Below are positions 1 to 64,000 of a stretch of DNA of 64,000 nucleotides, one piece after another. Source of the stretch: Candidatus Shapirobacteria bacterium. GTDB lineage: Bacteria; Patescibacteriota; Microgenomatia; UBA12405; BS750m-G30. The notes under the pieces are model-generated. The model did not search any database and had not been told where the DNA came from. It was given only the letters and a program-made list of their open reading frames with translations. The stretch covers positions 10,041-74,040 of the forward strand of contig JBDRHA010000006.1 of the NCBI GenBank assembly GCA_043817235.1, written 5' to 3'. How positions within the stretch are numbered: the first letter of the stretch is position 1; each line of letters starts with the position of its first letter. A program made the position numbers and the translations under genes.

Positions 1-3
1 GCG

Positions 4-429
4 ATGATTGCCATAGGAGCGCTGGTTCTTTTTTTGCTTTTGCTTTTTGCCAATCAGGTTGTGCCGCGGGTGCTTTTGTATTTAACCCAGGCCACAAATT
101 CGCCGGGCCAGTATTCATTAGCTAATTCTTATGTTTTTGGCTCACCCTTAGTAGCCGCGGCTAATGGCGAGGATAAAATTAGAGTAACGGCTTTTTTGCT
201 TGACGATAAGGGTCGGGGAGTGGCTGGCTCGCAGATTGACTTAAGGGTAGCGCCAGCAAGCCCGCCTACTGGCGAGGCAAGCCCCCAGATTGAAGCAGTT
301 ACACCCGTGACAGACGAATTTGGCCGGGCAGTTTTTGAGATATTTTCCTCTAGCAAGGGCCAGTTTGTGGTATCAGCTCAAGTCGGCGGGTTGGATTTTC
401 CTCAAACGACCACGCTGACTTTTAGGTAA
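4..429 (+). CDS. C-terminal fragment of a secreted protein with a bacterial Ig-like (Big_1/invasin-like) domain; 5' end lies outside the window
   Basis: ORF open from the window edge. The pattern GEDKIRVTAFLLDDKGRGVAGSQIDLRV...TDEFGRAVFEIFSS...VSAQVGG resembles Big_1 beta-sandwich repeats. Assigned from memory of that family, not from a search. Confidence 0.35.
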   Translation: MIAIGALVLFLLLLFANQVVPRVLLYLTQATNSPGQYSLANSYVFGSPLVAAANGEDKIRVTAFLLDDKGRGVAGSQIDLRVAPASPPTGEASPQIEAVTPVTDEFGRAVFEIFSSSKGQFVVSAQVGGLDFPQTTTLTFR

Positions 430-435
430 AAGCCA

Positions 436-766
436 CAGCGCCATTACGAAGGGCGTGTCGTCCCCGCGAAAGCGGGATTTCTTGTCATCCTCGCGAAGGC
501 GGGGATCTATAAAAATATTAATATAGATTCCCGATCAAGTTGGGAATGACACTGTAAATAGTCATCCTGAGCGCAGCCCCGCGAGTCGCGGGGCGCAGCC
601 GAAGGATCTTTTAATTCCGAAGATCTCTCGGCTACGCTCGAGATGACATTGTTTCTGGCAATGGCATTTGGTTGACTTGTCTTTTTGCAGGGGTTTGATT
701 TATCAAGCCCAAAGTTTAATTTCCCCACACACCCGGTGTGGTTCGGGTCACACCGGGTGTGTGTAA
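436..766. repeat. MITE-like palindromic repeat cluster (TGTCAT... family), ending with the hairpin CACACCCGGTGTG-GTTCGGGT-CACACCGGGTGTGTG
   Basis: Direct reading. gtcatcctcgcgaaggcggggatc and gtcatcctgagcgcagccccgcgagtcgcggggcgcagccgaaggatc are units that recur throughout the window. The palindrome is ccccgcgagtcgcgggg. Confidence 0.8.
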
Positions 767-769
767 GCA

Positions 770-1642
770 TTATTCGAATTTAGCAGTTTGCTTTGCTCGT
801 CTGCTAGAATATTTACGCCTAATTAGCAAATAGATGATAAGAGCGATAGCAGATAATAGCAAGATAGTGATAAAGAACGGGTGGTTAATTAGCCACCATT
901 GCCAAAAAGAAAGAGCCGCAAACTGAATAGTATTGCTTTTGGGCGACGGATTTTCTCCTAGTTGAGTTTTGGTGGCGCCCACGTAAAGTTTCCAAACTGA
1001 GGGTTTATCTGTGGGTAAATTAAATGAGAAATCGCCGCGACTGTCGCTCTTTATTTCTAAATTTGGCCCTTCGCGAGCTAGTATCGGGCGACTGAAAAGA
1101 CGGCCCAGAATACTCCAAAAATATATTTTATTATCCTCAAAAAGAAAAACGCGCACTTCGGAACTGGGAACAGTGGCGCCTTCGGCACTGTTTTCTTCGC
1201 CTAGCCAATAAACTCCTTTTTCTATGCTGATAGTGGGCGGCAAAATAATGCCGGAAATACTGGTGTAAGTTTCGGCGGCCGGAGGAGAGAAGCAGACAGG
1301 CGCGGAAGAACGGTTTTGGGTATCAATGGCCGTAAAGCAAAAATCGCCGCTGTAAAGAGGCATGAGCGCGTTATAAAAGTGGAAAATACCTTGGTCGTCG
1401 GCAATAGTTTCTAAGTTTACGTTGCCCTGGGAGGAAGAGAACTCAACTCGGGCAAAAGCCGAAGTTAAGCCCTCAATGTCAAATAAACAGCCGCCGACGC
1501 GAGCCGATACCTTAGTGGTGAACTCCGGAGGGATTTTAATTCGGTTGACGGTTGTTTCCTGTTCTAAGATGACAGCCTTAACAGAGGAGCAGCAAAGGAG
1601 AAAGAAAGCAAAGAAAAAAATCATTGGGGCAGTTTTTTTCAT
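770..1642 (-). CDS. hypothetical secreted protein with N-terminal signal peptide and C-terminal transmembrane anchor
   Basis: N-terminus MKKTAPMIFFFAFFLLCCSSVKA is a signal peptide. The C-terminal hydrophobic stretch PFFITILLLSAIALIIYLLI is followed by RRKYSSRRAK. Last gene of the minus-strand operon 770-7800. Confidence 0.5.
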   Translation of the reverse strand: MKKTAPMIFFFAFFLLCCSSVKAVILEQETTVNRIKIPPEFTTKVSARVGGCLFDIEGLTSAFARVEFSSSQGNVNLETIADDQGIFHFYNALMPLYSGDFCFTAIDTQNRSSAPVCFSPPAAETYTSISGIILPPTISIEKGVYWLGEENSAEGATVPSSEVRVFLFEDNKIYFWSILGRLFSRPILAREGPNLEIKSDSRGDFSFNLPTDKPSVWKLYVGATKTQLGENPSPKSNTIQFAALSFWQWWLINHPFFITILLLSAIALIIYLLIRRKYSSRRAKQTAKFE

Positions 1643-1667
1643 GAAATCATGATAGCATGAACTTCAA

Positions 1668-2002
1668 TTGCGAGCGCTTTGTCATTCCGAGCGACCCCGC
1701 AGCTGCGGGAGAGTCGAGGAATCTTTGGAAACTAACCGACCTTTTTTCTGGCTCAAAAGATCTCTCGACTGCGCTCGAGATGACAGACTCACTATCAACC
1801 CCGCGCAGGCGGAATTTCTTGTCATCCCCGCGAAGGCCGAGAGCCCTGGTCATCCTGAGCGTAGCCGAAGGATCTTTCTTGTTTTGCTTAATTCCCCAAA
1901 AGATTCCTCGACTGCGCCCCGCGACTTGCGGGGCTGCGCTCGGAATGACACTGGTAGCGGGGGCTCGCGATGACATGTTTCGCACACCCCTGGTGTGTGT
2001 TT
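1668..2002. repeat. MITE-like palindromic repeat cluster, several nested or tandem units in both orientations
   Basis: Contains tgtcattccgagcgaccccgcagctgcgggagagtcgaggaatcttt, gtcatcctgagcgtagccgaaggatc and cgcgacttgcggggctgcgctcggaatgacac. Ends with the cacacccctggtgtgtg hairpin. Confidence 0.8.
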
Positions 2003-2057
2003 CTTTTTGGGCGTGATAAATCACGCCTCCTGCAAACTGCAGTTTCGAATTTGGAAA

Positions 2058-3008
2058 TTAGGATTTTGCTTCCGCTTTAAGTTCTTTTGGTTTCTTGAAG
2101 TAGATGATCAAAAGCACGATTAAGACAATGATAAGCAGGGCAATAGTCATCGCTCTCCAGGGAATAATCCAGAAAAAAGTGGTAGCTATTAAGGTTTTGC
2201 CCTGATTGCCGTAGCCTGCTTCCAGCTGAACTTTATACTTGCCAAACCCCCATTTTTGGTTCCAAATATTTTCAAAAGCGCGAATGGTCGTGGGGAAAAT
2301 ATTTTGCTCTTCTAATTTTAAGGTTTGATTATGCTGTCCTAGCCAATTGGTGATTTTAATACTGCCCATCGGCCGGATATGAATGTCGGAAAGGTTATAA
2401 ATTTCTGTGTCAATGTTTACTGGGCCGTATTCTTGGAATTTAGGAGTAGAGAATAAGCTTACCCGGGCATCTTCTTTAGTGTCGCCGGCAATTGTTAAGT
2501 AAATTAAAGAGCCGACGTTGGGCTCAATCGAGGAAACACTTTCATTAGCTTCCAAAGATTCGCCTGCAGGGGCGTAAAAAATAACGGCGTAATGGCCGCC
2601 GGGAGCCGCATCTTCCGGAACTACAGCCACAAAATCAAGCACTTTAGTTTCTCCGGGGTTAAGCAAAAATTTTTGGGGAGAAACGGTAATCCATAGCGAA
2701 GCGGCATACTGGTCGGCAAGCCCTTCTTCTACCGGAAGGGGAGTGCCTTCTTTATCGTTAACTATAAAGTCCTGAATTTTAAGCTCGATGCCGAGCTGAG
2801 AATCACCTTCGTTTCTCACTTTTAGCTGGTCAACCACCACATCGCCGGGATTAGCGGAAATTTCTAATCGAGGCGGAATGGCCGTGAGCTTAATTAATTG
2901 CGCGGCACCAGCCTGAGAAGGCTGGAGTAGCAAGTAGAAAGTAGCAAGTAGTAAAGGCAATAAAGCAAAAGAGCCTATTTTGACAATTTTTTTCTTTTTT
3001 ATTTTCAT
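2058..3008 (-). CDS. surface-anchored protein B1: signal peptide, beta-sandwich-like ectodomain, C-terminal TM anchor. Paralog of the 4461-5471 gene.
   Basis: N-terminal MKIKKKKIVKIGSFALLPLLLATFYLLLQPSQA. C-terminal WIIPWRAMTIALLIIVLIVLLIIYFKKPKELK. Architecture is reminiscent of DUF916-type cell-surface proteins (analogy only). Confidence 0.55.
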   Translation of the reverse strand: MKIKKKKIVKIGSFALLPLLLATFYLLLQPSQAGAAQLIKLTAIPPRLEISANPGDVVVDQLKVRNEGDSQLGIELKIQDFIVNDKEGTPLPVEEGLADQYAASLWITVSPQKFLLNPGETKVLDFVAVVPEDAAPGGHYAVIFYAPAGESLEANESVSSIEPNVGSLIYLTIAGDTKEDARVSLFSTPKFQEYGPVNIDTEIYNLSDIHIRPMGSIKITNWLGQHNQTLKLEEQNIFPTTIRAFENIWNQKWGFGKYKVQLEAGYGNQGKTLIATTFFWIIPWRAMTIALLIIVLIVLLIIYFKKPKELKAEAKS

Positions 3009-3037
3009 ACTGTATACTTTCTACTCACTACTAGCTA

Positions 3038-4450
3038 CTAAAAGGTCGCCGTCGCCCGATATGTAATCGCGTTCCAATAATCGCCGGCTTGCTGGGTAGA
3101 AGAAACAATTGCTCGGTAGCAAACATAAGCATTTTCATTATCGGCCACTGTACCAGAATAGAAAATAGTTTGGTGAGCTTGAGTAGCGGATGCGTCTGCA
3201 AATTGTTTGGCGCAAAAAACGCCGTCGCAATCGTCGTCAGTAGAGGTATATTCAAAAGCTGCAGTATTCGCATCCACGTTTTCCAGGGAGTAGCCAAATC
3301 CCTTAGTATCAGTGCTTACCCATTCATCGGTTTGGGTGTGAGAAGCAGTGGTATTGTCTCCGGGCGTATCTGGAATTTCCGGAGCGGTAGCTCCTACCAT
3401 TGTTAGCTGATTATTTTCTAGAGCAGTGACAGCATAGCCGCCGTCAGCATTAGTGGAAACGGTCAAGTTTTGAGCCAGGTCAGCAAAAGAGCCGATAGAC
3501 AAAGAGCCAAAGGGTACAGTAGTTGCTGTAGAGGTAACATCAAGTGCATTGCCGCAGGCGGTTTCGCCGATAGCTATTCCGGCAATAGAAAAAGAAATAG
3601 TCGGATCAACTGTAGCAGTGACTCGCACTGACTCAATAACGGCAACTTTGGTAGTGGTGGAATCAATCGCTGTGTAGTTGGCATCAAGATTATCAACAAT
3701 AATACTGTAAGTATCGGCAGTTCCTGCAGTGTGGCCGGTAGTGGCCGAAGGATTAATTATTTCAGCAGCGCTGCCTACAACAAAAGTCATAGATCGGCCC
3801 GGGTCGCCTGGGCCGGAATAGCGGCATTCAAAGCAATGGTAGCCGGATGCACATCCTGATCCGGCGGAAGCGGTGGCCGTGCCGGTAACAAAGTCATAGT
3901 AGCTGGCCACATCATTCGGGCAGGTGACATCTGTGCCGGAAACTGAATTAAAATCCCAGCCTTCGTTATCAGGATGGCCGTCGTTGGGAGTAGTGGAATC
4001 GGCTTTAATCCGTACTTTAATGGCACCATTGGGGATAGCAGAAGTGGTTGTAAAAGTAATAGTGTGAGTGCCGGTCCGGTCAATGACAAATTCATCATTA
4101 GCATCATCGTCCGCCGCGTTTAAAGCGGAAGTAACGGCAAATTCGTCACTATCTATAACATAGTCAACAGTATAAGTATTGCTGGTAGCAGTGTAAACAA
4201 CTGTGTCTCCGGTAAAAATGTTGGCGGTGGTGGTGGAGGGAGTGCCGGCGCCAGCCATTTTAATAATCGTCGTGCCAGCGGTTAACTGCTCATTATTTTT
4301 GCCATGAAAAGAAAGGCGGGAGGTTTCTAAAGTATCGGCAATTGAAGTTAGGTTCGCGGATTCTAAAGAAAAAGGAAAAACAAAGCTCAGGCTAATAATT
4401 AGAATAAAATAACTTAAAACCCTAATTATTTTTTTGCTATTTTTCTTCAT
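3038..4450 (-). CDS. secreted Thr/Ser-rich protein A1: signal peptide plus C-terminal domain shared with the 6299-7072 protein
   Basis: Signal peptide MKKNSKKIIRVLSYFILIISLSFVFPFSLES. The C-terminus KQFADASATQAHQTIFYSG...AGDYWNAITYRATATF aligns with RQFADQEGAESAQIVMSS...AGNYENAITYIAVPGY of the 6299-7072 ORF. Confidence 0.55.
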   Translation of the reverse strand: MKKNSKKIIRVLSYFILIISLSFVFPFSLESANLTSIADTLETSRLSFHGKNNEQLTAGTTIIKMAGAGTPSTTTANIFTGDTVVYTATSNTYTVDYVIDSDEFAVTSALNAADDDANDEFVIDRTGTHTITFTTTSAIPNGAIKVRIKADSTTPNDGHPDNEGWDFNSVSGTDVTCPNDVASYYDFVTGTATASAGSGCASGYHCFECRYSGPGDPGRSMTFVVGSAAEIINPSATTGHTAGTADTYSIIVDNLDANYTAIDSTTTKVAVIESVRVTATVDPTISFSIAGIAIGETACGNALDVTSTATTVPFGSLSIGSFADLAQNLTVSTNADGGYAVTALENNQLTMVGATAPEIPDTPGDNTTASHTQTDEWVSTDTKGFGYSLENVDANTAAFEYTSTDDDCDGVFCAKQFADASATQAHQTIFYSGTVADNENAYVCYRAIVSSTQQAGDYWNAITYRATATF

Positions 4451-4460
4451 AACTGGTTTG

Positions 4461-4721
4461 CTAAATTTCTTTATTAATATTTTTACCTAATTTTAATTTC
4501 CTTGTCAATGGGTAGTATTTAAGCAAAACAGCGATTAGAAAGGCGATAATCAAAGCCGTTATAAGTCTAATAGGAACAATCCAAAACCTCGTAGCGAATT
4601 TAATTATAGGGCTATTTCCATTGGGCGCCAGACTTAATTCTGCCAAGTAAGGGCCGGGAAAGAAAGAAGAAAAGGCGCAGTCTTTTTCCTGGCAGGTGAG
4701 CAGGCGCCCGGAAAAAGACAA
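4461..4721 (-). pseudogene. C-terminal TM-anchor segment of surface protein B2, separated from its body (4746-5471) by an in-frame TAA
   Basis: Same frame as the 4746-6299 ORF; the stop is the reverse complement of tta at 4746-4748. ATRFWIVPIRLITALIIAFLIAVLL parallels TTFFWIIPWRAMTIALLIIVLIVLL of B1 (2058-3008). Confidence 0.4.
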
Positions 4722-4745
4722 AACATTATCTGGCCTTAATTCTAT

Positions 4746-5471
4746 TTATTTAATTTTTTTGCCAAAGATATTATAGATCTCTATTTTCCCGGCGCTTTTA
4801 AAAAAATTTTCTCCTAAATTAGCGGCCTTAATCGTGAATTTTATTTCCTGACCTAAATCAGCCAATTTAGGTTGGCTGAAAAACTCGCTTATTTCTCCTT
4901 TGGCTTCCAGATCAGCGGTTTGGGAAACTGTAATTAAAATATTACTGCCGATCTGGCCGGCCAAGCCGGGCTGCGCCTGCTGCTCGGAGAAGCTCACTTC
5001 AGGGATTTGCTGAATAAAAAACGTCGCATAATAATCTTTTTGGGGAAGATCCAAAGGCGCAGTAATTTTCAAAACCAGCTGCTGGCTTTGGTTAGGCTCC
5101 AGAACAAAAGTATCGCCCAAATTTATATTAGCGTTATTAAGTTTAAACTCGGGAAGACCCGTAAAAATATCCGGTTCTTGATATGTAATTTGGCCCTCCT
5201 TCGCCAAGGCTTCGGAGGGTAGAAAAAACCTAATTTCAGTTTGTAAATAGAGCAGGGAAGTGCCTAGGTTTTTTACCTCATAAGCTTGGGTGATGCTTTT
5301 TCCCGGCTGCAAGACAACTTCCAAAAGAGGAGGGGAAAGGGAGAGGGAGAAGCTCTGACCAGCGGCGAGGCAAGCCCTGTTTCCCCTGGCCGCTATAAAG
5401 GATATAACGGTTATAACGATTATAATTTTTATAGCGGCCAACAGGAAAAAAAGGACCAAGAGAGCAAGAGA
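4746..5471 (-). CDS. surface protein B2 ectodomain, paralog of 2058-3008. It has no start codon of its own and is read through in frame from the upstream four-helix-bundle ORF.
   Basis: Signal-peptide-like LALLVLFFLLAAIKIIIVITVISFIAA, then LLEVVLQPGKSITQAYEVKNLG..., comparable to LIKLTAIPPRLEISANPGDVVVDQLKVRNEG of B1. The ORF caller fuses it to 5520-6299. Confidence 0.45.
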   Translation of the reverse strand, partial: SLALLVLFFLLAAIKIIIVITVISFIAARGNRACLAAGQSFSLSLSPPLLEVVLQPGKSITQAYEVKNLGTSLLYLQTEIRFFLPSEALAKEGQITYQEPDIFTGLPEFKLNNANINLGDTFVLEPNQSQQLVLKITAPLDLPQKDYYATFFIQQIPEVSFSEQQAQPGLAGQIGSNILITVSQTADLEAKGEISEFFSQPKLADLGQEIKFTIKAANLGENFFKSAGKIEIYNIFGKKIK

Positions 5472-5519
5472 GGCGGTGCCCGCCTCTCGGCGGTAATTTA
5501 GCCGCTTTTTGAGGAGGTT

Positions 5520-6020
5520 TTCTCGAAAACCCCCATTTTTAACAAAGTCCTCCTCCAGCCAGCGCAGTTTTTGGTCTAAAAGCTGGTTTGTCTGGTTAAT
5601 TAGGCAGATCATGGTGTTGGCTGCGGTTTCTCCGCTGCTCTGGTATTTTTTATAATCGTTATAATTTTTATAACGCTTATATACCAAAGCTCTAACAGCT
5701 TTGGCGCTCGGATCGTCTTTAGCCCAAATTTTCAGCTTTTTTTGACGCAAAAAGTCTTGGTAGTCGTTGAGAAGCTCTTCTAAAGAAGCGCGGGCAACGG
5801 CTAAGAGATTGAGTTTGAGCGCACTACTTTTTTGCAAGTATCCTTCGGCGATGTTCTGTTTGCCGGAGCGTGCGGCCTGAATAAGCTGATCGCTTTGCCG
5901 TGAGAAGTTCTTATAACTTTTATGACGGTTATAATTTTTATAAGGGCCAGAAAAACATTTATCTATGTATTTCTCGCAAAACTCCACCGTAAAATCGTGG
6001 ATTATTTCTGCCTGCTGGAA
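5520..6020 (-). CDS. four-helix-bundle protein (TIGR02436-like; the 23S rRNA intervening-sequence protein family). N-terminus unresolved; the upstream part of the ORF, to 6299, is MITE-derived.
   Basis: SDQLIQAARSGKQNIAEGYLQKSSALKLNLLAVARASLEELLNDYQDFL matches the family hallmark Q..R.a.Si..NIAEG...s.......l.iA.gSl.El (from memory). Tyr/Asn-rich 9-bp repeats lie at both ends. Confidence 0.5.
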
Positions 6021-6039
6021 AAATGGAAGAGAGCGATAC

Positions 6040-6250
6040 CCTCCTTCGCTAAAGCTACGGCGGGCAGGCCCTCCTTCGCGGGCAAGCCCTCCTCTGTCAT
6101 TGCGAGGAGTCCCGATGCTTCTTTTAGTCACCGGGACGACGTGGCAATCCCGTTTTGAGATTGCTTCAGTTTCGTTCGCAATGACATTTTTGTTAACCCC
6201 TGTTGCTGCGGTGTGGTTCGGGTCACGCCCGGTGTGTGATTTATCTTCTT
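6040..6250. repeat. MITE-like repeat cluster embedded in frame in the 5' part of the 4746-6299 ORF
   Basis: tgtcattgcgaggagtcccgatgc ... gtggcaatcccgtttt ... gttcgcaatgacattt, plus the ggtgtggttcgggtcacgcccggtgtgtg hairpin. Confidence 0.75.
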
Positions 6251-6298
6251 TCTGGTCCCTATAACGATTATAATGGTTATAACTGTTATATCCCGTCA

Positions 6299-7072
6299 TC
6301 AGTACCCCGGAACAGCAATATAAGTAATGGCATTTTCATAGTTTCCGGCGGCCTGGGATCCGCTGATATTAACTTTATAAGTAACTGTTGCGGTTGAGGA
6401 GGAAGTGACGGCATCAGAGCTCATCACGATTTGAGCACTTTCCGCGCCTTCTTGGTCAGCAAACTGGCGAAAAAAAGTAGAATCTTCAAAATCTTCCGGA
6501 ATATCATCGCCGCTGATTTTAAAGCCAAAGCCGTAAATAGAATCATTTATCCAGGGATCAGCGTCTGTTTCATCGCAAGAAAGTGTGTCACAAGTAGTAT
6601 CAACTATATCATTGGCTTGCTCAGAGCGGAGCGGATGGTTTTCAAAAGCCAGAACTTGGTACCCGCCGGCGCCACCAGCCGATACATTTAAAGTATTGGT
6701 GTCTGTCGAGGGGGTGCCGGGGACTAGTGAGCCAAAAGCAATGCTTAAATCGGAAATTGTAAAAGTAAAGGGAATAATAGAATGAATATACTGGAACCCG
6801 GCTCTCAGCCAATAGCCGTCGGACTGATAATCGCCGGGGGCAATCTGGCCAATAGTGTCGGTTAGGTTATAGCTGTCGGAGGATTTTTCTCCGCCGCCGA
6901 TGTTCACGTTTCCGCCCTGAATTTTATAGCTATCGGAATCCATATTGGCCGCGTTCACCCTCCGATTCGGAAGGCTCACCCTCCGGATTGGAGGGCTGGC
7001 TGCTATAAAAGATATAATCATTATAATAGTTATAATTTTTATAGCGGCCAACAAGAAATGAAGGCGGGTCAC
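6299..7072 (-). CDS. secreted protein A2, a shorter paralog of A1 (3038-4450)
   Basis: N-terminal MTRLHFLLAAIKIITIIMIISFIAA is encoded by the 57-bp repeat at 7002-7058. The C-terminal domain aligns with the A1 C-terminus. Confidence 0.5.
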   Translation of the reverse strand: MTRLHFLLAAIKIITIIMIISFIAASPPIRRVSLPNRRVNAANMDSDSYKIQGGNVNIGGGEKSSDSYNLTDTIGQIAPGDYQSDGYWLRAGFQYIHSIIPFTFTISDLSIAFGSLVPGTPSTDTNTLNVSAGGAGGYQVLAFENHPLRSEQANDIVDTTCDTLSCDETDADPWINDSIYGFGFKISGDDIPEDFEDSTFFRQFADQEGAESAQIVMSSDAVTSSSTATVTYKVNISGSQAAGNYENAITYIAVPGY

Positions 7073-7800
7073 GCCTCATCTCCCTCCAAATCAACCAATC
7101 TTTGCAGTTTATTAGCTCCCCTTAGCAGATATTTAGTTCGTTTGCGAATTTTCTTTAAATGATCTTTTTGAGTATAAGATAGCTGATTTAAAGCAATAAG
7201 CATTTGGGAAACCCGATCCAAAATTTCTTCCAGTCCTGGCTTGAGCTTTAAAGTGAGCCAAAACAAAGTATTAGCTTCCTGATTTTCCAAATGCTTTTCT
7301 CCGGAAAGCCATTTTTGCATGTAAAGCTTAGTTCTTTTGTCAGCGCTTAAATTGCGCAAATAAAGCTGGCCAAAATATAAAGCTAAGGGAGTGATTAGGA
7401 ATAAAGATAGCAGAGCGGCAATTTCCTGGCTGTTTTGAACGGTGGGTGTTAAAAAAACCAAGAGAATAAAAGCTAAAGTGATAGTAATTGGTGGCTCAAA
7501 AAGAAAAGAGAGCCCAAAAAGAAGAAAGTATATTAAGAAAAAAAGCGGGGAGCTTGCCCCGCCGGTGGCAAAAACCAGCAAAAGGATAACAATCGTTAAA
7601 ATTAAAGCATCTATTGTTTTATGAGTAAGATTTTGTTCTTGGCAAAAGAGCTTGTGTTTTAAAAACCAGATAATGACTAAGCCGGCAATAAGCTGAAGAT
7701 TGTAAAAAGAAAGAATTGGGTGCTGGGTCCAAACATAGGTAGTAACCACGGCCAAGAATAAATAAACAAGATGGAGAAAGAATTTGACCGAAATAATCAT
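7069..7800 (-). CDS. hypothetical polytopic membrane protein, first gene of the minus-strand surface-protein operon
   Basis: About 5 hydrophobic helices in the first 150 aa, followed by a charged coiled-coil-like C-terminus. The 4-nt overlap (ATGA) with the next gene suggests translational coupling. Confidence 0.45.
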   Translation of the reverse strand: MIISVKFFLHLVYLFLAVVTTYVWTQHPILSFYNLQLIAGLVIIWFLKHKLFCQEQNLTHKTIDALILTIVILLLVFATGGASSPLFFLIYFLLFGLSFLFEPPITITLAFILLVFLTPTVQNSQEIAALLSLFLITPLALYFGQLYLRNLSADKRTKLYMQKWLSGEKHLENQEANTLFWLTLKLKPGLEEILDRVSQMLIALNQLSYTQKDHLKKIRKRTKYLLRGANKLQRLVDLEGDEA

Positions 7801-7918
7801 AAATTAATTTAAGCAAGATTAGCAAAGAATTGCAAACTTTGCACACCCCGGGGGTGGGTTAGGTAGACACCTCGGGTGCGGTTGAAAGTTTTTTTCTTTT
7901 TCTTCATAATCTTTTTTA

Positions 7919-8530
7919 ATGGCTGAGTGGTCAAAAGAAAGCATAATTAAAGCAATTTATCACTATTCTCCTCAAGCTGTAATAATTCTGGGAATACTTT
8001 TGGCGGCGGCCGGCGCAGCTTACGTTTTTCTTCCTTCCTCGTCTTCCTCCCAAGTAGAAATAATTAAAGCTGACGAGCAAGAGGAAACCGGAGTGCTAAT
8101 TGCAGATATCTCCGGAGCCGTTATTCAGCCCGGCGTTTACACTCTTTCGGCCGGCTCGCGCTTAAATGATCTTCTGATTGCCGCGGGCGGTTTAAGCATT
8201 GAAGCAGATCGGGACTGGGTGGAGAAAAATATTAATCGAGCCGCACCATTAATAGATGGAGCAAAAATTTATATTCCTAAAATAGGGGAGGAGGTGGGTC
8301 CGCCAGCTGGCGGAGTGGCGGGGCAGAGCACTTCGGGGCTAATAAACTTAAATCAAGCAGACTTAGCTTTATTAGAAACTTTGCCGGGGATTGGGCCGGC
8401 CACGGCTCAAAAAATTTTGGATTATAGAAAAGAAATCGGCTCTTTTTCTGCTCCCGAAGAATTAATGAGCGTTTCCGGAATTGGGCCAAAGACCTATGAG
8501 CAATTAAAAGACCTGATTTCCGTCTACTAG
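7919..8530 (+). CDS. comEA: competence protein ComEA (SLBB domain plus tandem helix-hairpin-helix DNA-binding domain)
   Basis: LINLNQADLALLETLPGIGPATAQKILDYRKEIGSFSAPEELMSVSGIGPKTYEQL is the classic ComEA HhH pair. There is an N-terminal TM. Confidence 0.85.
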   Translation: MAEWSKESIIKAIYHYSPQAVIILGILLAAAGAAYVFLPSSSSSQVEIIKADEQEETGVLIADISGAVIQPGVYTLSAGSRLNDLLIAAGGLSIEADRDWVEKNINRAAPLIDGAKIYIPKIGEEVGPPAGGVAGQSTSGLINLNQADLALLETLPGIGPATAQKILDYRKEIGSFSAPEELMSVSGIGPKTYEQLKDLISVY

Positions 8531-9699
8531 TGAGAAAAGCTTTTCTTTACTTTTTTATTTTTCTTCTTGCTTTTCGTATTTTTGGCTATTATTTTTCTTT
8601 AGCTTCCGGCTATCAGGCGGGGGATCAGGTGCTAATTCATGCTTGCCTGGATACTCAGCCGAAAATAACAAGCCGCAATCAGATTTTTTCTTTAAGCAAA
8701 CTAAGAATAATAACGTCGCAAAATGAGCAGATAAATTTTGGCGATTGTTTGCAAATTAAAGGCAAAGTGGGAGAAAAGGGCTTTTTGGTTGATCCGGAAA
8801 TTGAGTTTTGGGAGCCAGGTCTAGCAAAAGACTGGCTTAACGGCCTAAAGAAGTTCGGGTTTTGGCTTCAGCAAAAAGCCAAAAGCCATTACAATCATTA
8901 TTTGCCTGAGCCTGTTTCTTCTTTGCTTTCCGGCATTGTTTTGGGAGCCAAATCTAATTTGCCCGTTAATTTTTACCAGAAACTGCAAAATACGGGGACA
9001 TTGCATATCGTGGTTGCCAGCGGTTATAACCTTACTGTTATAAGCCAATATCCGGCTGATTTTTTAGCCTGGTTTACGGGCCGCAAGGCCGCTTTAGTCC
9101 TTGGTGGGGCATTGGTCTGGCTTTATGTATTGGTTGCTGGTTTTCAGCCGCCTATAATTAGAGCGGCATTAATCATTAGCTTAGTTTATCTAGCCCGGTA
9201 TTTAGGTAGGAAATTCGATGTTTGGCGTGGGTTTTGGTTAGTAATAGGCTTGATGCTTATTTTTTCGCCCAGCCTTATAGCAAGTATTTCTTTTCAGTTG
9301 AGCGTTTCGGCGATGTTTGGCTTGCTGTATTTTGAAGATAAGTTCCAAAGATTGAGAAATATTAGGTTCGTTGGCAAAGCGTTAGCCGAATCGCTAAGCG
9401 CTCAATTAATGGTTTTGCCGATTATAGGCTTTCATTTTGGAACTGTTTCCTGGGCTTCGCCATTAATAAATATGCTGGTATTGCCTTTTGTGCCGCTTTT
9501 GATGACATTGGGTCTAATATCTTTGGGAGCAAGACCTTTTTTATATCTTGTTTATCCGGCGGGTTATTTATTAGAGAAAATAATTAATTTTTTTGGCCGA
9601 TTCTCTTTTTTGCAAATTTCTTTTTCCTTTTCTTGGTTTTTGGTAATAATTTATTATTTGATTTTGTTTTATATTTTTGGATGGAGAAAAAAAGACTAG
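8530..9699 (+). CDS. comEC: ComEC/Rec2 DNA-uptake channel, N-terminal membrane part (DUF4131 plus competence domain)
   Basis: Polytopic membrane protein directly after comEA. Continues into the MBL-domain ORF in another frame. Confidence 0.75.
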   Translation: MRKAFLYFFIFLLAFRIFGYYFSLASGYQAGDQVLIHACLDTQPKITSRNQIFSLSKLRIITSQNEQINFGDCLQIKGKVGEKGFLVDPEIEFWEPGLAKDWLNGLKKFGFWLQQKAKSHYNHYLPEPVSSLLSGIVLGAKSNLPVNFYQKLQNTGTLHIVVASGYNLTVISQYPADFLAWFTGRKAALVLGGALVWLYVLVAGFQPPIIRAALIISLVYLARYLGRKFDVWRGFWLVIGLMLIFSPSLIASISFQLSVSAMFGLLYFEDKFQRLRNIRFVGKALAESLSAQLMVLPIIGFHFGTVSWASPLINMLVLPFVPLLMTLGLISLGARPFLYLVYPAGYLLEKIINFFGRFSFLQISFSFSWFLVIIYYLILFYIFGWRKKD

Positions 9700-10571
9700 T
9701 TGTTTTTTTACTGCTGGGGTTAATTATTTTATTTTGCCTCCAAAGGCCGGATAAGAATTTTCATGTTGTTTTTTGTGATGTGGGAGAAGGGGACGCGATT
9801 TTATTGATCCAAAAGAATAATCAGATTTTAGTAGACGGTGGACCGGGTTCTTCTGTTTTGAAGTGTTTGAGTAATAATGTCCCTTTTTGGGATCGGAAGC
9901 TAGAAGCAGTTCTCTTAACCCATCCGGACGCTGATCATTATTCCGGCTTAATTGAAGTTTTAAAAAGATACAAAATAGAAAATTTTTTTGCTCCGCCTTT
10001 AGGTCAAAAAAACGATCTGTCTTTTAAAAAACTTATTTCTTTGTTAATTGATCAAAAAATTACTCCACAAGCTTTAACTCAAGGAGATAAAATTAGAGTT
10101 GGTTTGATTGATTTTGATATTTTTTGGCCGACTAAAAATAAACTAAAAGAACTAGAGACATTTCAAGATATCTCTAGTTTTCAAAACGGCTTTTGGTTAA
10201 TAAGTGAGAGCTTGGTTAACAATAATGAGTTTTCTTTGGTTGCTCGAGCTACTTTCGACCAATTTGATCTATTGTTAACCGGTGACTTGCCAAGTAACTT
10301 AAGCCAAACTTTAGCCTGGCAAAATAAACTGCCCCAAGTAGAGATATTAAAGGCCAGCCATCATGGATCGGGAGCAGATAACCCGGATGAGCTCTATGAT
10401 AAGACTAACCCCAAGCTGGTGGCTATCAGTGTGGGCGAAAATAATTATGGTCACCCAGGTAAAGAGCTTTTGGAAAAACTCAAAAAACTGAATATTCCCG
10501 CCAAAAGAACCGATGAAAAAGGGGACATTGAGATTATTTCGGACGGAAAGTCTTGGTGGGTGGCCGACTAG
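9633..10571 (+). CDS. comEC: ComEC C-terminal metallo-beta-lactamase domain, either frameshifted relative to 8530-9699 or a genuinely separate polypeptide
   Basis: HVVFCDVGEGDAILLIQ...VDGGPG...LLTHPDADHYSGL...LKASHHGS are MBL motifs typical of the ComEC C-terminus. 67-nt overlap with the preceding ORF in a different frame. Confidence 0.75.
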   Translation: MVFGNNLLFDFVLYFWMEKKRLVVFLLLGLIILFCLQRPDKNFHVVFCDVGEGDAILLIQKNNQILVDGGPGSSVLKCLSNNVPFWDRKLEAVLLTHPDADHYSGLIEVLKRYKIENFFAPPLGQKNDLSFKKLISLLIDQKITPQALTQGDKIRVGLIDFDIFWPTKNKLKELETFQDISSFQNGFWLISESLVNNNEFSLVARATFDQFDLLLTGDLPSNLSQTLAWQNKLPQVEILKASHHGSGADNPDELYDKTNPKLVAISVGENNYGHPGKELLEKLKKLNIPAKRTDEKGDIEIISDGKSWWVAD

Positions 10572-10852
10572 CAAAAAATCACACACTCGGTGTGAATTCG
10601 AACCACACCGGGCGTGTGGGAAGCGGGGTGTCGTCGCGAGAGGTGTTCAGTGTCATTGCGGGGCTCGCAATGACAGTCCAAATAGTCATCCCGAGCGCAG
10701 TCGAGGGATCTTTTGAACCAGAAAAAAGGTCGGTTAGTTTCCAAAGATTCCTCGGCTACGCCCCGCAGTTGCGGGGCTGCGCTCGGAATGACACTGAAAA
10801 CAGATTCCCGATCAGGTTGAGAATGACAAAGGAGGTCAGAGTGAGGCTGTAA
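10572..10852. repeat. MITE-like palindromic repeat cluster
   Basis: cacactcggtgtgaattcgaaccacaccgggcgtgtg hairpin, gtcattgcggggctcgcaatgaca, gtcatcccgagcgcagtcgagggatctttt and cgccccgcagttgcggggctgcgctcggaatgacac. Confidence 0.8.
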
Positions 10853-10905
10853 TGACAAAAACCCTGACAATAACATTTCGATTTTAAGACCTTATTTGTC
10901 AAAAT

Positions 10906-11166
10906 ATGCTATATTCAATCATGGTTTATCTTTGGGATTATGATTTAAAAAAGCTAAAGAAAAACAAGAGCGAGCGGGCGAAAATTTTTCTTTTGGAAAG
11001 AATGATAAATTATGGCCCTGGCAAAGAAAAAATAGACTTAAAAGAAGTGAAAAAATATTGGGATAAACTCAATTTGTTTAAACTGCAAAGACGTTTATTT
11101 GAACTATTAATATGGGGAAAATATCAATCCTCACCCCGGACCAAAAAGCCTTTCTGGCGGGGTTGA
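10906..11166 (+). CDS. hypothetical small protein upstream of, and overlapping, the AbiEii-like gene. Possible cognate antitoxin or a fragment.
   Basis: Position only; no recognisable motif. Confidence 0.2.
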   Translation: MLYSIMVYLWDYDLKKLKKNKSERAKIFLLERMINYGPGKEKIDLKEVKKYWDKLNLFKLQRRLFELLIWGKYQSSPRTKKPFWRG

Positions 11167-11768
11167 AGAAAAATCATTATTTTTGCGATAATTTTTACTT
11201 TACTGGAGGCACTGCTTTGGCTGAGTATTATCTTAGCCATCGTTTATCAGAGGATTTAGACTTTTTTTCCGACAAAAGATTTGACAATCATAGGGTGTTG
11301 GGTGGAATAAGAGACTTAAGCAAACTTCTTAATTTTAGCTTTAATTCCCATTTTGCGGAGCCTGCTTACAGTTTTTTTCTCAAGTTTTCTTCTCATTCTC
11401 CAACGAAAATTGACTTTGGTTTTTTCCCTTATCCTAGGTTGGGAAAGAGATTGAAGAAGCAGGGAATTTTGATTGATAGTCAGCTGGATATTGCTGTTAA
11501 TAAATTAATGACTATCTCCCAAAGAACGGATATCAAAGATTTTGTTGATCTTTACTTTTTGCTTGATAAATATTCTTTTTGGGATTTGTTTAGGGGAGTG
11601 GAGGCAAAATTTAAGCAAGAACTTAACCCTTTAATTATTGCTTCTGATTTCTTAAAAATTGAAGAGTTTAATTTCTTGCCGAAAATGATTAGATCTCTCG
11701 AGTTAGAAGATCTGAAAATTTTTTATCGCAAATTAGCAAAAAGATTGGGGAAAAAGAGTTTGCAATAG
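11112..11768 (+). CDS. AbiEii/DUF1814-family nucleotidyltransferase (type IV TA / abortive-infection toxin family)
   Basis: FTGGTALAEYYLSHRLSEDLDFF matches the GGTAL...R.S.DiD nucleotidyltransferase core of the AbiEii family (from memory). Confidence 0.55.
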   Translation: MGKISILTPDQKAFLAGLKKNHYFCDNFYFTGGTALAEYYLSHRLSEDLDFFSDKRFDNHRVLGGIRDLSKLLNFSFNSHFAEPAYSFFLKFSSHSPTKIDFGFFPYPRLGKRLKKQGILIDSQLDIAVNKLMTISQRTDIKDFVDLYFLLDKYSFWDLFRGVEAKFKQELNPLIIASDFLKIEEFNFLPKMIRSLELEDLKIFYRKLAKRLGKKSLQ

Positions 11769-12030
11769 CTTGAGCAAGAGATTCAAGATCACTCCGAACG
11801 TCCACGCTTTCTGGAGCACAAACAAATTCAATATTTTGGGCAGGGTCGTAATTATGATGAAGCTGGTCAGCTAGCATCACTCCGCGGGCGCGGTTGAGCA
11901 GACGCTCTGCATAGCCAAGATCGGCAGTTTCTAGGCCAGGCAGCACTGAATAAATTAAAGCCTCTTTTGCCGCTGCGGGTCGGACTGGGTAGGAGCGAAT
12001 AGAAATAATGTCTTTTCTTTCTGGGGTCAT
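11689..12030 (-). CDS. hypothetical protein; overlaps the AbiEii gene 3' end by 80 nt on the opposite strand
   Basis: 113-aa ORF with ordinary composition and no recognised motif; may be spurious. Confidence 0.2.
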   Translation of the reverse strand: MTPERKDIISIRSYPVRPAAAKEALIYSVLPGLETADLGYAERLLNRARGVMLADQLHHNYDPAQNIEFVCAPESVDVRSDLESLAQAIANSFSPIFLLICDKKFSDLLTREI

Positions 12031-12051
12031 GAATGATTATAGCAATGGGTG

Positions 12052-12345
12052 AGTGTCATTGTGAAGGGCGTTGCCATCCCCGCGAAGGCGGGGTTCTCGT
12101 TATTCCCGCGCAGGCCGAGAGTCTCTGTCATCCCTGCGCAGGCGGGGATCTATGAAATAATCATATAGATTCCCGATCAGGTCGGGAATGACAAAGAGGA
12201 TGTCATCCCGAGCGCAGTCGAGGGATCTTTTGAACCAGAAAAAAGGTCGGTTAGTTTCCAAAGATTCCTCGGCTGCGCCCCGCGATTCGCGGGGCTGCGC
12301 TCGGAATGACACTGAAAACAGATTCCCAATCAGGTTGAGAACGAT
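12052..12345. repeat. MITE-like palindromic repeat cluster
   Basis: gccatccccgcgaaggcggggttc, gtcatccctgcgcaggcggggatc, gtcatcccgagcgcagtcgagggatctttt and cgccccgcgattcgcggggctgcgctcggaatgacac. Confidence 0.8.
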
Positions 12346-12376
12346 ATTATTGGCGTAAATTTGCTATTATTTTCCT

Positions 12377-13420
12377 ATGTCCGAAGCAGGTGAGAGCAGT
12401 AACTTTTCTACGAAAATAAGCCGACGCAAATTTTTGGCAGGGGTGGGGGCAACGGCTGGAGTAGCCATGATCGATTCTTTAACCAATCAACGATTTAGCA
12501 AAGCAGCCGGGAGTAAAGTGGCTGGAGCCCTTGAAGTTTCGCGCTCTTTGAGAGAATCAGCGGCTGATTATCGTCTTGACGAAGTAAGCATATCCCAGCA
12601 AGAGGAAGTATTATCCGAGCCAAGCTTTCAAATTGAGCGCTTATTAGTAAAAGTAAAAGGGGAAAATCGGGACTTTGAAGCGGTTTTGGCGACTTTTAAT
12701 CCGCAAGCCCAAGCAAGCATCGAAAAAACAGAAGATTTTCGCCGCGAGAGCTTATTGGCCGCCAAGCAGCCGCGGCTTGTCGGCCCGGTGGGCTATTTAC
12801 AGGGTGATTATCATCGGGATGCCGTAGTTTCGGAGCAAGAAAGAAGAGTGAGTTTAAAGTTAGCTGGTCGAGATTCAAGAGGAGAAAATTATGGAGAAAA
12901 TGAAATTGTGGATCGATTCCCAGGTTTGAGGCCCGAAATTAATTCTGCTTCTGGGGGTTTAATTATTGACCAGCAGGGAAAAGTTAGACTAGGCAATAAA
13001 AAAGAACTGATCCAAGCTCAAAGTGAAGGAAGACCATTTTTGCAAATGGTTTATTACCTTGATAATCAAAATCAAGAACAGGTTTTAAGCCAAAAATGGC
13101 ATCACTTTGGCAAAGAACTGGAAATAGGCAATACTAGCTATTTTTTTGGTGCATATGTTGAGTATGTGAAAGAGGGCGCTTGGCGTAGTGGTTATGTTGT
13201 CTTTGATAAAGACATGGTTCCGATTAGACATTTAGTGAAGCTAGTGGAAGGGTTGTCAGAAACTAGTGACTTTCGCTTAGCCCTGGCTGACGCTGGCAAC
13301 GGCTCTTCTTTATTAGTTAGCAGTGATAAGCTGGAGGAATCTAAGGCGGCTTATGGCGTCAATGAATTTAATACTCATTATTCCCCTTTAGGGGTAGTTA
13401 TTGAAGGAGGTGAGAGCTAG
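12377..13420 (+). CDS. secreted protein with twin-arginine (Tat) signal peptide; mature domain unknown
   Basis: N-terminus ...KISRRKFLAGVGATAGVAMIDSL fits the S/T-R-R-x-F-L-K Tat motif followed by a hydrophobic h-region. Confidence 0.55.
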   Translation: MSEAGESSNFSTKISRRKFLAGVGATAGVAMIDSLTNQRFSKAAGSKVAGALEVSRSLRESAADYRLDEVSISQQEEVLSEPSFQIERLLVKVKGENRDFEAVLATFNPQAQASIEKTEDFRRESLLAAKQPRLVGPVGYLQGDYHRDAVVSEQERRVSLKLAGRDSRGENYGENEIVDRFPGLRPEINSASGGLIIDQQGKVRLGNKKELIQAQSEGRPFLQMVYYLDNQNQEQVLSQKWHHFGKELEIGNTSYFFGAYVEYVKEGAWRSGYVVFDKDMVPIRHLVKLVEGLSETSDFRLALADAGNGSSLLVSSDKLEESKAAYGVNEFNTHYSPLGVVIEGGES

Positions 13421-13722
13421 TGAAAGGTTTTCTGGAATTTGTAAGAAAGCAGGGTGTGGTGGGCCTGGCTGTTGGTTTTATTTTAGGCGGCTCGGTTAAA
13501 GAGGTTGTTTCCGCTTTAATTGAAGATATTATTAATCCTGTTTTAGGAGTTTTGCTGGGTTCTACCAAAGGATTAGCTAGTGCCAGTTTAAAGCTTGGGC
13601 CGTTGGAGCTTTTGTGGGGGCATTTTGTTTCTGTTTTAATTGACTTTTTGGTAGTCGCTTTTGTAGTTTATTTTGGAATTAAGGGTTTGGGGTTAGAAAA
13701 GCTGGATAAAAAGAAGAAATAA
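13420..13722 (+). CDS. mscL: large-conductance mechanosensitive channel MscL
   Basis: MKGFLEFVRKQGVVGLAVGFILGGSVKEVVSALIEDIINPVLG...VLIDFLVVAFVVYFGIK is the canonical MscL TM1/TM2. GTG start overlaps the upstream stop. Confidence 0.85.
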   Translation: MKGFLEFVRKQGVVGLAVGFILGGSVKEVVSALIEDIINPVLGVLLGSTKGLASASLKLGPLELLWGHFVSVLIDFLVVAFVVYFGIKGLGLEKLDKKKK

Positions 13723-13766
13723 TTTGAATTTAGGCTTGCTGGCTGATAAAATCAATGGTCTTTTTC

Positions 13767-13840
13767 GCGCCCGTAGCTCAGTTTGGCAGAGCACCTGCCT
13801 TTTAAGCAGTGGGTCGGGGGTTCGAATCCCTCCGGGCGCA
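13767..13840 (+). tRNA. tRNA-Lys (anticodon TTT)
   Basis: Manual cloverleaf: acceptor GCGCCCG/CGGGCGC, D arm GCTC-AGTTTGGCA-GAGC, anticodon loop CTTTTAA, T arm GGGGG-TTCGAAT-CCCTC. No CCA encoded. Confidence 0.8.
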
Positions 13841-13935
13841 CTAAGTTTGCCCCTAATTATTATATAGGACTTTTGGTCATTGACAATATAGGATACTGGT
13901 TATTATTCGTTTCTTAGTGATATACTTTAATCAAA

Positions 13936-16641
13936 ATGACTAAACGAGATTTTAAAAAGCAGGAAAATAAGTGGCAAGTTGTTTGGGAAAAACAGGGCTG
14001 GTATCGGGCTAAGGATTTTGAAAAAAGGAAAAAGAAAAAATATGTTTTAGTTGAGTTTCCTTATCCTTCCGGCGAGGGTTTGCATATCGGCCATGCCTTT
14101 TCTATGACTGGCGCAGATATTTACGCTCGCTTTTGCCGGATGAGTGGTTTTAATGTTCTTTTTCCCATGGGTTGGGATGCTTTTGGCTTGCCTACGGAAA
14201 ATTACGCCATTAAAACCGGCATTTCGCCCCAAAAAGCGACCAAAAAAAACACTGATAATTTTCGGCGGCAGATGAAAAAGCTGGCTTTTTCTTTTGACTG
14301 GAGCCGGGAAATCAATACCACTGATCCGGATTATTATCGCTGGACGCAGTGGATTTTTATTCAGCTTTTTAAAAAAGGTTTGGCCTATAAAGAAGAAAAG
14401 CCAATAAATTGGTGTCCTTCCTGTCGAATTGGGCTGGCCAACGAGGAAGTGATTGACAGCAAGTGCGAGCGATGTGGGGCACAAACTCTTAAAAAGAATA
14501 TTAACCAGTGGATTGTTAAAATCACTGATTATGCTGAGCGCTTAATTTCCGGGCTGGAAGAAACTACTTTTGTTTCTAAAGTAAAAGCGGCTCAAATTAA
14601 CTGGATTGGCAGGAGTGAGGGGGCAAGGGTGAAGTTTAAACTTTCTCAAGACTCGGTCTCAATTTTGCGGTGCTCATCCCGCAGTGGCGGGACTCCTAAA
14701 ATTGAAACCTCGTCAGCTTTCTTGGAGGTTTTTACTACCCGTCCTGATACTTTATGGGGAGCGACTTTTATGGTGCTTTCTCCCGAGCACCGCCTTGTGG
14801 CGGAAATTCTAAATTCTAAATCCGAAGCTCCTGCCTCGCCGGCAGGCGGGCCAAATAAATCAAAAATTTCAAATTCTAATATTGAAGAAATTAAGAAATA
14901 TGTTAATCGGGCGAGGAGAAAGACAGATTTAGAAAGAGCCGAGCTGGAAAAAGAGAAAACCGGGGTCTTTACCGGGATTTATGCCCTAAATCCAGCGAAT
15001 AACGAAAAAATTCCGGTTTGGGTATCGGATTTTGTTTTAAGCACTTATGGTACCGGGGCGATTATGGCCGTGCCCGCTCATGACCAGCGGGATTTTGCTT
15101 TTGCTAAAAAATATAATCTGCCGATTATTCCGGTCATCAAGCCGCCGAAAAAATGGGACTTTGGTAAAGAGCCTTATGTGGATGTGGATCGGGGGGCAAT
15201 GATTAATTCCGGCCCGATTAATGGATTGGCACCGAAAGAGGCGATTAAAAAGACTTTAAATATACTAGAAAAAAAAGAAGCAGGGAAAAAAGCAATTGAT
15301 TATCACTTGCGCGATTGGATTTTTTCCCGCCAGCATTATTGGGGAGAGCCAATACCCATGACTTATTGCGCCAGATGCGGTTGGCAGCCGGTTAAAGAAT
15401 CGGATTTGCCGGTGGAATTGCCAAAGGTAAAAAAATATGAGCCGACTAAAACCGGAGAATCGCCTTTGGCCAATATTAGGGATTGGGTTAATGTTACGTG
15501 CCCAGTTTGTGGAGGTAAAGCTGAGCGGGAAACCGACACCATGCCTAATTGGGCCGGTTCAGATTGGTACTACCTCGCCTATTGCTTCGCAGGCAAACTC
15601 GGAAATTACAAATTACAAATTCCAAAGACCAAACAAATTACAAATTCCAATAACCAAAAACTAAAAAGTTTGGATACTTGTAATTTGGAGCTTGGAAATT
15701 CTCAAAATATTTTTGAGTCTTCAAAAGATGTTTTGAGCCATTGGCTGCCGGTGGATGTTTATGTGGGCGGAGACGAACATAATACTTTGCACCTGCTTTA
15801 TTCCCGGTTTATTTACCAGTTTTTGCGGGATCTGGGAGTAGTGCCCAAATCTATTCCCGAGCCTTATTATTGGCGGCTTTCCCATGGAGTAATTTTAGGG
15901 GCAGACGGGAGTCGTATGAGCAAATCGCGGGGCAACATAGTGGAGCCGGACAAGCTTTGGGAAAAATACGGCGTGGATGCTTTGCGCACTTATATGATGT
16001 TCATGGGCCCGTTTGAGGGAACGATTGTTTGGAATGATAATGCTTTAAAAGGGGTGGTGCGTTTTTTGGATAGATTTTATGATTTCGTAATAACTCCCGA
16101 GGTAGGCCTTGATTCCTCGAGAGCTGCTTCGAGTCCCGGAACTCCCGAGGTAGGCCTTGATTCCTCGGGAGTTGAGGTTGTTGCAATAAATAAGCTTGTT
16201 AATAAAGTTTCTCGTGACTTGTCTAGTTTTCAGTTTAATACGGCAATAGCGGCGATGATGGAATGGCTTAATCAGGCTGAAAAAGAGGCTTGGCAATTAA
16301 AAGACGAAGAAAAAAGAATTTTAATTCAGTTGATTGCACCGTTTGCTCCATATACGTCTGAAGATCTTTGGGAAAATTTGGGAGGAAAAGGGAGTGTGCA
16401 TTGGAGCAAATGGCCAGAAGTGGAAAAAAAGGCTCTTCGAGAAGAAGAGGTGGTTATTGCTGTTCAAGTTAATGGGAAGTTGAGAGCAACAATACAGCTT
16501 AAAACTAAAAGCTTAAAGCTTAAAGCCAGAATAGAAGAAAAAGCAAAGAAAGAAGAAAAAGTCGCAAAATACTTAAAAGGCAAGAAAATAATCAAAACTA
16601 TTTACATCCCGGGAAGATTAATTAACTTTGTGGTAAAGTAA
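13936..16641 (+). CDS. leuS: leucyl-tRNA synthetase
   Basis: HIGH motif PYPSGEGLHIGHAF; KMSKS motif SRMSKSRGN; TTRPDT editing-domain motif. Carries low-complexity and palindromic in-frame insertions (see findings). Confidence 0.95.
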   Translation: MTKRDFKKQENKWQVVWEKQGWYRAKDFEKRKKKKYVLVEFPYPSGEGLHIGHAFSMTGADIYARFCRMSGFNVLFPMGWDAFGLPTENYAIKTGISPQKATKKNTDNFRRQMKKLAFSFDWSREINTTDPDYYRWTQWIFIQLFKKGLAYKEEKPINWCPSCRIGLANEEVIDSKCERCGAQTLKKNINQWIVKITDYAERLISGLEETTFVSKVKAAQINWIGRSEGARVKFKLSQDSVSILRCSSRSGGTPKIETSSAFLEVFTTRPDTLWGATFMVLSPEHRLVAEILNSKSEAPASPAGGPNKSKISNSNIEEIKKYVNRARRKTDLERAELEKEKTGVFTGIYALNPANNEKIPVWVSDFVLSTYGTGAIMAVPAHDQRDFAFAKKYNLPIIPVIKPPKKWDFGKEPYVDVDRGAMINSGPINGLAPKEAIKKTLNILEKKEAGKKAIDYHLRDWIFSRQHYWGEPIPMTYCARCGWQPVKESDLPVELPKVKKYEPTKTGESPLANIRDWVNVTCPVCGGKAERETDTMPNWAGSDWYYLAYCFAGKLGNYKLQIPKTKQITNSNNQKLKSLDTCNLELGNSQNIFESSKDVLSHWLPVDVYVGGDEHNTLHLLYSRFIYQFLRDLGVVPKSIPEPYYWRLSHGVILGADGSRMSKSRGNIVEPDKLWEKYGVDALRTYMMFMGPFEGTIVWNDNALKGVVRFLDRFYDFVITPEVGLDSSRAASSPGTPEVGLDSSGVEVVAINKLVNKVSRDLSSFQFNTAIAAMMEWLNQAEKEAWQLKDEEKRILIQLIAPFAPYTSEDLWENLGGKGSVHWSKWPEVEKKALREEEVVIAVQVNGKLRATIQLKTKSLKLKARIEEKAKKEEKVAKYLKGKKIIKTIYIPGRLINFVVK

Positions 16642-16642
16642 G

Positions 16643-16753
16643 TTATTTCTTCTTGTTAGAATTCTTTTTGATCAGGCTGGCAATTGCGCTTAGAATCGCC
16701 GCAATTCCCAAGACTTTAAGAATTCCCGAACAGCATTTTTTCTTTTTCGCCAT
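16643..16753 (-). CDS. possible 36-aa small hydrophobic peptide (MAKKKKCCSGILKVLGIAAILSAIASLIKKNSNKKK)
   Basis: Found by manual reverse-strand reading; ATG at 16751-16753, TAA at 16643-16645. Single TM-like helix with charged ends. Below the ORF-track cutoff. Confidence 0.2.
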   Translation of the reverse strand: MAKKKKCCSGILKVLGIAAILSAIASLIKKNSNKKK

Positions 16754-16778
16754 TTATATTTTTTAAACTAATAATAGA

Positions 16779-16801
16779 TTGTCATTGCGTTCGCAATGAC
16801 A
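16779..16801. repeat. minimal MITE terminus palindrome TGTCATTGCG-TT-CGCAATGACA
   Basis: Perfect 10-bp inverted repeat. These are the same termini as the larger elements, with nothing between them. Confidence 0.8.
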
Positions 16802-16863
16802 ATAATTTCATGATATCAAAAAGAAAAGAGAACGGACTGCCACAAAACTATTTTAACATATTC

Positions 16864-16893
16864 TTGACAAGAATGAATGTGCGATTGTACAAT
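16864..16893 (+). promoter_or_regulatory. sigma-70-like promoter for the RHH-VapC module: TTGACA, 18-nt spacer, TACAAT
   Basis: TTGACA at 16864-16869 and TACAAT at 16888-16893. GGAGG at 16901-16905 lies 6 nt before the ATG at 16912. Confidence 0.55.
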
Positions 16894-16911
16894 GGTATCG
16901 GAGGATAAGAA

Positions 16912-17178
16912 ATGAATTATGTAGCAACCAATATCCGTTTTCCGGAAGAGGACTGGAAGTATTTTAAAATCAAGGCCTTGGAGGCTAGGAAAAGTTTGGC
17001 TGCTTGGATCAGAGATTCTTTAAGAGAAAAAGAGGGCTTAACTAAAAAAACTGTCAAAAGCCAAGAGAAAGATTCTTTTTGGGAATTTCCTGAACTTTTG
17101 AAAAAGAATAAAATTAGAGATAAGGCGCCCAAAAATCTTTCTTTAAATCTTGATCAATATCTTTATGGCCAAGAATAA
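16912..17178 (+). CDS. vapB: ribbon-helix-helix (CopG-like) antitoxin, partner of the downstream PIN toxin
   Basis: NIRFPEEDWKYFKIKALEARKSLAAWIRDSL follows the beta-strand-then-helix pattern of RHH antitoxins. Overlaps the PIN gene start. Confidence 0.55.
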   Translation: MNYVATNIRFPEEDWKYFKIKALEARKSLAAWIRDSLREKEGLTKKTVKSQEKDSFWEFPELLKKNKIRDKAPKNLSLNLDQYLYGQE

Positions 17179-17581
17179 GGTATATATTGACACTTCCGCT
17201 TTAGTGGCTTACTTAAGGCCAGCTGATAGCTGTCACAAGAAAGCCGTTAAGGTTTGGGAAAGATTAAGAAAAGACCAGCCAAATCTAATTCTCACTAATT
17301 ATATTCTGGCTGAATTTTTCACTGTAATTAGACAAAGAATTGGAATAAAGGCGGCGGTAAAAGCAGGCGAGATAATAAAAAGGTCTTCGTATTTTAAGAT
17401 AATTTGGGCAGATCAAGTATTAGATGAGGAAGCTTGGAAAATTTTTAAAAAAAACACCCAAAAAAATATTAGTTTTGTTGACTGTGTTTCTATAGCGGTA
17501 ATCGAGAAGTTGAAAATTAATGCCGTTTTTGGTTTTGATAAACATCTTGTTAAGGCCGGAGTTAAATTGATAGAAAACTAA
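17150..17581 (+). CDS. vapC: PIN-domain ribonuclease toxin VapC
   Basis: KVYIDTSALVAYL...LTNYILAEFFTV...FVDCVSIAVIEKL...FGFDKHL carries the PIN acidic residues in canonical positions. Confidence 0.75.
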   Translation: MINIFMAKNKVYIDTSALVAYLRPADSCHKKAVKVWERLRKDQPNLILTNYILAEFFTVIRQRIGIKAAVKAGEIIKRSSYFKIIWADQVLDEEAWKIFKKNTQKNISFVDCVSIAVIEKLKINAVFGFDKHLVKAGVKLIEN

Positions 17582-17596
17582 TCAGCAATTTAAAGC

Positions 17597-17645
17597 AGAG
17601 ATTGCCACGCCCCCCGATGTAGCGTCGGGGGACTCGCAATGACAC
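17597..17645. repeat. MITE fragment (ttgccacgccccccgatgtagcgtcgggggactcgcaatgaca)
   Basis: Same right end as the elements at 20084-20222 and 53583-53662. Confidence 0.7.
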
Positions 17646-17963
17646 ATTCATCGTTCCAAAAAGAAAAGAGAACCGACTGCCACAAGGCTATTTTAACATT
17701 CTTTCACCCTTGATATAATTTTATTTTGCGAGCGGGAAAACCTCGGAGCTTGCTCCGTGGATGAAAGCTATAATCCTCGCAAAGCGAGCAAAAGAAGAAA
17801 CTGCGCAAGCTTGCTGCGCAGAGGCTTCATTTTTTATGTTAACTTTAAAATTAGTTGAAAGGAAATAAAATTATGGAAACCATCACTACTCTAAAAATTA
17901 TTTCTTCTTATATTTCGTATTTAGAAACATTTTCTTCGCCGCTTTTTCTTAACTAGCAAGAAT

Positions 17964-18161
17964 TTGGAATTGAAAGAGATTAATCAAGAAATAGCCGATT
18001 GGGCGGCAATGCTCAGAAGAAATTATCACATCGCTACTCCTGATACTCTTCAGATAGCGACGGCAGCAGTCAGTAAAGCAAAACTATTTGTCTCTAACGA
18101 CAAAAACTGTCAGAAAATCAAAGAAATAAAAGTATTGGTTTTAAAAGACTATTTGGATTAA
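17964..18161 (+). pseudogene. C-terminal remnant of a PIN-domain (VapC) gene
   Basis: ATPDTLQIATAAVSKAKLFVSNDKN resembles the PIN C-terminus (D...IAATA...LVT.D). The upstream N-terminal part and the antitoxin are not intact. The 5' flank duplicates 16786-16866. Confidence 0.4.
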
Positions 18162-18235
18162 AAAACAGCAAGAGGCTGAATGCTGGGACATCTTATAGCT
18201 TGAAAAATTAAAAAAGAAATGATAAAAATATAGTA

Positions 18236-18547
18236 ATGGAAAAAGAAGCAGGAGTTCTATTAAGCGAGGCTGTTAACAGTTTGCCGGAAGATAGCCGCTG
18301 GAAAGGTCGTTTTGAAAAATGGGGGGCGCAGTTTCCGGAGGCTACCATATCAGAATTAACTTTAAGTGATATCCGGAAAGGCGCTAATCCTAAGAAGGGT
18401 GAAGTTTTTCGGGAAGTGGCTAATGGCGAAGGAAAAGGAAGCACCCATGAATCGGTGGCAAGCTTAAGTTTGAAAGCAGATCATAAATATGGGTTACCCA
18501 AGTCCCACAGAGCTAAAACTAGCCGAAGTGTTCGACGCAGGTGGTGA
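18236..18547 (+). CDS. hypothetical protein
   Basis: ORF only. Confidence 0.25.
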   Translation: MEKEAGVLLSEAVNSLPEDSRWKGRFEKWGAQFPEATISELTLSDIRKGANPKKGEVFREVANGEGKGSTHESVASLSLKADHKYGLPKSHRAKTSRSVRRRW

Positions 18548-18627
18548 TTCTTAAAGTGCCGAAATAATCTTTTCGACTTATTCTGCCACTTGACAGATTC
18601 TTTCTTTGGTAATAAAATATTACCAGT

Positions 18628-18927
18628 ATGAAAGTCGGAGTTATTACCACTGCTAATGATAAAGGTCAGGTAGTTATCCCCAAATATATGAGGGAAAAAT
18701 TAGGTATTAACAAAAAGGTGCCTCTAAACTTTGTTTTAAGAGGGGAAGGTATTTATATTTATCCGGTAGACGAGGTCTTAGTTTCTAGTAAAAATAGTTC
18801 TTCCTCTTATTTAGAAATGCTGAAATTAACCCAGGGAGGCTGGTCTAGTGAAAATTGGGAATCTATCAGAAAAAGTAGAGAGAGAATAGAAAAAAAAGCA
18901 TCTGAGCAAAGAAGAAAAAGATGGTAG
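18628..18927 (+). CDS. vapB: AbrB/MazE/SpoVT-type antitoxin
   Basis: TANDKGQVVIPKYMREKLGINKKVPLNFVLRGEGIYIYPVDEV is the swapped-hairpin AbrB-fold signature. Overlaps the downstream PIN gene (ATGGTAG). Confidence 0.7.
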   Translation: MKVGVITTANDKGQVVIPKYMREKLGINKKVPLNFVLRGEGIYIYPVDEVLVSSKNSSSSYLEMLKLTQGGWSSENWESIRKSRERIEKKASEQRRKRW

Positions 18928-19307
18928 TAATCGACACGAGTATTGTTATAGATCATCTTCGACAGAAAACTAAAATTAGATCTTATTTAGTAAAACTCGT
19001 CGAAAAACATCCTAAAAACGAACTAGCAATATCAGTTCTGAGTGTTCAAGAGCTATATGAAGGCAGGAGCACGAGGGATGTAAATCAGGAAAAAATACTT
19101 TTGGCGACAATAAGTCCCTTAAGAATCTTGCCCTATAATTATGAAACAGCTAAAATGGCGGGAGAAATAGCGCGTGACTTGGCGGAAACGATTCAATTTG
19201 CAGATGCGGCAATTGCGGCGACAGCCATCGTTAACGGTGGGCAATTAGCCACTTTAAATAAGAAAGATTTTCAGAAAATACGAGATTTAGATTTTTTTAA
19301 TTTTTAA
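18921..19307 (+). CDS. vapC: PIN-domain toxin VapC
   Basis: MVVIDTSIVIDHL...SVQELYEG...FADAAIAATAIVNGGQLATLNKKDFQKI. Confidence 0.75.
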   Translation: MVVIDTSIVIDHLRQKTKIRSYLVKLVEKHPKNELAISVLSVQELYEGRSTRDVNQEKILLATISPLRILPYNYETAKMAGEIARDLAETIQFADAAIAATAIVNGGQLATLNKKDFQKIRDLDFFNF

Positions 19308-22300
19308 ACTTTCAGCTTTTTGGATTTTTTGCCCTCCGGTTTTGAGCAAAATCTCTTTTTCAAACTCCTTTGGCCAGGAAGGAGCAAAAATAATTATTTT
19401 ATCGGTTAATTCTAAATTTTCTTTTCTTCGCAGCGTCTGGACTTCTCTAATTAAATCGCGCGCTTTACCCTCTTTTTTTAATTCTGGGGTTAATTTTGTA
19501 TTGAGCTTTATGCTTTTAGCTAATTTTATTTTTTTAATATTCAGCTCATCTAAAAGAAGATAGTCGATATTTAGCTTCTTAAAAAAGGAAGCGTTTGGCG
19601 AATACAAGGCGGAAAGCGGTTGCTTGACGGCAATATTTTTTGCTTTGCGCAAGGCATGACCTTCGGTAACTTCGTTTCTTAATTGAGCCATTGCTTTTTC
19701 TAAATCCAAATTTAAATATTTCTTTTCTATTTTTGGCCAAGACTGGAGATGAATGGAGTCTTTAACTTTTAATTTATTTTTATTTCCCTGAAGGTTCTGC
19801 CAGACGGTTTCCGGCAAAAAAGGAATAAAGATACCCAAAAGCAAGGAAAGCTGCTCCAGGCAATGATAGAGGGTGCTAAAACAAGCTTCGCGGTCCCTCG
19901 TGTTTTGGCTGTTGGGCGAGAGCCGCTCGCGGGAGCGGCGCACATACCAAAGGGAAAGATCTTCTATAAAGTTTTCTAAGCTTTTTAAGGCGTTTTGATG
20001 ACGAAAACGATTCAGTTCGCCTTGGGCCTCTTTTTTGGTGTTTTCCAGCCGAGAGAGAATCCAAGCGTCAAGCGGGCTAGTGTCATTGCGAGGAGTCGCT
20101 GAGGAGGCGTGGAAATCCAGTTTCCGTGTCATTGCGAGGATCGGAGCGACGTGGCAATCTTTCCAACGGGATCGCCACGCCCCCGACGTCACGTCGTGGG
20201 ACTCGCGATGACAAGGACACCAGCCATTTAAATTCGCATAAGTAGCTAAAAAGCGAAAAGAGTTCCAATAAAGGAAAATAAATCTTCGCCTGATTTCATC
20301 GGCAATAGAATAGCCAAAATTAAGGCCAAGATGGGGCCTTTGCCGGCAGTATAGCCAGCGCATCGTGTCTACTCCCATTTTTTCGACAGCCTCATCATAA
20401 GGAATGCCGTTTTTCTTGGTCTTGCTCATTCGCTCGCCTTTTTCGTCGCGCACTTCGCCGTGGTTAAGAACACTCTTGTATGGAGCCATATTTTCAAAAA
20501 TTACTCCGTAAACGAGCATCGAATAAAACCAGAGCCGGATTTGCTCAATCATTTCCAAAACTAAGTCAGCCGGGAACCACTTTTGCCAGTATTTTTTGTC
20601 TTCAAAATATTTTAAGGTAGAAAAAGGAACGACGCCTGCGTCCAGCCAGCAATCGCCCACGTCCAAAATTCGGTTTACGGGCTTACCGCACTGGGGGCAT
20701 TTGATTTTAATTTCATCAACCCAGGGTCGGTGCAAAGAGGGGAGTTTGTCGACTAAATTTTGGTTTACTGCCAATTTTTTTAGTTCTTTTTTAGAGCCGA
20801 TTACGGTTAGTTTTTTGCACTTAAGGCATTCATAAAAAGGCAAAGATAAGCCGTAAAAGCGCTTGCGGCTGATCATCCAGTCTCCCATATTATTGAGCCA
20901 GCCCTGCATTCTTTTTCCGGCAAATTTCGGAATCCAGTTGGCCGTGGCCGCGGCCTTTTTTAGCTCGGGCTTGATTTTGGTGCAATTAATAAACCAATTT
21001 TCTTCTAAGCGAAATAAAGTTTTTGCGCCGCACCGCCAGCAGTGGGGGTAAGAATGGGTAATGGTTTCCGTTTTATAAAGTAGATTTTTGTCTTTTAAAT
21101 AGTTAATTACTTCTTTTCCCACTTCGTGGGCGTATTTATTAGTTAAACTACCGTAGCCCGGGCCAAATTGGCCGGCTTCCGTTAAAGGAGAAAGAGCGGG
21201 TGCGCCCAAGCTTTTTCCCAGGAGAAAATCGTCTTCTCCACAGCCCGGAGCAATATGAACGATTCCGGTTCCTTCATCTGGATTAGCCAGCTTCCATTTT
21301 ACGACAGAATGCTTAATATTTTTTTGAGCGGGAATATCATAAAGCGATTCGTATTCTTGACCTAATAAATCTTTGGCGGCAACGGAGATTTGGTTTTTCA
21401 AGCCCAAGCGGTCGGCCGACTCTTTAGCCAAATACCAGTATTCGACTCCGCTGTCATCCCGAGCGTAGTCGAGGGATCTTCTTTTTTTTGTCATTGCGAG
21501 CGTAGCGAAGCAATCCCGAGTGGAATCTGTAATTTCAACGGGATCGCCATGTCCCGCAGCTGCGGGACTCGCGATGACACGATTCTTCGCGACGACACGG
21601 ACTTTCACATACTCATATTCTGGATTGATCGCCAAAAGGACGTTAGCAGATAAAGTCCAGGGGGTTGTAGTCCAGGCTAAGAAATACTCATTCTTTTTAT
21701 TTTTTAAAGGGAATTTAACATGAACGGAAAAATCTTGAATATCTTTATAGCCTTCGGCCTGTTCATGGCGGGATAAACCGGTTTCGCACCTCGGGCACCA
21801 GGTGGTGGCGGATTTTGCCTTATAAAGTAATTCTTTTTGGCGGCAGATTTGCAAAAATTTCCAAATATATAAATTATTAGTTTCCGAATAAGTATAATAG
21901 GAATTATCCCAATCCATAAAATAGCCCAAGCGCTTGGACTGCTCGGCTTGCAAGGCAGCATAAGTTTTGACCCGGTCTTGGCATGATTGGGTAAATTTAG
22001 CTAAACCATATTTTTCAATATCTTTTTTGGAATTAAAGCCTAAGGCTTTTTCCACCTCTACTTCAACCCAAAGTCCCTGGCAGTCAAACCCGTTTTGAAA
22101 TCTTTGCTGATAGCCTTGGGCGTTTTTGTATTTTTGATAAAGGTCTTTTAAGGTTCGGCCCCAGGCATGGTGCGCACCCATGGGGTTATTGGCAGTAATT
22201 GGGCCGTCAATAAAAGAAAAGCGCTTTTTAGAATTTTTATTTTTGGCTAAATATTTTTCAAGCAAGCCGTTTTTTTCCCAAAACTTAAGAATCTTTTTTT

Positions 22301-22370
22301 CGTTTTGAACAAAATCAAATTGAGCTTCGGGTAAAGCAAAATAATTTTCTTTCTTTTTCTTAGTTTTCAT
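19287..22370 (-). CDS. ileS: isoleucyl-tRNA synthetase carrying two in-frame MITE insertions
   Basis: HxGH-type motif NPMGAHHAWG; KMSKS-like ERMSKTKKNG; Zn-finger-like WCPRCETGL; CP1 editing region. The ORF is continuous across repeats at 20084-20222 and 21437-21600. Confidence 0.95.
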   Translation of the reverse strand: MKTKKKKENYFALPEAQFDFVQNEKKILKFWEKNGLLEKYLAKNKNSKKRFSFIDGPITANNPMGAHHAWGRTLKDLYQKYKNAQGYQQRFQNGFDCQGLWVEVEVEKALGFNSKKDIEKYGLAKFTQSCQDRVKTYAALQAEQSKRLGYFMDWDNSYYTYSETNNLYIWKFLQICRQKELLYKAKSATTWCPRCETGLSRHEQAEGYKDIQDFSVHVKFPLKNKKNEYFLAWTTTPWTLSANVLLAINPEYEYVKVRVVAKNRVIASPAAAGHGDPVEITDSTRDCFATLAMTKKRRSLDYARDDSGVEYWYLAKESADRLGLKNQISVAAKDLLGQEYESLYDIPAQKNIKHSVVKWKLANPDEGTGIVHIAPGCGEDDFLLGKSLGAPALSPLTEAGQFGPGYGSLTNKYAHEVGKEVINYLKDKNLLYKTETITHSYPHCWRCGAKTLFRLEENWFINCTKIKPELKKAAATANWIPKFAGKRMQGWLNNMGDWMISRKRFYGLSLPFYECLKCKKLTVIGSKKELKKLAVNQNLVDKLPSLHRPWVDEIKIKCPQCGKPVNRILDVGDCWLDAGVVPFSTLKYFEDKKYWQKWFPADLVLEMIEQIRLWFYSMLVYGVIFENMAPYKSVLNHGEVRDEKGERMSKTKKNGIPYDEAVEKMGVDTMRWLYCRQRPHLGLNFGYSIADEIRRRFIFLYWNSFRFLATYANLNGWCPCHRESHDVTSGAWRSRWKDCHVAPILAMTRKLDFHASSATPRNDTSPLDAWILSRLENTKKEAQGELNRFRHQNALKSLENFIEDLSLWYVRRSRERLSPNSQNTRDREACFSTLYHCLEQLSLLLGIFIPFLPETVWQNLQGNKNKLKVKDSIHLQSWPKIEKKYLNLDLEKAMAQLRNEVTEGHALRKAKNIAVKQPLSALYSPNASFFKKLNIDYLLLDELNIKKIKLAKSIKLNTKLTPELKKEGKARDLIREVQTLRRKENLELTDKIIIFAPSWPKEFEKEILLKTGGQKIQKAESLKIKKI
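20084..20222. repeat. MITE pair inserted in frame in ileS (encodes ...CPCHRESHDVTSGAWRSRWKDCHVAPILAMTRKLDFHASSATPRNDTSPLDA...)
   Basis: gtcattgcgaggagtcgc ... gtcattgcgaggatcggagcgacgtggcaatcttt ... cgtgggactcgcgatgaca. The host frame is not broken. Confidence 0.85.
21437..21600. repeat. MITE pair inserted in frame in ileS (encodes ...ASPAAAGHGDPVEITDSTRDCFATLAMTKKRRSLDYARDDSG...)
   Basis: gtcatcccgagcgtagtcgagggatc, gtcattgcgagcgtagcgaagcaatcc and cccgcagctgcgggactcgcgatgaca. Confidence 0.85.
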
Positions 22371-22493
22371 CCTCCTTATTTTACCCCAATTTCCTTAAAA
22401 AATCTGCCGATATTCAACCTCGGGAGTTGATTACCCTTGCAACATCGGGAATCTGAAAAAAGTTGAACACAGGGCGCGTGCGAGTCAAATATT

Positions 22494-24947
22494 TTGCTAT
22501 ACTGGAATTTAATGAAGCGTTTAGGCTTAACTGCTTACCAAGTGGATCAGGCTAGACAAAAGCATGGCTCCAATGTTTTGCCGGAAGAAAAAAGAAAATC
22601 AGCTTGGCGCCTAGTCTTTAGTCAGCTCCAAAACCCTCTAATTTATATTTTGATTTTTGCCAATTTAGTCACTTTAGCTTTAGGCGACTATTCCGACTCC
22701 TTGGTTATTTTTTTGGCGGTAGCAGTTAATACTTTTTTGGGATTTTGGCAAGAAAAAAAAGTTGATCAGGCTCTATCGGCCTTGAAAAAGGCGATTCCTT
22801 TTAAGGTTGTAGCGATAAGGGACCGGAAAGAAGAGGAGATTGAGGCCAAGGACTTGGTTCCGGGAGATTTGGTTAAATTATCCGCCGGCCAGAAAATTCC
22901 GGCGGACGGAAGGCTGCTGGAAAGCCACGATTTGGCAATTAATGAAGCGGTTTTGACCGGGGAATCTCATCCAGTGCGCAAAAAGGCCAGCAGTAAAAAA
23001 AGCCGAGAACATGCTGTTTATTCCGGCACGGTAGTTGTCGGCGGCAGTGGTCTATTTGAAGTGACCAAGATTGGGTTAAGCACTAAAATTGGCCAAATTG
23101 CCCAAACTTTACAGCACACTGCGCAAGAACCTACCCCGCTGCAGCAGCAATTGACCAAATTAGCTAAAACTTTAGCTATAGTCGTTGGCGTCTTGTGTTT
23201 GTTGATTTTTGTTTGGGAAGTTTTGGAGGGAGGAGAGGTGGCGGAGATGTTTGAGCTAGCGGTGGCTATTGCTGTTTCGGCTATTCCTGAGGGCTTGATT
23301 ATTTCTTTGACGGTAATTTTGGCCATTGGGATGCAGAAGATATTTCAAAATAACGCTTTAGTGCGCCGTTTGGTTTCTGCCGAAACCTTAGGGGCGACCA
23401 GTGTTCTTTGTGTTGACAAAACAGGAACAATTACTTTAGGCGAAGTGCAATTAGTGGACTTAAAGGCCGACAAAAAGCGAGCGGCCTTGCGAGCGGCGGT
23501 TTTAGGAGCGGATTTATCTTCGGCGGAGGGCTTAGGAATTTGGGAATTTGCTAAAGAGAAAAAAGTTTTTGACCCCCAAAGAATAAAAGAAGCGGTCAAA
23601 AAAATTTATTTTGCCCCTTTTTCTTTTAAAAAAAAGCTTACCTACGCGATATATGAAGAAAAAGAGAGGAAATTTTGCTATACCGTTGGTGCACCGGAGG
23701 TATTATTGCGCTCCTGCTGTTCAGCCGATCAAAAAAAGTGGTTAAAGTTAATTGATCGCTATTCTGCTCAGGGCTATCGTTTATTAGGCATAGCTGTTTC
23801 GCAAAAAAAGGGCAAAGCGCGAAAAATAGCTGATTTTGGCTGTTTTCAATTTTTGGGCTTACTCAAATTGGAAGACCCGCCTCGGAGGCGGGTGAAAAAA
23901 ACTCTCCAAGAGTGTAGGCAAGCCGGACTGAAAATAAAAATTATTACCGGTGATTATTTGGCCACGGCTCGCGCTCTTTTGGAAAAAATTGGGATTGAGC
24001 TTAAAGCGGGAGAGTATTTGGAAGGCGAAGAACTAAAAGCTTTAAGCGAAGCGCAAAAGAAAGAAAGGATAAGCAAAACTGTTTTATTTGCCCGCACCGA
24101 TCCTTTTCAAAAGTTAGAAATTGTTCAGTCTTTAAAAGAGAGCGGGGAAGTAGTAGCGATGACTGGAGACGGAGTGAATGATGCTCTGGCCTTGAAAAAA
24201 GCGGACATTGGTGTTGTGGTGGCAGAAGGTACTCAGGTAGCTAAAGAAACAGCGGATATGGTTTTGCTGGACAATAATCTGTCCACAATTGTTCAGGCGA
24301 TTGCCCAGGGCCGAGTGATCTTTCAAAATATTCGTAAAGTAACGGTTTATTTGCTTGCCGATAGCTTTACGGAAGTAGTTTTAGTTATTGGTGCGCTGAT
24401 TTTAAGACTGCCCTTGCCCTTGCTGCCGGTGCAAATTCTTTGGGTCAATCTCATTGCCGATTCCTTTCCTTCTTTTGCTCTGGCTTTTGAAAAAGAAGAT
24501 GGCTGGTTGATGAAACAGCCGCCCCGTCGAAAAGATCAGCCGATTTTAGACAAAGAGGCCAAAATAATTATTTTTATTATTGGCTTGGTCACTGATCTAA
24601 TTTTATTAGGTTTCTTTTGGTATTTTAATCGCTCTAGTCTAGATATTCATTATATCCGCTCTTTTATCTTTGCCGCTTTATCAACAGACTCTCTTTTATA
24701 CGTATTTGCCTGCAAAACATTTGCCAAAAGCATCTGGCATACTCGGGTTTTGGACAATAAGTATTTGAATCTTTCGGTTCTTTTAGGTTTTGTTATGTTA
24801 ATCGTTACTTTTGTTTTTCCGCCTTTGGCTCGGCTCTTTGAGCTAACCCCTTTGGGTTGGGACAGCGTCCTCTTAATCGCCGTTTTAGCCGTAGTGGAAA
24901 TCGGCTTGATTGAGTTTGTCAAATTGTTTTTTCTTATTGACAAATAG
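22494..24947 (+). CDS. P-type cation-transporting ATPase (type II-like, HAD superfamily). The true start is probably the ATG at 22512.
   Basis: DKTGTIT phosphorylation motif (LCVDKTGTITLG), GDGVNDALALKKADIGV hinge motif, TGES-like TGESHPV, N-terminal cation-ATPase domain, 8-10 TM helices. Confidence 0.9.
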   Translation: MLYWNLMKRLGLTAYQVDQARQKHGSNVLPEEKRKSAWRLVFSQLQNPLIYILIFANLVTLALGDYSDSLVIFLAVAVNTFLGFWQEKKVDQALSALKKAIPFKVVAIRDRKEEEIEAKDLVPGDLVKLSAGQKIPADGRLLESHDLAINEAVLTGESHPVRKKASSKKSREHAVYSGTVVVGGSGLFEVTKIGLSTKIGQIAQTLQHTAQEPTPLQQQLTKLAKTLAIVVGVLCLLIFVWEVLEGGEVAEMFELAVAIAVSAIPEGLIISLTVILAIGMQKIFQNNALVRRLVSAETLGATSVLCVDKTGTITLGEVQLVDLKADKKRAALRAAVLGADLSSAEGLGIWEFAKEKKVFDPQRIKEAVKKIYFAPFSFKKKLTYAIYEEKERKFCYTVGAPEVLLRSCCSADQKKWLKLIDRYSAQGYRLLGIAVSQKKGKARKIADFGCFQFLGLLKLEDPPRRRVKKTLQECRQAGLKIKIITGDYLATARALLEKIGIELKAGEYLEGEELKALSEAQKKERISKTVLFARTDPFQKLEIVQSLKESGEVVAMTGDGVNDALALKKADIGVVVAEGTQVAKETADMVLLDNNLSTIVQAIAQGRVIFQNIRKVTVYLLADSFTEVVLVIGALILRLPLPLLPVQILWVNLIADSFPSFALAFEKEDGWLMKQPPRRKDQPILDKEAKIIIFIIGLVTDLILLGFFWYFNRSSLDIHYIRSFIFAALSTDSLLYVFACKTFAKSIWHTRVLDNKYLNLSVLLGFVMLIVTFVFPPLARLFELTPLGWDSVLLIAVLAVVEIGLIEFVKLFFLIDK

Positions 24948-24964
24948 GCAATTAGCGTAATAAA

Positions 24965-26536
24965 TTGGGAAAAGTGAAAAAATTAAAAGATCGTCTTTCT
25001 TTAAAAAGCTGGCTGCTGGTTTTTTTAGGACTAGCTCTTTTTGTAACGGTTTTGCAGATAAATGAAAGTCGGGAACCGCGCGGCGGGGCTCAAGCAGGAG
25101 AGAAGAAAATTGAAGTTGCTTTTTATAATTGCTCTGCTCATGCTTTGATCGTTGGTGAAGAATGCTATCTTTCCGCTTTAGTTCGGGATGAGAATAACCG
25201 ATCTTTGTTTGATGGATATCGCTACGATTGGAGCATTTCTTCAGATGGCTCTTTAGGGGAGCTTATTTTTGGCACTGACAAAATCGCGACTTTAAAAGTG
25301 CGAGAAGCAGGAAAGGGTGATTTAGTGGTGCGGGCGATCTCTGTGAGTACGGGAGAAATTATCACGAGAAGTATTGCTATTACCGCTTTAAATGAGCCTT
25401 TGGAGAGCGATTGCCAAAGAAGAGGGAGCAAAATTTCTGTTACGCCCTTGGGTGGCGAGGGGAAGTGCCATGATGTTCAGCAGGCGATAGATGTCGCTCA
25501 AAGCGGGGATGAGATTTGGTTATCGCCGGGAACATACCAAGTTAAAAGTAAAAACTGTTTTTCACTTCCGTATTCCTCCGAAGGTGGCCCAACATGCGGT
25601 CTAGAGATTAACGGAAAAAATAATCTTAGAGTCTTGTCGTCCTATGGTTCGTCTATTCTGGAATTTCAAGGCAGTGAGCATGGTTTGGTTCTTTCCTCTG
25701 TTAGTAATATTACCCTTAGAGGGTTATCGTTTCAAAAACAAGCGAATAATGCAATATATATTGTTAATAGTAATAATATTCATTTAGAAGAATTATCTTA
25801 CAATCAGTTTAATGGCAATTTAATTCTGGCGGAAGATTCTGATGGTCTGATGATTGCCCGAAATGTTTTTTATAACTATGATGGCCAGGACCAAGTTGAT
25901 TCTTTAGTTTTTTCACATATTCAAGGAGTGATTAGCAATAGCGTGTTTACTGGTGCTAACATTTTAGTCCGGGTAGATTCTGACTCAGATTTACAGGTTT
26001 TGCATAATACTTTTAACCAGAACAGAGCGGCTAGAATTATTCTTGGCGACAATGGGGTAAATAAAGTAGCTTTTAAGAATAATCTCGTCTTGGAAAGTGA
26101 GGGAGAGATGGTAGTTGGATCGCAAGGCGAAGTTGAGGCTGATTATAACTCTTTTTGGAATGTTCATGGGTCAGTTCAAGGGCTGATTAATTTAGGGATG
26201 CACAATATGTACACCGAGCCCAAAATTGATAGTAGAAATTTATGTCTCATGCCCGGGTCGCCCCTAATTGGTGCTGGAGAAAATGGTGGTAATATTGGAG
26301 CTTATTCTGAATGTAGATACCGAGGTTTTTGCTCTTGCTCGTTTGATTTAGGAGTAATTTATAAATCAAAAGGTGACGCCAATTGTGATAACAGGACTGA
26401 CCAAATCGATTACAATGCTTGGTTTGATAGCTTTATTAGAGGAAGTACTAAGTACGGCTTAGAGGCCGATTTAAACTGCAGTGGCAAAGTGAGCATTGAT
26501 GACTATGAGGTCTGGCGGCGATTTTTTATGTGGTGA
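24965..26536 (+). CDS. secreted right-handed parallel beta-helix protein (pectate-lyase fold-like) with a C-terminal dockerin-like double Ca-binding repeat
   Basis: N-terminal TM/signal. Repetitive N.....G.l. beta-helix rungs (NNIHLEELSYNQF...; ISNSVFTGANILVRV...; LHNTFNQNRAARIIL). C-terminal DANCDNRTDQIDYNAW and DLNCSGKVSIDDYEVW resemble dockerin type-I repeats. Confidence 0.55.
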   Translation: MGKVKKLKDRLSLKSWLLVFLGLALFVTVLQINESREPRGGAQAGEKKIEVAFYNCSAHALIVGEECYLSALVRDENNRSLFDGYRYDWSISSDGSLGELIFGTDKIATLKVREAGKGDLVVRAISVSTGEIITRSIAITALNEPLESDCQRRGSKISVTPLGGEGKCHDVQQAIDVAQSGDEIWLSPGTYQVKSKNCFSLPYSSEGGPTCGLEINGKNNLRVLSSYGSSILEFQGSEHGLVLSSVSNITLRGLSFQKQANNAIYIVNSNNIHLEELSYNQFNGNLILAEDSDGLMIARNVFYNYDGQDQVDSLVFSHIQGVISNSVFTGANILVRVDSDSDLQVLHNTFNQNRAARIILGDNGVNKVAFKNNLVLESEGEMVVGSQGEVEADYNSFWNVHGSVQGLINLGMHNMYTEPKIDSRNLCLMPGSPLIGAGENGGNIGAYSECRYRGFCSCSFDLGVIYKSKGDANCDNRTDQIDYNAWFDSFIRGSTKYGLEADLNCSGKVSIDDYEVWRRFFMW

Positions 26537-26553
26537 ATTTATAGAGGTCGGAA

Positions 26554-27072
26554 CTAGGGCGAGGTTATTTCTCGTGGTGGAAGAACGCGCTCTCTGATTG
26601 TATAAATCGTATTTGCTAGGGTTTCATGTCTTTCTTTTTTGGTTTCGTATTCTTGCTCGTAAACAATAGCTAAAAGAACAGATGCTCGATGCAGGGGGTA
26701 ATTTAGTGCTTTTAGGCTGGGGACACAATCTATTAGCCCTTGGGCGCTTTTCCTATAAAAGTCAGTAACCTGTTGAAAAGTTGAACCAGCTTTTTCTGCC
26801 AAGCTGCTTATTGGATGAAACCAGCTCATCCTTAGAACTTCTCCGGCTGCTTGGCGAAAAGGCCCGCTTATTTGAGCATCTTTTTCTTTCATTCTTCGGG
26901 CGGAAAATAAATATTGAAGAAGGCAAGATTCCACTCCGTTTAACTGCAATCTTTGCGCTATTCGGGCGGCTTGAAAGAAAGTGCCAGTTTCTTTGTCTTG
27001 CCCGTTGCGGACCAGTCTAAAAAATAATGATTGTTCTTGTTCAAAACCAGGAGGAGCAAATTCAGGCCTCAT
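26554..27072 (-). CDS. hypothetical protein
   Basis: 172-aa ORF with no recognised motifs. Confidence 0.35.
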   Translation of the reverse strand: MRPEFAPPGFEQEQSLFFRLVRNGQDKETGTFFQAARIAQRLQLNGVESCLLQYLFSARRMKEKDAQISGPFRQAAGEVLRMSWFHPISSLAEKAGSTFQQVTDFYRKSAQGLIDCVPSLKALNYPLHRASVLLAIVYEQEYETKKERHETLANTIYTIRERVLPPREITSP

Positions 27073-27230
27073 AATAACCTATATTATACCAGCCTCTTTC
27101 TTGTTTATCCAGAAAAAAGTTTATAGAATAATAGAAGACTAGGAGTGGAAGAACAAGAGAAAGAGAAGAAGAAAGAGGAAAATTAGAATTATTTCGGCTC
27201 GGAGTATGAGTCGAAAAGAAAGGGGTATTT

Positions 27231-27521
27231 ATGAATAAAGATAAAAAGGTAAGATTAGTGCCTAAATTTAAAAATGAGGCGCAAGAGCGAAAATTTTGGG
27301 CTAATCATGATTTAGCTGATTATCTTGAACAGTTCCAGTCAGTTAATCTTGATTTATCAGAGTTAAGACCGTCTACTAAGCCAATTACCATCAGGTTGCC
27401 CGTTTCTCTAATTTCAGCTTTAAAAGGGTTAGCTCACAAAAGAGACGTTCCTTACCAATCTTTACTGAAAATATTTTTAGCCGAAAGAGTGGAAAAAGAA
27501 ATTAAAAATATCCATGCTTGA
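27231..27521 (+). CDS. BrnA/COG3514-like antitoxin (ribbon-helix-helix family)
   Basis: KNEAQERKFWANHDLADYLE...KPITIRLPVSLISALKGLAHKRDVPYQSLLKIFLAERVEKE matches the BrnA-family pattern E.eF.E.HD...KR.TIRLP..ll..lK..A...G.pYQ.Lik.flae (from memory). Confidence 0.5.
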   Translation: MNKDKKVRLVPKFKNEAQERKFWANHDLADYLEQFQSVNLDLSELRPSTKPITIRLPVSLISALKGLAHKRDVPYQSLLKIFLAERVEKEIKNIHA

Positions 27522-27780
27522 ACGGGAAGAGCTAACCGAACCCAGAGAAATAGAATTAGTGGAGCTAGCGGATGATCAAAAAGTAACTTGGTATACTCCT
27601 GATTTGGGAGGAGTGGAAATTGAAGTTAAAGGAAAGTTTATTAAAAGGGCAGCCGAGGTGCTAGAAGAATACGGCCGAGAAATAAAATTGACAGTCATTG
27701 GGGCGACAGTATTAGCTATGGTTGTGGCTATTGTTCGCAAAAAGCGAAGCAAAGCAATTCCAGAAGCTGAACTTCCTTAG
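27514..27780 (+). CDS. small protein with a C-terminal TM helix, translationally coupled to the BrnA-like gene (ATGCTTGA overlap)
   Basis: ...EIKLTVIGATVLAMVVAIVRKKRSK is a single hydrophobic helix followed by a basic patch. Confidence 0.35.
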   Translation: MLEREELTEPREIELVELADDQKVTWYTPDLGGVEIEVKGKFIKRAAEVLEEYGREIKLTVIGATVLAMVVAIVRKKRSKAIPEAELP

Positions 27781-27795
27781 TGTATAATCAGAAAA

Positions 27796-28362
27796 ATGAA
27801 GAGGAGAAATAGACAAAGATGCCTTATTTTAATAGACGGCAGCAATTTCTACTTTAAGCTCAAAGAAATAAAACTTCAAAATCTTCTTGAATTTGATTTT
27901 TATAGATTTTCTGAAATGCTAGCAAGAAGGAAAGGGGAAGTAGCTCAGGCTACATATTATGTTGGCAGAATTCGCACAGATGGAACGGCAAAAACAAAAC
28001 GTTTGTTTAATGACCAAAGAAAGCTTTTGGCCCACTTAAAAAAATGTAAATTTTCCTACTCTCTTGGATATTTGATGAAAACAGATGGAAAATACCACGA
28101 AAAAGGAGTGGATGTTAATATTGCCGTAGATATACTGGTCTCGACGTATGAAAATTTGAGTGATAGGATAATTGTTGTTTCGTCAGATACGGATTTATTA
28201 CCAGCAATCCAAAAGGCAAAGGAAAAAGGTAAAATTGTGGAATATATTGGTTTTTCTCACCGGCCGAGTGTTGCTATGGTAGCTACTTGTTCTGTTTCTC
28301 GTCTTTTAGGGAGAGAAGATCTTGAAAAATTTACCAAAAGAAGAAACAAAAAAAGCCTGTGA
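27796..28362 (+). CDS. NYN-domain (LabA-like, PIN-related) putative ribonuclease
   Basis: CLILIDGSNFYFKLKE...VDVNIAVDIL...IIVVSSDTDLLPAIQKAKEKGKIVEYIGF are the conserved acidic residues of the NYN/LabA family. Confidence 0.65.
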   Translation: MKRRNRQRCLILIDGSNFYFKLKEIKLQNLLEFDFYRFSEMLARRKGEVAQATYYVGRIRTDGTAKTKRLFNDQRKLLAHLKKCKFSYSLGYLMKTDGKYHEKGVDVNIAVDILVSTYENLSDRIIVVSSDTDLLPAIQKAKEKGKIVEYIGFSHRPSVAMVATCSVSRLLGREDLEKFTKRRNKKSL

Positions 28363-28441
28363 AGACCTTGCGGCGTCACAGGCGGTTTTAGTAATTGAAT
28401 ATATCATGAAAAAAGCTTATTTGTCAATGAATATAAAATAA

Positions 28442-29692
28442 TTGTCGCATATAATTAAAAAAATGAAAGTTGAGCAATTTAGTTTAAAAAACGGCCTGAA
28501 TGTTTTTTTAGTTCCCCAAAAAGAAGCGACTTCAGTAGCTGTCCAATTATTAGTTGCGGCTGGTTCGAAAAACGAAAAAAAAGGCAATTACGGTTTGGCT
28601 CATTTTTTGGAGCATATGGCTTTTAAGGGTACTAAAAAATGGCCGACGGCTAAAATTTTGGCTAAAATTTTGGACAGTTCCGGAGCAGTTTATAATGCTT
28701 CCACTGGTAAGGAAGGGACTGATTACTGGATTAGAGTTACTCCCAAAAAGCTGGATCTGGCTTTGGAAATCATCTCCCAGATGCTTATTCATGCTTTGCT
28801 TCCCTCTCCCGAGCTTGAAGTGGAGCGGGGAGTAATTATTGAGGAAATGAATATGTATCAAGATCAGCCGCGGGATCTGGTGGGCGATTATTTTGAAGAA
28901 CAGCTTTTCGGAAAAAACGCTTTGGGTCGGGCGATTATTGGCAAAAAGAAGGACATTTTAAGGGTAAAAGCCCAGGACTTTTTGGATTTTAAAAAGCAGT
29001 GGTATTTGGGCTCTAATATGAGCTTGGCTGTAGTGGGCGCTATTCCTGATTTAAAAAAAGTCAGGCAGAATATCAAAAAATTGTACGACGTAATCGAAAA
29101 AGGAGAAGTAGAAAGACTAGAAATAGGGGCAGAGTCCAAAAAAGAAGAAATCTTTTGGCAAAAAAAGAAAGCAGAGCAAACGCATTTTGTTTTAGGCTTT
29201 CCTGGAGTAACAGTTACAGACGAGCGCAAATGGGCTTTAGAGATACTGATGGCTATTTTGGGCCAGGGCATGAGCTCTCGGCTTTGGGAGGAAGTTCGAG
29301 AGAAAAGGGGACTGGCTTATTATGTTTATTCTTTTTACGGAAATATGGAAACAACGGGGTGTTTTGGTGCGGCCGCAGGCGTAAAGAATCAATCCTCAAA
29401 GCTGGCTATTGAGCTGGTGAAAGATGAGTTTGTAAAGCTTACGAAAAATTTAACTAAAGAAGAGGTTACGCGGGCCAAAACAATGTCGAATGGGCAGTTT
29501 TTAATTTCTGTTGAAAGTCCTTTAAAAGTGGCAATGCTCTTAAACGGCCATTGGCTGAATGTGGGGAAAGTGATGACTCCGGAAGATCTTATTAAAAGAT
29601 CAAATAAAGTTACTTTTGATGAGGTGAGAAAAGTGGCTAAAGAGCTTATTGATCTTTCTGATCTTCGAGGAGCGGTGATTGGCCCTCGTTGA
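28442..29692 (+). CDS. M16-family zinc peptidase (pitrilysin/insulinase-like)
   Basis: Inverted zincin motif GLAHFLEHMAFKGT (HxxEH) with downstream Glu. About 410 aa, typical of single-chain M16B. Confidence 0.85.
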   Translation: MSHIIKKMKVEQFSLKNGLNVFLVPQKEATSVAVQLLVAAGSKNEKKGNYGLAHFLEHMAFKGTKKWPTAKILAKILDSSGAVYNASTGKEGTDYWIRVTPKKLDLALEIISQMLIHALLPSPELEVERGVIIEEMNMYQDQPRDLVGDYFEEQLFGKNALGRAIIGKKKDILRVKAQDFLDFKKQWYLGSNMSLAVVGAIPDLKKVRQNIKKLYDVIEKGEVERLEIGAESKKEEIFWQKKKAEQTHFVLGFPGVTVTDERKWALEILMAILGQGMSSRLWEEVREKRGLAYYVYSFYGNMETTGCFGAAAGVKNQSSKLAIELVKDEFVKLTKNLTKEEVTRAKTMSNGQFLISVESPLKVAMLLNGHWLNVGKVMTPEDLIKRSNKVTFDEVRKVAKELIDLSDLRGAVIGPR

Positions 29693-29852
29693 GGTAAATA
29701 ATCCTTCCTTGTTTAATAGCAATAGCTTCGGCCAAATTGTGCTCGTGAGGATTTTTTCCTTCAATTATATCTTGCACTCCCGCCAGTTCTTTGCAAGGAT
29801 TTAAGCGCACAGCACGACCTCTCCAGTTTAAGGGAATATGTTCAGCGGACAT
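29646..29852 (-). CDS. hypothetical small protein
   Basis: 68-aa ORF overlapping the 3' end of the M16 gene on the other strand. Weak call. Confidence 0.2.
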   Translation of the reverse strand: MSAEHIPLNWRGRAVRLNPCKELAGVQDIIEGKNPHEHNLAEAIAIKQGRIIYLNEGQSPLLEDQKDQ

Positions 29853-30198
29853 GATTGGTTTTGATTACTTTAATAAACCAGTAAAATAAATAGCTAAGAG
29901 CGAAAAGCGAAAAACTTAAAGCCAGAGAATCTAAATATTTTAGACCCGATCCCAGAATACTGGGCAGGGGGATATTAAAAAAATATTTTAAAACTAAATA
30001 AATTGCGCTAAATGAAAAAGCAAAAATCAGCGGGCCGCTTAAAGCGAATACTATTAAACTTATTTGGGAAAAATCTTTTTTATTAAAAATCCTATTTAAG
30101 GTTAAAAAGGGATGAAATATTAGTCCCAAAAGATTAACCAAAAGCAGATAAATCTCTTTAATAAAAATTAAAAAGCTTAATTTAATTATTCTCCCCAT
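29842..30198 (-). CDS. small polytopic membrane protein immediately downstream of the ECF sigma factor; possible anti-sigma factor
   Basis: 3-4 hydrophobic helices. Gene order sigma then membrane protein on the same strand with a 9-nt gap. Confidence 0.35.
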   Translation of the reverse strand: MGRIIKLSFLIFIKEIYLLLVNLLGLIFHPFLTLNRIFNKKDFSQISLIVFALSGPLIFAFSFSAIYLVLKYFFNIPLPSILGSGLKYLDSLALSFSLFALSYLFYWFIKVIKTNHVR

Positions 30199-30206
30199 CT
30201 ACTAAT

Positions 30207-30752
30207 TTAGTCGTTAGTTTTAAGCAATATCCTTCGCAACAAGCGGCGGGCGCGGGACAAGGCGGACTCAACGGCTTTGGGAGAAGTGGCTAATTTTACG
30301 GCAATTTCTTTAATTGAATATTCTTTAAAATATTTTAATCTAATTAGCTTTTGGTAGCGTTTAGGCAGGCGTTCTAATATCTTTATTATTTCTTGTTTAA
30401 GCTCGCTTTTTAAGGCCTCTTCTTCCGGCGTTAGTGCTTTGCTTGCCAATACTTCTAAAAAAGGAAAATGGGAAAAAAGAATGGTTTTAATTCTTTTTTT
30501 TCGATAATAGTCGGCAATTTCGTGCTTGGCAATGCTAATTAAAAAAGTAGAAAGTGAACATTGAAATTGAAAATTAGATAAAGAATTATGAGCGGCCCAA
30601 AAAGTGTCCTGAACTATTTCTTCGGCGTCTTTCGGATTATCGATTCGGCCAAGAACATAGTTAGTTACTTTTTTTTCAAATTTTTGATAAAAAATTATGC
30701 TTGCGCCGGGCTTTTTTTGAAGAATTTGATTAATTAGTTTTTTTTCGATCAC
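30207..30752 (-). CDS. ECF-type RNA polymerase sigma-70 family factor
   Basis: Region-2-like DAEEIVQDTFWAAHNSLSNF and region-4 HTH YSIKEIAVKLATSPKAVESALSRARRLL. Confidence 0.7.
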   Translation of the reverse strand: MIEKKLINQILQKKPGASIIFYQKFEKKVTNYVLGRIDNPKDAEEIVQDTFWAAHNSLSNFQFQCSLSTFLISIAKHEIADYYRKKRIKTILFSHFPFLEVLASKALTPEEEALKSELKQEIIKILERLPKRYQKLIRLKYFKEYSIKEIAVKLATSPKAVESALSRARRLLRRILLKTND

Positions 30753-30778
30753 TATTTTATATTATAATAGCTTTAACA

Positions 30779-31348
30779 GTGAAAAATAAAAAAGCTTATT
30801 GGCAGCAGAGTGTAGTATTAATCAAGCCCGATGGGGTAGCCAGAGGGCTAATTGGCGAGATAATCTCTCGGTTTGAAAAAGTGGGCTTGAAAATGACTGC
30901 TTGCAAGTTAGTGGTGATTCCTCGGGAAATAGCTTTTAAACATTATGGCTATAATGATGAGTGGTTTGAGAATGTGGGAAAAAAAGTAATGGAATTTTAT
31001 AAAGAGCACGGAAAAGATCCCAACGAAGAGCTGGGAACCATGAAGTCTAAAGAGATTGGCAAAATGGTTCAGGAGTGGAACGTGAATTACTTAACTTACG
31101 GTCCGGTTTTGGCTATGATTTGGGAAGGCCAGCACGCCATAGAAGTAATAAGAAAGATTGTTGGCTCCACGTATCCAAATCAGTCAGCTCCGGGAACCAT
31201 AAGAGGAGATTACGCTTTTGACTCGCCCTTAATTTCGAATTCGGAAAAAAGATCAGTTTTTAACTTGATTCATGCTTCAGGAAAAGAAGAAGAGGCAAAA
31301 TTGGAGATTGAGCTTTGGTTTAAAAAGGAAGAGATTTGTAGGTATTAA
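30779..31348 (+). CDS. ndk: nucleoside diphosphate kinase (long form with insertion); GTG start
   Basis: QQSVVLIKPDGVARGLIGEIISRFEKVGLKMTACKL and NLIHASGKEEEAKLEIELWF are NDK signatures including the catalytic His region. Confidence 0.9.
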   Translation: MKNKKAYWQQSVVLIKPDGVARGLIGEIISRFEKVGLKMTACKLVVIPREIAFKHYGYNDEWFENVGKKVMEFYKEHGKDPNEELGTMKSKEIGKMVQEWNVNYLTYGPVLAMIWEGQHAIEVIRKIVGSTYPNQSAPGTIRGDYAFDSPLISNSEKRSVFNLIHASGKEEEAKLEIELWFKKEEICRY

Positions 31349-31474
31349 GATTGTCAACCTCGGGGGTTAATTGCCCTTGCAACATCGGGAGAACCCCCAG
31401 TCTTGCGCTTACCTGCCCGCCATCCGGCCTAAGCCGTCAGGCGCTGGCAGGCGGGGGATGCGCTCTTTTCCTTG

Positions 31475-31546
31475 TGCCCCCGAAAGGAATCGAACCTTTA
31501 TCTGTCGCTTAGGAGGCAACTGCTCTATCCATTAAGCTACGGGAGC
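31475..31546 (-). tRNA. tRNA-Arg (anticodon CCT)
   Basis: Reverse complement folds as GCTCCCG-TA-GCTT-AATGGAT-AGAGC-A-GTTGC-CTCCTAA-GCGAC-AGATA-AAAGG-TTCGATT-CCTTT-CGGGGGC-A. Confidence 0.8.
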
Positions 31547-31573
31547 GATAGGCCTATTATTATAGCTCAAAAA

Positions 31574-32869
31574 TCACCTGATGGTGACACCGTAGAGATT
31601 GGGAGGCAGGTGAGGATGCAGACTAGTTAAGACAATAAGTTTATTGCCGTCAGGTGAGGGGAAGGCATACCCATTTTCAAAAGGCCCGGCAAAGACCGTA
31701 ATTTTGTTGGTGGCTTCTGCTTCAATTACTTTAACCTGATTATCTTCTAAAAAGAGCAAGTGATTATTGGTGCTTAGCCAGTAAACAGGAGATTGGGTTT
31801 GGGCCAAGTACCGGATTAGCAGATTTTCTTTGTTTTCTAAATTCTCTAAATTAATTCCTATTTTGTTTGCCTCGCCCATAAAGAAGTTAGTGTCGTCTTC
31901 CAGCTGGTAAATATAAACTCTTCCTCTTTTAATTTCTCTTTCTTCTGCTTGGGTGGAGCGGGCTGGCGGATGGACAATTAAGTTATTAGGAATACTGGCG
32001 TCTTGGCTGGCAAGATAATAAAGTCTTTTTTGGTTTGGTGAAAAAGTGATTAATTGGGCGGAATTGCTGGCAACTTCGGCGAGCTCAGGAGGCAGTTTTT
32101 CTAAATTTCTACCAAGCTGCTGATCAAGCTCGTCCTGCCAGGTGCTTAAAGTAAAGTTTAATTGCAACACTTCGTTTCTAAGCTCATCTTGGCCGGTAAG
32201 CCCATCACTAGGGAGGCGGTAAACAGAGGAAGGATTGTCTAGCGGGCCAAAAATAGCCAAAACCTGGGTGGAATCCGGGCTCCAGACTAAAACAGCTTTT
32301 GACCAGTCTAAAAAGTTTACCGGAGCCACCAGCTGGCGAGTATTGTTTCTGAATAAACCCAAGCCGCTTTCATCAATGCGGGAAACCCATAAACCGTTTT
32401 TGGTTTCCGCCGAAGCGCTGGCTACGGCATAAACAATTTTTAGGCCATCCGGAGAAAGAGTCGGATTAGCCGCGCCGGTATTGGTAAGAGTGGTTAAATC
32501 AGGGGCGGAGCGGAAAAGATAGGCGTCGGTTTGGAAAACCACCTCTTTTTTGATAGTTGCATTTTTCTCCCAAGGAAGATAGCCGTCTTTGACCAGTTTT
32601 ATTTGGTATTCGCCGGGGTTCAGGTTAATCGTATCATCCGTTGCCGTTACTAGTTTATCGTCTATATAAACTAAGGCTCCTTTAGGAAGAGAAGTAGCGG
32701 CCAGTAATCCGGTGGGCAAAAAGCCGCCGTTTTTTATATCGGGCCGATAACCCCTAATGAAAAAAGAAATAAGGGTAGTGCCGATTAAAACAAAGGTCAA
32801 AACTCCGGCAATAACGAAGGCGGGTTTAAATTGCTTAAGCTTCATTGTGAATTGGGTATATGATAACAA
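31574..32869 (-). CDS. membrane-anchored protein with a PEGA domain followed by a TolB-like beta-propeller
   Basis: N-terminal TM; GALVYIDDKLVTATDDTINLNPGEYQIKLVKDGYLPWEKNATI is PEGA-like; repeated SPDG../FSPN... blades (SPDGLKIVYAV, WSPDSTQVLAIF, FSPNQKRLYYLAS, PSPDGNKLIVLTS). Confidence 0.6.
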   Translation of the reverse strand: MLSYTQFTMKLKQFKPAFVIAGVLTFVLIGTTLISFFIRGYRPDIKNGGFLPTGLLAATSLPKGALVYIDDKLVTATDDTINLNPGEYQIKLVKDGYLPWEKNATIKKEVVFQTDAYLFRSAPDLTTLTNTGAANPTLSPDGLKIVYAVASASAETKNGLWVSRIDESGLGLFRNNTRQLVAPVNFLDWSKAVLVWSPDSTQVLAIFGPLDNPSSVYRLPSDGLTGQDELRNEVLQLNFTLSTWQDELDQQLGRNLEKLPPELAEVASNSAQLITFSPNQKRLYYLASQDASIPNNLIVHPPARSTQAEEREIKRGRVYIYQLEDDTNFFMGEANKIGINLENLENKENLLIRYLAQTQSPVYWLSTNNHLLFLEDNQVKVIEAEATNKITVFAGPFENGYAFPSPDGNKLIVLTSLHPHLPPNLYGVTIR

Positions 32870-32892
32870 ATTTAAGGACTAAATTCTTTAGG

Positions 32893-33068
32893 AGATCCTT
32901 CGGCTACGCTCAGGATGACGAAGAGAGTGTCATTGCGAGAGCTTTGACTTGCACACACCCGGTGTGGTTCGGGTCACACCGGGTGTGTGGCGATCCCGTT
33001 GAGATTGCCATGTCAGTCGCCCCGTAGCTGCAAGGCTCCTTCCTCGCAATGACAGGGAGTTGTTGGTA
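32893..33068. repeat. MITE-like repeat cluster with the cacacccggtgtggttcgggtcacaccgggtgtgtg hairpin
   Basis: ccttcggctacgctcaggatgac; a full element tgtcattgcgagagc...ttcctcgcaatgaca with the hairpin nested inside. Confidence 0.8.
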
Positions 33069-33121
33069 TAATGATTTTAGTTCAAAATTAACACTATCCA
33101 ATATAATCATAGTATATCAAA

Positions 33122-34132
33122 ATGGCATTAAGTAAGCAGTTAGCGATCGACTTAGGCACGGCTAATTGTTTGGTCTGGGAAATTGGCAAGGGGTTGGTAA
33201 TCAACGAGCCGACGGTCGTGGCTGTTACTCTGGAAGAAAGAAAAGTTTTGGCCGTAGGCAAGGAGGCAAAAGAAATGCTGGGCCGCACTCCTGAATACAT
33301 TGAGGTAGCTCGGCCAATGCGCGAGGGAGTAATTGCTGATTACCAAGTAACCGAGTCTATGCTTCGCTGGTTTATTCGCCAAACCGGAACTGGCATATTG
33401 AGTTTTTTTAAGCCGGAAGTGATGGTTTGCGTGCCTACAGGAGTGACCCAAGTAGAGCAAAGAGCGGTTTTGGATGCGGCTTTAAGCGCCGGGGCCCGGG
33501 TGGCTTATTTAATTGACTCGCCCTTGGCGGCGGCAATTGGAGCTGGTATTCCTATCAGTTTGGCGGCCGGCAATATGATTGTGGATATTGGTGGCGGAGC
33601 GTGTGAAGCGGCAGTAATCGCCTTAGGAGGAGTAGTGGTTCATAAAAGTGTTCGGGTGGCGGGCAATAAACTGGATGAGGCCATTATTAATTGGCTGAAA
33701 AAAAATCATAATATTGTTGTTGGCGATCAAACGGCCGAGCAAATAAAAATCGAAATTGGTACAGCTCTGCCCAGTAAAAGCAAAGAAAAGAAGATGGCTA
33801 TCCGCGGGCGGGATTCGGTCTCCGGCTTGCCGCGAAAAGTTGACTTGGCTTCTGTTCAAGTTAATGAGGCTATAAATGAGCCCTTAGCAGAGATTTTAAG
33901 TGCTGTTCGCGGGGTTTTAGAAAAGACGCCGCCAGAGTTGGTTGCTGATATTGTAGATAAAGGGATTATTCTTTCCGGCGGAACAGCACTATTAAATAAC
34001 CTAGATAAATTTTTAACAAGACAGATAGGAGTTTCTTTTCATGTGGCTCAAGAGCCGCTTCTTTGCACTGTTAAGGGAACGGCTATTGCTTTAGAGAACC
34101 TAGAAGAGTACAAGAGCTCTTTAAGATTTTAA
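33122..34132 (+). CDS. mreB: rod-shape-determining actin homolog MreB
   Basis: LAIDLGTANCLVWEIGKGLVINEPTVVAV phosphate-1 motif; DIGGGACEAAVIALGG phosphate-2; about 336 aa. Confidence 0.95.
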   Translation: MALSKQLAIDLGTANCLVWEIGKGLVINEPTVVAVTLEERKVLAVGKEAKEMLGRTPEYIEVARPMREGVIADYQVTESMLRWFIRQTGTGILSFFKPEVMVCVPTGVTQVEQRAVLDAALSAGARVAYLIDSPLAAAIGAGIPISLAAGNMIVDIGGGACEAAVIALGGVVVHKSVRVAGNKLDEAIINWLKKNHNIVVGDQTAEQIKIEIGTALPSKSKEKKMAIRGRDSVSGLPRKVDLASVQVNEAINEPLAEILSAVRGVLEKTPPELVADIVDKGIILSGGTALLNNLDKFLTRQIGVSFHVAQEPLLCTVKGTAIALENLEEYKSSLRF

Positions 34133-35601
34133 ATCCTATATAGATAAGAGTGCTAAAAGTATATTATATGCATTTTGAATATTAATAACCTCTTATAGTA
34201 TAAAGATAATTAATTTAAAACATTATTTAAGAATAATAAAGAGTATTAGTAGATTATTTACATCTTTATGAATAATATAAAAATAATTTAGAGCAAAATA
34301 TTTATACTAAAAAGGAAAAATATTGTTTCAGGCCTGAAGATATTCATATCTTATAGAAAAGATAGCGAAAAACTATGTTAAGAAGAATAATATTATTAGC
34401 ATAATTAGATTATTATAGGAAAGATTAAGAGAATTTTAGTTAATTTATTAAAGTATTAATAAAATATATCTCTTGAAAAAAGTTAAAATAATTAAAAAAT
34501 TATCAAAATAATTTAGTAGACCTAGAGAAAGTATAAATAAGGATGCGAAAATAGTGAAAAGATTATCGTTAATTAGAAAAATCTTATCTTAAAGACAAAA
34601 AAATGACCCAGAAAGGCCATTCTCTTGGGTTAGAATACTCGTAAAGAATGGGTAAAAAACTATATTTTATTCCTTTAGCAAAGCATACAAAGCTCTGATA
34701 AGTTCACCTGCGTTCTAATATTATATTTCCTATCTATAGGGATTTTATTGTAAATAGTCTTGTTTCGTGCCTGAGCGGGAAGACGCTGGGTTTTCATAAG
34801 AAAGAAGAATCAAAAAACCAAAAAGAATAGTTAGTTCTTTTAAAAGATTTAATGCGGAAAATATTTTTGCTTTTTTTTAGCACACGGCCAGGAAAGCAAA
34901 AAATATTCGGTATATGGCTTATTATGGCCCACTAGAGCGGTGCTGAGCAGCTTTGAGCTTCTTTGACTACTTGAGTAGAGGTAATTTCCTTAAGTTAACA
35001 ACTCTAAAATAATCTTGAGGGCTTAGCAAGAAAAGCAGTTCTTTGATAAATTTCAGGATAAAAGCATAATTGGAGGTGAGAAATAAGTGGTGAATAGATA
35101 GTGGATAGGGATAAATATCTGAAGTTTTTTTTGCCTTACCCCAGGCGTATTTTTTTGGTGATTCAGGAGAGATTTAAGAGTGATGTAGGGTGTGATTAAG
35201 ATGTAGGCAAAAGAGCCGCTGAATTTCTTTGTTGCCTTGAAAAATACAGAAAAAGCCCTTTTTTTCCATTGATAGTTTTTTATATCTTTTAATTATCAGT
35301 ATAGTCTTTTAATAGCCAAAGATAGGGGGAGTTATATTAGCAATTTCAACTTTTCACGAAGCATGCACTCGGGGTTAGGATAAATAAAATATTATCGCAG
35401 GTTATCCGATTGTGTAGCAGTGTATGCCTAAATATGTAAAATAGATTGTGAAAATAGACTAAAATATTTTTCGCAAAATAATTATTAAATCAACCATGCT
35501 TTTAAAAACTAGTTCTTGACATGCTAACAGATGATTTGTTATTGTTGTTTTAATAAAGACATTCATTGTTATAAATAATAGTAGAAAATTAAAAGAAGAA
35601 A

Positions 35602-35817
35602 ATGACGCAAGAAAAAAAAGAAATTTCTCTAGAAAATCTTCCTGATTTATTGACTGTTAGAGAAGTGGCGGAATTGCTCCGAGTTTCTCCCTTAACAGTA
35701 AAGCGCTGGGGGAATAGAGGAAAGTTAGTGCCGATCCGAATAAATGCTCGAGGCGACAGGCGATACCGCAAGGAGCAGGTTTTATATTTACTAGGAATGT
35801 ATCAAAAAGAAGAATAG
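35602..35817 (+). CDS. excisionase/MerR-superfamily HTH DNA-binding protein (Xis/AlpA-like)
   Basis: LLTVREVAELLRVSPLTVKRWGNRGKLVPIRINARGDRRYRKEQV matches the excisionase-family DNA-binding domain pattern (TIGR01764-like, from memory). Confidence 0.5.
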   Translation: MTQEKKEISLENLPDLLTVREVAELLRVSPLTVKRWGNRGKLVPIRINARGDRRYRKEQVLYLLGMYQKEE

Positions 35818-35859
35818 TTTATTAGTTGCCAAATAAATAAAAAAGGACTAAATTAGTTT

Positions 35860-36813
35860 ATGGGCAAAATCCAAATAATTTCTGGAAGTGCCCATCCCAG
35901 GCTCGCTCGCCAAATTTGCTCCTATTTAAAAATAAAGTTAACTCCTGTACAAATTGAACATTTCGCTGATGGCGAAATTTACGTTAAGATCAAAAATAAG
36001 GTGCGAGGCGATGATGTGTTTATCATTCAAAGCATGGCGCCGCCAATCAATGACCACTTAATGGAGCTTTTGATTATGATTGATGCTTTAAAAAGAGCTT
36101 CGGCCGATAGGATTAATGTGGTTTGCCCTTATTTATGCTACTCTCGACAAGAGAGGAAGGCCAGCTCGCGGGAACCGATTAGTGCCAAGCTCGTGGCCGA
36201 TTTAATTACCAAAGCCGGCGCAACCCGCCTGCTGACAGTGGACTTGCATGCGGACGCAATTCAGGGTTTTTATGATATTCCCGTAGATCACTTTGTTGGA
36301 TACCCAAAGTTTGTCGAGTATTTGGAAAAAAAGAAATATAAAGATTTAGTAGTAGTTTCGCCGGACGTGGGGGGAATGAAAAGAGGAAGAGCAATGGCCA
36401 AACTGTTAAATGTCCCTTTGGCGGTAATTGATAAAAGGCGGCCGCGAAAGAATAGGGCCGAGGTGTTGGCGATTATCGGCGAAATTAAAAACAAAACGTG
36501 CATAGTGCTAGACGATATAATTGATACTGCGGGCACGATTAGTAACGTGACTCAGGTTTTAAAAGATCGGGGAGCCAAAGAAGTAATTATTTGTGCCACT
36601 CATGCCCTTTTTTCCGGTGAAGCTTGCAAGAAAATTAATGGCTGTCCGGCTTCCAAAGTCCTGCTTTTAGATACTCTGCCCCTGGCTAAAGAAAAGCAGT
36701 CGGAAAAAGTGGAAATTATTTCTCTGGCTAAGCTTTTTTCCAAGATAATCAGAAGAATTCACTCCGGCCGCTCCTTAGGCGCGCTTTTTGATTGGGAAAG
36801 CAAGATAAAATAA
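35860..36813 (+). CDS. prs: ribose-phosphate pyrophosphokinase (PRPP synthetase)
   Basis: VRGDDVFIIQS; PYLCYSRQERKASSREPISAKLVADLITKAGATRLLTVDLHADAIQGFYDIPVDH; PRPP-binding VVSPDVGGMKRG. Confidence 0.95.
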   Translation: MGKIQIISGSAHPRLARQICSYLKIKLTPVQIEHFADGEIYVKIKNKVRGDDVFIIQSMAPPINDHLMELLIMIDALKRASADRINVVCPYLCYSRQERKASSREPISAKLVADLITKAGATRLLTVDLHADAIQGFYDIPVDHFVGYPKFVEYLEKKKYKDLVVVSPDVGGMKRGRAMAKLLNVPLAVIDKRRPRKNRAEVLAIIGEIKNKTCIVLDDIIDTAGTISNVTQVLKDRGAKEVIICATHALFSGEACKKINGCPASKVLLLDTLPLAKEKQSEKVEIISLAKLFSKIIRRIHSGRSLGALFDWESKIK

Positions 36814-36836
36814 GAATATTAATACACAGACGCAGT

Positions 36837-37068
36837 GTGGGGGTTGATAGTCATCCCGAGTGCATCCCGAGGGATCTTTGGAATTAAGAAATCTCTCCTT
36901 TAACAAGATCCCTCGGGATGCACTCGGGATGACGAGAAACATGTCATTGCGAGCCCCAAAGGGGCGTGGCAATCTTGCTTTCCCAATGGGATTGCCGCGT
37001 CAGTCGCTTCGCTTCCTTCCTGGCAATGACACTCTTTCTGTCATCCTCGTGAAGGCGAAGGATCTATA
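36837..37068. repeat. MITE-like repeat cluster
   Basis: gtcatcccgagtgcatcccgagggatcttt, its inverted partner, and the full element tgtcattgcgagccccaaaggggcgtggcaatcttgc...cctggcaatgaca. Confidence 0.8.
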
Positions 37069-37216
37069 AAAATTGCTCGCACTATATAATATGTTATAGT
37101 ATAGTTATTGGGACTTGAACAATTGCGTTCAACGTCCACAAAGCACGTTTAAATCGAGAGAGACCCCCCCTCTCTCGGTTCTCTACTAAATAGAATATGC
37201 TAATATCTTCTTATCA

Positions 37217-39667
37217 ATGAATTTTCTTTCTTGGCATTATCAAAAGGGAATTGGCTACTATTGGAATCGCTATTTACATGCCTTAGGCTGGATTAAACAT
37301 CAATATTCTTATGTGTTGCTTTTAAAAACCCTTTTTTCTCCTTACAAAAGAATGGTTATGGACGAAAGGGCAGGCTTTAATTTGCAAAAATGGGCGCAAA
37401 ATCTGACCTTTAATTTAATTTCCCGCGGTATTGGCGCTATTGTTCGCTCCCTTTTTCTTATTTCCGGTCTGATCCTTTTAATCTTAGCCTTAATTTTAGG
37501 ATTTTTAGGATTAATTATCTGGACCTTTATTCCTGTTTTTAGTTTGCCTGCTTACTTTTGCCAAAAGAAATCTTATTCTAATTTGCTTTCTAAAATAGCC
37601 AAAAAGATAAACGGTCATCCTCAAGATGCTTTAAAAATAATTTTTTCTAACCCCGCTGGAAAGTTTATTTTAAATAAAAGCGGAATTGAAAATTTGGAAA
37701 ATATCAAGATAAAAGAAAGCCCCGCTTTGCTTGAGGCAAAAACTTGGGAAAAAGCGGTTATTTGGCTTAAGGAAAACACCCAAGACTTAGAGGAAGTTCT
37801 TAGATCAAAAAATCTTGATTTTGAAGATTTGCGCTTAGCCGCCGTTTGGCAGGATCAAAAAATTAAACATTCTTTAGAAAAAGAAGAAGAAAAAAATAAA
37901 TTTGGCCGGCCGGGAATTGGGCTGGAGCTTCTTTTTGGCTTTACCCCCAACTTAGATCAATACACAAAAGACTTAAGCATCAGCCAGCCGTTTTTTCACC
38001 GCCTAATCGGCCGAGACAAGCTAATTGCCGAAATTGAGCGTACGCTAACAAGCGGTAAAAGCGTTTTTTTAATAGGCCAGCCGGGAGTGGGCAAAAAAAC
38101 CAGTGTTTTAGAGTTTGCCAAAAGAGCGGCTAATGGAGATTTGGGCAAGCAAATGGCTTATAGAAGGGTATTGGAGCTAAATTGTGGATTTTTGCTGGCG
38201 GAAAGCGCTGATCTGGATGCCAAAAAGACCAAGCTGAGCAAAATTTTAGCCGAAGCGGCTCGGGCAGGGAATGTTATTCTAGTAATTAGAGATATTCACC
38301 GTTTAACTAATTCGGAGACAGAGGGCCATGATTTTGCCGATATTTTCGCAGAGTATTTAGAGAAAAAAGACTTAAAAATAATGGCGATTCTAAGCTCGAT
38401 TGAGTATGAGCGTTTTGTAGCTCCGGACAGTCGGCTAGCCAAGTTTTTTTCAGCAATTGAAGTGGTTCCTCCTAACTTCCGGCAAGCCTTGCTTATTTTA
38501 ATGATTATTGCTGATGTTATTGAGAAAAGAGAAAAATTAGAGATTAAAATACCGGTTTTGCGTCGAAGCTTGGAGGGGAGCGATCAGTACATAACGGAAA
38601 TTCCTTTTCCGGAAAAAGCGATTGCTTTGCTTGAAGAAGCGGTAGTTTTGGCTGGACAAAGCGGCAAGCAAGAAGTAGTGCCCGAAGACGTAAACACGGT
38701 TTTAGCTCAAAAAACTGGGATTTCTTTTTCTCATCTTACTCAAACCGAAAAAGACCGCCTGCAGAATATTGAAGAAATTATTCATCAGAAATTAATCAAT
38801 CAAAACGGAGCCGTTGACCTGATTGCTAAAAGTTTGCGAGCCAGAAGCGTGGGGGTTAAAGACGAGAAGCGGCCGATCGGCTCTTTTTTGTTTTTGGGGC
38901 CGACCGGAGTAGGAAAAACTCAAACCGCTAAAGTGCTAGCCGAAGTTTATTATGGAAGCGAGAAAAACATTCTTCGCTTTGATATGGCCGAATATTCTGG
39001 AAATAACGGGCTGAATCGGCTTATTGGCTTGGTGGAAAAAAATCAGCCAGGGGCTCTTACAACCGCCATTAAAAATAGTCTGGCAAGTTTGCTGCTTTTG
39101 GATGAAATAGAAAAAGCTCCGCCGGAAATTATTAATCTTTTTTTGGCTCTTTTAGATGAGGGTCAGATTACTGATGCTTGGGGCAAGAAAATAAATTGCC
39201 GGCATTTGTTTGTAATCGCCACCTCTAATGCGGGGAGCGAGTTTATCCGCCAATTGGTTTCAGGAGGAGCAGAAAGAGAAGAACTGCAGTCTCAAGTTTT
39301 GAATTATATTCAAAAAGAAAAATTATTTTCTCCGGAGTTTTTGAACCGATTTGACGGAGTAGTAGTTTATGAACCTTTAGAAAATGAGCATTTAGTAAAA
39401 ATTGCCGGCTTACTGCTTGCTGAACTTCAGGATAAATTGAAAAAAAAGAATATCAATTTAGAGATTGCCTCTCGGGTTTGCGAAAAAATTGCGGTTGATG
39501 GGTATCAGCCAGAGCTGGGCGCTAGGCCGATGCGTCGGATTATTGATCTGGTTTTGGGAGATTTGCTGGGCAAGGCGATTTTAAATGACCAGATCAACAG
39601 CGGGGATAAAATTATGATTATTCCTCAGGAAGGGAAAGACCACTATTCCTGGGAAAAAATAAATTAA
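37217..39667 (+). CDS. ClpA/ClpB-family double AAA+ ATPase with an unusual N-terminal transmembrane region
   Basis: Two hydrophobic helices at aa 70-110. Degenerate D1 Walker A GQPGVGKKT; D2 LFLGPTGVGKTQTAKVLAE...FDMAEYSGNNGLNRLIG. Confidence 0.65.
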   Translation: MNFLSWHYQKGIGYYWNRYLHALGWIKHQYSYVLLLKTLFSPYKRMVMDERAGFNLQKWAQNLTFNLISRGIGAIVRSLFLISGLILLILALILGFLGLIIWTFIPVFSLPAYFCQKKSYSNLLSKIAKKINGHPQDALKIIFSNPAGKFILNKSGIENLENIKIKESPALLEAKTWEKAVIWLKENTQDLEEVLRSKNLDFEDLRLAAVWQDQKIKHSLEKEEEKNKFGRPGIGLELLFGFTPNLDQYTKDLSISQPFFHRLIGRDKLIAEIERTLTSGKSVFLIGQPGVGKKTSVLEFAKRAANGDLGKQMAYRRVLELNCGFLLAESADLDAKKTKLSKILAEAARAGNVILVIRDIHRLTNSETEGHDFADIFAEYLEKKDLKIMAILSSIEYERFVAPDSRLAKFFSAIEVVPPNFRQALLILMIIADVIEKREKLEIKIPVLRRSLEGSDQYITEIPFPEKAIALLEEAVVLAGQSGKQEVVPEDVNTVLAQKTGISFSHLTQTEKDRLQNIEEIIHQKLINQNGAVDLIAKSLRARSVGVKDEKRPIGSFLFLGPTGVGKTQTAKVLAEVYYGSEKNILRFDMAEYSGNNGLNRLIGLVEKNQPGALTTAIKNSLASLLLLDEIEKAPPEIINLFLALLDEGQITDAWGKKINCRHLFVIATSNAGSEFIRQLVSGGAEREELQSQVLNYIQKEKLFSPEFLNRFDGVVVYEPLENEHLVKIAGLLLAELQDKLKKKNINLEIASRVCEKIAVDGYQPELGARPMRRIIDLVLGDLLGKAILNDQINSGDKIMIIPQEGKDHYSWEKIN

Positions 39668-39669
39668 GT

Positions 39670-40320
39670 ATGCTAGTTTTAGGCTTGGGCAATCCGGAAA
39701 AAGAATATCAAGATAATCGCCATAATACGGGCAAGCAGTTTTTAGACTTTTTAGACCAAAATAACGAATTAAATTGGCAAAAAAGAAAAGACTTGCTTTG
39801 TTTTTTGGCCAAGAAAGATGATTTATATTTGGCCAAATCTCTAACTTATATGAATGATTCGGGTCAAGCTGCTCAGGCTTTAGTAAAAAAATTAAAAGTA
39901 AAATTAAATAATTTTTATTTAGCTCATGATGAGCTGGATTTAAAATTAGGGGAGTATAAAATTAGCTTTGGCAAAAGTTCGGCTCTTCATAAAGGAGTTT
40001 TATCAGTAGAGCGGGAGCTAAAAAGTAAAGATTTCTGGCGCGTTAGGATTGGGGTAGATAATCGCGATTCAGAAAACCGGATTGCGGGGGAAAGATATGT
40101 TTTGCAGGATTTTCGATCAGAGGAAGAAAAAAAGCTAAAAAAAGTATTTGAGGAAATCATTGTGTCATTGCGGGGGTATTGTCATCCTGAGCGAAGTCGA
40201 AGGATCTTTCCGAAGATTCCTCGATCCCGCAGCTGCGGGACTCAAGATGACTATTTAAACTGTCATTCCGAGCGCAGCCCCGCTACTGCGGGGCGTAGCC
40301 GAGGGATCTTTGAGAATTAA
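39670..40320 (+). CDS. pth: peptidyl-tRNA hydrolase with about 45-aa C-terminal extension encoded by MITE repeats
   Basis: MLVLGLGNPEKEYQDNRHNTGKQFLD is the Pth N-terminal signature with catalytic His. Residues after about 170 (GYCHPERSRRIFPKIPRSRSCGTQDDYLNCHSERSPATAGRSRGIFEN) are the translation of the repeat units at 40168-40317. Confidence 0.9.
   Translation: MLVLGLGNPEKEYQDNRHNTGKQFLDFLDQNNELNWQKRKDLLCFLAKKDDLYLAKSLTYMNDSGQAAQALVKKLKVKLNNFYLAHDELDLKLGEYKISFGKSSALHKGVLSVERELKSKDFWRVRIGVDNRDSENRIAGERYVLQDFRSEEEKKLKKVFEEIIVSLRGYCHPERSRRIFPKIPRSRSCGTQDDYLNCHSERSPATAGRSRGIFEN
40168..40317. repeat. MITE-like repeats forming the 3' end of pth
   Basis: gtcatcctgagcgaagtcgaaggatcttt, cccgcagctgcgggactcaagatgac and tgtcattccgagcgcagccccgctactgcggggcgtagccgagggatctttg. 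Confidence 0.8.
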
Positions 40321-40353
40321 GTAGGGATTTCCCTCTGGTAAAATTATTATTAA

Positions 40354-40644
40354 ATGCAAAAACAGTTCTTTGTTTATATCTTAAGCAATTTCAAAAGAAA
40401 CGTTCTTTGCATTGGGGTTACCAGTAATTTAAGGAAAAGGGTTTGGGAACACAGGCAAGATTTAGTTCAAGGATTTACCAAAAAATATCAAGTTCATGAC
40501 CTGCTCTATTACGAAGTGTTTACTGATTCTATGCTGGCGATTGCCAGAGAAAAACAGCTAAAAAAATGGAACAGAAGAAAGAAAAATGCCTTAATTGCGA
40601 CGACCAATCCTAAACTTAAAGATCTTTATTCAATAATTTCTTAG
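40354..40644 (+). CDS. GIY-YIG nuclease superfamily protein (UPF0213-like small standalone GIY-YIG)
   Basis: FFVYILSNFKRNVLCIGVTSNLRKRVWEH contains the GIY/YIG motifs and the conserved Arg and Glu. 96 aa. Confidence 0.8.
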   Translation: MQKQFFVYILSNFKRNVLCIGVTSNLRKRVWEHRQDLVQGFTKKYQVHDLLYYEVFTDSMLAIAREKQLKKWNRRKKNALIATTNPKLKDLYSIIS

Positions 40645-40790
40645 ATTGACAAAAGATCTTTCGACTTCGCTCGGGATGACAGGAAACAATGTCATTCCGA
40701 GCATAGTCGAGGAATCTTTGGCGATTAAGCGAAGTATTTTTCTGATTTACGAAAGATCCTTCGGCTACGCTCAGGATGACTTATGGATCA
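40641..40790. repeat. MITE-like repeat cluster
   Basis: ctttcgacttcgctcgggatgaca, tgtcattccgagcatagtcgaggaatcttt and ccttcggctacgctcaggatgac. Confidence 0.8.
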
Positions 40791-41783
40791 ACTAACCTGA
40801 TTTTCTGTCTTGTTTGCCAAAAAGGAGCGAATATTTTCATAAGTAGTTTGAATAATGCGTTTTATAGCCTCTTTGCTGTTAAAGGCATTGTGCGGGGTGA
40901 TAATCACGTTCGGCATTTCTCTTAGCAGGTGAACCGCGACTAATTCTTTTAAATCATCATTAGAAATATAGCGAGAAAATAAAGCGGACGGATCATCTAA
41001 AATTTCTTCTTCCTCTAAAACGTCCAAGCCTGCCCCTCTCAAAATCTTTTGTTCTAGAGCCCATAAAATTGCTTCGGTTTCCACGACCGGGCCGCGGGCG
41101 GTGTTGATAAGCAAACTTCCTTTTTTCATTCTTTTAATATTTTGCTTATTTATTAAGTGATGAGTGGCTTTACAGTAGGGAACATGCAAGGAGATAATAT
41201 CTGACTCTTTTAAGCACAGCTCAAGGGGAACACGCTGATAGCCAAGCTTTTTTTCCAGTTTGGGGTGGCCCTCGTTGGTTACTCCCAGGACTTTCATCTC
41301 AAAGGCCTTGGCATAGCGCGTCATCCATTGGCCAATCTTTCCAACGCCTACCACTCCCAATATTTTCCCTTTTAAGTCAAAGCCGGTTAAGCCATTAGGT
41401 GAAAACCCACCTTGCCTGACTCTTTCCGAGCCTTCCACGATACGGCGGGATAAGGCCAAAATTAAAGCAAAAGTATGCTCGGCGACCGTATTTTCGCCAT
41501 AAGAAGGAACGTTGCAAACTATGATTTTGTTTTTTTGGCAATATTCAAGGTCAATATGATCAAATCCGGTGGAACGGGTAGCAATCATTTTTAAAGCGGG
41601 TAGTTTTTTTAAGATTTTGGCCGATAGATCAGAGTAAATAAAAGTGGAAATAATTTCATACTCGGCTGCGGTTTTTAAATCTTCTTCTACTTCAGAAGGA
41701 TAAATATCTGCTTTTAGCTTTTTGGCAAAAGAAGGCAAAACCTCTTTTTCCCATTCTTTTAATTCAAAAAAGGCAATTTTCAT
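40788..41783 (-). CDS. D-isomer-specific 2-hydroxyacid dehydrogenase (NAD-binding Rossmann enzyme)
   Basis: GKILGVVGVGKIGQWMTRYAKAFEMKVLG dinucleotide-binding motif; catalytic R/E/H context (NTARGPVVETEAIL...PHNA). Confidence 0.8.
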   Translation of the reverse strand: MKIAFFELKEWEKEVLPSFAKKLKADIYPSEVEEDLKTAAEYEIISTFIYSDLSAKILKKLPALKMIATRSTGFDHIDLEYCQKNKIIVCNVPSYGENTVAEHTFALILALSRRIVEGSERVRQGGFSPNGLTGFDLKGKILGVVGVGKIGQWMTRYAKAFEMKVLGVTNEGHPKLEKKLGYQRVPLELCLKESDIISLHVPYCKATHHLINKQNIKRMKKGSLLINTARGPVVETEAILWALEQKILRGAGLDVLEEEEILDDPSALFSRYISNDDLKELVAVHLLREMPNVIITPHNAFNSKEAIKRIIQTTYENIRSFLANKTENQVS

Positions 41784-41788
41784 ATTTT

Positions 41789-43261
41789 TTAAGGACAGCT
41801 GGCAGTGGAGCCATTATCGCATATTTCCGGGCCGTAAAGAAGACCGGTGGCAGGGTTGTATGCCTGAGCACAGTATTGATAAGTTGTCCCACATTCTAAA
41901 TAGGCTTGGGCTGTCACAAAGGGGACAGCCATACTGGTGTAGGCAGATAAAATATCTGTCCAGCCAGACGGGTTACGGTAAAGATGAATTTCGTGACCGG
42001 TTGGGCAGTCGGTCACGATTGTCACAATTTGGATTTGGCTGGCGTATTTTTGATCGCTGGCGGCAATCGATAGGAGCCTGCACTCGCCCTGAAGCTGAGG
42101 GGTGGGCAAGGATGTGGGAGTAGCGATCACTCGGGGGCCCAAACTATTGGCTGCCTGGTCAAAGTCGCCAATAAAAGACCAGAAATTAAACATTTCTTTG
42201 CCTTGATAAATAATTCCGTTATTTTTCCCGGGAAGATTTTGCATCCACCAGACATAATAAGCTACCTCCGTGCAAGTGGAGTCAGTGAAAGTGTTGCTGC
42301 AGCTCTTGCACCCAAAGTACTTTCCCCAAGTCTGACAATTAAGATTTTTTTGCGCCCCGCCCTCCGGCTTCCAGTTTTCGCAGTCAGAAAGAATGATTTG
42401 ATAATTTTGGTAATCATATTCTTTTAAAGAATTTGGGGGGTTATGGGTGTTTCCGCAATGTCTTTGGGTGCCTACCCATTCCGGCTTTTGAGGACAGCAG
42501 GAATATTTTACTCCGGCAAACTTATCAGAAAACAAAGATTTATCTACCCATTCTGAAATTGCCTCTAGGTGATGCATATGATTGTGCAAAGGAAATCTTT
42601 CCAAATAAGGCTCATTGGCGTAAGCGGGAAGGGTATAGTTATAAACTGTGTAAGTGTTTTGGCAGCGAGGATAGCTTAATCCGGAAGCTTTAATAGTTGC
42701 CAAAGACCCGACCTGAAAAGACTCAATCGGGTGAACCTGGTCATTATGGGGCATCCAGATCCAAATTTCTTTAATTCCTTTGTTGTCTACATAATCGCAG
42801 ATATTAAAGCCCAATTCGGTGAAGATAGCCTGGTGATCCGCCGGCCGGCTCTTGCCCTCACCTGCCTGGCGGGGGACAGATTGGCTGAAATTTTTTCTTT
42901 CAACGAAAGTATAATGCAAAGAAGAGGAGGCATTGGCGTTACGATAGCCATGATAGATGCTTCCTTTTTCCAAGGCGGCGGCAATTTTATTTTCTACTCC
43001 CTGTAATAAGGATTTGGCAGTTGCCACCGAATACTTAGCTCTAGTTTCCGGGTCCAGCTGGCCGTTCTTATCAGCGTCGGTTAAAAAGCGTAAAACTAAA
43101 ACGGGAATTTTGTACTCATAATTCGGTTCTTGAAGATTGGGCCGAAAATTGCGGTCAGGCGGGGGAGAGAAGCTCTTGCTATACTGAGCAAAAGAAAAAG
43201 AAAAAATACCCAAACTGACGGCCGCCAAAAAAAAGATTAGATACCCCAGTTTCTTACTCAC
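41789..43261 (-). CDS. hypothetical secreted Cys-rich protein with signal peptide
   Basis: N-terminus MSKKLGYLIFFLAAVSLGIFSFSFA; 20 or more Cys residues. Confidence 0.45.
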   Translation of the reverse strand: MSKKLGYLIFFLAAVSLGIFSFSFAQYSKSFSPPPDRNFRPNLQEPNYEYKIPVLVLRFLTDADKNGQLDPETRAKYSVATAKSLLQGVENKIAAALEKGSIYHGYRNANASSSLHYTFVERKNFSQSVPRQAGEGKSRPADHQAIFTELGFNICDYVDNKGIKEIWIWMPHNDQVHPIESFQVGSLATIKASGLSYPRCQNTYTVYNYTLPAYANEPYLERFPLHNHMHHLEAISEWVDKSLFSDKFAGVKYSCCPQKPEWVGTQRHCGNTHNPPNSLKEYDYQNYQIILSDCENWKPEGGAQKNLNCQTWGKYFGCKSCSNTFTDSTCTEVAYYVWWMQNLPGKNNGIIYQGKEMFNFWSFIGDFDQAANSLGPRVIATPTSLPTPQLQGECRLLSIAASDQKYASQIQIVTIVTDCPTGHEIHLYRNPSGWTDILSAYTSMAVPFVTAQAYLECGTTYQYCAQAYNPATGLLYGPEICDNGSTASCP

Positions 43262-43307
43262 AATATTTTGATTATATTGAGATTTATCTAAATAGTAAAG
43301 TTCTAGC

Positions 43308-43560
43308 TAGTCATTCCGAGCTTCGAGACCAGTGTCATTGCGAGTCCCGATGGTTCTGTTAGCCATCGGGGCGCGGCAATCCCGCTGGGATTACGGGTTA
43401 CGCACGGGATCGTTCCGCTACGCTCAGGATGGCGATTTAAACTGTCATTCCGAGCGCAGCCCCGCAGTAGCGGGGCGCAGTCGAGGAATCTTTGGCAATT
43501 AAGCGAAGTATTTCTCTGATTTACGAAAGACCCTTCGGCTACGCTCAGGATGACGATCTC
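43308..43560. repeat. MITE-like repeat cluster
   Basis: gtcattccgagcttcgagacc, tgtcattgcgagtcccgatggttc...ggcgcggcaatcccgctgggatta, tgtcattccgagcgcagccccgcagtagcggggcgcagtcgaggaatcttt and ccttcggctacgctcaggatgacga. Confidence 0.8.
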
Positions 43561-43562
43561 TT

Positions 43563-45347
43563 TTACCAGCTTCCTCCGCCGCCGCCGCCAAAGCCGCCAC
43601 CGGAAGAGCCGCCGCCGCTAAAGCCTGATCCTCCGGACCAAGAGGAGCGGCCGGACCAAGATTGACTGGGTGAAGAAACTAGATTGGCGCTGGCTTGCCG
43701 GGAAAAACGATTAAAGTCAGCGTTAAAAGTACTCACGGCAAAGCCATTTAAATAAGAAGGCGGAGGAACTTCAAGTTTGGCCATATCGGAAGTTAATTTG
43801 GTGACTACGCTTAAGCAAATGGCCAAAGGCAGCATTTCCTCTAAAAATAAATGCTTTTCGCTAATTTCTTCCCGCCACTTTCCTTTGCCCAAATAGTACC
43901 GCAAGCCCGTGATTTGGCGAAAAAGCGAATGGCCCCAGGCCGTGCGGCGGGGCATGTTTTTGCCAAATAAAATCGCCGGGAGAATACCAGCGATTAATAA
44001 TAATATAGGGCCAGGGTTGGCGGTTAAACTAACAAAAGAAATAATCGGGCCAAAAACTGCCCCTGCCAAAACAAAGTAAATAATCAGCCACTTGAGGCGG
44101 ACTTTTTCCGGGTTGCCGGAAAAAATATTTTCTTGGGCTAGATATTCATAAAGCTTTTTCTTAAAAAGATTTAAAGAAGAGTAGAATTTATTTTTTAGTT
44201 CAGAAAGCTTAATTTCGCCGTCTTTAGCTTTGCTAAATATTTCTTGATATAAATATTTTTGGTAGCTTTTTAAGCTTTTCGTGTCTTTTTGTTTTTTAAT
44301 AAATAAATAGTCTGTTTTTTGGCCAATTAGCCTCTTTTTCTTTATTTTCTTAATTTCTAAAAAACCTAAACGGGCAAGCTCAATAATTTCAGCTACCACA
44401 TCTTGAATATCTACCTTTTCGTCTAAAATAGTGCCTACCTCGGCCGGGGTAAGGTTATCAATCGGGTGGTAAACCAAGGGCAGGTGCTCCCGAGCAAAAA
44501 CAGAAACAGTTTTTGTTTTTTGATTTTCTGGCTGGTAATAAACATTGCCAGAAACAAAGCGCAGATCCCGGCCCTTTTTATACCAGAAGAAAAATATTAT
44601 GGCCAGCGGAAGCAGCGCTAAAGGATAGCCCCAATTAGCAGCCAAAAAACTAATACTTCTTTCTAAAATCCCCGGAAAAATTAAATTATTTTCGGGTTCT
44701 AAGCCGACGACAATCGTAAAATCATCTCCCCAAGATAGGGGAGAGACAGCCGAAAATTCGGCAGAATTTTCGGTTTGATTAATTAGTTTTCCGTTAAAAC
44801 TTTCGGTTTTTGCTATTTTGCCATAAGGCGAAGTAATAATAGCCTTAGCTTGTTTAATAGTTGTATCCCACTCTGATCCAGTCACGTTCCAATAAAGTTC
44901 CGGCATACCCTCCGATTCGGAGGGCGAGTAAACTAAAAGAATATTTTTCATCTGATATTTAATAATATAAATATGTTCTCCTATAATGGTTTTACCAGGA
45001 TCGCCGATTTGGATTTTAATACTCTGATTTAGCCGGGAGGTTTGATACTGATAAGGCTGGCTCATTTCGTTTTCGATTGAGAGAATTTTAAGTTGAGCAT
45101 TAATCGTTCGGCCGTGGGCAGTGTATATCGTGGGAATAATTCGGAAGATTCCGTGTTTATTAATATTAAAATTAACCAAAATAGTTTCGGCGACTGTTAA
45201 AGAGGTATCCTGATTAATCGTAATTTCACTTTTAAAGTCTTCGATAATATAGTCAGAAGAAGTAGCCAAAGCAGGGGAGAGGAAAGCAAAAAACAAGAAA
45301 ATAGCTAAGCTGATTAAAAGCTTTTTCATGGTTAATAATGATAGCAT
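43563..45347 (-). CDS. DUF2207-family membrane protein with Gly-rich C-terminal tail
   Basis: Signal peptide, large ectodomain, TM helices around aa 230-250 and 420-470, and the tail GGSGFSGGGSSGGGFGGGGGGSW characteristic of DUF2207 proteins. Confidence 0.6.
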   Translation of the reverse strand: MLSLLTMKKLLISLAIFLFFAFLSPALATSSDYIIEDFKSEITINQDTSLTVAETILVNFNINKHGIFRIIPTIYTAHGRTINAQLKILSIENEMSQPYQYQTSRLNQSIKIQIGDPGKTIIGEHIYIIKYQMKNILLVYSPSESEGMPELYWNVTGSEWDTTIKQAKAIITSPYGKIAKTESFNGKLINQTENSAEFSAVSPLSWGDDFTIVVGLEPENNLIFPGILERSISFLAANWGYPLALLPLAIIFFFWYKKGRDLRFVSGNVYYQPENQKTKTVSVFAREHLPLVYHPIDNLTPAEVGTILDEKVDIQDVVAEIIELARLGFLEIKKIKKKRLIGQKTDYLFIKKQKDTKSLKSYQKYLYQEIFSKAKDGEIKLSELKNKFYSSLNLFKKKLYEYLAQENIFSGNPEKVRLKWLIIYFVLAGAVFGPIISFVSLTANPGPILLLIAGILPAILFGKNMPRRTAWGHSLFRQITGLRYYLGKGKWREEISEKHLFLEEMLPLAICLSVVTKLTSDMAKLEVPPPSYLNGFAVSTFNADFNRFSRQASANLVSSPSQSWSGRSSWSGGSGFSGGGSSGGGFGGGGGGSW

Positions 45348-45600
45348 GAAATTCCCAGAGTCATTCCGAGCGAAGTCCCGAGTACTCGGGACGAAGTCGA
45401 GGAATCTTTAGGAGTAAAAAGATCCTTCGGCTGCGCCCCGTGAATCGCGGGGCTGCGCTCAGGATGACAGGAAACAATGTCATTGCGAGCCCCGCAGCTG
45501 CGGGGGAAGTAATCCCAGGCGGAATATGCAATCCCGTTGGATAGATTGCTTCGTTAGTCACTAGCGTTTCTTCCTCGCAATGACAAAGGAGGTTGAGATT
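45348..45600. repeat. MITE-like repeat cluster including a full 113-bp element with perfect 12-bp TIRs (45476-45590)
   Basis: tgtcattgcgagccccgcagctgcggggg ... ttcctcgcaatgaca; also gtcattccgagcgaagtcccgagtactcgggacgaagtcgaggaatcttt. Confidence 0.85.
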
Positions 45601-45665
45601 TTCCTAAAAATATGATATTATAGGCTGTTTTCACCAAACAGAGCCAGCAATCGCGCTGACTTGCT

Positions 45666-46067
45666 TTGGTTGAAAAGCACATTAAAAGCCAGCAGTGGAC
45701 AAAACTGAAAGGAGACGCAATGAAGGGCTTGGCGATCGTCGTTCTTTTCTTGGTTTCTCTTTGTCTCCTTGTCGAGACACCTACAGTTTCTCCGACTCCA
45801 GTTTTCCGGATCGGGGATTCGGTGGAGGTGGAGGGCATCGGCCTTCCTGACCCCGATTGCGCCGGCCTTTGGGGCGGCTGGAGGCAGTTCACGAGGGTAA
45901 GTTTCCTCGAAAAATGCTCTCAGCTTACTCCTGCAGGTCCGGCTTTCGGGATTGTCCGAGACGACGAAAGCGGAAGTTACCAGAACGGTGACTACGTTTT
46001 TGTCTGTTTATATTATGAACAGGGATGCGCCTGGTTCAGCCAGGTTTATCCCGTCGCCGGGGACTGA
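45666..46067 (+). CDS. hypothetical small secreted protein (likely start at the internal MKGLAIVV...)
   Basis: The hydrophobic signal MKGLAIVVLFLVSLCLLV is followed by a Cys-containing domain. Confidence 0.35.
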   Translation: MVEKHIKSQQWTKLKGDAMKGLAIVVLFLVSLCLLVETPTVSPTPVFRIGDSVEVEGIGLPDPDCAGLWGGWRQFTRVSFLEKCSQLTPAGPAFGIVRDDESGSYQNGDYVFVCLYYEQGCAWFSQVYPVAGD

Positions 46068-46170
46068 ATTTTCACTCGAGAGAGAGCCAACTGTGTCCAT
46101 CTGGACACAAAAAATCCCACTGCTGGCTTCTCTCTTTTAAAAAAATTATTATTTTTGTTATAATTCAAAC

Positions 46171-46788
46171 ATGAGCGAGCAAGAAACCAGAGAACATAAA
46201 GAGATTGAAAGCACTACCGATCTTGGTGAGTTTGTCAATCGCTTTTATGAGAGCAAGGTGTTTAAAGATGGATTTTATAATTCGCTGTCCCGAACAAATA
46301 TTGAAGGCTACTCTCAATATCGAGAAGTTGTTTTAAGCAGAGTTGCGTCTTTAGACGAGAAAGTGGATGAAAAAGAAGTTTTTGATACTTTTTTAGAAAC
46401 GGACCAAGCTAAGCAGCTTTTGCTGGCTTTTGCTCAAAATGATTTGAAATTTGAGTATGATCCTGATCAATGCACTCCTAAGGTCAAAACAGCTTTTACG
46501 ACCTATCAAAACGCTATTAGGGCAATGGAGTCATCAAGATATAAGGCATTAGCTTCGGACGCTCTATGCGGAGGTGCAGATTCAAAAGAGAGAATCGAAG
46601 AAGCAGACCAGCTTCGCCAGCACCGACATAATCGACTAGCCACTGCTTTGCAGGAATCAGGAATCGTTGCCAGCTATCGAATGGCAAGGACTTTAGCCAG
46701 AATAATGATGGTCTCTATCGACATGGACACTTTTGATTCTATCCAGGCTGACGAAAAAATAAGATTTAAGATATTAGCTGGCCTTTAA
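46171..46788 (+). CDS. hypothetical protein
   Basis: 205-aa ORF with no recognised motif. Confidence 0.35.
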   Translation: MSEQETREHKEIESTTDLGEFVNRFYESKVFKDGFYNSLSRTNIEGYSQYREVVLSRVASLDEKVDEKEVFDTFLETDQAKQLLLAFAQNDLKFEYDPDQCTPKVKTAFTTYQNAIRAMESSRYKALASDALCGGADSKERIEEADQLRQHRHNRLATALQESGIVASYRMARTLARIMMVSIDMDTFDSIQADEKIRFKILAGL

Positions 46789-46789
46789 C

Positions 46790-47233
46790 TTATTTCAATT
46801 CTACTTTCGCTCCGGCTTCACCTAATTTTTTCTGCGCTTCTTCGGCCTGATCTTTTTTCACATCTACCAAAACTTCTGCCGGAAGTTTTTCCGTCATGTC
46901 TTTAGCTTCTTTTAAGCCCAAATCCGGCTTAATTTCCCGTAAAGCTTTAATGACATTAATTTTATTAGCTCCGGTTTCAGTCAAAACTACAGTAAACTGA
47001 GTTTTTTCTTCAGCGGGAGCGCCGCCGGCATCTTGCCCGCCTGCCGATGAGGCAGCCACTGGAGCCGCGGCCATGGCTTGCACCCCGAATTTTTCTTCCA
47101 AGCCTTTGACCAGATCAGATAATTCCAGAACAGATAATTCTCCGATTTGATCTAAAATTTTGGATAATTTTGGATCTAGGTTAACAGAAATTTTTTCCTC
47201 TTGTTTTTCTTCTTTCTTTTTTTCTTTTGCCAT
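46790..47233 (-). CDS. rplL: 50S ribosomal protein L7/L12
   Basis: N-terminal dimerisation helix and C-terminal domain [54 protein letters not shown]. Confidence 0.95.
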
Positions 47234-47754
47234 TAATTTTCACCTCCTTTATCTTTTTCTAGTGCTTTTAATACTAAAAGCAGTTTTTGCTGATTATAAT
47301 TTAAAGAGTAAGCTAAGCGAGAAAGGGGATTGGCTAGCCCGCCGACAAACCTAGAAAGCAAGACCTCTTTTCCGGGCAAGCTAATTAATTTTTCTAACTC
47401 TGTCAAAGTTAATAACTTCCCCTGAAAAACCCCGAGTTTAAATTCCGGTTTTTCGTACTGTTTTCTGGTTTCCTCAATTTGCTTTAAAGGAGCAATTTCA
47501 TCCTCGTTGGCCACTACTAGGGCGGTGGGGCCGGTTAGTTTTTCGGAAAGCTCAATTCCCAAAGCTTTTAGGGCAAACATTATTAAAGTATTTTTGGCAA
47601 CCAGCATTATTCCGCCATTTTCACCAATAGCTATTCTTAAAGCACGGACTTGTTCGGCTGATAAGCCCTGATAATCAATTAAAGCACTGCTTTTACTGCC
47701 TTCGATTAAAGCTTTTAAGTTTTCTACCTCGTAAATTTTAGCTTGGTTGACCAT
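47233..47754 (-). CDS. rplJ: 50S ribosomal protein L10
   Basis: [40 protein letters not shown]... with immediate rplL downstream (ATGA overlap). Confidence 0.95.
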
Positions 47755-47778
47755 TTTTAAAATCCTAATTAATTACCT

Positions 47779-47878
47779 TGTCATTCCCGATTCTGATCGG
47801 GAATTCTCTGTCATCCTGAGCGTAGCCGAAGGATCTATTGCTTCCAAAGATTCCTCGGTTGCACTCGGAATGACCTTT
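47779..47878. repeat. MITE-like repeats inside the rplJ leader
   Basis: tgtcattcccgattctgatcgggaattc, tgtcatcctgagcgtagccgaaggatctat and ctcggttgcactcggaatgac. Confidence 0.75.
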
Positions 47879-47892
47879 TAGTAACGTGCACA

Positions 47893-47925
47893 AAAAAAGC
47901 CTCGAATCCGAGGCTGCTTTAAGCT
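47893..47925 (-). terminator. Rho-independent terminator/attenuator hairpin in the rplJ leader (minus strand reads GCCTCGGATTCGAGGC followed by TTTTTTT)
   Basis: Perfect 6-bp stem GCCTCG/CGAGGC with a 4-nt loop and a 7-T run on the minus strand. Lies between the inferred rplJ promoter and the rplJ start. Confidence 0.55.
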
Positions 47926-48014
47926 TTAAGTTTTTGGCTTTAAGCTAATTACCGCCTCGGTAAGATTTTTAAGTCCCGCAGCTGCGGGAGACTTACTGTC
48001 TTGGGCTAGACTTA

Positions 48015-48043
48015 TATTACCAGATTATCCTTTCTTGTCAAGC
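48015..48043 (-). promoter_or_regulatory. candidate sigma-70 promoter for rplJL: TTGACA, 16-nt spacer, TAATAT on the minus strand
   Basis: Reverse complement of 48038-48043 is TTGACA; reverse complement of 48015-48020 is TAATAT. Confidence 0.45.
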
Positions 48044-48050
48044 TAGATTT

Positions 48051-48080
48051 TGACATATCCCTCTTTCTTATGCTATTATA
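48051..48080 (+). promoter_or_regulatory. candidate divergent sigma-70 promoter (TTGACA, 18-nt spacer, TATTAT) driving a ~200-nt structured leader upstream of 48285
   Basis: TTGACA at 48051-48056; TATTAT at 48075-48080. Confidence 0.45.
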
Positions 48081-48284
48081 CACTTCGTTGACAGATCGTA
48101 GGGAGACCCCTTTGCTCTCAACCGCGAGAGCAGAAAGAAGGGCGCTTCCTTTCAATCATGACCGGGGAAGCGAGAAAAAGAGAGAAGGCAACGATGCCTC
48201 TCAACAAACTTTTTCCTGCTTCCCCCGGTCGACAATACTTCCTTTATTATTGACTTCTTTCCCTTACTTTGCTAATTTTTAGTT

Positions 48285-48539
48285 ATGCAAGAAAGCGGAT
48301 CTTCTTTAGAAAACCAAGTTCAAGAACTTAATCAATACCTTAAGGTTTTAATTAAAAGAAAGTCTCCGGCTTATTTATTTTTATCCGGAGCCCTGCATTC
48401 TTTAGGTTCTGTTTTTGGTACCGTGGTGGTTTTAGGTATTTTAGGATTTTTAGCTTCGCAAGTTTTTCGGAATTTTGACTTTACCAAAATAACTGCCGAT
48501 TGGGTAAGCAATATCTTAAAAACAGTCAATGAGCATTAA
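48285..48539 (+). CDS. hypothetical small membrane protein
   Basis: Central hydrophobic span FLSGALHSLGSVFGTVVVLGILGFLASQVF. Confidence 0.35.
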   Translation: MQESGSSLENQVQELNQYLKVLIKRKSPAYLFLSGALHSLGSVFGTVVVLGILGFLASQVFRNFDFTKITADWVSNILKTVNEH

Positions 48540-48921
48540 TCCTTATGTAAAAAAAGTTGAAAAGCCCTGGGGTTATGAGCTAATTCTAACCCAGCCTGAC
48601 CTTCCTTATACCGGAAAAATTCTCCACATTAATCAAAAAGAACGTTTTAGTTTGCAGTATCATGAGCAAAAACAAGAAACTTTATGTTTGCTTAAAGGAG
48701 AAGCAAAATTATATTTAGAGGATGAAAAAGGGGAGCTTTTAGAGTTAGAGATGGAGCCACTAAAAGGATACTTAATTGCTCCTTATCAACAGCATCGAGT
48801 AGAGGGGATTACTGATTGCGACATCCTAGAAGCCTCTACTTCGGAAAAAGGAAATACGATTAGAGTGAAAGATGATTATCAGCGGGGAGTAGAGACTGAG
48901 GAGGAGAGAAGCCGGCGATGA
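48529..48921 (+). CDS. cupin-domain protein (mannose-6-phosphate-isomerase-type small cupin)
   Basis: EKPWGYELIL...GKILHINQKERFSLQYHEQKQETLCLLKGEAKLYL fits cupin motif 1 G(X)5HXH-like with the WG.E prefix typical of type-II PMI/GMP cupins. Confidence 0.65.
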   Translation: MSINPYVKKVEKPWGYELILTQPDLPYTGKILHINQKERFSLQYHEQKQETLCLLKGEAKLYLEDEKGELLELEMEPLKGYLIAPYQQHRVEGITDCDILEASTSEKGNTIRVKDDYQRGVETEEERSRR

Positions 48922-49691
48922 AACCAATAACAAATTTATCTAACAAGAACATCGCTCCCTTAAAATTACTGTGTTTTGACTGCGACGGGGTAACGGTGCC
49001 GGAGGGAACCAAGATTTCTGAAAGCAGGGGTCGGTTAGTCGTGGAAACAAAATTAATTGAAGATCGTTTAGTGCAAAAACTAAATAAACTTAAAAGTAAA
49101 TATTATTTGGTTTTTTCTTCCGGCCGAAGCCTTCTTTATTTAACTAGGATGTTTGAACCGGTTTTGGGTAAAAAAGTAATTTTGCAGGCAGAAGTGGGTT
49201 TATTTACACTTTTAAACGGCGAAGTTTTACAGCTTGATCCGTTAAGCGAAGAACAACTAGGGTTATTGACTAAAATCAGGAGAAGAATCAGGGCGGAGGC
49301 GAAGAATAACTCGGATATTTTGGGGTTTGAGCCTAAGCAATTTTTAGCAACCGTGCATTGTAAAAAAGAATTGCCAGTAATCGAGGAAATTGTCAGACAA
49401 GAAGCTCAAGGGGAAGATTTATATTGTTTGTGGAGCGGGGAAGCTTATGATATTAACTTTGCTCATCTAAATAAGGGCAGGGGATTAGAAAAATTATGTG
49501 CTAAGCTAGGAGTAAAAAGAGAGGAAGCACTTGCTATTGGCAATGATCCTAATGATCGGGAAATGGTTGAGTGGGCAGGCATTGGCGTTACTTCCAATAA
49601 AGAGACAATGAGTTCGGCTGATTATTATACTTTAGGCAAACAGGAGCTGGGCGGGGAGGAATTAATAGATAGGATTTTGGAGTTAGTTTAA
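48918..49691 (+). CDS. HAD-superfamily hydrolase, Cof/IIB subfamily-like (sugar-phosphate phosphatase)
   Basis: Motif I LLCFDCDGVTVPEG (DxDGT) and motif IV GNDPNDREMVEWAGIGV. Confidence 0.7.
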   Translation: MKPITNLSNKNIAPLKLLCFDCDGVTVPEGTKISESRGRLVVETKLIEDRLVQKLNKLKSKYYLVFSSGRSLLYLTRMFEPVLGKKVILQAEVGLFTLLNGEVLQLDPLSEEQLGLLTKIRRRIRAEAKNNSDILGFEPKQFLATVHCKKELPVIEEIVRQEAQGEDLYCLWSGEAYDINFAHLNKGRGLEKLCAKLGVKREEALAIGNDPNDREMVEWAGIGVTSNKETMSSADYYTLGKQELGGEELIDRILELV

Positions 49692-50699
49692 AAAATTTTG
49701 GAAAAATTCCAAATCTCTTTGCACTACCAGGTCCCAATCTGGCTCTAAATTGTGATCGGAGCGAGGATAATAAAAGTAATTTACCTCTTTATTCAAGCTA
49801 TTAAGCTCCTTAATTAACTTCTCCTGCCATTCGGCCGGCACTAAATAGTCTGCTCCTCCTTGATGAATTAACAAAGGCGCTTTTATTTTTCCATAATAGC
49901 TGGTAGTGGAATACTTTTGAGGGTCATAGCTTTTAGTAAAATTATTTATTGCTTCTAAGACCTTTTGGGAGTCAGGGGTTAAATTATCTTGATCAATATA
50001 ATTGATAATGCATTCCGGAAAACTTTCGGTAACTGGAGCCCAAAGACTGGTCGGGTAAGCAAATTGGCTAATCTCCAAAACCGATAAGGCAATTTGGCCG
50101 CCATTGCTATGGGCCCAAAGAAATATTTGATCAGGATTGGCTTCGGGTAAAGTTTTAACTGAAGCGATTAGATTTAAAACCGTAATTGGCCGTTTAAAAC
50201 GATTGAGAAGAACGTCGGTTGTTTCCGGGTCAGAGCCGCCAAAGCCCAAAAAATCAGGGGCTAGGGTAATAAACCCGTTTTCTGCCAATGCCCCGGCCGC
50301 TTTCCGAGTGCCTAATCCTGTAAAATATATTTCTTTATCTGCATAGCCTCGGAGCATAATTACTGCCGGAAGTTTGCCTGCTTTTTGGGGCAAATTTAGC
50401 TGGCCTGTTACTTTTTGGCCGTCGGGCAAATAAGAAAAAAGATAACTGGTGAAATTTTCTTCTTTGCTGATTTCCTTTTCGATTTTAATTTCGCTTCCGG
50501 CGTATTCTCTTTCGCCTAAAGCTTCAAAACTATAGGGAGCATAAACGCCATTATTTTTATTTTTTTCCGGCTCTTCGGTTCTACTGACTCTACTGACCAA
50601 GGGAGAGAGGATAAAGATGCCCTGGGGCTTGAATAGGTCGTAAGCCAAGATTCCTGCGCCTAAAACCAGAATCAACCAGCCAATTCTTTTGAAAGACAT
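49683..50699 (-). CDS. alpha/beta-hydrolase (dienelactone-hydrolase/peptidase S9-like) with N-terminal TM anchor
   Basis: Nucleophile elbow LWAHSNGGQIAL (GxSxG-like) and downstream Asp/His (GGADYLVP...DHNLEP). Confidence 0.65.
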   Translation of the reverse strand: MSFKRIGWLILVLGAGILAYDLFKPQGIFILSPLVSRVSRTEEPEKNKNNGVYAPYSFEALGEREYAGSEIKIEKEISKEENFTSYLFSYLPDGQKVTGQLNLPQKAGKLPAVIMLRGYADKEIYFTGLGTRKAAGALAENGFITLAPDFLGFGGSDPETTDVLLNRFKRPITVLNLIASVKTLPEANPDQIFLWAHSNGGQIALSVLEISQFAYPTSLWAPVTESFPECIINYIDQDNLTPDSQKVLEAINNFTKSYDPQKYSTTSYYGKIKAPLLIHQGGADYLVPAEWQEKLIKELNSLNKEVNYFYYPRSDHNLEPDWDLVVQRDLEFFQNFLN

Positions 50700-50750
50700 A
50701 GGATATTATATAAATTTCTAAACCCCAATGCTTTGTGATATAATTCTTCC

Positions 50751-50933
50751 ATGCCTAAAGGGGTAAACTTTTTTAGTGAAGTTTTTGAACAGTTAAAGCA
50801 AGTAACTTGGCCGGATAAAGAAACCTTGACAACTTTGACTGTTGTCGTTATTGTAGTTTCGGCGGCAGTGGCTGTATACTTAGGCGCTTTGGATGTTTTC
50901 TTTACCCGGGCAGTAGGAATTTTAGTTAAATAA
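50751..50933 (+). CDS. secE: preprotein translocase subunit SecE
   Basis: 60-aa protein: FFSEVFEQLKQVTWPDKETLTTLTVVVIVVSAAVAVYLGALDVFF is the SecE amphipathic helix plus TM. Immediately precedes nusG. Confidence 0.85.
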   Translation: MPKGVNFFSEVFEQLKQVTWPDKETLTTLTVVVIVVSAAVAVYLGALDVFFTRAVGILVK

Positions 50934-50944
50934 TTTTTTTAAAG

Positions 50945-51559
50945 ATGGCTGTTAAAAATAAAAAAGAGAAGAAAAAAGGCAGTAGGATTAAAAAAAGCGA
51001 ATATCGCTTTAAAATTAGCGAAAAGCCTGCTTCCTGCCGAGCGCTGTGGTTTGTCATTCATACTTATTCCGGCCATGAGCATCGGGTAGTGGAAGCATTA
51101 AAACAACGGACAGCGAGCATGGGATTGGAGGACCGGGTTTTTGAGGCAGTTGTTCCCTTGCAAACAAAATTTATTATCAGAAGGGGCCAAAAGGTAAAGG
51201 CCAAGGAAAAAGTATTTCCCGGCTATATCCTGGTGAAAATGATTTTAGATGATAATTCTTGGATTGTGGTAAAAACTACCCCCGGTGTGACTGGTTTTGT
51301 CGGCGGCGAGGAAAAACCCTTGCCTATTCCCAGCTTGGAAGTGGAAAAGATTTTGGAGACCGTAGAAAAAGAAAAACCGCAGTATAAAGCAAAATTCAGC
51401 GTAGGCGAGGCAGTAAAAGTTACCGATGGGCCCTTCGCCGATTCTTTGGGTACCATAGAGTCAATAGACCGAAAACGAGGCAAGCTAAGGGTCTTAATTT
51501 CCATTTTTGGCCGGGAAACGCCGGTAGAACTGGACTTTTTACAAATAAGTAAAATATAA
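50945..51559 (+). CDS. nusG: transcription termination/antitermination factor NusG, with a Lys-rich N-terminal extension
   Basis: NGN domain WFVIHTYSGHEHRVVEALKQ and KOW domain FSVGEAVKVTDGPFADSLGTIESID. Confidence 0.95.
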   Translation: MAVKNKKEKKKGSRIKKSEYRFKISEKPASCRALWFVIHTYSGHEHRVVEALKQRTASMGLEDRVFEAVVPLQTKFIIRRGQKVKAKEKVFPGYILVKMILDDNSWIVVKTTPGVTGFVGGEEKPLPIPSLEVEKILETVEKEKPQYKAKFSVGEAVKVTDGPFADSLGTIESIDRKRGKLRVLISIFGRETPVELDFLQISKI

Positions 51560-51560
51560 A

Positions 51561-51989
51561 ATGGCTAAAAAAGTAAAAGCAATTGTCAAGCTAAACTTGC
51601 CAGCTGGAGAAGCAACGGCCGGTCCTCCGGCCGGGCCCATCTTAGGCCAGCATGGGGTCGCAATTATGGATTTCATTAATCAATATAATGCGGCTACCAA
51701 AGAACAAAAAGGCAATATTATTCCGGCTGTTTTGACCATTTACGAAGACCGGAGTTTTAGTTTTGTTACCAAGCTTCCGCCGGTAGCGGATTTGATTAAA
51801 AAGAAATTAGGAATAGAAAAGGGCGCGAAGGAAACCAAAAGAGAGAAAATAGGCAACTTGAATAAAGTGGACTTGGAAGAAATTGCCCGGCAAAAAATAA
51901 AAGATTTAAATACCAAGAGCCTTGAATCAGCGGTTAAAATAGTTCAGGGAACAGCTAAAAGCATGGGCGTGGAGGTGGATAATGGCTAA
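51561..51989 (+). CDS. rplK: 50S ribosomal protein L11
   Basis: AKKVKAIVKLNLPAGEATAGPPAGPILGQHGVAIMDF. Confidence 0.95.
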   Translation: MAKKVKAIVKLNLPAGEATAGPPAGPILGQHGVAIMDFINQYNAATKEQKGNIIPAVLTIYEDRSFSFVTKLPPVADLIKKKLGIEKGAKETKREKIGNLNKVDLEEIARQKIKDLNTKSLESAVKIVQGTAKSMGVEVDNG

Positions 51990-52746
51990 ATCAGCAAAAG
52001 AAAAAGCTCAAAAAAAACAAGAAAAAAAGGCGGCAGAAATAAAGGTTACCGGCTTGAAAGGTGGAGAGCGGGTAAAGGTAGTCGAGGGTGAGAATATTCA
52101 GGCGCCCAAAATTGAGCAAGAGGAAGAGAAAGCTGAAACCAAATCTAAGAAAGGAAAGAAAAAAAGCCGCGGCAAGCTTTACAAAGAAGTCTTGGCTAAA
52201 GTGGATAAAAATAAGCTTTATTCTTTAAAAGAAGCAATTAAATTAACTAAAGACACTTCAATTTCAAAGTTTGTCGGAAATTTGGAAGCACACTTAGTAG
52301 TTGATAAGATTGGCGACTTTGGTGAACTGAAGCTGCCTCATTTTCAGGCTAAAGAAAAGAAAATTGCTTTGGTGGATGCCAAGACCATAACTAAGATTAA
52401 AGAAAGTAAAATTGATTTTGATGTTCTTTTGGCTTCTCCGGCGGAAATGAAAATTTTGGTGCCTTTGGCTAGAATATTGGGCCCCAAGGGCTTAATGCCT
52501 AATCCGAAAAACGGCACTTTGGTAAAAGACCCCGCAAAAGCAGTTAAAAACTGGGGCCAAAAGGGAATAGACTTAAAAACTGAAAAAAAGGCGCCAGTTG
52601 TTCATTCTGTTTTGGGAAAACTTGATCAAAAAGACGAGGAGCTTATCGCCAATGTAGAAGAACTAATCAGAGCAATTGGCCGGGACAAAATTAAAAAAAT
52701 TACCTTAACCTCTACCATGGGCCCAGGAATAAAAACGGCTCCCTAA
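51982..52746 (+). CDS. rplA: 50S ribosomal protein L1, with a ~60-aa Lys/Glu-rich N-terminal extension
   Basis: Core KLYSLKEAIKLTKD...; GPKGLMPNPKNGTLV; C-terminal L1 fold. The extension MAKSAKEKAQKKQEKKAAEIKV...KKGKKKSRGK precedes the canonical start region. Confidence 0.9.
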   Translation: MAKSAKEKAQKKQEKKAAEIKVTGLKGGERVKVVEGENIQAPKIEQEEEKAETKSKKGKKKSRGKLYKEVLAKVDKNKLYSLKEAIKLTKDTSISKFVGNLEAHLVVDKIGDFGELKLPHFQAKEKKIALVDAKTITKIKESKIDFDVLLASPAEMKILVPLARILGPKGLMPNPKNGTLVKDPAKAVKNWGQKGIDLKTEKKAPVVHSVLGKLDQKDEELIANVEELIRAIGRDKIKKITLTSTMGPGIKTAP

Positions 52747-53414
52747 TGGAAAAAAATCTAAAAAGTTTTTTAAATCAGTATTTTGCTCTTGAAATAATCC
52801 CCGGCAAAAAAATTCGTATTCCTTATTGGCGCAATAAATTTCCCCCTTGGGGCGGAAGAATTCAGGGGCCATATGGGGGCAAGGGAATGCCGGCTCAAAT
52901 CAAAAGAATTACCCTGAAAAAAGCCAAGCAGGCCAGGATTAATTTGACGGATTTAAATTCCGATCAAATTCGTAACTTTATGAAGCAGAAAAAGATTGGG
53001 GTTGAATGTTCCGGCTTTACTTTTCAAGTTCTAAATTTTTTAAAACCGGGGTTTTACAAGCACTTGAAAAAAGCGCCGGGAATAAGCCCTAATCCGATCA
53101 GGAGATTTAATGCGGCTGCTCTCACTTCAGCAGAAAACAGCCGCCCAATAAAAAAAGTAAAAGAAATTCAAGTAGGAGATTTAATCGCCGCCAGCTTTGA
53201 GAAGAACATTATTGATCATGTTTTAATAATTGTTGATATTTCTAAAAAGGAAATTATTTATGCTCATTCTTCCAGTCAAACCCCCACTTCCGGCCCGCAT
53301 CTGGGCAAGCTAAAGATAGCCAACCCGAGCGCCAGCCCCCAAGAGCTTAAATTTGTCGAAAAAACCAAGAGGCCTTTGAAGATTTTAGGAATAAGAAGGA
53401 TCGAGGGGCAGTAA
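52746..53414 (+). CDS. hypothetical protein, possibly NlpC/P60-like papain-fold hydrolase; overlaps rplA stop (ATGA)
   Basis: Candidate catalytic Cys in ECSGFTFQVLNFL and His in NIIDHVLIIVDISKKEIIYAHSS. Assignment is tentative. Confidence 0.35.
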   Translation: MEKNLKSFLNQYFALEIIPGKKIRIPYWRNKFPPWGGRIQGPYGGKGMPAQIKRITLKKAKQARINLTDLNSDQIRNFMKQKKIGVECSGFTFQVLNFLKPGFYKHLKKAPGISPNPIRRFNAAALTSAENSRPIKKVKEIQVGDLIAASFEKNIIDHVLIIVDISKKEIIYAHSSSQTPTSGPHLGKLKIANPSASPQELKFVEKTKRPLKILGIRRIEGQ

Positions 53415-53457
53415 AAGCTAAAGGAGGTCTTTGTCGTTCCCGACTTAATCGGGTTTC

Positions 53458-53662
53458 CCTTGTCATTCCGAGCGCAGCCCCGCCGTTGCGGGGCGTAGTC
53501 GAGGAATCTTTTGGGGAATTAACCAAACACCGCTTGGACAAGAAAGATCCCTCGACTGCGCTCGGGATGACCATTTGAACTGTCATTGCGTGGCAATCTT
53601 GCTTTTCCGACGGGATCGCTGCGCCCCCGACGTGACGTCGGGGGACTCGCGATGACATTTAA
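53458..53662. repeat. MITE-like repeat cluster
   Basis: tgtcattccgagcgcagccccgccgttgcggggcgtagtcgaggaatctttt, ccctcgactgcgctcgggatgac and the full element tgtcattgcgtggcaatcttgc...gggactcgcgatgaca. Confidence 0.8.
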
Positions 53663-53743
53663 GAAATTTTAACCCTATTTTATCTACGATCGTGAAGAAA
53701 ATGAGGGAGATTATTAAAATCAAAGCCAAATTATTCTGAAAGT

Positions 53744-56215
53744 TTGATATACTGGAAAAAAGTGAAGTTTATAATAAATAAAGAAATATTTAATCGTTGG
53801 CCTGGTTTAAAAATAGGTGTAATTGTCGGTTTAGAAATTGATAATATCAAGGCCAGAAGAAAAAGCCTTGACTTGTTAAGACAAGAAGAGCAAAAACAAA
53901 GAAATAGTTATTCTTTGGAAGACTTAGAAGAGAAAAAAGTTCTTCAAGCCTGGCGCCAGACATATCAGGATTTTGGGGCAAGCTCCAAAAAGTATAGTTC
54001 TTCAATAGAAGCTTTACTAAAAAGAGTTCTTTCAGGCAGTGTTCTTCCAGATATTAATCCCTTGGTAAACTTTTATAATTATCTTTCTTTAAAATACTGC
54101 CTTCCTTTGGGAGGAGAAGACTTAGACAAAATTAAAGGAGATATTTCTCTTGCCTTTGCCGTTGGCGAGGAAAAAGGGCAATATATTGGTTCTGATAAGA
54201 TTGAGGCTGCTCTTCCCGGAGAAGTAATTTATAAAGATGAATTAGGATTTATTTGCCGCCGTTTTAACTGGAGGGAAGCAGATCGGACTAAGTTTACGAC
54301 TCAAACTAAAAATGCAATCTTGATTGCCGAGTACTTACCCGAGGGCGAGTTTTCCCTATTTGATCAAGCAGGAGAAGAATTGGCCAAGATAGTTGAGGAG
54401 GAGCTGGGTGGAAAGACTTTAAAAATTATTTTAGATAAAAAAAATCCCGGTTTTGAGTTTAAGTTTTCTTCGAAAGCGAGCTTGAGAGCAGAAAAAGAAA
54501 AAGTAATTTATACTCCATCGGCGGGGTGGATGGTCGAGGAGAAACTAAAAATCTTGCTTGCCAAAGCAGTAAAAGATATTTGGGGCAAGAAAATTAGTAA
54601 AAAAGAAATTAATATTGAGCACCCGACGATAGCTAATCACGGCGACCTTTCGTCTAATTTAGCTTTAATTTTAGCCAAAGAACTTAAAAAATCTTCCCAA
54701 GAGCTTGGCCAGGAGCTTCTTTCCTATTTTAATAAACAAGAAATTTCCATGATAGAAAAAATTGAATTTGCTTCACCAGGATTTTTAAATTTTTGGTTGA
54801 CTCCCCGATATCTGACTTCCGAAGCAAAAAAAATTTCTAACCAAAAGAGCTTTGAGAAAGAAATGCGGGAACTTGGCAAGGGCAGGACTGTAGTGATTGA
54901 TTATTCGGCCCCGAATATTGCTAAAGCTTTTGGCATTGGCCATTTGCGCTCGACGAACATTGGCCAGGCAATTTACAATCTTTATTCTTTTCTAGGCTGG
55001 AAAACAATTGGCGACAATCACTTGGGCGATTGGGGAACGCAATTTGGCAAGCTGATTGTCGCGATTCAAAAGTGGTGGAGAAAAGATTTGAACAAATTGA
55101 CAATCAATGATTTAGAAAAGCTTTATGTCAAATTCCACAAAAAAGAGAAGCAAGACAAAAGATTAGAAAAGGAAGGCCGGCTTTGGTTTAAGAAATTAGA
55201 AAAGGGGAACAGAGAGGCCAAAAAAATCTGGCAATGCTGTGTAAATATTTCTTTAAAAGAATTTGACCGTGTTTATCAGCTGCTGGAAATAAAGATTGAT
55301 TATGCGTATGGCGAGGCTTTTTATCATTTTAAAGGCTGGATGGAGAAAGTAGAAAAAGATTTGGGGAAAAATAATCTTTTGGAAAAAAGCCAAGGAGCAA
55401 CAGTAATAAAGATTCCCGGTTTTAAAGTGCCTGGGATGATGATTAAATCAGATGGAGCAACTACTTATTTACTGCGAGATATGGCGACCCTGTTTTTTAG
55501 GAAAAAGACTTGGAATCCGGATTTAATTATTTACGAGGTAGGGGCGGATCAAAAATTTCACTTTCGCCAACTTTTCGCCGCCGCTCAAAAGGCCGGTTAC
55601 TTTCAAAAAGAGCAATTAATTCACGTTGCCCATGGTTTAATCCGCTGGAAGCATGCCAAGTTTTCAACACGCAAGGGAGATACGATCCATTTAGAGGATA
55701 TTATAAAAGAGGGGATTAAAAAAGCCGGAAAGCTGGCTGAAAAAAAAGACCGAAAGATTGCCCAAGCAGTAGGGATTGGGGCAATTAAATTTAATGATTT
55801 AAAGCAAGAGCCGGAAAAAGATATTATTTTTGACTGGGATAAACTATTAGCTCTCAATGGCTACAGCGCGCCCTACTTGCAGTATACTTATGCTCGCTGT
55901 GCTTCAGTAGAAAAAAGGGCAGGCAGTAGTAAGCTTACGGTTCAAAGCCAAAAGCTGAATGCCGAAGAAATTAATTTGCTAAGAATTTTTTACCAGTTTC
56001 CCGAAGTGATTTTGGCAGGGGCGAACTTTTTTGCTCCGCACCTGCTGGCCCAGTATTTGTTTAAGCTTGCCCAAAGCTTTAATTTGTTTTACCAAAAAAA
56101 TAGAATTATAGAAGAAGAACCAAATTATTTTAGATTATTTTTAACCAAGACTACCGGGCAAATCTTAAAAACAGGCTTGAGAATTTTGGGTATTCCGGTT
56201 TTAGAAAGGATGTAA
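53744..56215 (+). CDS. argS: arginyl-tRNA synthetase fused to a ~280-aa N-terminal extra domain (B3/4-like)
   Basis: From about residue 290: HPTIANHGDLSSNLALILAK (N-terminal Arg-RS add-1 domain); SAPNIAKAFGIGHLRSTNIGQAIYNLYSFLGWKTIGDNHLGDWGTQFGKL (class I HIGH region); C-terminal DALR anticodon-binding region. Total 823 aa versus about 550-600 for typical bacteria. Confidence 0.9.
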   Translation: MIYWKKVKFIINKEIFNRWPGLKIGVIVGLEIDNIKARRKSLDLLRQEEQKQRNSYSLEDLEEKKVLQAWRQTYQDFGASSKKYSSSIEALLKRVLSGSVLPDINPLVNFYNYLSLKYCLPLGGEDLDKIKGDISLAFAVGEEKGQYIGSDKIEAALPGEVIYKDELGFICRRFNWREADRTKFTTQTKNAILIAEYLPEGEFSLFDQAGEELAKIVEEELGGKTLKIILDKKNPGFEFKFSSKASLRAEKEKVIYTPSAGWMVEEKLKILLAKAVKDIWGKKISKKEINIEHPTIANHGDLSSNLALILAKELKKSSQELGQELLSYFNKQEISMIEKIEFASPGFLNFWLTPRYLTSEAKKISNQKSFEKEMRELGKGRTVVIDYSAPNIAKAFGIGHLRSTNIGQAIYNLYSFLGWKTIGDNHLGDWGTQFGKLIVAIQKWWRKDLNKLTINDLEKLYVKFHKKEKQDKRLEKEGRLWFKKLEKGNREAKKIWQCCVNISLKEFDRVYQLLEIKIDYAYGEAFYHFKGWMEKVEKDLGKNNLLEKSQGATVIKIPGFKVPGMMIKSDGATTYLLRDMATLFFRKKTWNPDLIIYEVGADQKFHFRQLFAAAQKAGYFQKEQLIHVAHGLIRWKHAKFSTRKGDTIHLEDIIKEGIKKAGKLAEKKDRKIAQAVGIGAIKFNDLKQEPEKDIIFDWDKLLALNGYSAPYLQYTYARCASVEKRAGSSKLTVQSQKLNAEEINLLRIFYQFPEVILAGANFFAPHLLAQYLFKLAQSFNLFYQKNRIIEEEPNYFRLFLTKTTGQILKTGLRILGIPVLERM

Positions 56216-56217
56216 AA

Positions 56218-56778
56218 ATGCCGACTAGAGCCGAAAGTAACATAACAAGGACAGAAGAAAAAATTAGCAGGGAAGCCAACTACTTTTTTCGTTTAACTGG
56301 ATCAGAGACGGCCTGTTTTTTACTTGCTTGCGCTAGAGCCTTGGAAGGAAAAAAAAGATTTTGTTTTAATCTTTATTTTTACCCAACCGGCAATGCAAAG
56401 GTAGGGGTTGACAGTGCCGATTTAGCGCGAGAAGGTTTGCGTTGTTGGCGAGATTCCGGATTATCCGAACTTTCAGCGAGCTTTTATGCTAAAAGCTATC
56501 AGCTTTTGTATTGTTTCGCCCAGGTAGTTGCTTCTGGCGAAAAAGTCAGAACATTGACTTCAGGGGATGAAATTACTTTAGAAGTGCTAACCGAAACATA
56601 TCCGGAGCAGAATTTGGCAGGTTTGTTTCGCGGCCTACATTCCGGCAGCAGACATTTAATTGATTCTCAGCCAGAGTTATGCTCAACAAGAGTCATCCTG
56701 GTCGATGTTTGGGAAAACAAGTTTTCTGATGGACAAAGGAATGAATTAAGCGGGATGGCGCCGGGTAATTTATTTTAA
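56218..56778 (+). CDS. hypothetical protein
   Basis: 186-aa ORF 2 nt after the argS stop. Confidence 0.35.
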   Translation: MPTRAESNITRTEEKISREANYFFRLTGSETACFLLACARALEGKKRFCFNLYFYPTGNAKVGVDSADLAREGLRCWRDSGLSELSASFYAKSYQLLYCFAQVVASGEKVRTLTSGDEITLEVLTETYPEQNLAGLFRGLHSGSRHLIDSQPELCSTRVILVDVWENKFSDGQRNELSGMAPGNLF

Positions 56779-57021
56779 CCGTGCAAATAATTCAGAATCT
56801 CTAGTGGTGATAGGTAAGAGGGTAAAAAACATTTTGCGACGTGGAAGTGGTGAAATTACCCCTGGTTTTTAATTCTTTCCTATAGATTAGTGGTTTTTAT
56901 TCTGCTGATAAATTTTGATACATTAATTGCTACTTGACACTTTTCCGTGGTTGTTTTTTACTAAGAAGCTTTCTTTATCTGCCCGATAAGTTTTTAGTGA
57001 GTTTAATATTGTATTAAATCT

Positions 57022-59097
57022 ATGTTCCGCGCCAAAAAAGAAATTAAAATTAAAAAAATCAAAAAAAGGAGTGGAAAAATTGTCCGCTTCGCGCCTTCTA
57101 AGATTGAGCGAGCAATTCATCAGGCTTTTAAAGCTGCTGGCGAGGGTGATAGAAAAAAAGCTAAGCTGCTAACCCAAAAGGTAATCAAAGAACTGGAAAA
57201 ACGCTTTAATTCTACTATTGTTCCTGAGGTGGAACAGGTGCAGGATATTATTGAAGGAATTTTCCAAAGACATAATCTGGAAAAGACGCTTAAGGCTTTT
57301 ACTTTATATCGGGAATTGCACCGCAAACTGCGGGATATTTCATCATTAGTGGACTCCGATGAGCTAATTGAGAAATATTTAGATCATAGCGATTGGCGAG
57401 TAAAAGAAAATGCCAACATGACCTACTCTCTTCAGGGATTAAATAATCATGTGGCAAGCATAATTTCTTCTAACTTCTGGCTGAATAAAATTTATTCTCG
57501 GGATATTCGAAAAGCTCACGCCCAAGCTGATATTCATATTCATGACTTAGCTTCACTTTCTCCTTACTGCACTGGTTGGGATTTAAAAGACCTGCTTATT
57601 AAGGGGTTTGGGGGAGTGCCCGGCAAAGTAAACAGCAAGCCGGCCAAACACTTTGGTGCGGCTTTGGGTCAGCTAGTTAACTTTTTCTACACCATCCAAG
57701 GAGAAGTGGCGGGAGCGGTTGCTGTTTCTAACTTTGATACTTATCTGGCTCCTTTTATTCGCCTTGATAAGCTTAAATATTCCGAAGTTAAGCAGGCAAT
57801 GCAGGAATTTCTTTTTAATATGAATGTGCCTACTCGGGTTGGTTTTCAAAGTCCTTTTACTAATGTTACCTTGGATTTAAGACCGACTAAAACAGTTGGA
57901 GAGGAGGCAGTTATCATCGGCGGTAAGCCGACTAAACACAAATATAAAGAATTTCAAAAAGAAATTGACATCTTTAATCAGGCATTTGCTGAAGTAATGA
58001 TGGAAGGAGACGCGCAAGGCCGGGTTTTTACTTTTCCCATTCCCACTTATTCTATTACCAAGGACTTTGATTGGGATAACCCGAAGCTGGAGCCGGTTTG
58101 GGAGATGACCCGAAGGTATGGCGTGCCCTATTTTTCTAACTTTGTCAATTCGAGCATGGATCCGGATGACGTTAGAAGTATGTGTTGTCGGTTGCGGCTA
58201 GACAATCGGGTTTTAAGAAAACGCGGCGGTCTTTTTGCCGCCAACCCGTTGACAGGCTCTTTGGGAGTAGTGACGATTAATTTATCGCGCATTGGCTACC
58301 TAGCTAAAAAAAGAGGAGGCAGTGAAAAAGACAAAAAAAATCAATTTTTGAAAATCTTAAGACAGATGATGGATCTAGCCAAAGACTCTTTGGTTACCAA
58401 AAGAGAAATGGTAGAGCAATTTACTAAACAGGGTCTTTATCCTTACTGTCGGTTTTACTTGGCTGATATTTATGAGCGCAATAATGTTTATTGGAAAAAC
58501 CACTTTAATACGATTGGTCTAAATGGGATGAATGAAGCCTTGATTAATTTATTGGGAGCATCTATCGCCGATTTTCAAGGAAAGGAATTTGCTTTAGAAA
58601 TAATGAGGTTTATGCAAGATAGAATTTTGGATTATCAAAAAGATACTGGAGAAATGTTTAATTTAGAGGCCACCCCGGCTGAAGGAACAAGCTACCGCTT
58701 TGCTCAAATTGATAAAGCTAAATATCCTAAAATCAAAGCGGCTAACGAGAAAGATGTTCAGAATAAAAATATTCCTCCTTTTTATACAAACTCTACCCAT
58801 CTACCGGTGGATTATACGGATGATATTTTTGAAGCTCTAGATCATCAAGACGATCTTCAGTGCATGTATACCGGCGGAACGGTTTTGCATGGCTTTTTGG
58901 GAGAGAGTCTGCCCGACACAGGGAGTGTCAAAAGTTTGGTAAAGAAAATAGCCCAGAACTATAAACTTCCTTATTTTACCCTTACTCCTACTTTTTCAAT
59001 TTGTCCTACCCATGGTTATCTTAAGGGGGAGTGGAAGTATTGTCCTAAATGCGATGAAGAAATTGGTTATTCTAAAAAAAAGAAAGGAGGTAAATAA
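57022..59097 (+). CDS. nrdD: anaerobic ribonucleoside-triphosphate reductase (class III) catalytic subunit, lacking the glycyl-radical tail
   Basis: N-terminal ATP-cone (KIKKRSGKIVRFAPSKIERAIHQAFKAAG); large barrel domain; C-terminal Zn-ribbon-like CPTH...CPKC. The ORF ends before any RVxGY glycyl-radical motif. Confidence 0.85.
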   Translation: MFRAKKEIKIKKIKKRSGKIVRFAPSKIERAIHQAFKAAGEGDRKKAKLLTQKVIKELEKRFNSTIVPEVEQVQDIIEGIFQRHNLEKTLKAFTLYRELHRKLRDISSLVDSDELIEKYLDHSDWRVKENANMTYSLQGLNNHVASIISSNFWLNKIYSRDIRKAHAQADIHIHDLASLSPYCTGWDLKDLLIKGFGGVPGKVNSKPAKHFGAALGQLVNFFYTIQGEVAGAVAVSNFDTYLAPFIRLDKLKYSEVKQAMQEFLFNMNVPTRVGFQSPFTNVTLDLRPTKTVGEEAVIIGGKPTKHKYKEFQKEIDIFNQAFAEVMMEGDAQGRVFTFPIPTYSITKDFDWDNPKLEPVWEMTRRYGVPYFSNFVNSSMDPDDVRSMCCRLRLDNRVLRKRGGLFAANPLTGSLGVVTINLSRIGYLAKKRGGSEKDKKNQFLKILRQMMDLAKDSLVTKREMVEQFTKQGLYPYCRFYLADIYERNNVYWKNHFNTIGLNGMNEALINLLGASIADFQGKEFALEIMRFMQDRILDYQKDTGEMFNLEATPAEGTSYRFAQIDKAKYPKIKAANEKDVQNKNIPPFYTNSTHLPVDYTDDIFEALDHQDDLQCMYTGGTVLHGFLGESLPDTGSVKSLVKKIAQNYKLPYFTLTPTFSICPTHGYLKGEWKYCPKCDEEIGYSKKKKGGK

Positions 59098-59237
59098 TGA
59101 AAAAAATAAAGAAAAAGGAAAGAACTAAATGCGAAATTTTCTCTCGGATTGTTGGCTATTTACGCCCCATTTCTCAGTGGAATGCCGGAAAAGAAGCAGA
59201 GTATAATAAAAGAGTGACCTATACTATGGCGAAATGA
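59097..59237 (+). CDS. 46-aa ORF encoding the NrdD C-terminal glycyl-radical motif (MKKIKKKERTKCEIFSRIVGYLRPISQWNAGKEAEYNKRVTYTMAK)
   Basis: SRIVGYLRP..WN.GK..E...R matches the class III RNR glycyl-radical tail (RVCGY...W..GK..E). The ATG overlaps the nrdD TAA (TAATG) in the -1 frame. AAAGGAGG lies 7 nt upstream. The stop overlaps the nrdG start. Confidence 0.55.
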   Translation: MKKIKKKERTKCEIFSRIVGYLRPISQWNAGKEAEYNKRVTYTMAK

Positions 59238-59926
59238 AATTAGCGGGCCTGCAAAAAACTACTTTAATTGATTTTCCGGGAATAATTGCCTGTAGCGTTT
59301 TTACCCTAGGATGTAATTTTCGGTGTCCTTTTTGTCATAATAAACAGCTAGTTGACCCAAGTTTTTTTTCTGAATTAAAAATAATCAGCCTTGGCGACTT
59401 CTTTTCTTTTTTAGCAAAAAGAAAAAATATTTTAGATGGAGTTTGTATTACTGGCGGCGAACCTACTCTACATAAGGACCTGGTTTCCTTTATCAGCCGA
59501 ATTAAAGATTTGGGATTTAAAATAAAACTGGATACTAACGGAAGCAACCCAGTAGCAGTAAGTAAGCTTATTAAAAATAATTTGGTTGATTTTTTCGCTC
59601 TTGACTTCAAAACTAGCTGGGAAAACTATCCAAAATTAACTGGCTTTAAAAATACAGAAAAAATTAAAGAATCAATTAGATTAATATTAAAAGCTAAAAA
59701 AAAGCTGCAGATAAGAACAACTCTTGTGCCCAAAATTCATAACCAGAAAGTCTTGCTTGCCATGGCCAAAGAGCTAAAAGAATTTGAGGGCAAATTTACT
59801 TGGAAATGGCAGGACTTTCGGCCGAGAAATACACTTGAGCCTCGATTTAGTAAGCTAAAATCTTATTCGGGTAAAGAAATTAAGGAGTTAACTTTTGCTT
59901 GTCAAAAGATTATTCCGGTCGGGTAA
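59234..59926 (+). CDS. nrdG: anaerobic ribonucleotide reductase activating protein (radical SAM)
   Basis: CNFRCPFCHN is the CxxxCxxC radical-SAM cluster motif. Located immediately after nrdD. Confidence 0.85.
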   Translation: MKLAGLQKTTLIDFPGIIACSVFTLGCNFRCPFCHNKQLVDPSFFSELKIISLGDFFSFLAKRKNILDGVCITGGEPTLHKDLVSFISRIKDLGFKIKLDTNGSNPVAVSKLIKNNLVDFFALDFKTSWENYPKLTGFKNTEKIKESIRLILKAKKKLQIRTTLVPKIHNQKVLLAMAKELKEFEGKFTWKWQDFRPRNTLEPRFSKLKSYSGKEIKELTFACQKIIPVG

Positions 59927-60599
59927 AAAGGCCGAGAATTTTTTTCTTGAACTCCGATCCGTATTCCTTATAAAAGTGATAGGCGGAAGGAAGAAGAGAG
60001 ACAAATATTACTGCCAAAACAAGATAGTGAAAGTATTTATCCGCTCCGGGGAAATATGTGCCAATTAAATAGCCCCCAAAACCCATTGTCAAAACCCATA
60101 AGATTCCGCCGATAACATTAAAAGAGACAAAGCGATCATAGTGCATCTGAGCTACTCCGGCCATAATCGGCACAAAGGTGCGAATAATCGGCATAAATCG
60201 GGCAATGACTATTGCTTTTCCGCCATGAAGTCTATAAAAATCTTCTGCTTTTTCTAAGTGCTTTTTTTTAAAAATTAAAGATTCTTTTTTTTCAAAAAGG
60301 CGGCGGCCCCATTTGTGGCCAATCCAGTAGCCGGCTGTATCGCCGCCAATAGCGCCGATAATTGATAAAATTACCAAGTAATAAATATTTAAATATCCAC
60401 GGGAAGCAAGCAAGCCAGCGGTTAAAAGTAGACTGTCACCCGGGAAAAAGAAACCAAAAAGTAATCCGGATTCGGCAAAAACAATACCAAATATTCCGAC
60501 GTAACCTACAGTTCTGATTAAGCCCTCAATGTCCCAGTGCATGCTTTGAATTGTAATCAAGTTAATAAAATATGTCAATAAATAGCAAGACGAGGTCAT
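59910..60599 (-). CDS. DedA/SNARE-associated (TVP38/TMEM64) family membrane protein
   Basis: FFPGDSLLLTAGLLASRGYLN...GAIGGDTAGYWIGHKWGRRLF is the DedA signature. Confidence 0.8.
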   Translation of the reverse strand: MTSSCYLLTYFINLITIQSMHWDIEGLIRTVGYVGIFGIVFAESGLLFGFFFPGDSLLLTAGLLASRGYLNIYYLVILSIIGAIGGDTAGYWIGHKWGRRLFEKKESLIFKKKHLEKAEDFYRLHGGKAIVIARFMPIIRTFVPIMAGVAQMHYDRFVSFNVIGGILWVLTMGFGGYLIGTYFPGADKYFHYLVLAVIFVSLLPSAYHFYKEYGSEFKKKILGLFTRPE

Positions 60600-60670
60600 T
60601 GCGAGGCAGGAATGAAATGACTAACGAAGTAATCTCCCAACGGGGTTGCTTCACTTGCGTTCGCAATGAC
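60595..60670. repeat. single 76-bp MITE with 10-bp perfect TIRs GTCATTGCGA...TCGCAATGAC
   Basis: gtcattgcgaggcaggaatgaaatgactaacgaagtaatctcccaacggggttgcttcacttgcgttcgcaatgac. Confidence 0.85.
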
Positions 60671-60903
60671 AAAGCGGTTGTCTTTTGGCCTTAATCTGTT
60701 AAAATAGCAAACAATGGCAAAAAAGGGGAATAGGCTAATTCTTGGTTTAGTTTGTTCGGTGTGCAATAGTTTTAATTACATTACCGAGCGTAACAAAATT
60801 AATACCACCGAAAAGCTGAAAATAAGCAAGTACTGCAGAAAGTGCAAAAAGCGGACCGAGCACAAAGAAACGCAGAAATTAAAATAGCTTTAAGTTAACT
60901 TGC

Positions 60904-60977
60904 GGGCCCGTGGCTCAGTTGGCTAGAGCGCCTCGATGGCATCGAGGAGGCCGCCGGTTCAAGTCCGGCCGGGTCCA
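60904..60977 (+). tRNA. tRNA-Ala (anticodon GGC) with G3:U70 identity pair
   Basis: GGGCCCG-TG-GCTC-AGTTGGCTA-GAGC-G-CCTCG-ATGGCAT-CGAGG-AGGCC-GCCGG-TTCAAGT-CCGGC-CGGGTCC-A. Confidence 0.8.
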
Positions 60978-62081
60978 CTAATAATATTTTTTTGCCCAAG
61001 TTTGAACTTCTCTAAATTTATTTTCCTCTATGCTTTTTCTAATCCAGGCCATTAAGCGCATGTAAAAAGTTAGATTATGAATAGTTAATAAACGAGAGGC
61101 GAGCGGCTCTTTGACTCGCAGTAAGTGATGCAAATAAGAGCGGGTATAGGTTTGGCAGGTCAAACAGGGGCAATTTTTATCCAGGGAAGCTTGATCTAAT
61201 CTGTATTGACTCTTTTTTAGATTTAGTTTGCCAGAAAAAGTATAAATAGTGCCATGGCGGGCGTTGCGAGTGGGAATTACGCAGTCAAATAAATCCCAGC
61301 CCATGCTGACGGCTTGAACAATTTGTTTTGGCGGCCCGCCGCCCATTAAATAGCGCAAGCGATTGTTAGGAATAAGTGAAGCAGTGTAAGCTAGAATCTC
61401 GTTATTTTCCGGCGGGCCGCCAAACCCATATCCCGGAAAACAAGAAATTGCTTCCAGCTCTTGAAAATTAATTTTCCGCAGTTTTTTGTTATTTGCTCCC
61501 TGAATAATAGACAGCAGCATTTTATTTTTGCTATTTTTTGATTTTTGAAAAGCTTCTAAGCTTTCTTTAGCCCATTTAGTTGTTAGCTTTACTGACAATT
61601 TGTTGTCTTTTTTGCTGCCTTTGGGAGCAATGGGGTAATCTAGACACATTAAAATATCTGCGCCCAAATTAAGCTGGATTTTAATAGATTCGGCTGGCGT
61701 AAAAAAGTGTTTGGCTCCGGTCAGATGGTCGCGAAATTCCACGCCCATATTTCCGACTCGGCCCATCTTTTTTTGGTAAACCAAAGAGAAAACCTGCCAG
61801 CCGCCGCTGTCGGTAAGCAATGGCCTTGGCCAACCCATAAACTTTTTTAAGCCGCCGGCTTTTTTAATAACTTCAAATCCTGGCCGTAGCCAGAGGTGGT
61901 AGCTATTGCCTAAAATCATTTGCAAGCAGATTTCTTTTAAATCTAAAGCGGATAAGTGCTTAACCGCGCCGTAAGTGGCATCAGGAATAAAGCAGGGAGT
62001 AAAAACTTTTCCCGAAGGGGTATTAATAACCCCAGTTCTGGCTTGGGTTTTGCTGTCGCTTTTCAGAACAGAAAATTTCAT
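60978..62081 (-). CDS. tgt: queuine tRNA-ribosyltransferase
   Basis: MKFSVLKSDSKTQARTGVINTPSGKVFTPCFIPDATYGAVKHL; Zn site CPCLTCQTYTRSYLHHL. The stop abuts the tRNA-Ala 3' end. Confidence 0.95.
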   Translation of the reverse strand: MKFSVLKSDSKTQARTGVINTPSGKVFTPCFIPDATYGAVKHLSALDLKEICLQMILGNSYHLWLRPGFEVIKKAGGLKKFMGWPRPLLTDSGGWQVFSLVYQKKMGRVGNMGVEFRDHLTGAKHFFTPAESIKIQLNLGADILMCLDYPIAPKGSKKDNKLSVKLTTKWAKESLEAFQKSKNSKNKMLLSIIQGANNKKLRKINFQELEAISCFPGYGFGGPPENNEILAYTASLIPNNRLRYLMGGGPPKQIVQAVSMGWDLFDCVIPTRNARHGTIYTFSGKLNLKKSQYRLDQASLDKNCPCLTCQTYTRSYLHHLLRVKEPLASRLLTIHNLTFYMRLMAWIRKSIEENKFREVQTWAKKYY

Positions 62082-62102
62082 GCTCCTATTTTAGCAATAC
62101 TT

Positions 62103-62290
62103 GCCCAACTAGTCATTCCGAGCGAGTCAAGATAGAAAGATCCTTCGGCTATGCTCAGGATGACTATTTAATCTGTCATTCCGAGCGAAGCCCCGCGATT
62201 CGCGGGGCGCAGTCGAGGAATCTTCGGAAAAATCCTTCGATCCCGCCGGTGCGGGGCTCGCAATGACAATAGGTGCGGTATTATTGAGTT
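62103..62290. repeat. MITE-like repeat cluster
   Basis: gtcattccgagcgagtcaagatagaaagatccttcggctatgctcaggatgac, tgtcattccgagcgaagccccgcgattcgcggggcgcagtcgaggaatctt and gatcccgccggtgcggggctcgcaatgaca. Confidence 0.8.
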
Positions 62291-62325
62291 TAAGCGGGGG
62301 AGTAGGATAAAATATAGTAGTCTTT

Positions 62326-62396
62326 TAGGCCCGTGGTGAAATGGCTATCATCAACGTCTCCAACCCCGCAGCTGCGGGGCGAGTCCTGGAAGGGCC
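62326..62396 (+). pseudogene. disrupted copy of tRNA-Trp: the first 38 nt are identical to the intact gene, then a MITE-core palindrome CCCCGCAGCTGCGGGG replaces the middle
   Basis: aggcccgtggtgaaatggctatcatcaacgtctccaa is identical to 62665-62701. It is followed by ccccgcagctgcggggcgagtcctggaagggcc, which keeps only T-loop/acceptor-like remnants. Confidence 0.55.
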
Positions 62397-62408
62397 TTTT
62401 AGATTAAA

Positions 62409-62666
62409 ATGTTTTACGTTTATGTCTTGTTGAGTATAAAAGACAAGAATATTTATACTGGGCTTACCTCTAATTTGCTGGCTAGACTAACCGAACATAA
62501 AGAAGGTTTAGTGAGGTCAACCAGAAGCAGAAGACCGGTAAAATTGATATACTATGAGGCTTATTTATCTAAGGTAGACGCTTTACGCAGAGAAAAATAT
62601 TTAAAATTGGGCGGCAAAGCCAAGACGACTTTAAAAAAACAAATACAAGAATCTTTATTATTTTAG
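62409..62666 (+). CDS. GIY-YIG nuclease superfamily protein (second copy; 85 aa)
   Basis: MFYVYVLLSIKDKNIYTGLTSNLLARLTEHKEG...KLIYYEAYLSKVDALRREKYLK. The TAG stop overlaps the 5' end of tRNA-Trp. Confidence 0.8.
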   Translation: MFYVYVLLSIKDKNIYTGLTSNLLARLTEHKEGLVRSTRSRRPVKLIYYEAYLSKVDALRREKYLKLGGKAKTTLKKQIQESLLF

Positions 62667-62736
62667 GCCCGTGGTGAAATGGCTATCATCAACGTCTCCA
62701 AAACGTTGGTTTCAGGTTCGAGTCCTGACGGGCCTG
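62665..62736 (+). tRNA. tRNA-Trp (anticodon CCA)
   Basis: AGGCCCG-TG-GTGA-AATGGCTA-TCAT-C-AACGT-CTCCAAA-ACGTT-GGTT-TCAGG-TTCGAGT-CCTGA-CGGGCCT-G. Good acceptor, anticodon and T arms. Confidence 0.75.
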
Positions 62737-62764
62737 CCGCGATTTTGAATGCTATAATTATTCT

Positions 62765-63229
62765 ATGGATGTAAAGATTAAGAAGGCTCGGACAAAAGAT
62801 TGGAAAGTGATTCAAAAACTCAATAATCAAGTTTATCTTAATGATAAAAAGAACGATGACGACCTTGATTTAACCCAGCCTTTTACCGAAAAAGGAATAA
62901 AATATTACAAAGATTTGGCTGAGGGCAAATATGGACATTGTTTGATTGCTTTTTTAGATAATAAGCCGGTTGGCTATATCGCTTTGGCCAAGAAGAGTTT
63001 CAGTTATCGGAAAAGCAAGTACGTAGAGGTTGAAAACATGGGAGTTGATCCTGAGTATCGTTCTAAAGGAATAGGGAAGAAATTGATGGATGCAGGAAGC
63101 AAGTGGGCCAAAAGCACGGGGGCAGCCAAAATGTGGGTGGTTGCTTACTGGGGGAACAAGGAGGCAATTAAGTTCTATAAAAAGAATGGTTTTTATGAGT
63201 CGGGTTTAGAGTTGGATAAAAAGCTATAG
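62765..63229 (+). CDS. GNAT-family N-acetyltransferase
   Basis: VENMGVDPEYRSKGIGKKLMDAGSKWAKSTGAAKMWV carries the acetyl-CoA-binding motif A (Q/RxxGxG/A). Confidence 0.8.
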   Translation: MDVKIKKARTKDWKVIQKLNNQVYLNDKKNDDDLDLTQPFTEKGIKYYKDLAEGKYGHCLIAFLDNKPVGYIALAKKSFSYRKSKYVEVENMGVDPEYRSKGIGKKLMDAGSKWAKSTGAAKMWVVAYWGNKEAIKFYKKNGFYESGLELDKKL

Positions 63230-63302
63230 TCTTTTTCTTAAAATAGGTTCTAACTCAAGTCCCTGCCAATCCGGCGGGCAAGTACCGGAATCTGCTGCTG
63301 TT

Positions 63303-63785
63303 TCATTCTATGGGGGAGAGGGCGAAAACATGGACGAAAACTAGTTCCCCTTGGTAAAAAATGCTTTCTTTTCCTGTGGTGACTGGAATATCATCTTCTC
63401 TGTCCATTATTTGGTATTCATATTGCCAATCTCCTTCTGATTCTGGCCCGAAGTCCTCGTAAAGTCGTATTTCGTCTCCGTTTTTAGTGATTTGTCCTTT
63501 AAGAAAGGCTATTACCTCTTTTTTAGTTAGTCCTAGCGACTCCAATATTTCTTCTGAAACAGTTCCTCCAGCGTAAACTCTGGTAAATCTTTTTCCATCT
63601 ACCTCAACTATTTCTTGTCCACCGCCTACCCTGTTTGCTAGCCACTCGTCGTGGTAAACATTGCCTTCTTCGGTTTCATAATGGCTTGATTCTAGCTCAA
63701 AAGGTCCTCTTTGAACATTTTCTCTAACTGTTTTGCCACCAAAACCTTCTTCTAGTCCTTTAGAGAGTAAAGCTTCTGTATTCAT
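63303..63785 (-). CDS. hypothetical protein
   Basis: 160-aa acidic ORF with no recognised motifs. Confidence 0.35.
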   Translation of the reverse strand: MNTEALLSKGLEEGFGGKTVRENVQRGPFELESSHYETEEGNVYHDEWLANRVGGGQEIVEVDGKRFTRVYAGGTVSEEILESLGLTKKEVIAFLKGQITKNGDEIRLYEDFGPESEGDWQYEYQIMDREDDIPVTTGKESIFYQGELVFVHVFALSPIE

Positions 63786-64000
63786 ACTCTTATTATATCA
63801 ATTGTTGAGTAGAGACTTACCCAAAACACAGGATTTAGGCTCAAAACAGGTTCTAGCATAGTAGTTCGGTAAACTCACTATAAATCCACAAGGGCCTGCT
63901 GCGTGTTTTCAGATGATATACTTTATTTATGAGAAGACCTATTAGGGTAGTGGGGATAATTATTAATAAAAATGGAATCCTTTTAATCCACAGAAAGAAG

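Follow-up and report, generated by a model that had tools for sequence, protein, structure and literature searches.

Where does the C-terminal end of a peptidyl-tRNA hydrolase (Pth) come from when none of its relatives carries it? The question is raised by an open reading frame at 39670..40320 (plus strand) in a stretch of 64,000 nucleotides of Candidatus Shapirobacteria DNA, hereafter called the window. This pth gene is translated into 216 aa ending in ...GYCHPERSRRIFPKIPRSRSCGTQDDYLNCHSERSPATAGRSRGIFEN, the tail peptide already quoted in the original prediction, which had placed the end of the Pth core near residue 170, attributed the following tail of about 45 residues to three MITE units and proposed that the original stop codon was displaced by the insertion of these repeats.

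The identity of the protein is not in doubt, as it matches PF01195 over residues 2-168 (E 4.9e-43, 147.5 bits for a cut-off of 27) and TIGR00447 (E 1.2e-43, 148.9 bits for a cut-off of 100). The match covers positions 1-168 of the 183 positions of the PF01195 profile, and the native C-terminus of the domain is absent. In an alignment of 24 sequences (i.e., the query and its 23 closest relatives), all 32 invariant columns are retained, including N8, H18 and D90, which we take to be the equivalents of the active-site Asn, His and Asp of the E. coli enzyme (N10, H20 and D93). Judged by these residues, the catalytic core (residues 1-163) is intact, and it is shared, with all the invariant residues, with the canonical bacterial Pth (PF01195, E. 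coli-type, about 190 aa). The relatives of the same clade are short by nature (155-185 aa), and the copy in the window differs from them in that their final residues are missing and 53 residues of unrelated sequence stand in their place. The gene can be divided as follows:

39670..40159, plus strand: native part of pth (residues 1-163 and the first base of codon 164), delimited by PF01195, TIGR00447 and DNA homology to the related loci L081, L085 and L086
40159..40320, plus strand: insert-encoded tail of Pth, residues 164-216 (53 aa), from the translation
40318-40320, plus strand: current stop codon of pth (TAA), located 6 nt beyond repeat unit 3, from the translation

The closest Pth proteins (P0002-P0015) found among 5.8 billion proteins are 54-66% identical to the window copy over about 75% of its length and contain 168-184 aa, compared to 216 aa in the window. 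All of the 23 aligned relatives end 3-12 residues after the column corresponding to residue ~170, hence none of them has a homologous extension. A search of the same 5.8 billion proteins with the tail only returned three candidates sharing words with it, none of them significant, a null result that is uninformative on how common such tails are. The protein with its tail is recorded once, as an "aminoacyl-tRNA hydrolase" encoded on a contig of 146.7 kb of a Candidatus Shapirobacteria metagenome-assembled genome. The Shapirobacteria lineage lies within the Microgenomates group of Patescibacteria. A second pth gene was sought in the 64-kb window and none was found.

The origin of the tail was revealed by loci in which the insertion site is empty. 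These were obtained by exact-protein look-ups of the Pth relatives, while a Pth search of genome contigs returned only distant relatives (identity of 45% or less). In L081-L084 (encoding P0002), L085 (P0006) and L086 (P0005), pth is directly followed by a convergent gene encoding a 2-hydroxyacid dehydrogenase of 331 aa, and the 3′ ends of the two genes overlap by 68, 33 and 32 nt, respectively. The Pth proteins of these three empty-site relatives are 61-66% identical to the window copy, and the repeat core described below was not found in any of these loci. In the more distant relatives L087 and L089, pth has different neighbours. The frame in which pth overlaps the dehydrogenase gene is common to L081 and L086, while another is used in L085. 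Because the end of Pth is overprinted on the 3′ end of the dehydrogenase gene, varies in length (168-184 aa) and is read in different frames, the native C-terminus of Pth is regarded as free of constraint in this clade.

In the window, the same convergent gene is present and intact, and the encoded dehydrogenase matches those of the relatives in length and type of C-terminus (...NKTENQVS followed by the stop, colinear with ...GKPENLVG and stop in the relatives). A MAFFT alignment of positions 40080-40880 with the three empty sites contains a single gap of 631 columns, opposite 40156-40786 in all three. The sequence ATCA is found at both edges of this gap in the window, while the relatives have one ATTA. 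Deletion of 40160-40790 restores a gapless match to L081 (76 identical positions out of 110), and the reconstructed pth frame then reads ...EEIN-stop-PDFLSCLPKRSEYFHK-stop, compared to ...KEISQPDFPACRLKRPEYFDRWFE-stop for P0002. The boundaries obtained are the following:

40156..40159, no strand: left ATCA copy (MAFFT alignment, reconstruction)
40160..40786, no strand: inserted mosaic of 627 bp, absent in the three relatives (MAFFT gap and reconstruction)
40787..40790, no strand: right ATCA copy, whose TCA is the TGA stop codon of the dehydrogenase gene on the minus strand (MAFFT alignment, reconstruction)
40788..41783, minus strand: convergent 2-hydroxyacid dehydrogenase gene, 331 aa, intact (Pfam 2-Hacid_dh_C, E 7.8e-53)
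40791..40846, plus strand: displaced ancestral 3′ end of pth, N-stop-PDFLSCLPKRSEYFHK-stop, including two stop codons, TAA (40793-40795) and TAG (40844-40846) (gapless in-frame match to the P0002 C-terminus SQPDFPACRLKRPEYFDRWFE)

The sequence comparison thus places the insertion of a 627-bp block just outside the stop codon of the dehydrogenase gene and inside codon 164 of pth. It follows from these boundaries that native Pth consists of residues 1-163 and that residues 164-216 are foreign. The tail proposed in the original prediction is hence foreign as stated, with corrected figures: DNA homology stops at nt 40159, the junction falls at residue 163/164 rather than near 170 and the tail contains 53 rather than about 45 residues. 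Similarly, the displacement of the original pth stop by repeat insertion is borne out by the three empty sites, the single alignment gap and an ancestral 3′ end that can still be read at 40791-40846. As for the ancestral stop, it is either the TAA at 40793-40795 or the TAG at 40844-40846. Depending on whether the in-frame TAA at 40793 pre- or post-dates the insertion, ancestral Pth was either 165 aa long or, if the TAA arose later, about 182 aa long. The ATCA pair may represent a target-site duplication rather than microhomology; it stands at both ends of the 627-bp composite, with one event to judge from. At 61-66% identity, the closest relatives are too distant to tell how many insertions took place, and in which order.

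The three DNA strings on which the original prediction was based are present, gtcatcctgagcgaagtcgaaggatc at 40181-40206, cccgcagctgcgggactcaagatgac at 40226-40251 and tgtcattccgagcg...gagggatctttg at 40261-40312. They are repeats, as claimed, and the tail is of repeat origin; however, the insert comprises more than three units. Those of the prediction correspond to a complete palindromic pair of 72 bp (40180-40252) followed by the left arm of a larger element (40261-40311), and the insert as a whole is a mosaic of six units and a gene encoding a GIY-YIG protein of 96 aa:

40163..40176, plus strand: half of a second-type terminus, TGTCATTGCGGGGG, encoding part of ...VSLRG, whose start is shared with the GTCATTGCGAG termini at 10662, 16788, 21490 and elsewhere
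40180..40209, plus strand: unit 1, TGTCATCCTGAGCGAAGTCGAAGGATCTTT (repeat matches, inverted-repeat scan)
40213..40252, minus strand: unit 2 (inverted), with the inner GC hairpin CCCGCAGCTGCGGG at 40226-40239 (terminus pairing)
40252-40260, between units 2 and 3: linker TATTTAAAC (9 nt)
40261..40311, plus strand: unit 3, left arm of the GIY-YIG cassette, with the inner hairpin CCCCGCTACTGCGGGG at 40278-40293 (inverted repeat I3)
40354..40644, plus strand: gene encoding an Ssn-type single-domain GIY-YIG nuclease, 96 aa (PF01541, E 2.7e-13)
40652..40681, minus strand: unit 4, forming the right arm of the GIY-YIG cassette (paired with unit 1 in the inverted repeat I1 of 30 nt, with 93% complementarity)
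40682-40689, between units 4 and 5: linker
40690-40719, plus strand: unit 5 (inverted repeats I2 and I3)
40752-40781, minus strand: unit 6 (inverted repeats I2 and I3)
40781-40786: TTATGG, right end of the insert

These units belong to a family that is dispersed over the window. When up to 3 mismatches are allowed, 12 sites match the 26-mer of unit 1 (0.00 expected), and 27 sites match the 14-mer core (0.04 expected), while a looser scan of the 64 kb recovers about 50 termini, mostly in inverted pairs with a spacing of 60-130 bp. Units 1 and 2 together make up a palindromic element of 72 bp with a folding energy of -18.2 kcal/mol (z -4.3, none of 200 shuffles as good), and units 5 and 6 (40690..40781) form a second complete one, near-identical to the element at 43444-43554. 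Single units folded as ssDNA are no better than shuffles (z 0 to +1.3), and stable folding is limited to the inverted pairs and the inner GC hairpins. Linkers also recur at other clusters, with GATTTAAAC at 43434, TATTTAATC at 62165 and AGGAAACAA at 45469. When the insert was scanned for promoters and terminators, no candidate scored better than those in shuffled sequence.

About 20 paired elements are present in the window, each 53-131 bp long and bounded by GTCATYSYGAGCG termini, and the family thus has the small size, inverted termini and many copies of MITEs. However, alternating units, recurrent linkers and a GIY-YIG gene located in the "loop" of an element are closer to the mosaics known as BIMEs than to a simple MITE. 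The label MITE is thus a loose one for an organisation closer to REP/BIME-like Ssn-related motifs, in which transposition is putative. The gene-carrying version with matching arms spans 40261-40681, but Ssn is not a demonstrated transposase and no other transposase was found.

Ssn proteins (family cd10448) are single-domain GIY-YIG proteins of about 94 aa, which bind and cut ssDNA beside a cognate hairpin repeat (Chenal 2025, PMC11893778). This repeat, NTS (CGTCATTCCCGCGMAVGCGGGAATCYRG), generalised as "Ssn-related motifs" (SRMs), is found on both flanks of the gene and in hundreds of copies, and it was hypothesized that Ssn drives the mobility of the repeats (PMC11893778). The mutation of Tyr17 of SsnA into Ala maintains binding and abolishes cutting (PMC11893778). 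In the protein encoded at 40354..40644, PF01541 covers residues 5-77 of 96 and no other domain is present. The 94-aa SsnA ortholog of N. gonorrhoeae served as the reference Ssn, standing in for the protein of the meningococcus. It contains Tyr6, Tyr17 and Glu64, the three residues subjected to mutation in PMC11893778, is encoded among 12 NTS copies in 1.47 kb and is a single match in N. gonorrhoeae chromosomes. The window protein is 46% identical to this ortholog over 89 aa without a gap (E 2e-26 pairwise), and tblastn against a plasmid collection gave an E value of 1e-16, which is below the published similarity threshold (BLASTP against Neisseria SsnA, E < 1e-10; PMC11893778). Its Y8 and E66 are present. 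Position 19 is occupied by a Cys, whereas the Tyr is conserved in SsnA and in each of the 19 homologs that were aligned. By its sequence, the gene is a member of the Ssn family, possibly with a disabled active site. A sequence search of the PDB with this ORF returned no solved relative, and NCBIfam no match.

The relationship of the window units to SRMs requires a distinction. The published pattern HGTCWYN(0-2)YYVSBRHN(0-5)WNVSBRGN(0-2)RNCYNB, sought on both sides within 500 bp of a gene, has one match in the whole window (483-510) and none at the flanks of the GIY-YIG gene, which leads to the rejection of the units as literal SRMs. In contrast, the outer GTCAT...GGRATC frame is matched 20 times in the window, compared to 0.3 in random sequence, and the GIY-YIG gene is bracketed by inverted NTS-like arms (40261-40311 and 40652-40681), beyond which additional pairs are found to the left and to the right. 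Around homologs of the gene in other genomes, the flanks contain literal NTS/SRMs (L091, 57% identical), the identical 26-mer of unit 1 among others (L094, 61%) or a perfect inverted pair of a third variant (L090, 69%). The units of the window are hence best described, on sequence grounds, as a divergent type of SRM. Shared with the NTS-ssnA-NTS arrangement are the GIY-YIG protein of about 94 aa, the inverted brackets in a GTCAT...GGAATC frame and the dozens of copies scattered near gene ends, and this architecture is repeated around homologs in other Patescibacteria. The window differs in that its dominant unit, GTCATYCCGAGCG-YAG-YCGAGGRATCTT, is outside the published pattern and forms no stable hairpin alone, in that many units have an extra CCCCGCnnnnGCGGGG hairpin, and in the Cys at the Y17 position, the Patescibacteria host and the translation of units inside genes. 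In the main text of PMC11893778, the name Patescibacteria has no occurrence.

A different origin of the insert has to be considered, i.e., an ordinary REP/BIME or MITE moved by a conventional HUH/RAYT or DDE transposase from elsewhere, with the GIY-YIG gene as a passenger. Alternating units with recurrent linkers (TATTTAAAC-like and AGGAAACAA) and the presence of units on both sides of the gene for a presumed cognate enzyme are indeed shared with REP/BIME and their RAYT (Y1) enzymes; L081 carries a Y1_Tnp gene beside its dehydrogenase gene and the catalytic Tyr of the local GIY-YIG protein is mutated. However, the enzyme of the window is a GIY-YIG protein rather than an HUH protein, the units have no REP head of the GTAG type, and tblastn of the 64-kb window found no Y1/RAYT transposase. 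Furthermore, L081 has its Y1 gene without such repeats in 8.5 kb, and the GIY-YIG homologs of three other genomes are bracketed by their own co-varying inverted units, as published for Ssn. A conventional transposase is therefore considered improbable as the agent.

Pth is not the only protein of the window in which repeats are translated. The ORF at 19287..22370 (minus strand) encodes an IleRS of 1027 aa, in which the repeat clusters at 21453-21578 and 20082-20212 are translated in frame (residues ~265-306 and ~720-763). A solved IleRS from the PDB aligns with it in three blocks that skip exactly both repeat stretches, and both are absent in 8 of 8 metagenome relatives (45-61% identical, 902-1025 aa). 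At about 54% identity to relatives, the DNA flanking these inserts is too diverged to resolve a target-site duplication. Translated repeats are thus, as read from these frames, recurrent in the window. Short palindromic repeats translated within proteins are reminiscent of the Rickettsia palindromic elements (RPEs) and other intragenic MITEs (Ogata 2000, via PMC10969869). In a review, MITE-ORF fusions are called "not unusual" and RPEs their extreme case. As for RPEs, the palindromic repeats are translated in housekeeping proteins, here Pth (replacement of the C-terminus) and IleRS (two internal stretches). The Pth case differs in being a read-through after truncation and not an internal in-frame insert, and one element of the window contains a gene for a candidate cognate nuclease.

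Taken together, the reading we favour, with a probability of about 85%, is that a repeat/ssn insertion cut off the end of Pth and added a tolerated, near-neutral tail. In this reading, pth and the convergent dehydrogenase gene overlapped in the ancestor, with the last 2-20 codons of pth antisense to the dehydrogenase C-terminus. A mosaic of palindromic units around a 96-aa Ssn-type gene, 627 bp in total, was then inserted outside the dehydrogenase stop and within codon 164 of pth, through a single event or a series of events. The stop and C-terminus of the dehydrogenase were retained, while Pth lost its natural end. Translation of pth would now proceed through the half-unit, the 72-bp palindromic pair, the 9-nt linker and the left cassette arm up to a TAA in the cassette interior, giving a Pth core (1-163) with a basic extension of 53 residues that are probably disordered. 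The insertion with its boundaries, the derivation of the tail from repeats and its absence in relatives are shown by the sequences, while the near-neutrality of the tail is inferred. The units themselves may be spread by Ssn-type ssDNA nucleases acting at their cognate repeats, in analogy with REP/BIME and RAYT.

The properties of the tail are in agreement with this history. From the junction, the three frames stay open for 9, 32 and 52 codons, which makes some tail near-inevitable, and the elements of the window are open in 40% of frames compared to 27-28% for controls, a modest enrichment. The tail, which contains the peptide SCGTQDDYLNCHSER, has a pI of 9.9 with 9 Arg and 7 Ser, and its basic character is explained by a composition dictated by the GC-rich units. 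In the AlphaFold model of Pth (pTM 0.78), a confident helix (150-170) crosses the junction and pLDDT is <50 at residues 187-216, suggesting that the tail is probably disordered.

The alternative is that the tail was exapted, i.e., that the basic Arg/Ser-rich extension is functional, through extra contacts with tRNA or the ribosome or through regulated turnover, and was kept by selection. A strongly basic tail would suit a protein that binds tRNA, none of the other two frames would have given a longer tail, and IleRS also has the repeat family in frame, at two positions. However, the tail is absent in all relatives and in every other recorded protein, it is predicted to be disordered, its composition is what GC-rich units encode and, in relatives, even the native C-terminus is under no constraint. 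Selection for a new function is, on this evidence, rather implausible, and the tail is most likely a tolerated, near-neutral by-product.

An artefact of assembly or annotation, in which a wrong join or a collapse of the repeats in the contig would hide the true end of pth, located elsewhere, is also considered improbable, for, although the locus is known from a single metagenome-assembled contig and six near-identical units are a classic setting for short-read misassembly, both outer junctions lie in unique sequence and join the neighbours of three relatives in the same orientation, the left junction that makes the fusion is 20 nt before the first full unit, and synteny is restored to the left and to the right, which is not expected of a chimera. 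Repeats are nevertheless error-prone in assembly, and the order of the units and the exact sequence of the tail rest on this one contig. An ancestral functional extension of Pth was rejected, since orthologs are without it. Microgenomates use the standard genetic code, and an alternative code was rejected as the Pth ORF ends in TAA.

A broader hypothesis is that Ssn/SRM cassettes are actively self-propagating in Patescibacteria, inserting at or in gene ends and perhaps duplicating 4 bp there, and that their units are tolerated in frame in essential genes of translation (Pth and IleRS). This can be put forward only tentatively, and is on balance doubtful. If true, these cassettes would be a CPR counterpart of the Rickettsia palindromic elements with an identifiable cognate nuclease, and the pth/dehydrogenase locus would be among the first filled/empty pairs for the insertion of a whole SRM-ssn-SRM block. 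That repeat elements rewrite gene ends was known already, as were Ssn/SRM systems. The host lineage, the divergent unit, a base-resolved filled/empty pair that includes ssn and the in-frame carriage in IleRS are new.

For Pth itself, the finding is of little import. It illustrates cleanly how the insertion of repeats can rewrite the end of an essential enzyme where that end is dispensable, and it shows that tails of this kind should not be taken for domains when they appear in the annotations of metagenome-assembled genomes. For the Ssn family, it extends Ssn/SRM to a lineage of Patescibacteria, with a divergent unit that is missed by the published pattern, and it bears on the mobility of Ssn/SRM units and on their tolerance in small-genome symbionts.

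The Pth C-terminus was compared with three relatives lacking the repeat insert, in which pth and the convergent 2-hydroxyacid dehydrogenase gene overlap at their 3′ ends:

L081 (the closest relative), 4488-4555
L085, 4487-4519
L086, 2136-2167

Since L081 and L086 share one reading frame at the Pth C-terminus while L085 uses another, this end of the protein in the relatives is an overprinted, unconstrained tail. In the closest relative, the dehydrogenase gene is directly followed by a transposase gene:

5572-6252 of L081, minus strand, Y1_Tnp (IS200/RAYT-type) gene

A tblastn search found no Y1_Tnp gene in the window, and none of the repeats of the window were found in the 8.5 kb of L081.

Within the insert, the Ssn-type GIY-YIG gene (40354..40644) carries a Cys at codon 19 (TGT, 40408-40410; the protein reads LCIGVT there), in place of the second GIY-YIG tyrosine; this position is Tyr in all 19 aligned homologs and in the gonococcal SsnA ortholog. 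Because the Y17A mutation of SsnA is reported to abolish cleavage while binding is kept (PMC11893778), the protein encoded here may have no activity or may still bind without cutting. Alternatively, Cys19 may be a sequencing error. The window also contains a second, divergent GIY-YIG gene, located between tRNA-Trp and a partial copy of it:

62409..62666, GIY-YIG gene of 85 aa, with a Pfam match at E 2.5e-15 and 36% identity with the SsnA ortholog
62665-62738, intact tRNA-Trp
62326-62364, upstream partial tRNA-Trp copy

The partial copy corresponds to the first ~37 nts of tRNA-Trp and then runs into a CCCCGC hairpin. The layout of 62326-62738 resembles that left by an insertion within or next to the tRNA-Trp gene, with partial duplication.

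Repeat units are also found within other reading frames, including the IleRS gene and several open frames:

19287-22370, minus strand, IleRS gene with two in-frame insertions (21453-21578 and 20082-20212)
1647-2024, 10568-10876, 12100-12312 and 53347-53658, all minus strand, ORFs of 70-125 aa made mostly of repeat units
4746-6299, minus strand, ORF of 517 aa with only a weak 23S_rRNA_IVP match and a repeat cluster at 6096-6185

The IleRS insertions, built from the second-type repeat (GTCATTGCGAG...CTCGCRATGAC), encode residues ~265-306 and ~720-763, and both are missing from solved IleRS structures and from the eight metagenomic relatives compared. The four repeat-unit ORFs are likely spurious “hypothetical proteins” arising from open frames of the units, and no Pfam match was obtained for the three tested. 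In the 517-aa ORF, the repeat pair falls among the first ~70 codons. Translation may in fact begin past the repeats, or the pair may be one more insertion that is translated with its host gene.

The published SRM pattern has a single literal match in the whole 64 kb, at 483-510 (TGTCATCCTCGCGAAGGCGGGGATCTAT). The short linkers separating back-to-back units recur across the window, as TATTTAAAC-like and AGGAAACAA-like types:

40252-40260, 43434-43442, 62165-62173 and 53572-53580, recurrent linkers, first group
40682-40689, 45469-45477 and 36934-36941, recurrent linkers, second group

This recurrence suggests either copying of multi-unit blocks rather than single units or site-specific insertion, as in BIMEs, the mosaics of REP units in alternating orientation.

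Follow-up and report, generated by a model that had tools for sequence, protein, structure and literature searches.

What is a small GIY-YIG nuclease gene doing between clusters of short hairpin repeats, and does the nuclease take part in spreading them? The window, i.e., the whole 64-kb stretch of DNA analyzed here, comes from a member of the Shapirobacteria and contains two such genes, termed gene 1 and the second gene (Table 1). A preliminary description of the DNA placed both of them among clusters of “MITE” repeats and noted the lack of a classical transposase. The layout is as described: gene 1 is flanked on both sides by repeat units (40181-40308 on the left, 40655-40780 on the right), and the second gene lies downstream of a repeat cluster (62112-62267) and a palindrome-disrupted tRNA gene (62327-62397). 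Likewise, when all 63 ORFs called in the 64-kb window were scanned with Pfam, none matched a transposase, recombinase, or integrase at E ≤ 1e-6, and no members of the Y1_Tnp, OrfB, or DDE transposase families were found in it.

The same description regarded a nuclease acting on these palindromes as a so far undescribed explanation. That part has to be withdrawn, because Chenal et al. had already named the Ssn nucleases and the Ssn-related motifs (SRM/NTS) and shown ssDNA hairpin binding and cleavage (Chenal et al. 2025, Nat Commun 16:2388; PMC11893778). What is new here is (i) a member of the system in the Candidate Phyla Radiation (CPR), (ii) a GA-type hairpin missed by the published pattern, (iii) gene-less head-out pairs with the geometry of the gene cassette, (iv) an in-frame insertion in IleRS, and (v) a Cys at a catalytic Tyr position of gene 1.

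Table 1. Positions of the repeat units, genes, and tRNA features in the window
Feature	Position	Strand	Description
Spacer-sharing pair subfamilies	10685-10792, 12202-12310, 1681-1784; 40691-40780, 43444-43554		Head-out pairs; spacer common within each group
Canonical NTS-like units	484-507, 526-550, 12127-12150, 12168-12192, 37040-37064		
Left-cluster head-out pair without gene	40181-40206; ~40215-40251	+; -	Second unit with nested TCCCGCAGCTGCGGGA hairpin
Upstream SRM-type cassette hairpin	40262-40308	+	47-nt GA-type, nested CCCCGC..GCGGGG hairpin; ends 45 nt before the ATG
Gene 1, probable Ssn-family single-domain GIY-YIG nuclease, 96 aa	40354-40644	+	Pfam, homologs, HMM
Downstream SRM-type cassette hairpin	~40655-40680	-	26-nt GA-type; starts 10 nt past the stop, inverted
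Right-cluster head-out pair without gene	40691-40716; 40755-40780	+; -	Spacer common to the 43444-43554 pair
Two head-out pairs near the second gene	62112-62267	62112+/62164-; 62175+/62267-	Lineage-specific
41-nt perfect direct repeat	62323-62363; 62661-62701		Brackets the hairpin, the T-arm remnant, and the second gene
Degenerate tRNA-Trp copy	62327-62397	+	5′ half identical to the intact gene
Hairpin in the degenerate tRNA-Trp	62364-62379		CCCCGCAGCTGCGGGG; replaces the anticodon-to-T-arm segment
Second small GIY-YIG gene, 85 aa	62409-62666	+	PF01541, E 2.5e-15; catalytic residues intact
Intact tRNA-Trp (CCA)	62665-62738	+	

The published Ssn/SRM system

In N. meningitidis, SsnA has 94 aa and a single domain, of the GIY-YIG type (CDD cd10448); it binds the NTS, CGTCATTCCCGCGMAVGCGGGAATCYRG, as ssDNA only and on one strand only, and cuts a few nucleotides upstream of it; the enzyme is inactive on dsDNA, RNA, and the reverse strand, and does not bind RNA (PMC11893778). 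Cutting depends most on the three bases that precede the palindrome and binding on the C that follows it, while the substitutions Y6A, Y17A, and E64A abolish cutting with binding kept (PMC11893778). At least one SRM lies near 71% of the Ssn homologs, with SRM on both sides in 42%, and 81% of the genomes with more than 200 SRM have an ssn homolog; Rickettsia is among the SRM-rich genera (PMC11893778). The sole demonstrated in vivo role is the restriction of NTS-bearing transforming ssDNA in Neisseria (PMC11893778). The Discussion of that paper likens the NTS-ssnA-NTS arrangement, which resembles an insertion sequence, to IS200/IS605 and REP/RAYT/BIME, and offers domestication with repeat expansion as a hypothesis (PMC11893778). 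A literature search found no later SsnA papers.

Hairpin repeats in the window

The repeats of the window form one family of oriented units, each consisting of GTC, a 5-nt stem, an inner part, the complementary 5 nt, and a C. Positions G1, T2, C3, and C26 are invariant, which gives the SRM arrangement of GTC 5′ of the palindrome and C directly 3′ of it. With at most one mismatch, TGTCATTGCGAG occurs 34 times in the window against 0.16 expected; GTCATnnnGAG heads number 50, and approximately 45 units combine a perfectly paired 5-nt stem with a C after it. Units were located by a 5-bp stem plus C, which replaced a detector based on a 6-bp perfect stem that overlooked window units; the permissive detector returns false singletons inside genes. 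Units are found on both strands, as inverted pairs, and SsnA does not bind RNA; on these two grounds, a structured-RNA reading of the repeats was set aside.

Three types can be distinguished: (i) 26-nt GA-type units, (ii) 47-nt GA-type units with a nested CCCCGC..GCGGGG hairpin, and (iii) a few 24-25-nt perfect hairpins, e.g., GTCATTCCCGACCTGATCGGGAATC. The GA-type is built from a 5-bp stem, tandem G.A/A.G, a G-C pair, and a 6-nt loop, and its units frequently carry a nested hairpin; the invariant G9.A20 and A10.G19 constitute a tandem G.A motif. The stem covaries. Among 17 short units, 97% of the cells are paired and four of the six pairs have changed on both sides, a result matched by none of 500 shuffles, and the signal collapses in slid-alignment controls. 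The variable stem triplet is accompanied by its matching partner in ATCCT/AGGAT, ATTCC/GGAAT, ATTGC/GCAAT, ATCGC/GCGAT, and ATCTC/GAGAT.

On its own, the 26-nt unit is a weak DNA hairpin in nearest-neighbor models (-1.5 kcal/mol, z 0.4), whereas a perfect-stem unit is stable (-7.6 kcal/mol, z -3.5). The published SRM pattern, HGTCWYN(0-2)YYVSBRHN(0-5)WNVSBRGN(0-2)RNCYNB, matches the window once, at 483-510, and has no match at the flanks of gene 1. No repeat reaches the gathering score of any Rfam 15 covariance model, and the region 40100-40850 yields only chance-level matches to these models.

Gene 1 and its nuclease family

The product of gene 1 matches PF01541 (GIY-YIG) over residues 5-77 with an E value of 2.7e-13 and has no second domain, in keeping with the size (~94 aa) and single-domain composition of the Ssn family. 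It is 38% identical to the second GIY-YIG protein, and tblastn found no other GIY-YIG copies or fragments in the 64-kb window. Homologs at E < 1e-5 number 4661, and a scan of one genome per species places gene 1 homologs at no fewer than 597 genome loci in many phyla. The sample used below consists of the best 80 of these at least 597 loci, with 48-61% identity to gene 1. Its hosts belong to Acidobacteriota, Omnitrophota, four proteobacterial classes, Clostridia, Cyanobacteria, Bacteroidota, Chloroflexota, Verrucomicrobiota, and seven CPR lineages. The 48-61% identity of gene 1 to these homologs, many of them with flanks that equal the published NTS consensus, is indirect evidence for its place in the Ssn family.

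Residues Y8, R29, H33, E66, and N85 are all present in the gene 1 protein. Of the equivalents of Y6, Y17, and E64 in the meningococcal enzyme, Y8 and E66 are retained and Y17 is replaced by Cys19, a position occupied by Tyr in 117 of 120 homologs. Since Y17A binds and does not cut, the gene 1 copy may be inactive in this sense, i.e., cleavage may have been lost with hairpin binding kept.

Judged from sequence, gene 1 and the surrounding repeats very probably constitute an Ssn/SRM system. In the best explanation of the locus, gene 1 encodes an Ssn nuclease and the “MITE” units are its cognate SRM hairpins.

Association of the nuclease with the repeats

Repeats occupy 15 of the 62 intergenic gaps in the window. 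With this occupancy, repeats on both flanks of gene 1 have p~0.06 and repeats in all three gaps p~0.014, values that refer to the window only and make it, taken alone, weak evidence. The link was examined across genomes by counting GTC-stem..stem′-C units within 150 nt of the gene, with ORFs of at least 150 aa from the same loci (n = 926) as controls. In the best 80 of the at least 597 loci, an upstream + hairpin is found at 55 of 80 homolog loci against 16 of 926 control ORFs, a downstream - hairpin at 49 of 80 against 21 of 926, and hairpins on both sides at 37 of 80 against 0 of 926; 67 of the 80 have a hairpin on at least one side. Gene 1 itself has SRM hairpins both 5′ and 3′. Expressed as percentages, these counts (both sides 46%, at least one side 84%, in the best 80 of at least 597 loci) reproduce the published 42% and 71%. 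The enrichment of repeats near GIY-YIG genes across genomes, which the preliminary description had put forward as a check, is thus borne out for the gene 1 family, and the same association is already contained in PMC11893778.

The two hairpins of a locus resemble each other more than they resemble those of other loci, with an arm similarity of 0.76 within a locus versus 0.60 between loci, and in 19 of 37 loci an arm has its own partner as its best match. Many homolog-locus flanks equal the published NTS consensus. By hairpin type, 27 loci are GA-type and 36 are perfect NTS-type; the GA-type, at 27 of 66 classifiable homolog loci, also flanks Ssn homologs in Clostridia, Verrucomicrobiota, Gammaproteobacteria, and CPR. 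Because the GA-type falls outside the published pattern, the repeats of the Ssn family are probably under-counted. Hairpin type also follows the protein: nucleases with the same hairpin type are 56.5% identical versus 49.2% across types, a difference reached in 0 of 2000 permutations. The nuclease-repeat link is real and general for the gene 1 family.

The second GIY-YIG gene

In the cross-genome comparison, the association reaches significance only for gene 1; the proposed nuclease-repeat link holds for gene 1 and fails for the second gene. In 80 metagenome loci of the second gene's family, GTCAT units are found upstream of the gene in one and downstream in none. The family has 920 homologs of 84-95 aa, mostly from CPR, and family HMMs separate it from Ssn with zero overlap among 238 sequences, the second protein scoring 129 versus 54 bits. 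The second gene lacks both the Ssn family affiliation and the SRM flanks; by these profiles, it is not part of the Ssn/SRM system and belongs to a separate, tRNA-gene-associated family, possibly a new tRNA-linked sister family.

The tRNA connection is seen at several levels. In the window, the TAG stop codon of the second gene overlaps the first two bases of the intact tRNA-Trp, and a degenerate tRNA-Trp copy precedes the gene, its anticodon-to-T-arm segment replaced by a hairpin (Table 1). In other Shapirobacteria, the orthologous genes run precisely up to the 5′ end of tRNA-Trp and are surrounded by tRNA-Trp fragments with CCCGC-N4-GCGGG hairpins; they have no GTCAT cluster upstream. Across the family, 34 of 80 loci have a tRNA gene on the same strand within 300 nt (27 upstream, 13 downstream), compared with an opposite-strand tRNA in 1 of 80 and a same-strand tRNA at 0 of 80 Ssn-family loci. 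Within 200 nt of second-family genes, short perfect hairpins with GCTNAGC at the center show a 13-fold enrichment (2.35 vs 0.18 per kb) and typically stand directly after the tRNA 3′ end. As the family is tRNA-linked and the orthologs lack the cluster, the GTCAT cluster at 62112-62267 is most likely incidental to the second gene.

Cassettes and gene-less pairs

The order of units at the gene 1 locus is [+ -][+ gene -][+ -], so that gene 1 sits in the spacer of one hairpin pair. The arms at 40180-40209 and 40652-40681 are 93% complementary. The remaining units belong to head-out pairs, each composed of a + unit, a 20-60-nt spacer, and a - unit, with GTCAT and ATGAC outermost, and the repeat clusters of the window are strings of such +- pairs. 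Gene-less pairs thus have the polarity and geometry of the gene cassette, minus the gene. As a whole, the pair at 40691-40780 folds into a single long hairpin of DNA (-15.2 kcal/mol, z -3.1).

Copies of the pairs, including those that share a spacer (Table 1), are similar up to GTCAT/ATGAC(A), beyond which the flanks are unrelated; no target-site duplication was seen at the copy boundaries. In IleRS, one hairpin pair has been inserted in frame; this insertion is specific to the lineage and missing in the ten closest homologs. The cassettes with a gene have the same limits. Two paralogous cassettes in one MAG (L051 and L053) have genes that are 81% identical and hairpins that are both 100% identical, and their similarity extends from CTGTCAT to ATGACA. 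Two further cassettes (L049 and L074) are 98.6% identical over 517 bp and lie within a longer inverted-repeat element. The cassette acts as one unit, with its ends precisely at the outermost GTCAT/ATGAC bases.

At 9 of 10 junctions between back-to-back units in the window, the distance is 9-10 nt, and the spacer sequences recur. A universal fixed junction of 9-10 nt was rejected, as other lineages have junctions of 8, 9, 23-24, and 35-36 nt. Since the spacing is lineage-specific elsewhere, the uniform junctions lend weak support to the idea that units own 4-5 nt beyond GTCAT. Among the genomes examined, no junction is shorter than 8 nt; this lower limit and the 9-10-nt back-to-back spacing are consistent with copying after nicks at the outer ends.

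Mobility and alternative explanations

One reading of these features is that the repeats belong to a selfish element similar to RAYT/REPIN, of which the cassette would be the autonomous form and the gene-less pairs the non-autonomous form. While DNA is being replicated or taken up, Ssn would start the process by nicking each strand once, 5′ of the outer hairpin, and the copying itself would fall to host repair or replication. Taken jointly, the Ssn identity of gene 1 and this autonomous/non-autonomous element are slightly favored in our judgment. That an Ssn nuclease, whether the gene 1 copy or a paralog, spreads the hairpin pairs is close to an even call, if anything a little short of it.

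GIY-YIG enzymes hydrolyze DNA, and to our knowledge no strand-transfer chemistry has been described for them. This hydrolytic chemistry, Cys19, and the transformation-restriction role in Neisseria all count against a selfish element. The failure of the published SRM pattern at the flanks of gene 1, the weakness of the 26-nt hairpin, and the missing target-site duplication were also weighed against the best explanation as a whole.

The most serious alternative is an Ssn/SRM system that serves the host, in which incoming or exposed ssDNA is restricted or trimmed at hairpin sites by the nuclease, and the repeats either owe their spread to recombination or slippage or are left over from an expansion long ago. 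We regard it as rather unlikely, though it describes the only function shown by experiment, in natural transformation of Neisseria (PMC11893778). ComEA (7919-8530) and ComEC (8530-9699), both DNA-uptake proteins, are encoded in the window, which makes incoming ssDNA a plausible substrate in this organism as well. A host-serving role nevertheless leaves unexplained why inverted hairpins bracket the gene in 37 of 80 loci, why paralogous cassettes end exactly at the hairpins, why gene-less pairs share the geometry of the cassette, and why pairs are inserted in essential genes.

Alternatively, an unlinked transposase encoded outside the window (a Y1 enzyme of the IS200/IS605 or RAYT type, or a DDE enzyme) could move the pairs, with the GIY-YIG gene as a passenger or an insertion target. 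The DNA examined is 64 kb of a larger genome, and REP/REPIN of similar geometry are moved by Y1 transposases. Against this stand the lack of any such enzyme in the window, the co-variation of hairpin type with Ssn sequence, and the finding that ssn is the gene that tracks the hairpins across phyla, being present in 81% of the genomes with more than 200 SRM (PMC11893778), all of which render an unlinked transposase improbable. Chance adjacency, whereby a small gene is easily flanked when one intergenic gap in four contains repeats (the in-window p~0.06 would allow it), is refuted for gene 1 by the 37 of 80 homologs flanked on both sides versus 0 of 926 controls and is hardly credible as a general account, but it is probably right for the GTCAT cluster of the second gene, with 1 of 80 family loci associated and orthologs without the cluster.

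Beyond the selfish-element reading of gene 1 lies a broader conjecture, which is tentative and, as a whole, doubtful: several small single-domain GIY-YIG families, each with its own hairpin class, might drive transposase-free, REPIN-like selfish elements. Under it, (a) the GTCAT pairs would be copied after Ssn nicks at both outer ends, and (b) the second gene would stand for an Ssn-like family not described before, with tRNA genes as its site of expression or its target, and the GCTNAGC-type hairpins of this family (here CCCCGC-N4-GCGGGG) would have invaded the tRNA-Trp copy and the loops of SRM units, accompanied by what looks like a 5-nt loop duplication.

Implications

A nuclease-repeat partnership published only in 2025 was re-derived here from raw sequence, and its range is extended to the Candidate Phyla Radiation. 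The hairpin variant and the organization of the gene 1 system are worth reporting. Head-out pairs, exact cassette boundaries, and the IleRS insertion sharpen the question of whether Ssn mobilizes its repeats; if true, such mobilization would be the first hydrolytic-nuclease analog of RAYT/REPIN. Additional ssDNA nucleases with sequence specificity, of practical interest as tools, may come from the tRNA-linked second family.

Comparison with known systems

The nearest solved relatives of both window families in profile searches (E 1.9e-8 and 8e-11) are the UPF0213 proteins 1ZG2 (BH0048) and 1YWL (EF2693); a PDB search with a single sequence gave no match.

Free-standing GIY-YIG homing endonucleases, such as the T4 Seg proteins (SegB lies in a tRNA gene cluster) and I-TevI, are encoded by small selfish intergenic genes. 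The window genes resemble them in being small and intergenic, and the second-gene type adjoins tRNA genes. In contrast to these enzymes, both window proteins are without a DNA-binding domain, and Ssn acts on ssDNA hairpins rather than on dsDNA homing sites.

Rickettsia palindromic elements (RPE), reportedly described by Ogata and colleagues in 2000, are palindromic repeats that lie in frame inside protein-coding genes. The insertion in IleRS is also an in-frame palindromic insertion in a coding gene.

Classical MITEs share the inverted termini, but the repeats of the window lack target-site duplications and no DDE transposase is encoded in the window. With REP/REPIN and their RAYT transposases, the system has in common (i) inverted hairpin repeats around a gene, (ii) non-autonomous inverted pairs that fold as one long hairpin, (iii) recognition of ssDNA hairpins, (iv) BIME-like clusters, and (v) no target duplication. 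It differs in the enzyme, which is a hydrolytic GIY-YIG nuclease and not an HUH/Y1 protein such as RAYT (TnpA-REP, IS200/IS605-related Y1); we know of no covalent intermediate for a GIY-YIG nuclease. The gene 1 locus does not belong to the REP/RAYT group of the IS200/IS605 superfamily, since the enclosed gene is GIY-YIG and neither Y1_Tnp nor OrfB is found in the window.

The closest counterpart is the NTS-ssnA-NTS arrangement of Neisseria. Both have a single-domain GIY-YIG protein of ~95 aa and oriented hairpins on both sides of its gene, with GTC 5′ and C 3′ of the stem, and the Ssn/SRM likeness extends to hundreds of gene-less copies, mostly intergenic, with a wide and patchy distribution. 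The present system differs in its host, a CPR member (Shapirobacteria) from a group not mentioned in PMC11893778, in a main hairpin of the GA-type that lies outside the published pattern, in its head-out pairs, and in the replacement of meningococcal Y17 by Cys.

Unit architecture and spacing

Within the window, hairpin units that stand back to back (ATGAC...GTCAT) are separated by a gap of exactly 9-10 nt, and the junction spacers recur, with TATTTAAWCT and AGGAAACAAT each present twice. The gap seen in other genomes depends on the lineage and is always at least 8 nt. The long 47-nt unit is made up of the 26-nt unit and a 16-nt hairpin, which has the 5-nt loop sequence CGNAG on either side; this arrangement suggests that the loop received a second small hairpin element and that 5 nt were duplicated in the process. 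The 16-nt hairpin also stands alone, adjoining the L10 leader.

Features of the window discussed in the text
Feature	Position	Strand	Remark
Back-to-back junctions	550-561, 10674-10685, 12192-12202, 32919-32929, 36933-36943, 40251-40262, 40680-40691, 45468-45479, 62164-62175
47-nt units	43444-43490, 45360-45406, 62175-62222		first compared with 26-nt unit 40691-40716
Solitary 16-nt hairpin	47974-47989
GIY#2 and tRNA-Trp fragments	62323-62738
IleRS-like class I tRNA synthetase ORF	19287-22370	-	two hairpin-pair clusters inside
Inserts in this ORF	21453-21578, 20082-20212		both in frame
Peptidyl-tRNA hydrolase ORF	39670-40320	+	3' part extends into left repeat cluster
ComEA (SLBB, HHH_3) and ComEC (Competence domain)	7919-9699		DNA uptake
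Toxin-antitoxin-type genes (AbiEii, PIN, CopG antitoxin)	11112-11768, 16912-19307, 27231-27780
Gap of about 1.4 kb	34133-35601		no ORF of at least 70 aa in the gene call, no Rfam match

GIY#2-type genes and tRNA genes

In Shapirobacteria, genes of the GIY#2 type (the second small GIY-YIG gene of the window and its relatives at L081, L083, and L096-L101) are surrounded by tRNA-Trp fragments, and their 3' end falls exactly at the tRNA-Trp 5' end. A CCCGC-N4-GCGGG hairpin takes the place of the anticodon-to-T-arm segment in these fragments, and the window gene is bracketed by a 41-nt perfect direct repeat. Among the wider family (L096-L175), same-strand tRNA genes lie 50-200 nt upstream (e.g., L104, L110, L113, L118, L120, L134, and L135), with one or two perfect GCTNAGC-centred hairpins, such as CACCAAGCTCAGCTTGGTG and GGGACGCTCAGCGTCCC, directly past the tRNA 3' end. 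The GIY#2 family and these hairpins may represent a second nuclease-hairpin pairing, of which literature searches found no description.

Neighboring genes and composite elements

The window carries ComEA and ComEC genes, which are relevant because the cutting of incoming ssDNA is the sole demonstrated function of Ssn. Its toxin-antitoxin-type genes are interspersed with housekeeping genes; an AbiEii gene is also close to GIY#2-type genes at L088-L095. In Candidatus Desulfacyla euxinica, two ssn cassettes (hairpin-nuclease gene-hairpin; L049 and L074) that are 98.6% identical are enclosed in a larger element that has inverted ends of its own (GCATTACCAGTTTGTTAAAG...). Thus, an ssn cassette can nest in, or ride on, another repeat.

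Hairpin pairs in protein-coding genes

The Pfam match of the peptidyl-tRNA hydrolase stops at residue 168 of 216, and its final ~50 codons (VSLRGYCHPERSRRIF...) are repeat-encoded, as the ORF extends into the left cluster. The reading frame of the IleRS-like ORF stays open through both hairpin-pair inserts. The first, of ~48 aa (NRVIASPAAAGHGDP...YARDDSGVEY), is missing in all 10 closest homologs. It is therefore an insertion specific to this lineage that keeps the frame of an essential gene, and it resembles the Rickettsia palindromic elements.

Follow-up and report, generated by a model that had tools for sequence, protein, structure and literature searches.

Layout of the fusion gene

The window, by which we mean the whole 64-kb stretch of DNA that was analyzed, contains one copy of argS, and its product consists of an N-terminal module of ~243 aa, followed by a linker of ~20 aa and then a complete ArgRS. 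The features of this gene are listed below with their coordinates and strand.

53744..56215, + strand: whole coding sequence of the CtdA-like-ArgRS fusion, an uninterrupted open reading frame of 823 aa from TTG 53744
53744..54472, + strand: CtdA-like B3/B4 module, a putative deacylase, residues 1-243 (Pfam, PDB phmmer, AlphaFold and Foldseek)
53948..54343, + strand: Pfam B3_4 core, residues 69-200 (E 8.7e-24)
54077..54118, + strand: pocket segment 1 with N112 (54077-54079), G123 (54110-54112) and E125 (54116-54118), equivalent to N105, G116 and E118 of Se-CtdA
54254..54277, + strand: motif CRRFNWRE, residues 171-178, in which C171 equals C166 and E178 equals Q173 of Se-CtdA
54323..54325, + strand: I194 of the pocket wall, equivalent to I189 of Se-CtdA
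54473..54529, + strand: inter-domain linker, residues 244-262 (KASLRAEKEKVIYTPSAGW), of low model confidence, placed by sequence and frame analysis
54542..54796, + strand: Add1 N-terminal domain of ArgRS (tRNA D-loop-binding), residues 267-351 (PF03485, E 1.5e-19)
54866..55837, + strand: class I catalytic domain of ArgRS, residues 375-698 (PF00750, tRNA-synt_1d, E 8.8e-80)
54932..54943, + strand: HIGH-equivalent motif GIGH, residues 397-400, kept in 52 relatives
55661..55678, + strand: KMSKS-equivalent motif FSTRKG, residues 640-645, kept in 52 relatives
55877..56212, + strand: DALR anticodon-binding domain (DALR_1), residues 712-823 (PF05746, E 4e-28)

The encoded protein is identical to NCBI MFH1601518.1, an 817-aa entry named 'arginine--tRNA ligase [Candidatus Shapirobacteria bacterium]'. 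The true start of the gene is probably GTG 53762 (residue 7), which gives 817 aa and is favored because nearly all fused homologues start there and the NCBI product has the same length. The first-pass annotation had described an extra, independent domain at the N-terminus of ArgRS, and this was borne out by a separate B3_4 match at residues 69-200 together with a complete ArgRS that fills the C-terminal two thirds of the protein. It had set the beginning of ArgRS too late, at about residue 290; the synthetase really begins at about residue 263-267, and M263 (ATG 54530), directly after the linker, is the probable ancestral start of argS. Its end coordinate for the extra domain, 54600, overshoots by about 70 nt, the module being about 243 aa long with a linker of ~20 aa.

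Judged from its sequence, the synthetase part of the fusion is an intact and complete ArgRS, because the argS equivalog profile TIGR00456 matched residues 271-823 with 439.8 bits (cut-off 261.65), both Add1 and DALR are present, and the signature motifs GIGH and FSTRKG are conserved in fused as well as unfused relatives, with the first His of HIGH replaced by Gly throughout the lineage. Residues 263-823 correspond to a whole canonical bacterial ArgRS (TIGR00456, about 560-600 aa) with Add1, the Rossmann core and DALR, at a syntenic locus, while the query differs from such enzymes by an extra 262-residue stretch, the predicted N-terminal deacylase module plus linker. The AlphaFold model of the full-length protein showed two confident modules (pLDDT 91.5) joined by a low-confidence linker (pLDDT 61-64, with residues 248-253 below 50), and pTM went down to 0.73; this architecture suits a tethered domain. 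Rfam revealed no guanidine riboswitch or other RNA element near the gene, neither with the gathering threshold over the whole window nor with E≤1 over 53300-57100, and a promoter and terminator scan of the gene flanks returned counts no higher than those of shuffled sequence.

Relationship of the module to CtdA

PF03483 (B3_4) matched the module with 84.5 bits and the isolated N-terminus with 87.4 bits, the cut-off being 29.3. A phmmer search of the PDB with the module retrieved CtdA 9f7e (E 2.4e-26) and CtdA 9mkl (E 1.9e-25), whereas PheRS-beta was found at E 0.46. When the AlphaFold model of the module (pLDDT 88.5, pTM 0.85) was compared with the PDB by Foldseek, CtdA aligned over 226-230 columns of 226-231 residues with a target-normalised TM of 0.87 and E about 1e-19, in contrast to TM about 0.5 and E about 1e-7 for the PheRS-beta chains. 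The top 32 PDB matches, down to E about 1e-2, were CtdA, PheRS-beta chains and LRRC47. The B3/4 fold suggested by the first-pass annotation is therefore supported by significant profile and structural similarity, and it can be narrowed down to the CtdA branch of the fold instead of the PheT branch. These comparisons of sequences and models point to CtdA, a standalone canavanyl-tRNA(Arg) deacylase, rather than PheRS-beta as the closest characterized relative of the module, with an identity to characterized CtdAs of only 27-30% over the full length.

The query module and CtdA of P. canavaninivorans (9f7e) and S. enterica (9mkl) have in common the B3/B4 fold including the CtdA-specific helical insert, the pocket including the Cys, and a functional link to tRNA(Arg) and ArgRS. 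Every CtdA described so far is a free single-domain protein of about 230 aa that edits in trans and is often controlled by a guanidine riboswitch, whereas the query module is not a standalone protein but is joined in frame to the N-terminus of ArgRS, without a riboswitch and in a CPR host. The B3/B4 domain of PheRS beta (PheT) belongs to the same superfamily and fold, shares the catalytic-water Asn, and is a cis-editing domain built into a synthetase, as we propose for the query. However, its host is a class II synthetase, the domain is internal to a multi-domain beta subunit, and CtdA has neither the pocket residues nor the Tyr/m-Tyr specificity of this domain, the Asn being the only residue that the CtdA and PheRS pockets have in common (PMC12449066). 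The PheT profile TIGR00472 scored 13.6 bits on the query, far below its cut-off of 402.65.

Residues N105, G116, E118, C166, Q173 and I189 of Se-CtdA, which were shown or proposed to form the aminoacyl pocket (PMC12449066), are all kept in the query as N112, G123, E125, C171, E178 and I194, and the peptide motifs quoted in the first-pass annotation are indeed present and map onto this conserved pocket. Mutation of N105, G116 or Q173 kills CtdA, and the characterized C. perfringens CtdA likewise has Glu in place of Q173. C166 modulates specificity, and Cys at this position separates CtdA-1 from CtdA-2; from the conserved Cys and pairwise scores, the module would belong to the CtdA-1 clade. Three basic residues of the CRRFNWRE motif, R172, R173 and R177, are located at the entrance of the pocket. 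At the position of Se-CtdA A95 there is a dichotomy between Pro and Arg.

In a smaller alignment, the N, G and E positions and the N-W-R motif were invariant in 28/28 fused proteins, and in a wider set each of these positions was kept in 59-63 of 67. Cys occupied the C166 position in 45/67 fused proteins and in all 119 standalone CPR/DPANN relatives. A large sub-clade of the fused proteins carries C166T, R168A and E173Q, and pockets are degenerate in about 6/67, so the function may have drifted in some lineages. The mean identity to the query over 65 fused proteins was 41.5% for the N-domain and 38.9% for the ArgRS body, and measured against the query in this way, the N-domain is conserved to the same degree as the essential body of the synthetase.

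Recurrence and origin of the fusion

About 65 distinct fused proteins with 32-66% identity were found in independent assemblies of Shapirobacteria, Gottesmanbacteria, Dojkabacteria and other Microgenomates. The hosts are groundwater and sediment episymbionts, without obvious exposure to legume canavanine. The fused architecture accounted for about 30 of the best 120 matches and for 35 of the best 150 clusters (50% identity). Among 80 species-representative loci, the module was fused to ArgRS in 13 and located directly upstream of a separate argS in 6 more, giving a link to ArgRS in 19/80. By chance, a given gene would be the neighbor in a fraction of a percent of cases. In most of its relatives the module is encoded by a gene of its own, which the first-pass annotation had taken in advance as a pointer to a fusion artefact, yet the fusion recurs in these divergent proteins and so is no artefact.

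In 5/80 loci the module was instead fused to, or adjoined, a LysRS of class I or class II, with a pocket identical at the scored positions. These links to LysRS occurred in DPANN archaea and CPR bacteria, and all 120 closest relatives of one such LysRS (locus L043) were unfused, which indicates that LysRS fusions are sporadic. No enrichment of tRNA-Arg or tRNA-Lys genes was observed beside standalone members of the family (58 loci).

A neighbor-joining tree of the N-domains needed 12 changes between fused and unfused states, although the tree is too unrobust to count events, and the query ArgRS body was as near to unfused ArgRSs of related Microgenomates (60-63% identity) as to its fused sister (64%). 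Both results speak against a single origin, and the sequences suggest repeated gain or loss of the fusion. In a close relative with a syntenic locus, argS lacks the module, and no CtdA remnants were detected upstream of the syntenic unfused argS of loci L081 and L083, even at E≤10. Read-through between neighboring ctdA and argS genes, which still occur as a pair in other genomes, is the most likely origin of the fusion.

Proposed function and alternative readings

We propose, with a probability of about 0.68, that the protein is an ArgRS with a catalytically competent CtdA-type deacylase tethered N-terminally by a flexible linker of ~20 residues. Its most likely role would be to edit tRNA(Arg) after transfer, in cis or as a locally tethered enzyme, when the tRNA has been mischarged with canavanine or a different analogue of arginine. 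In this scheme, ArgRS would now and then load a near-cognate analogue of arginine onto tRNA(Arg), canavanine being the only analogue demonstrated as a substrate of this deacylase family, and the pocket of the tethered deacylase would capture the mischarged tRNA by its 3' end, before the tRNA leaves the enzyme or right after its release. The ester bond would then be hydrolyzed and the tRNA recycled, so that the ArgRS would carry its own domain for post-transfer editing. Homology, fold, conservation of the pocket, recurrence of the fusion and gene adjacency are shown by the data, whereas the deacylase activity of the fusion protein, its substrate and the cis or trans mode of editing are inferred.

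The open reading frame itself contains an A8 homopolymer at codon 232, near the module end, and six other genomes have both genes separate but adjacent, as would be expected if an assembly or sequencing error had joined neighboring ctdA-like and argS genes. Such an error is extremely improbable, because the C-terminal motif of the family, LDKxNPxxE, runs on in the present frame past A8 while the other two frames hit stops, which rules out a frameshift at this run, and no in-frame stop lies ahead of ArgRS. Moreover, the fused proteins, at the divergence given above, have differing linkers and originate from independent assemblies and sources, with contigs of 564 kb and 949 kb (the latter with MFA7301194.1) among them, and the sister protein P0122 was recovered from four samples. 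A genuine fusion might still carry a B3/B4 module that is no deacylase but a non-catalytic appendage binding tRNA or protein, and thereby raising tRNA(Arg) affinity or serving dimerization or assembly. Related CPR ArgRSs bear other add-ons at the same N-terminal position, including tRNA_bind PF01588 (P0133 and P0233), the N-domains of the fused P0299, P0308, P0314, P0357, P0367 and P0275 are partial or degenerate, the degenerate pockets in about 6/67 fused proteins fit the same idea, and S. enterica CtdA crystallizes as a dimer. We nevertheless regard a pure binding role as quite improbable, since the full aminoacyl pocket, which a mere binding module would not need, is kept in the query and most fused proteins, ArgRS retains its own tRNA-binding domains Add1 and DALR, and CtdA of P. 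canavaninivorans is monomeric in solution. The more specific alternative of the first-pass annotation, in which tRNA binding by the module would make up for reduced identity elements of the tRNA, is not supported, given the retained Add1 domain, the conserved deacylase pocket and the tRNA-Arg(CCT) encoded in the window, whose identity elements A20 and C35 are canonical; these normal identity elements also count against a pure binding role.

An active deacylase could also have another physiological substrate than canavanine, namely a different neutral or basic analogue of arginine or lysine on tRNA(Arg) and, in the LysRS-linked versions, on tRNA(Lys). Putative candidates are citrulline, ornithine, homoarginine and thia/oxa-lysine, as they may be met by amino-acid-scavenging symbionts. 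Members of the subfamily occur across CPR bacteria and DPANN archaea, which are not plant-associated, the module is linked with the same pocket residues to both ArgRS (19/80 loci) and LysRS (5/80), the gene has no guanidine riboswitch, and the authors of the CtdA survey suggested additional substrates in organisms without canavanine exposure. We consider this reading rather unlikely, as the pocket is of the canavanine type of CtdA-1, including C166, and no family member was shown to act on a substrate other than canavanine and, weakly, arginine. A strictly canavanyl-tRNA(Arg)-specific function, in turn, leaves the LysRS linkage unexplained, and the absence of a riboswitch, the hosts' lack of obvious contact with legume canavanine and the low identity to characterized CtdAs also count against the main proposal. 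As a tentative extension, editing by the fused form of ArgRS, an enzyme long held to lack proofreading, in many CPR bacteria and the same module in LysRS may be directed at an endogenous or host-derived analogue of long basic amino acids, e.g. citrulline or ornithine from arginine catabolism, and not at plant canavanine. If this were true, it would reveal an unrecognized fidelity problem at Arg and Lys codons that is solved modularly.

Returning to the proposed tethered deacylase, no editing domain had been reported for ArgRS (Hauth 2023), and CtdA, discovered in 2023, is the only known proofreading for tRNA(Arg), guarding against the toxic arginine mimic canavanine. No description of a fusion of CtdA or B3/4 to ArgRS or LysRS was found in the open-access literature. 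One deacylase fold occurs both as a trans protein and as a cis domain of the cognate synthetase in the ProRS INS domain with YbaK/ProXp, AlaRS with AlaX, and ThrRS with ThrRS-ed. In these three the cis form is the textbook case, whereas for ArgRS only the trans form, CtdA, was known until the probable cis form described here, and the CtdA-ArgRS fusion is the first candidate for a cis-editing ArgRS. This candidate is directly testable by published assays, and as a natural fusion it gives independent genomic (Rosetta-stone) confirmation of a partnership between this family of deacylases and ArgRS with tRNA(Arg). The module family is common in CPR and DPANN organisms, which have minimal genomes and no legume link, an argument for the mischarging of some analogue onto tRNA(Arg), and perhaps onto tRNA(Lys), being a problem general enough to keep the gene. 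Databases label the fusion simply "arginine--tRNA ligase", and the module is hidden in hundreds of entries named plainly in this way or "lysyl-tRNA synthetase".

Domain architecture and identity of the N-terminal module

The fused protein of the window consists of an N-terminal module of about 243 aa, a linker of about 20 aa and an arginyl-tRNA synthetase (ArgRS), with the following features.

53744..56215, plus strand: uninterrupted ORF of 823 aa with a TTG start
Residues 69-200: B3_4 (PF03483), Pfam, E = 8.7e-24, 84.5 bits against a gathering score of 29.3
Residues 267-351: Arg_tRNA_synt_N, the D-loop-binding domain Add1, significant in Pfam
Residues 375-698: tRNA-synt_1d, significant in Pfam
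Residues 712-823: DALR_1, the anticodon-binding domain, significant in Pfam

The argS equivalog TIGR00456 (NCBIfam) covered residues 271-823 with 439.8 bits (cut-off 261.65) and, together with the four Pfam domains, bore out the first-pass annotation of a complete ArgRS behind an independent domain. The start of the ArgRS, placed there near residue 290, has to be moved to M263/K267; M263 lies just before the first ArgRS helix and is apparently the ancestral start of argS. For the fused gene, the GTG at 53762 is the likelier start codon, because almost all fused homologues begin at the equivalent of query residue 7-8 and MFH1601518.1, the NCBI product identical to the window protein, has 817 aa. 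The full-length AlphaFold model (pLDDT 91.5, pTM 0.73) showed two well-folded modules, with a linker of low confidence between them (about residues 244-262). At residues 397-400 (window 54932-54943) the class I HIGH signature is GIGH, with Gly replacing the first His, as in 50 of 52 ArgRSs of the lineage, fused and unfused.

The N-terminal domain had been described as possibly B3/4-like (PheT-type). The B3/4 part was upheld by the significant PF03483 match and by the fold search, while the PheT part was not, since canavanyl-tRNA(Arg) deacylase (CtdA) ranked far ahead of PheRS-beta in both searches. When residues 1-266 were searched against all PDB sequences, CtdA crystal structures ranked first, that of P. 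canavaninivorans at E = 2.4e-26 (9f7e) and that of S. enterica at 1.9e-25 (9mkl), with PheRS-beta at only 0.46. The AlphaFold2 model of the module, built from an 84-sequence alignment, was confident (pLDDT 88.5, pTM 0.85; residues 251-266 disordered), and Foldseek against the PDB again returned CtdA at the top (E = 4e-19, target-normalised TM 0.87, 230 of 231 residues aligned), followed by bacterial PheRS-beta (E about 1e-7, TM about 0.5). These rankings place the predicted module in the CtdA branch of the B3/B4 fold, with the CtdA-specific helical insert, and exclude a PheT-type domain. Its identity to characterised CtdA enzymes is 27-30%.

The aminoacyl pocket of S. enterica CtdA comprises N105, G116, E118, C166, Q173 and I189, and N105A, G116H/W, Q173G and C166G are inactivating (Maldonado et al. 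2025, PMC12449066). The window protein has N112, G123, E125, C171, E178 and I194 at these positions; a natural Glu at the Q173 position also occurs in C. perfringens CtdA and is catalytically tolerated (PMC12449066). C166 modulates canavanine/arginine selectivity, and the same authors used it to distinguish the CtdA-1 clade, which has been characterised, from the CtdA-2 clade, which has not (PMC12449066); the window protein carries the CtdA-1 Cys (C171). The N, G, E and N-W-R positions were invariant among 28 fused proteins and each kept in 59-63 of a wider set of 67, in which the C166 position was C in 45 and T in 15, and about six divergent sequences had a degenerate pocket. Over 65 fused proteins, similarity to the query was 41.5% for the N-domain and 38.9% for the ArgRS body, which argues for a constraint on the module comparable to that on the essential synthetase.

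Recurrence and origin of the fusion

A full-length search of 5.8 billion proteins returned, besides the identical NCBI protein, some 30 other B3_4+ArgRS proteins within the first 120 hits (40-62% identity), drawn from assemblies in NCBI, JGI, ENA and Logan, some of them on contigs as long as 564 kb and 949 kb. In exhaustive HMMER against 1.84 billion cluster representatives, 35 of the first 150 clusters were fused, at identities as low as 32%. The 80 best loci in GTDB species representatives included 13 in-frame fusions, labelled Shapirobacteria, Gottesmanbacteria, unclassified Microgenomates, Dojkabacteria or "Patescibacteria group"; the labels of some third-party MAGs (e.g. "Gammaproteobacteria", "Bdellovibrionales") may be unreliable. 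An A8 run lies at codon 232 at the window junction. A frameshift there was rejected, as the C-terminal family motif LDKxNPxxE continues in the present frame, which has zero stops ahead of the ArgRS, and the other two frames terminate. The concern that the fusion might be an artefact was thus answered by its recurrence in many independent assemblies and by the intact frame, and judged from these sequences the CtdA-like-ArgRS fusion is real. One fused ArgRS (P0277) carries two tandem CtdA-like modules.

The nearest relatives of the module were standalone proteins of about 234 aa (43-56% identical), which abound in CPR bacteria and DPANN archaea. Six genomes have the standalone gene directly in front of a separate argS, in the same orientation and at most about 30 nt away, which suggests that the fusion may have arisen by loss of the stop codon in such a ctdA-argS pair. 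Fused and argS-adjacent genes together made up 19 of 80 loci, far above chance. Of the unfused ArgRSs, P0124 is the closest (63% identical); its locus is syntenic with the window (secE-nusG-L11-L1-unknown ... argS ... nrdD) and holds no trace of the module. Fused and unfused ArgRSs interleave by similarity and the N-domain tree requires many changes of state, which points to repeated gain and/or loss of the fusion, in a number of events that is not reliably countable.

Other N-terminal add-ons were seen on CPR relatives of the window ArgRS: a metallo-beta-lactamase-fold domain (P0291), a tRNA_bind (PF01588) domain (P0133 and P0233), an insert of about 260 aa that interrupts the Add1 region (P0127), and extensions of about 240-270 aa without a Pfam match (P0230 and P0241).

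Synthetase partners and proposed function

The module, its pocket residues unchanged, was also fused C-terminally to a class I LysRS in an archaeon (L039:1994-4468) and to class II LysRSs in a Gribaldobacteria genome (L043:2414-4690) and another MAG (L076:2477-4696), and in a Woesearchaeota genome (L062) its gene (3998-4705) lies directly upstream of a class II LysRS gene (4746-6158). Such fusions account for the name "lysyl-tRNA synthetase" that some sources give to standalone members. They are sporadic, since the 120 closest LysRS relatives of the Gribaldobacteria protein had no module. The sole systematically differing position aligns with S. enterica A95/PheRS R244, a proposed contact to the C75 phosphate (PMC12449066). 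It is Pro in the query, in 61 of 67 ArgRS-fused modules and in all 5 that are adjacent to argS; both class II LysRS fusions have Arg, and standalone proteins are divided (61 Pro, 48 Arg). This residue may mark the tRNA or synthetase that a standalone member serves. All partner synthetases charge long basic amino acids. CtdA-like modules were also found fused to a GatA-like amidase (PF01425; P0002, truncated at the end of its contig) and to a NUDIX hydrolase (P0062).

In the window protein, a flexible tether joins a module with an intact CtdA-type pocket to an intact ArgRS, and the link to argS has been conserved. We consider an editing function of the module probable (about 0.68). The attached ArgRS would mischarge tRNA(Arg) with a near-cognate analogue, and the module would hydrolyse the product in cis or through immediate recapture. 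Correct Arg-tRNA(Arg) would be spared by intrinsic pocket selectivity and by protection through ArgRS and EF-Tu, as published for S. enterica CtdA. Canavanine is the only demonstrated substrate of the family (CtdA literature, including Hauth et al. 2023); as the natural substrate here it is clearly less probable than editing in general, because the hosts are CPR/DPANN episymbionts, no guanidine riboswitch was found at the fusion gene, and the LysRS fusions suggest a wider problem with analogues of basic amino acids. A role in compensating for weak tRNA identity elements, also raised at first pass, found no support: Add1 is retained, and the tRNA-Arg(CCT) in the window has A20 and C35.

The primary CtdA papers, including Hauth et al. 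2023, treat CtdA as a strictly standalone enzyme and do not contain the words "fused" or "fusion"; no ArgRS editing domain has been described, according to Hauth et al. 2023. The 2025 CtdA survey was based on reference proteomes, covered mainly Actinobacteria, Firmicutes, Bacteroidetes and Proteobacteria, and did not mention CPR. The deacylase family and the principle of synthetase-appended editing domains are known. The combination with ArgRS, a synthetase thought not to edit, is new, since no description was found in open-access papers and bioRxiv and the fused proteins, already public, are annotated only "arginine--tRNA ligase".

Neighbourhood of the fusion gene

The 16-mer GTCATTCCGAGCGCAG, a dispersed GC-rich palindromic repeat, had 36 copies in the window (up to 3 mismatches; 0.23 expected), usually arranged in inverted pairs with a spacing of about 80-95 nt, and is a REP/MITE-like intergenic element. 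It occurs at 53420-53660 and 35 other sites (e.g. 1681-1949, 10659-10792, 40181-40780), and the copy immediately 5' of the fusion gene gives rise to a spurious ORF of 103 aa on the minus strand (53347-53658). The argS-nrdD gap (56216-56800, about 590 nt) had no Rfam match and no similarity to the syntenic relative L081, where the interval holds two genes (420 aa and 191 aa). The only ORF in the gap, of 186 aa (56218-56778), looks odd, and the segment may have decayed or been replaced. The ribosomal protein L1 gene (51982-52746) encodes a Lys/Glu-rich N-terminal extension of about 70 aa, and the L1 of the syntenic relative is about as long (257 aa). About 4 kb upstream, at 47884-48023, the minus strand carries an L10-leader RNA (Rfam RF00557, 47.4 bits), so that rplJ appears to be separated from rplK-rplA and in the opposite orientation.
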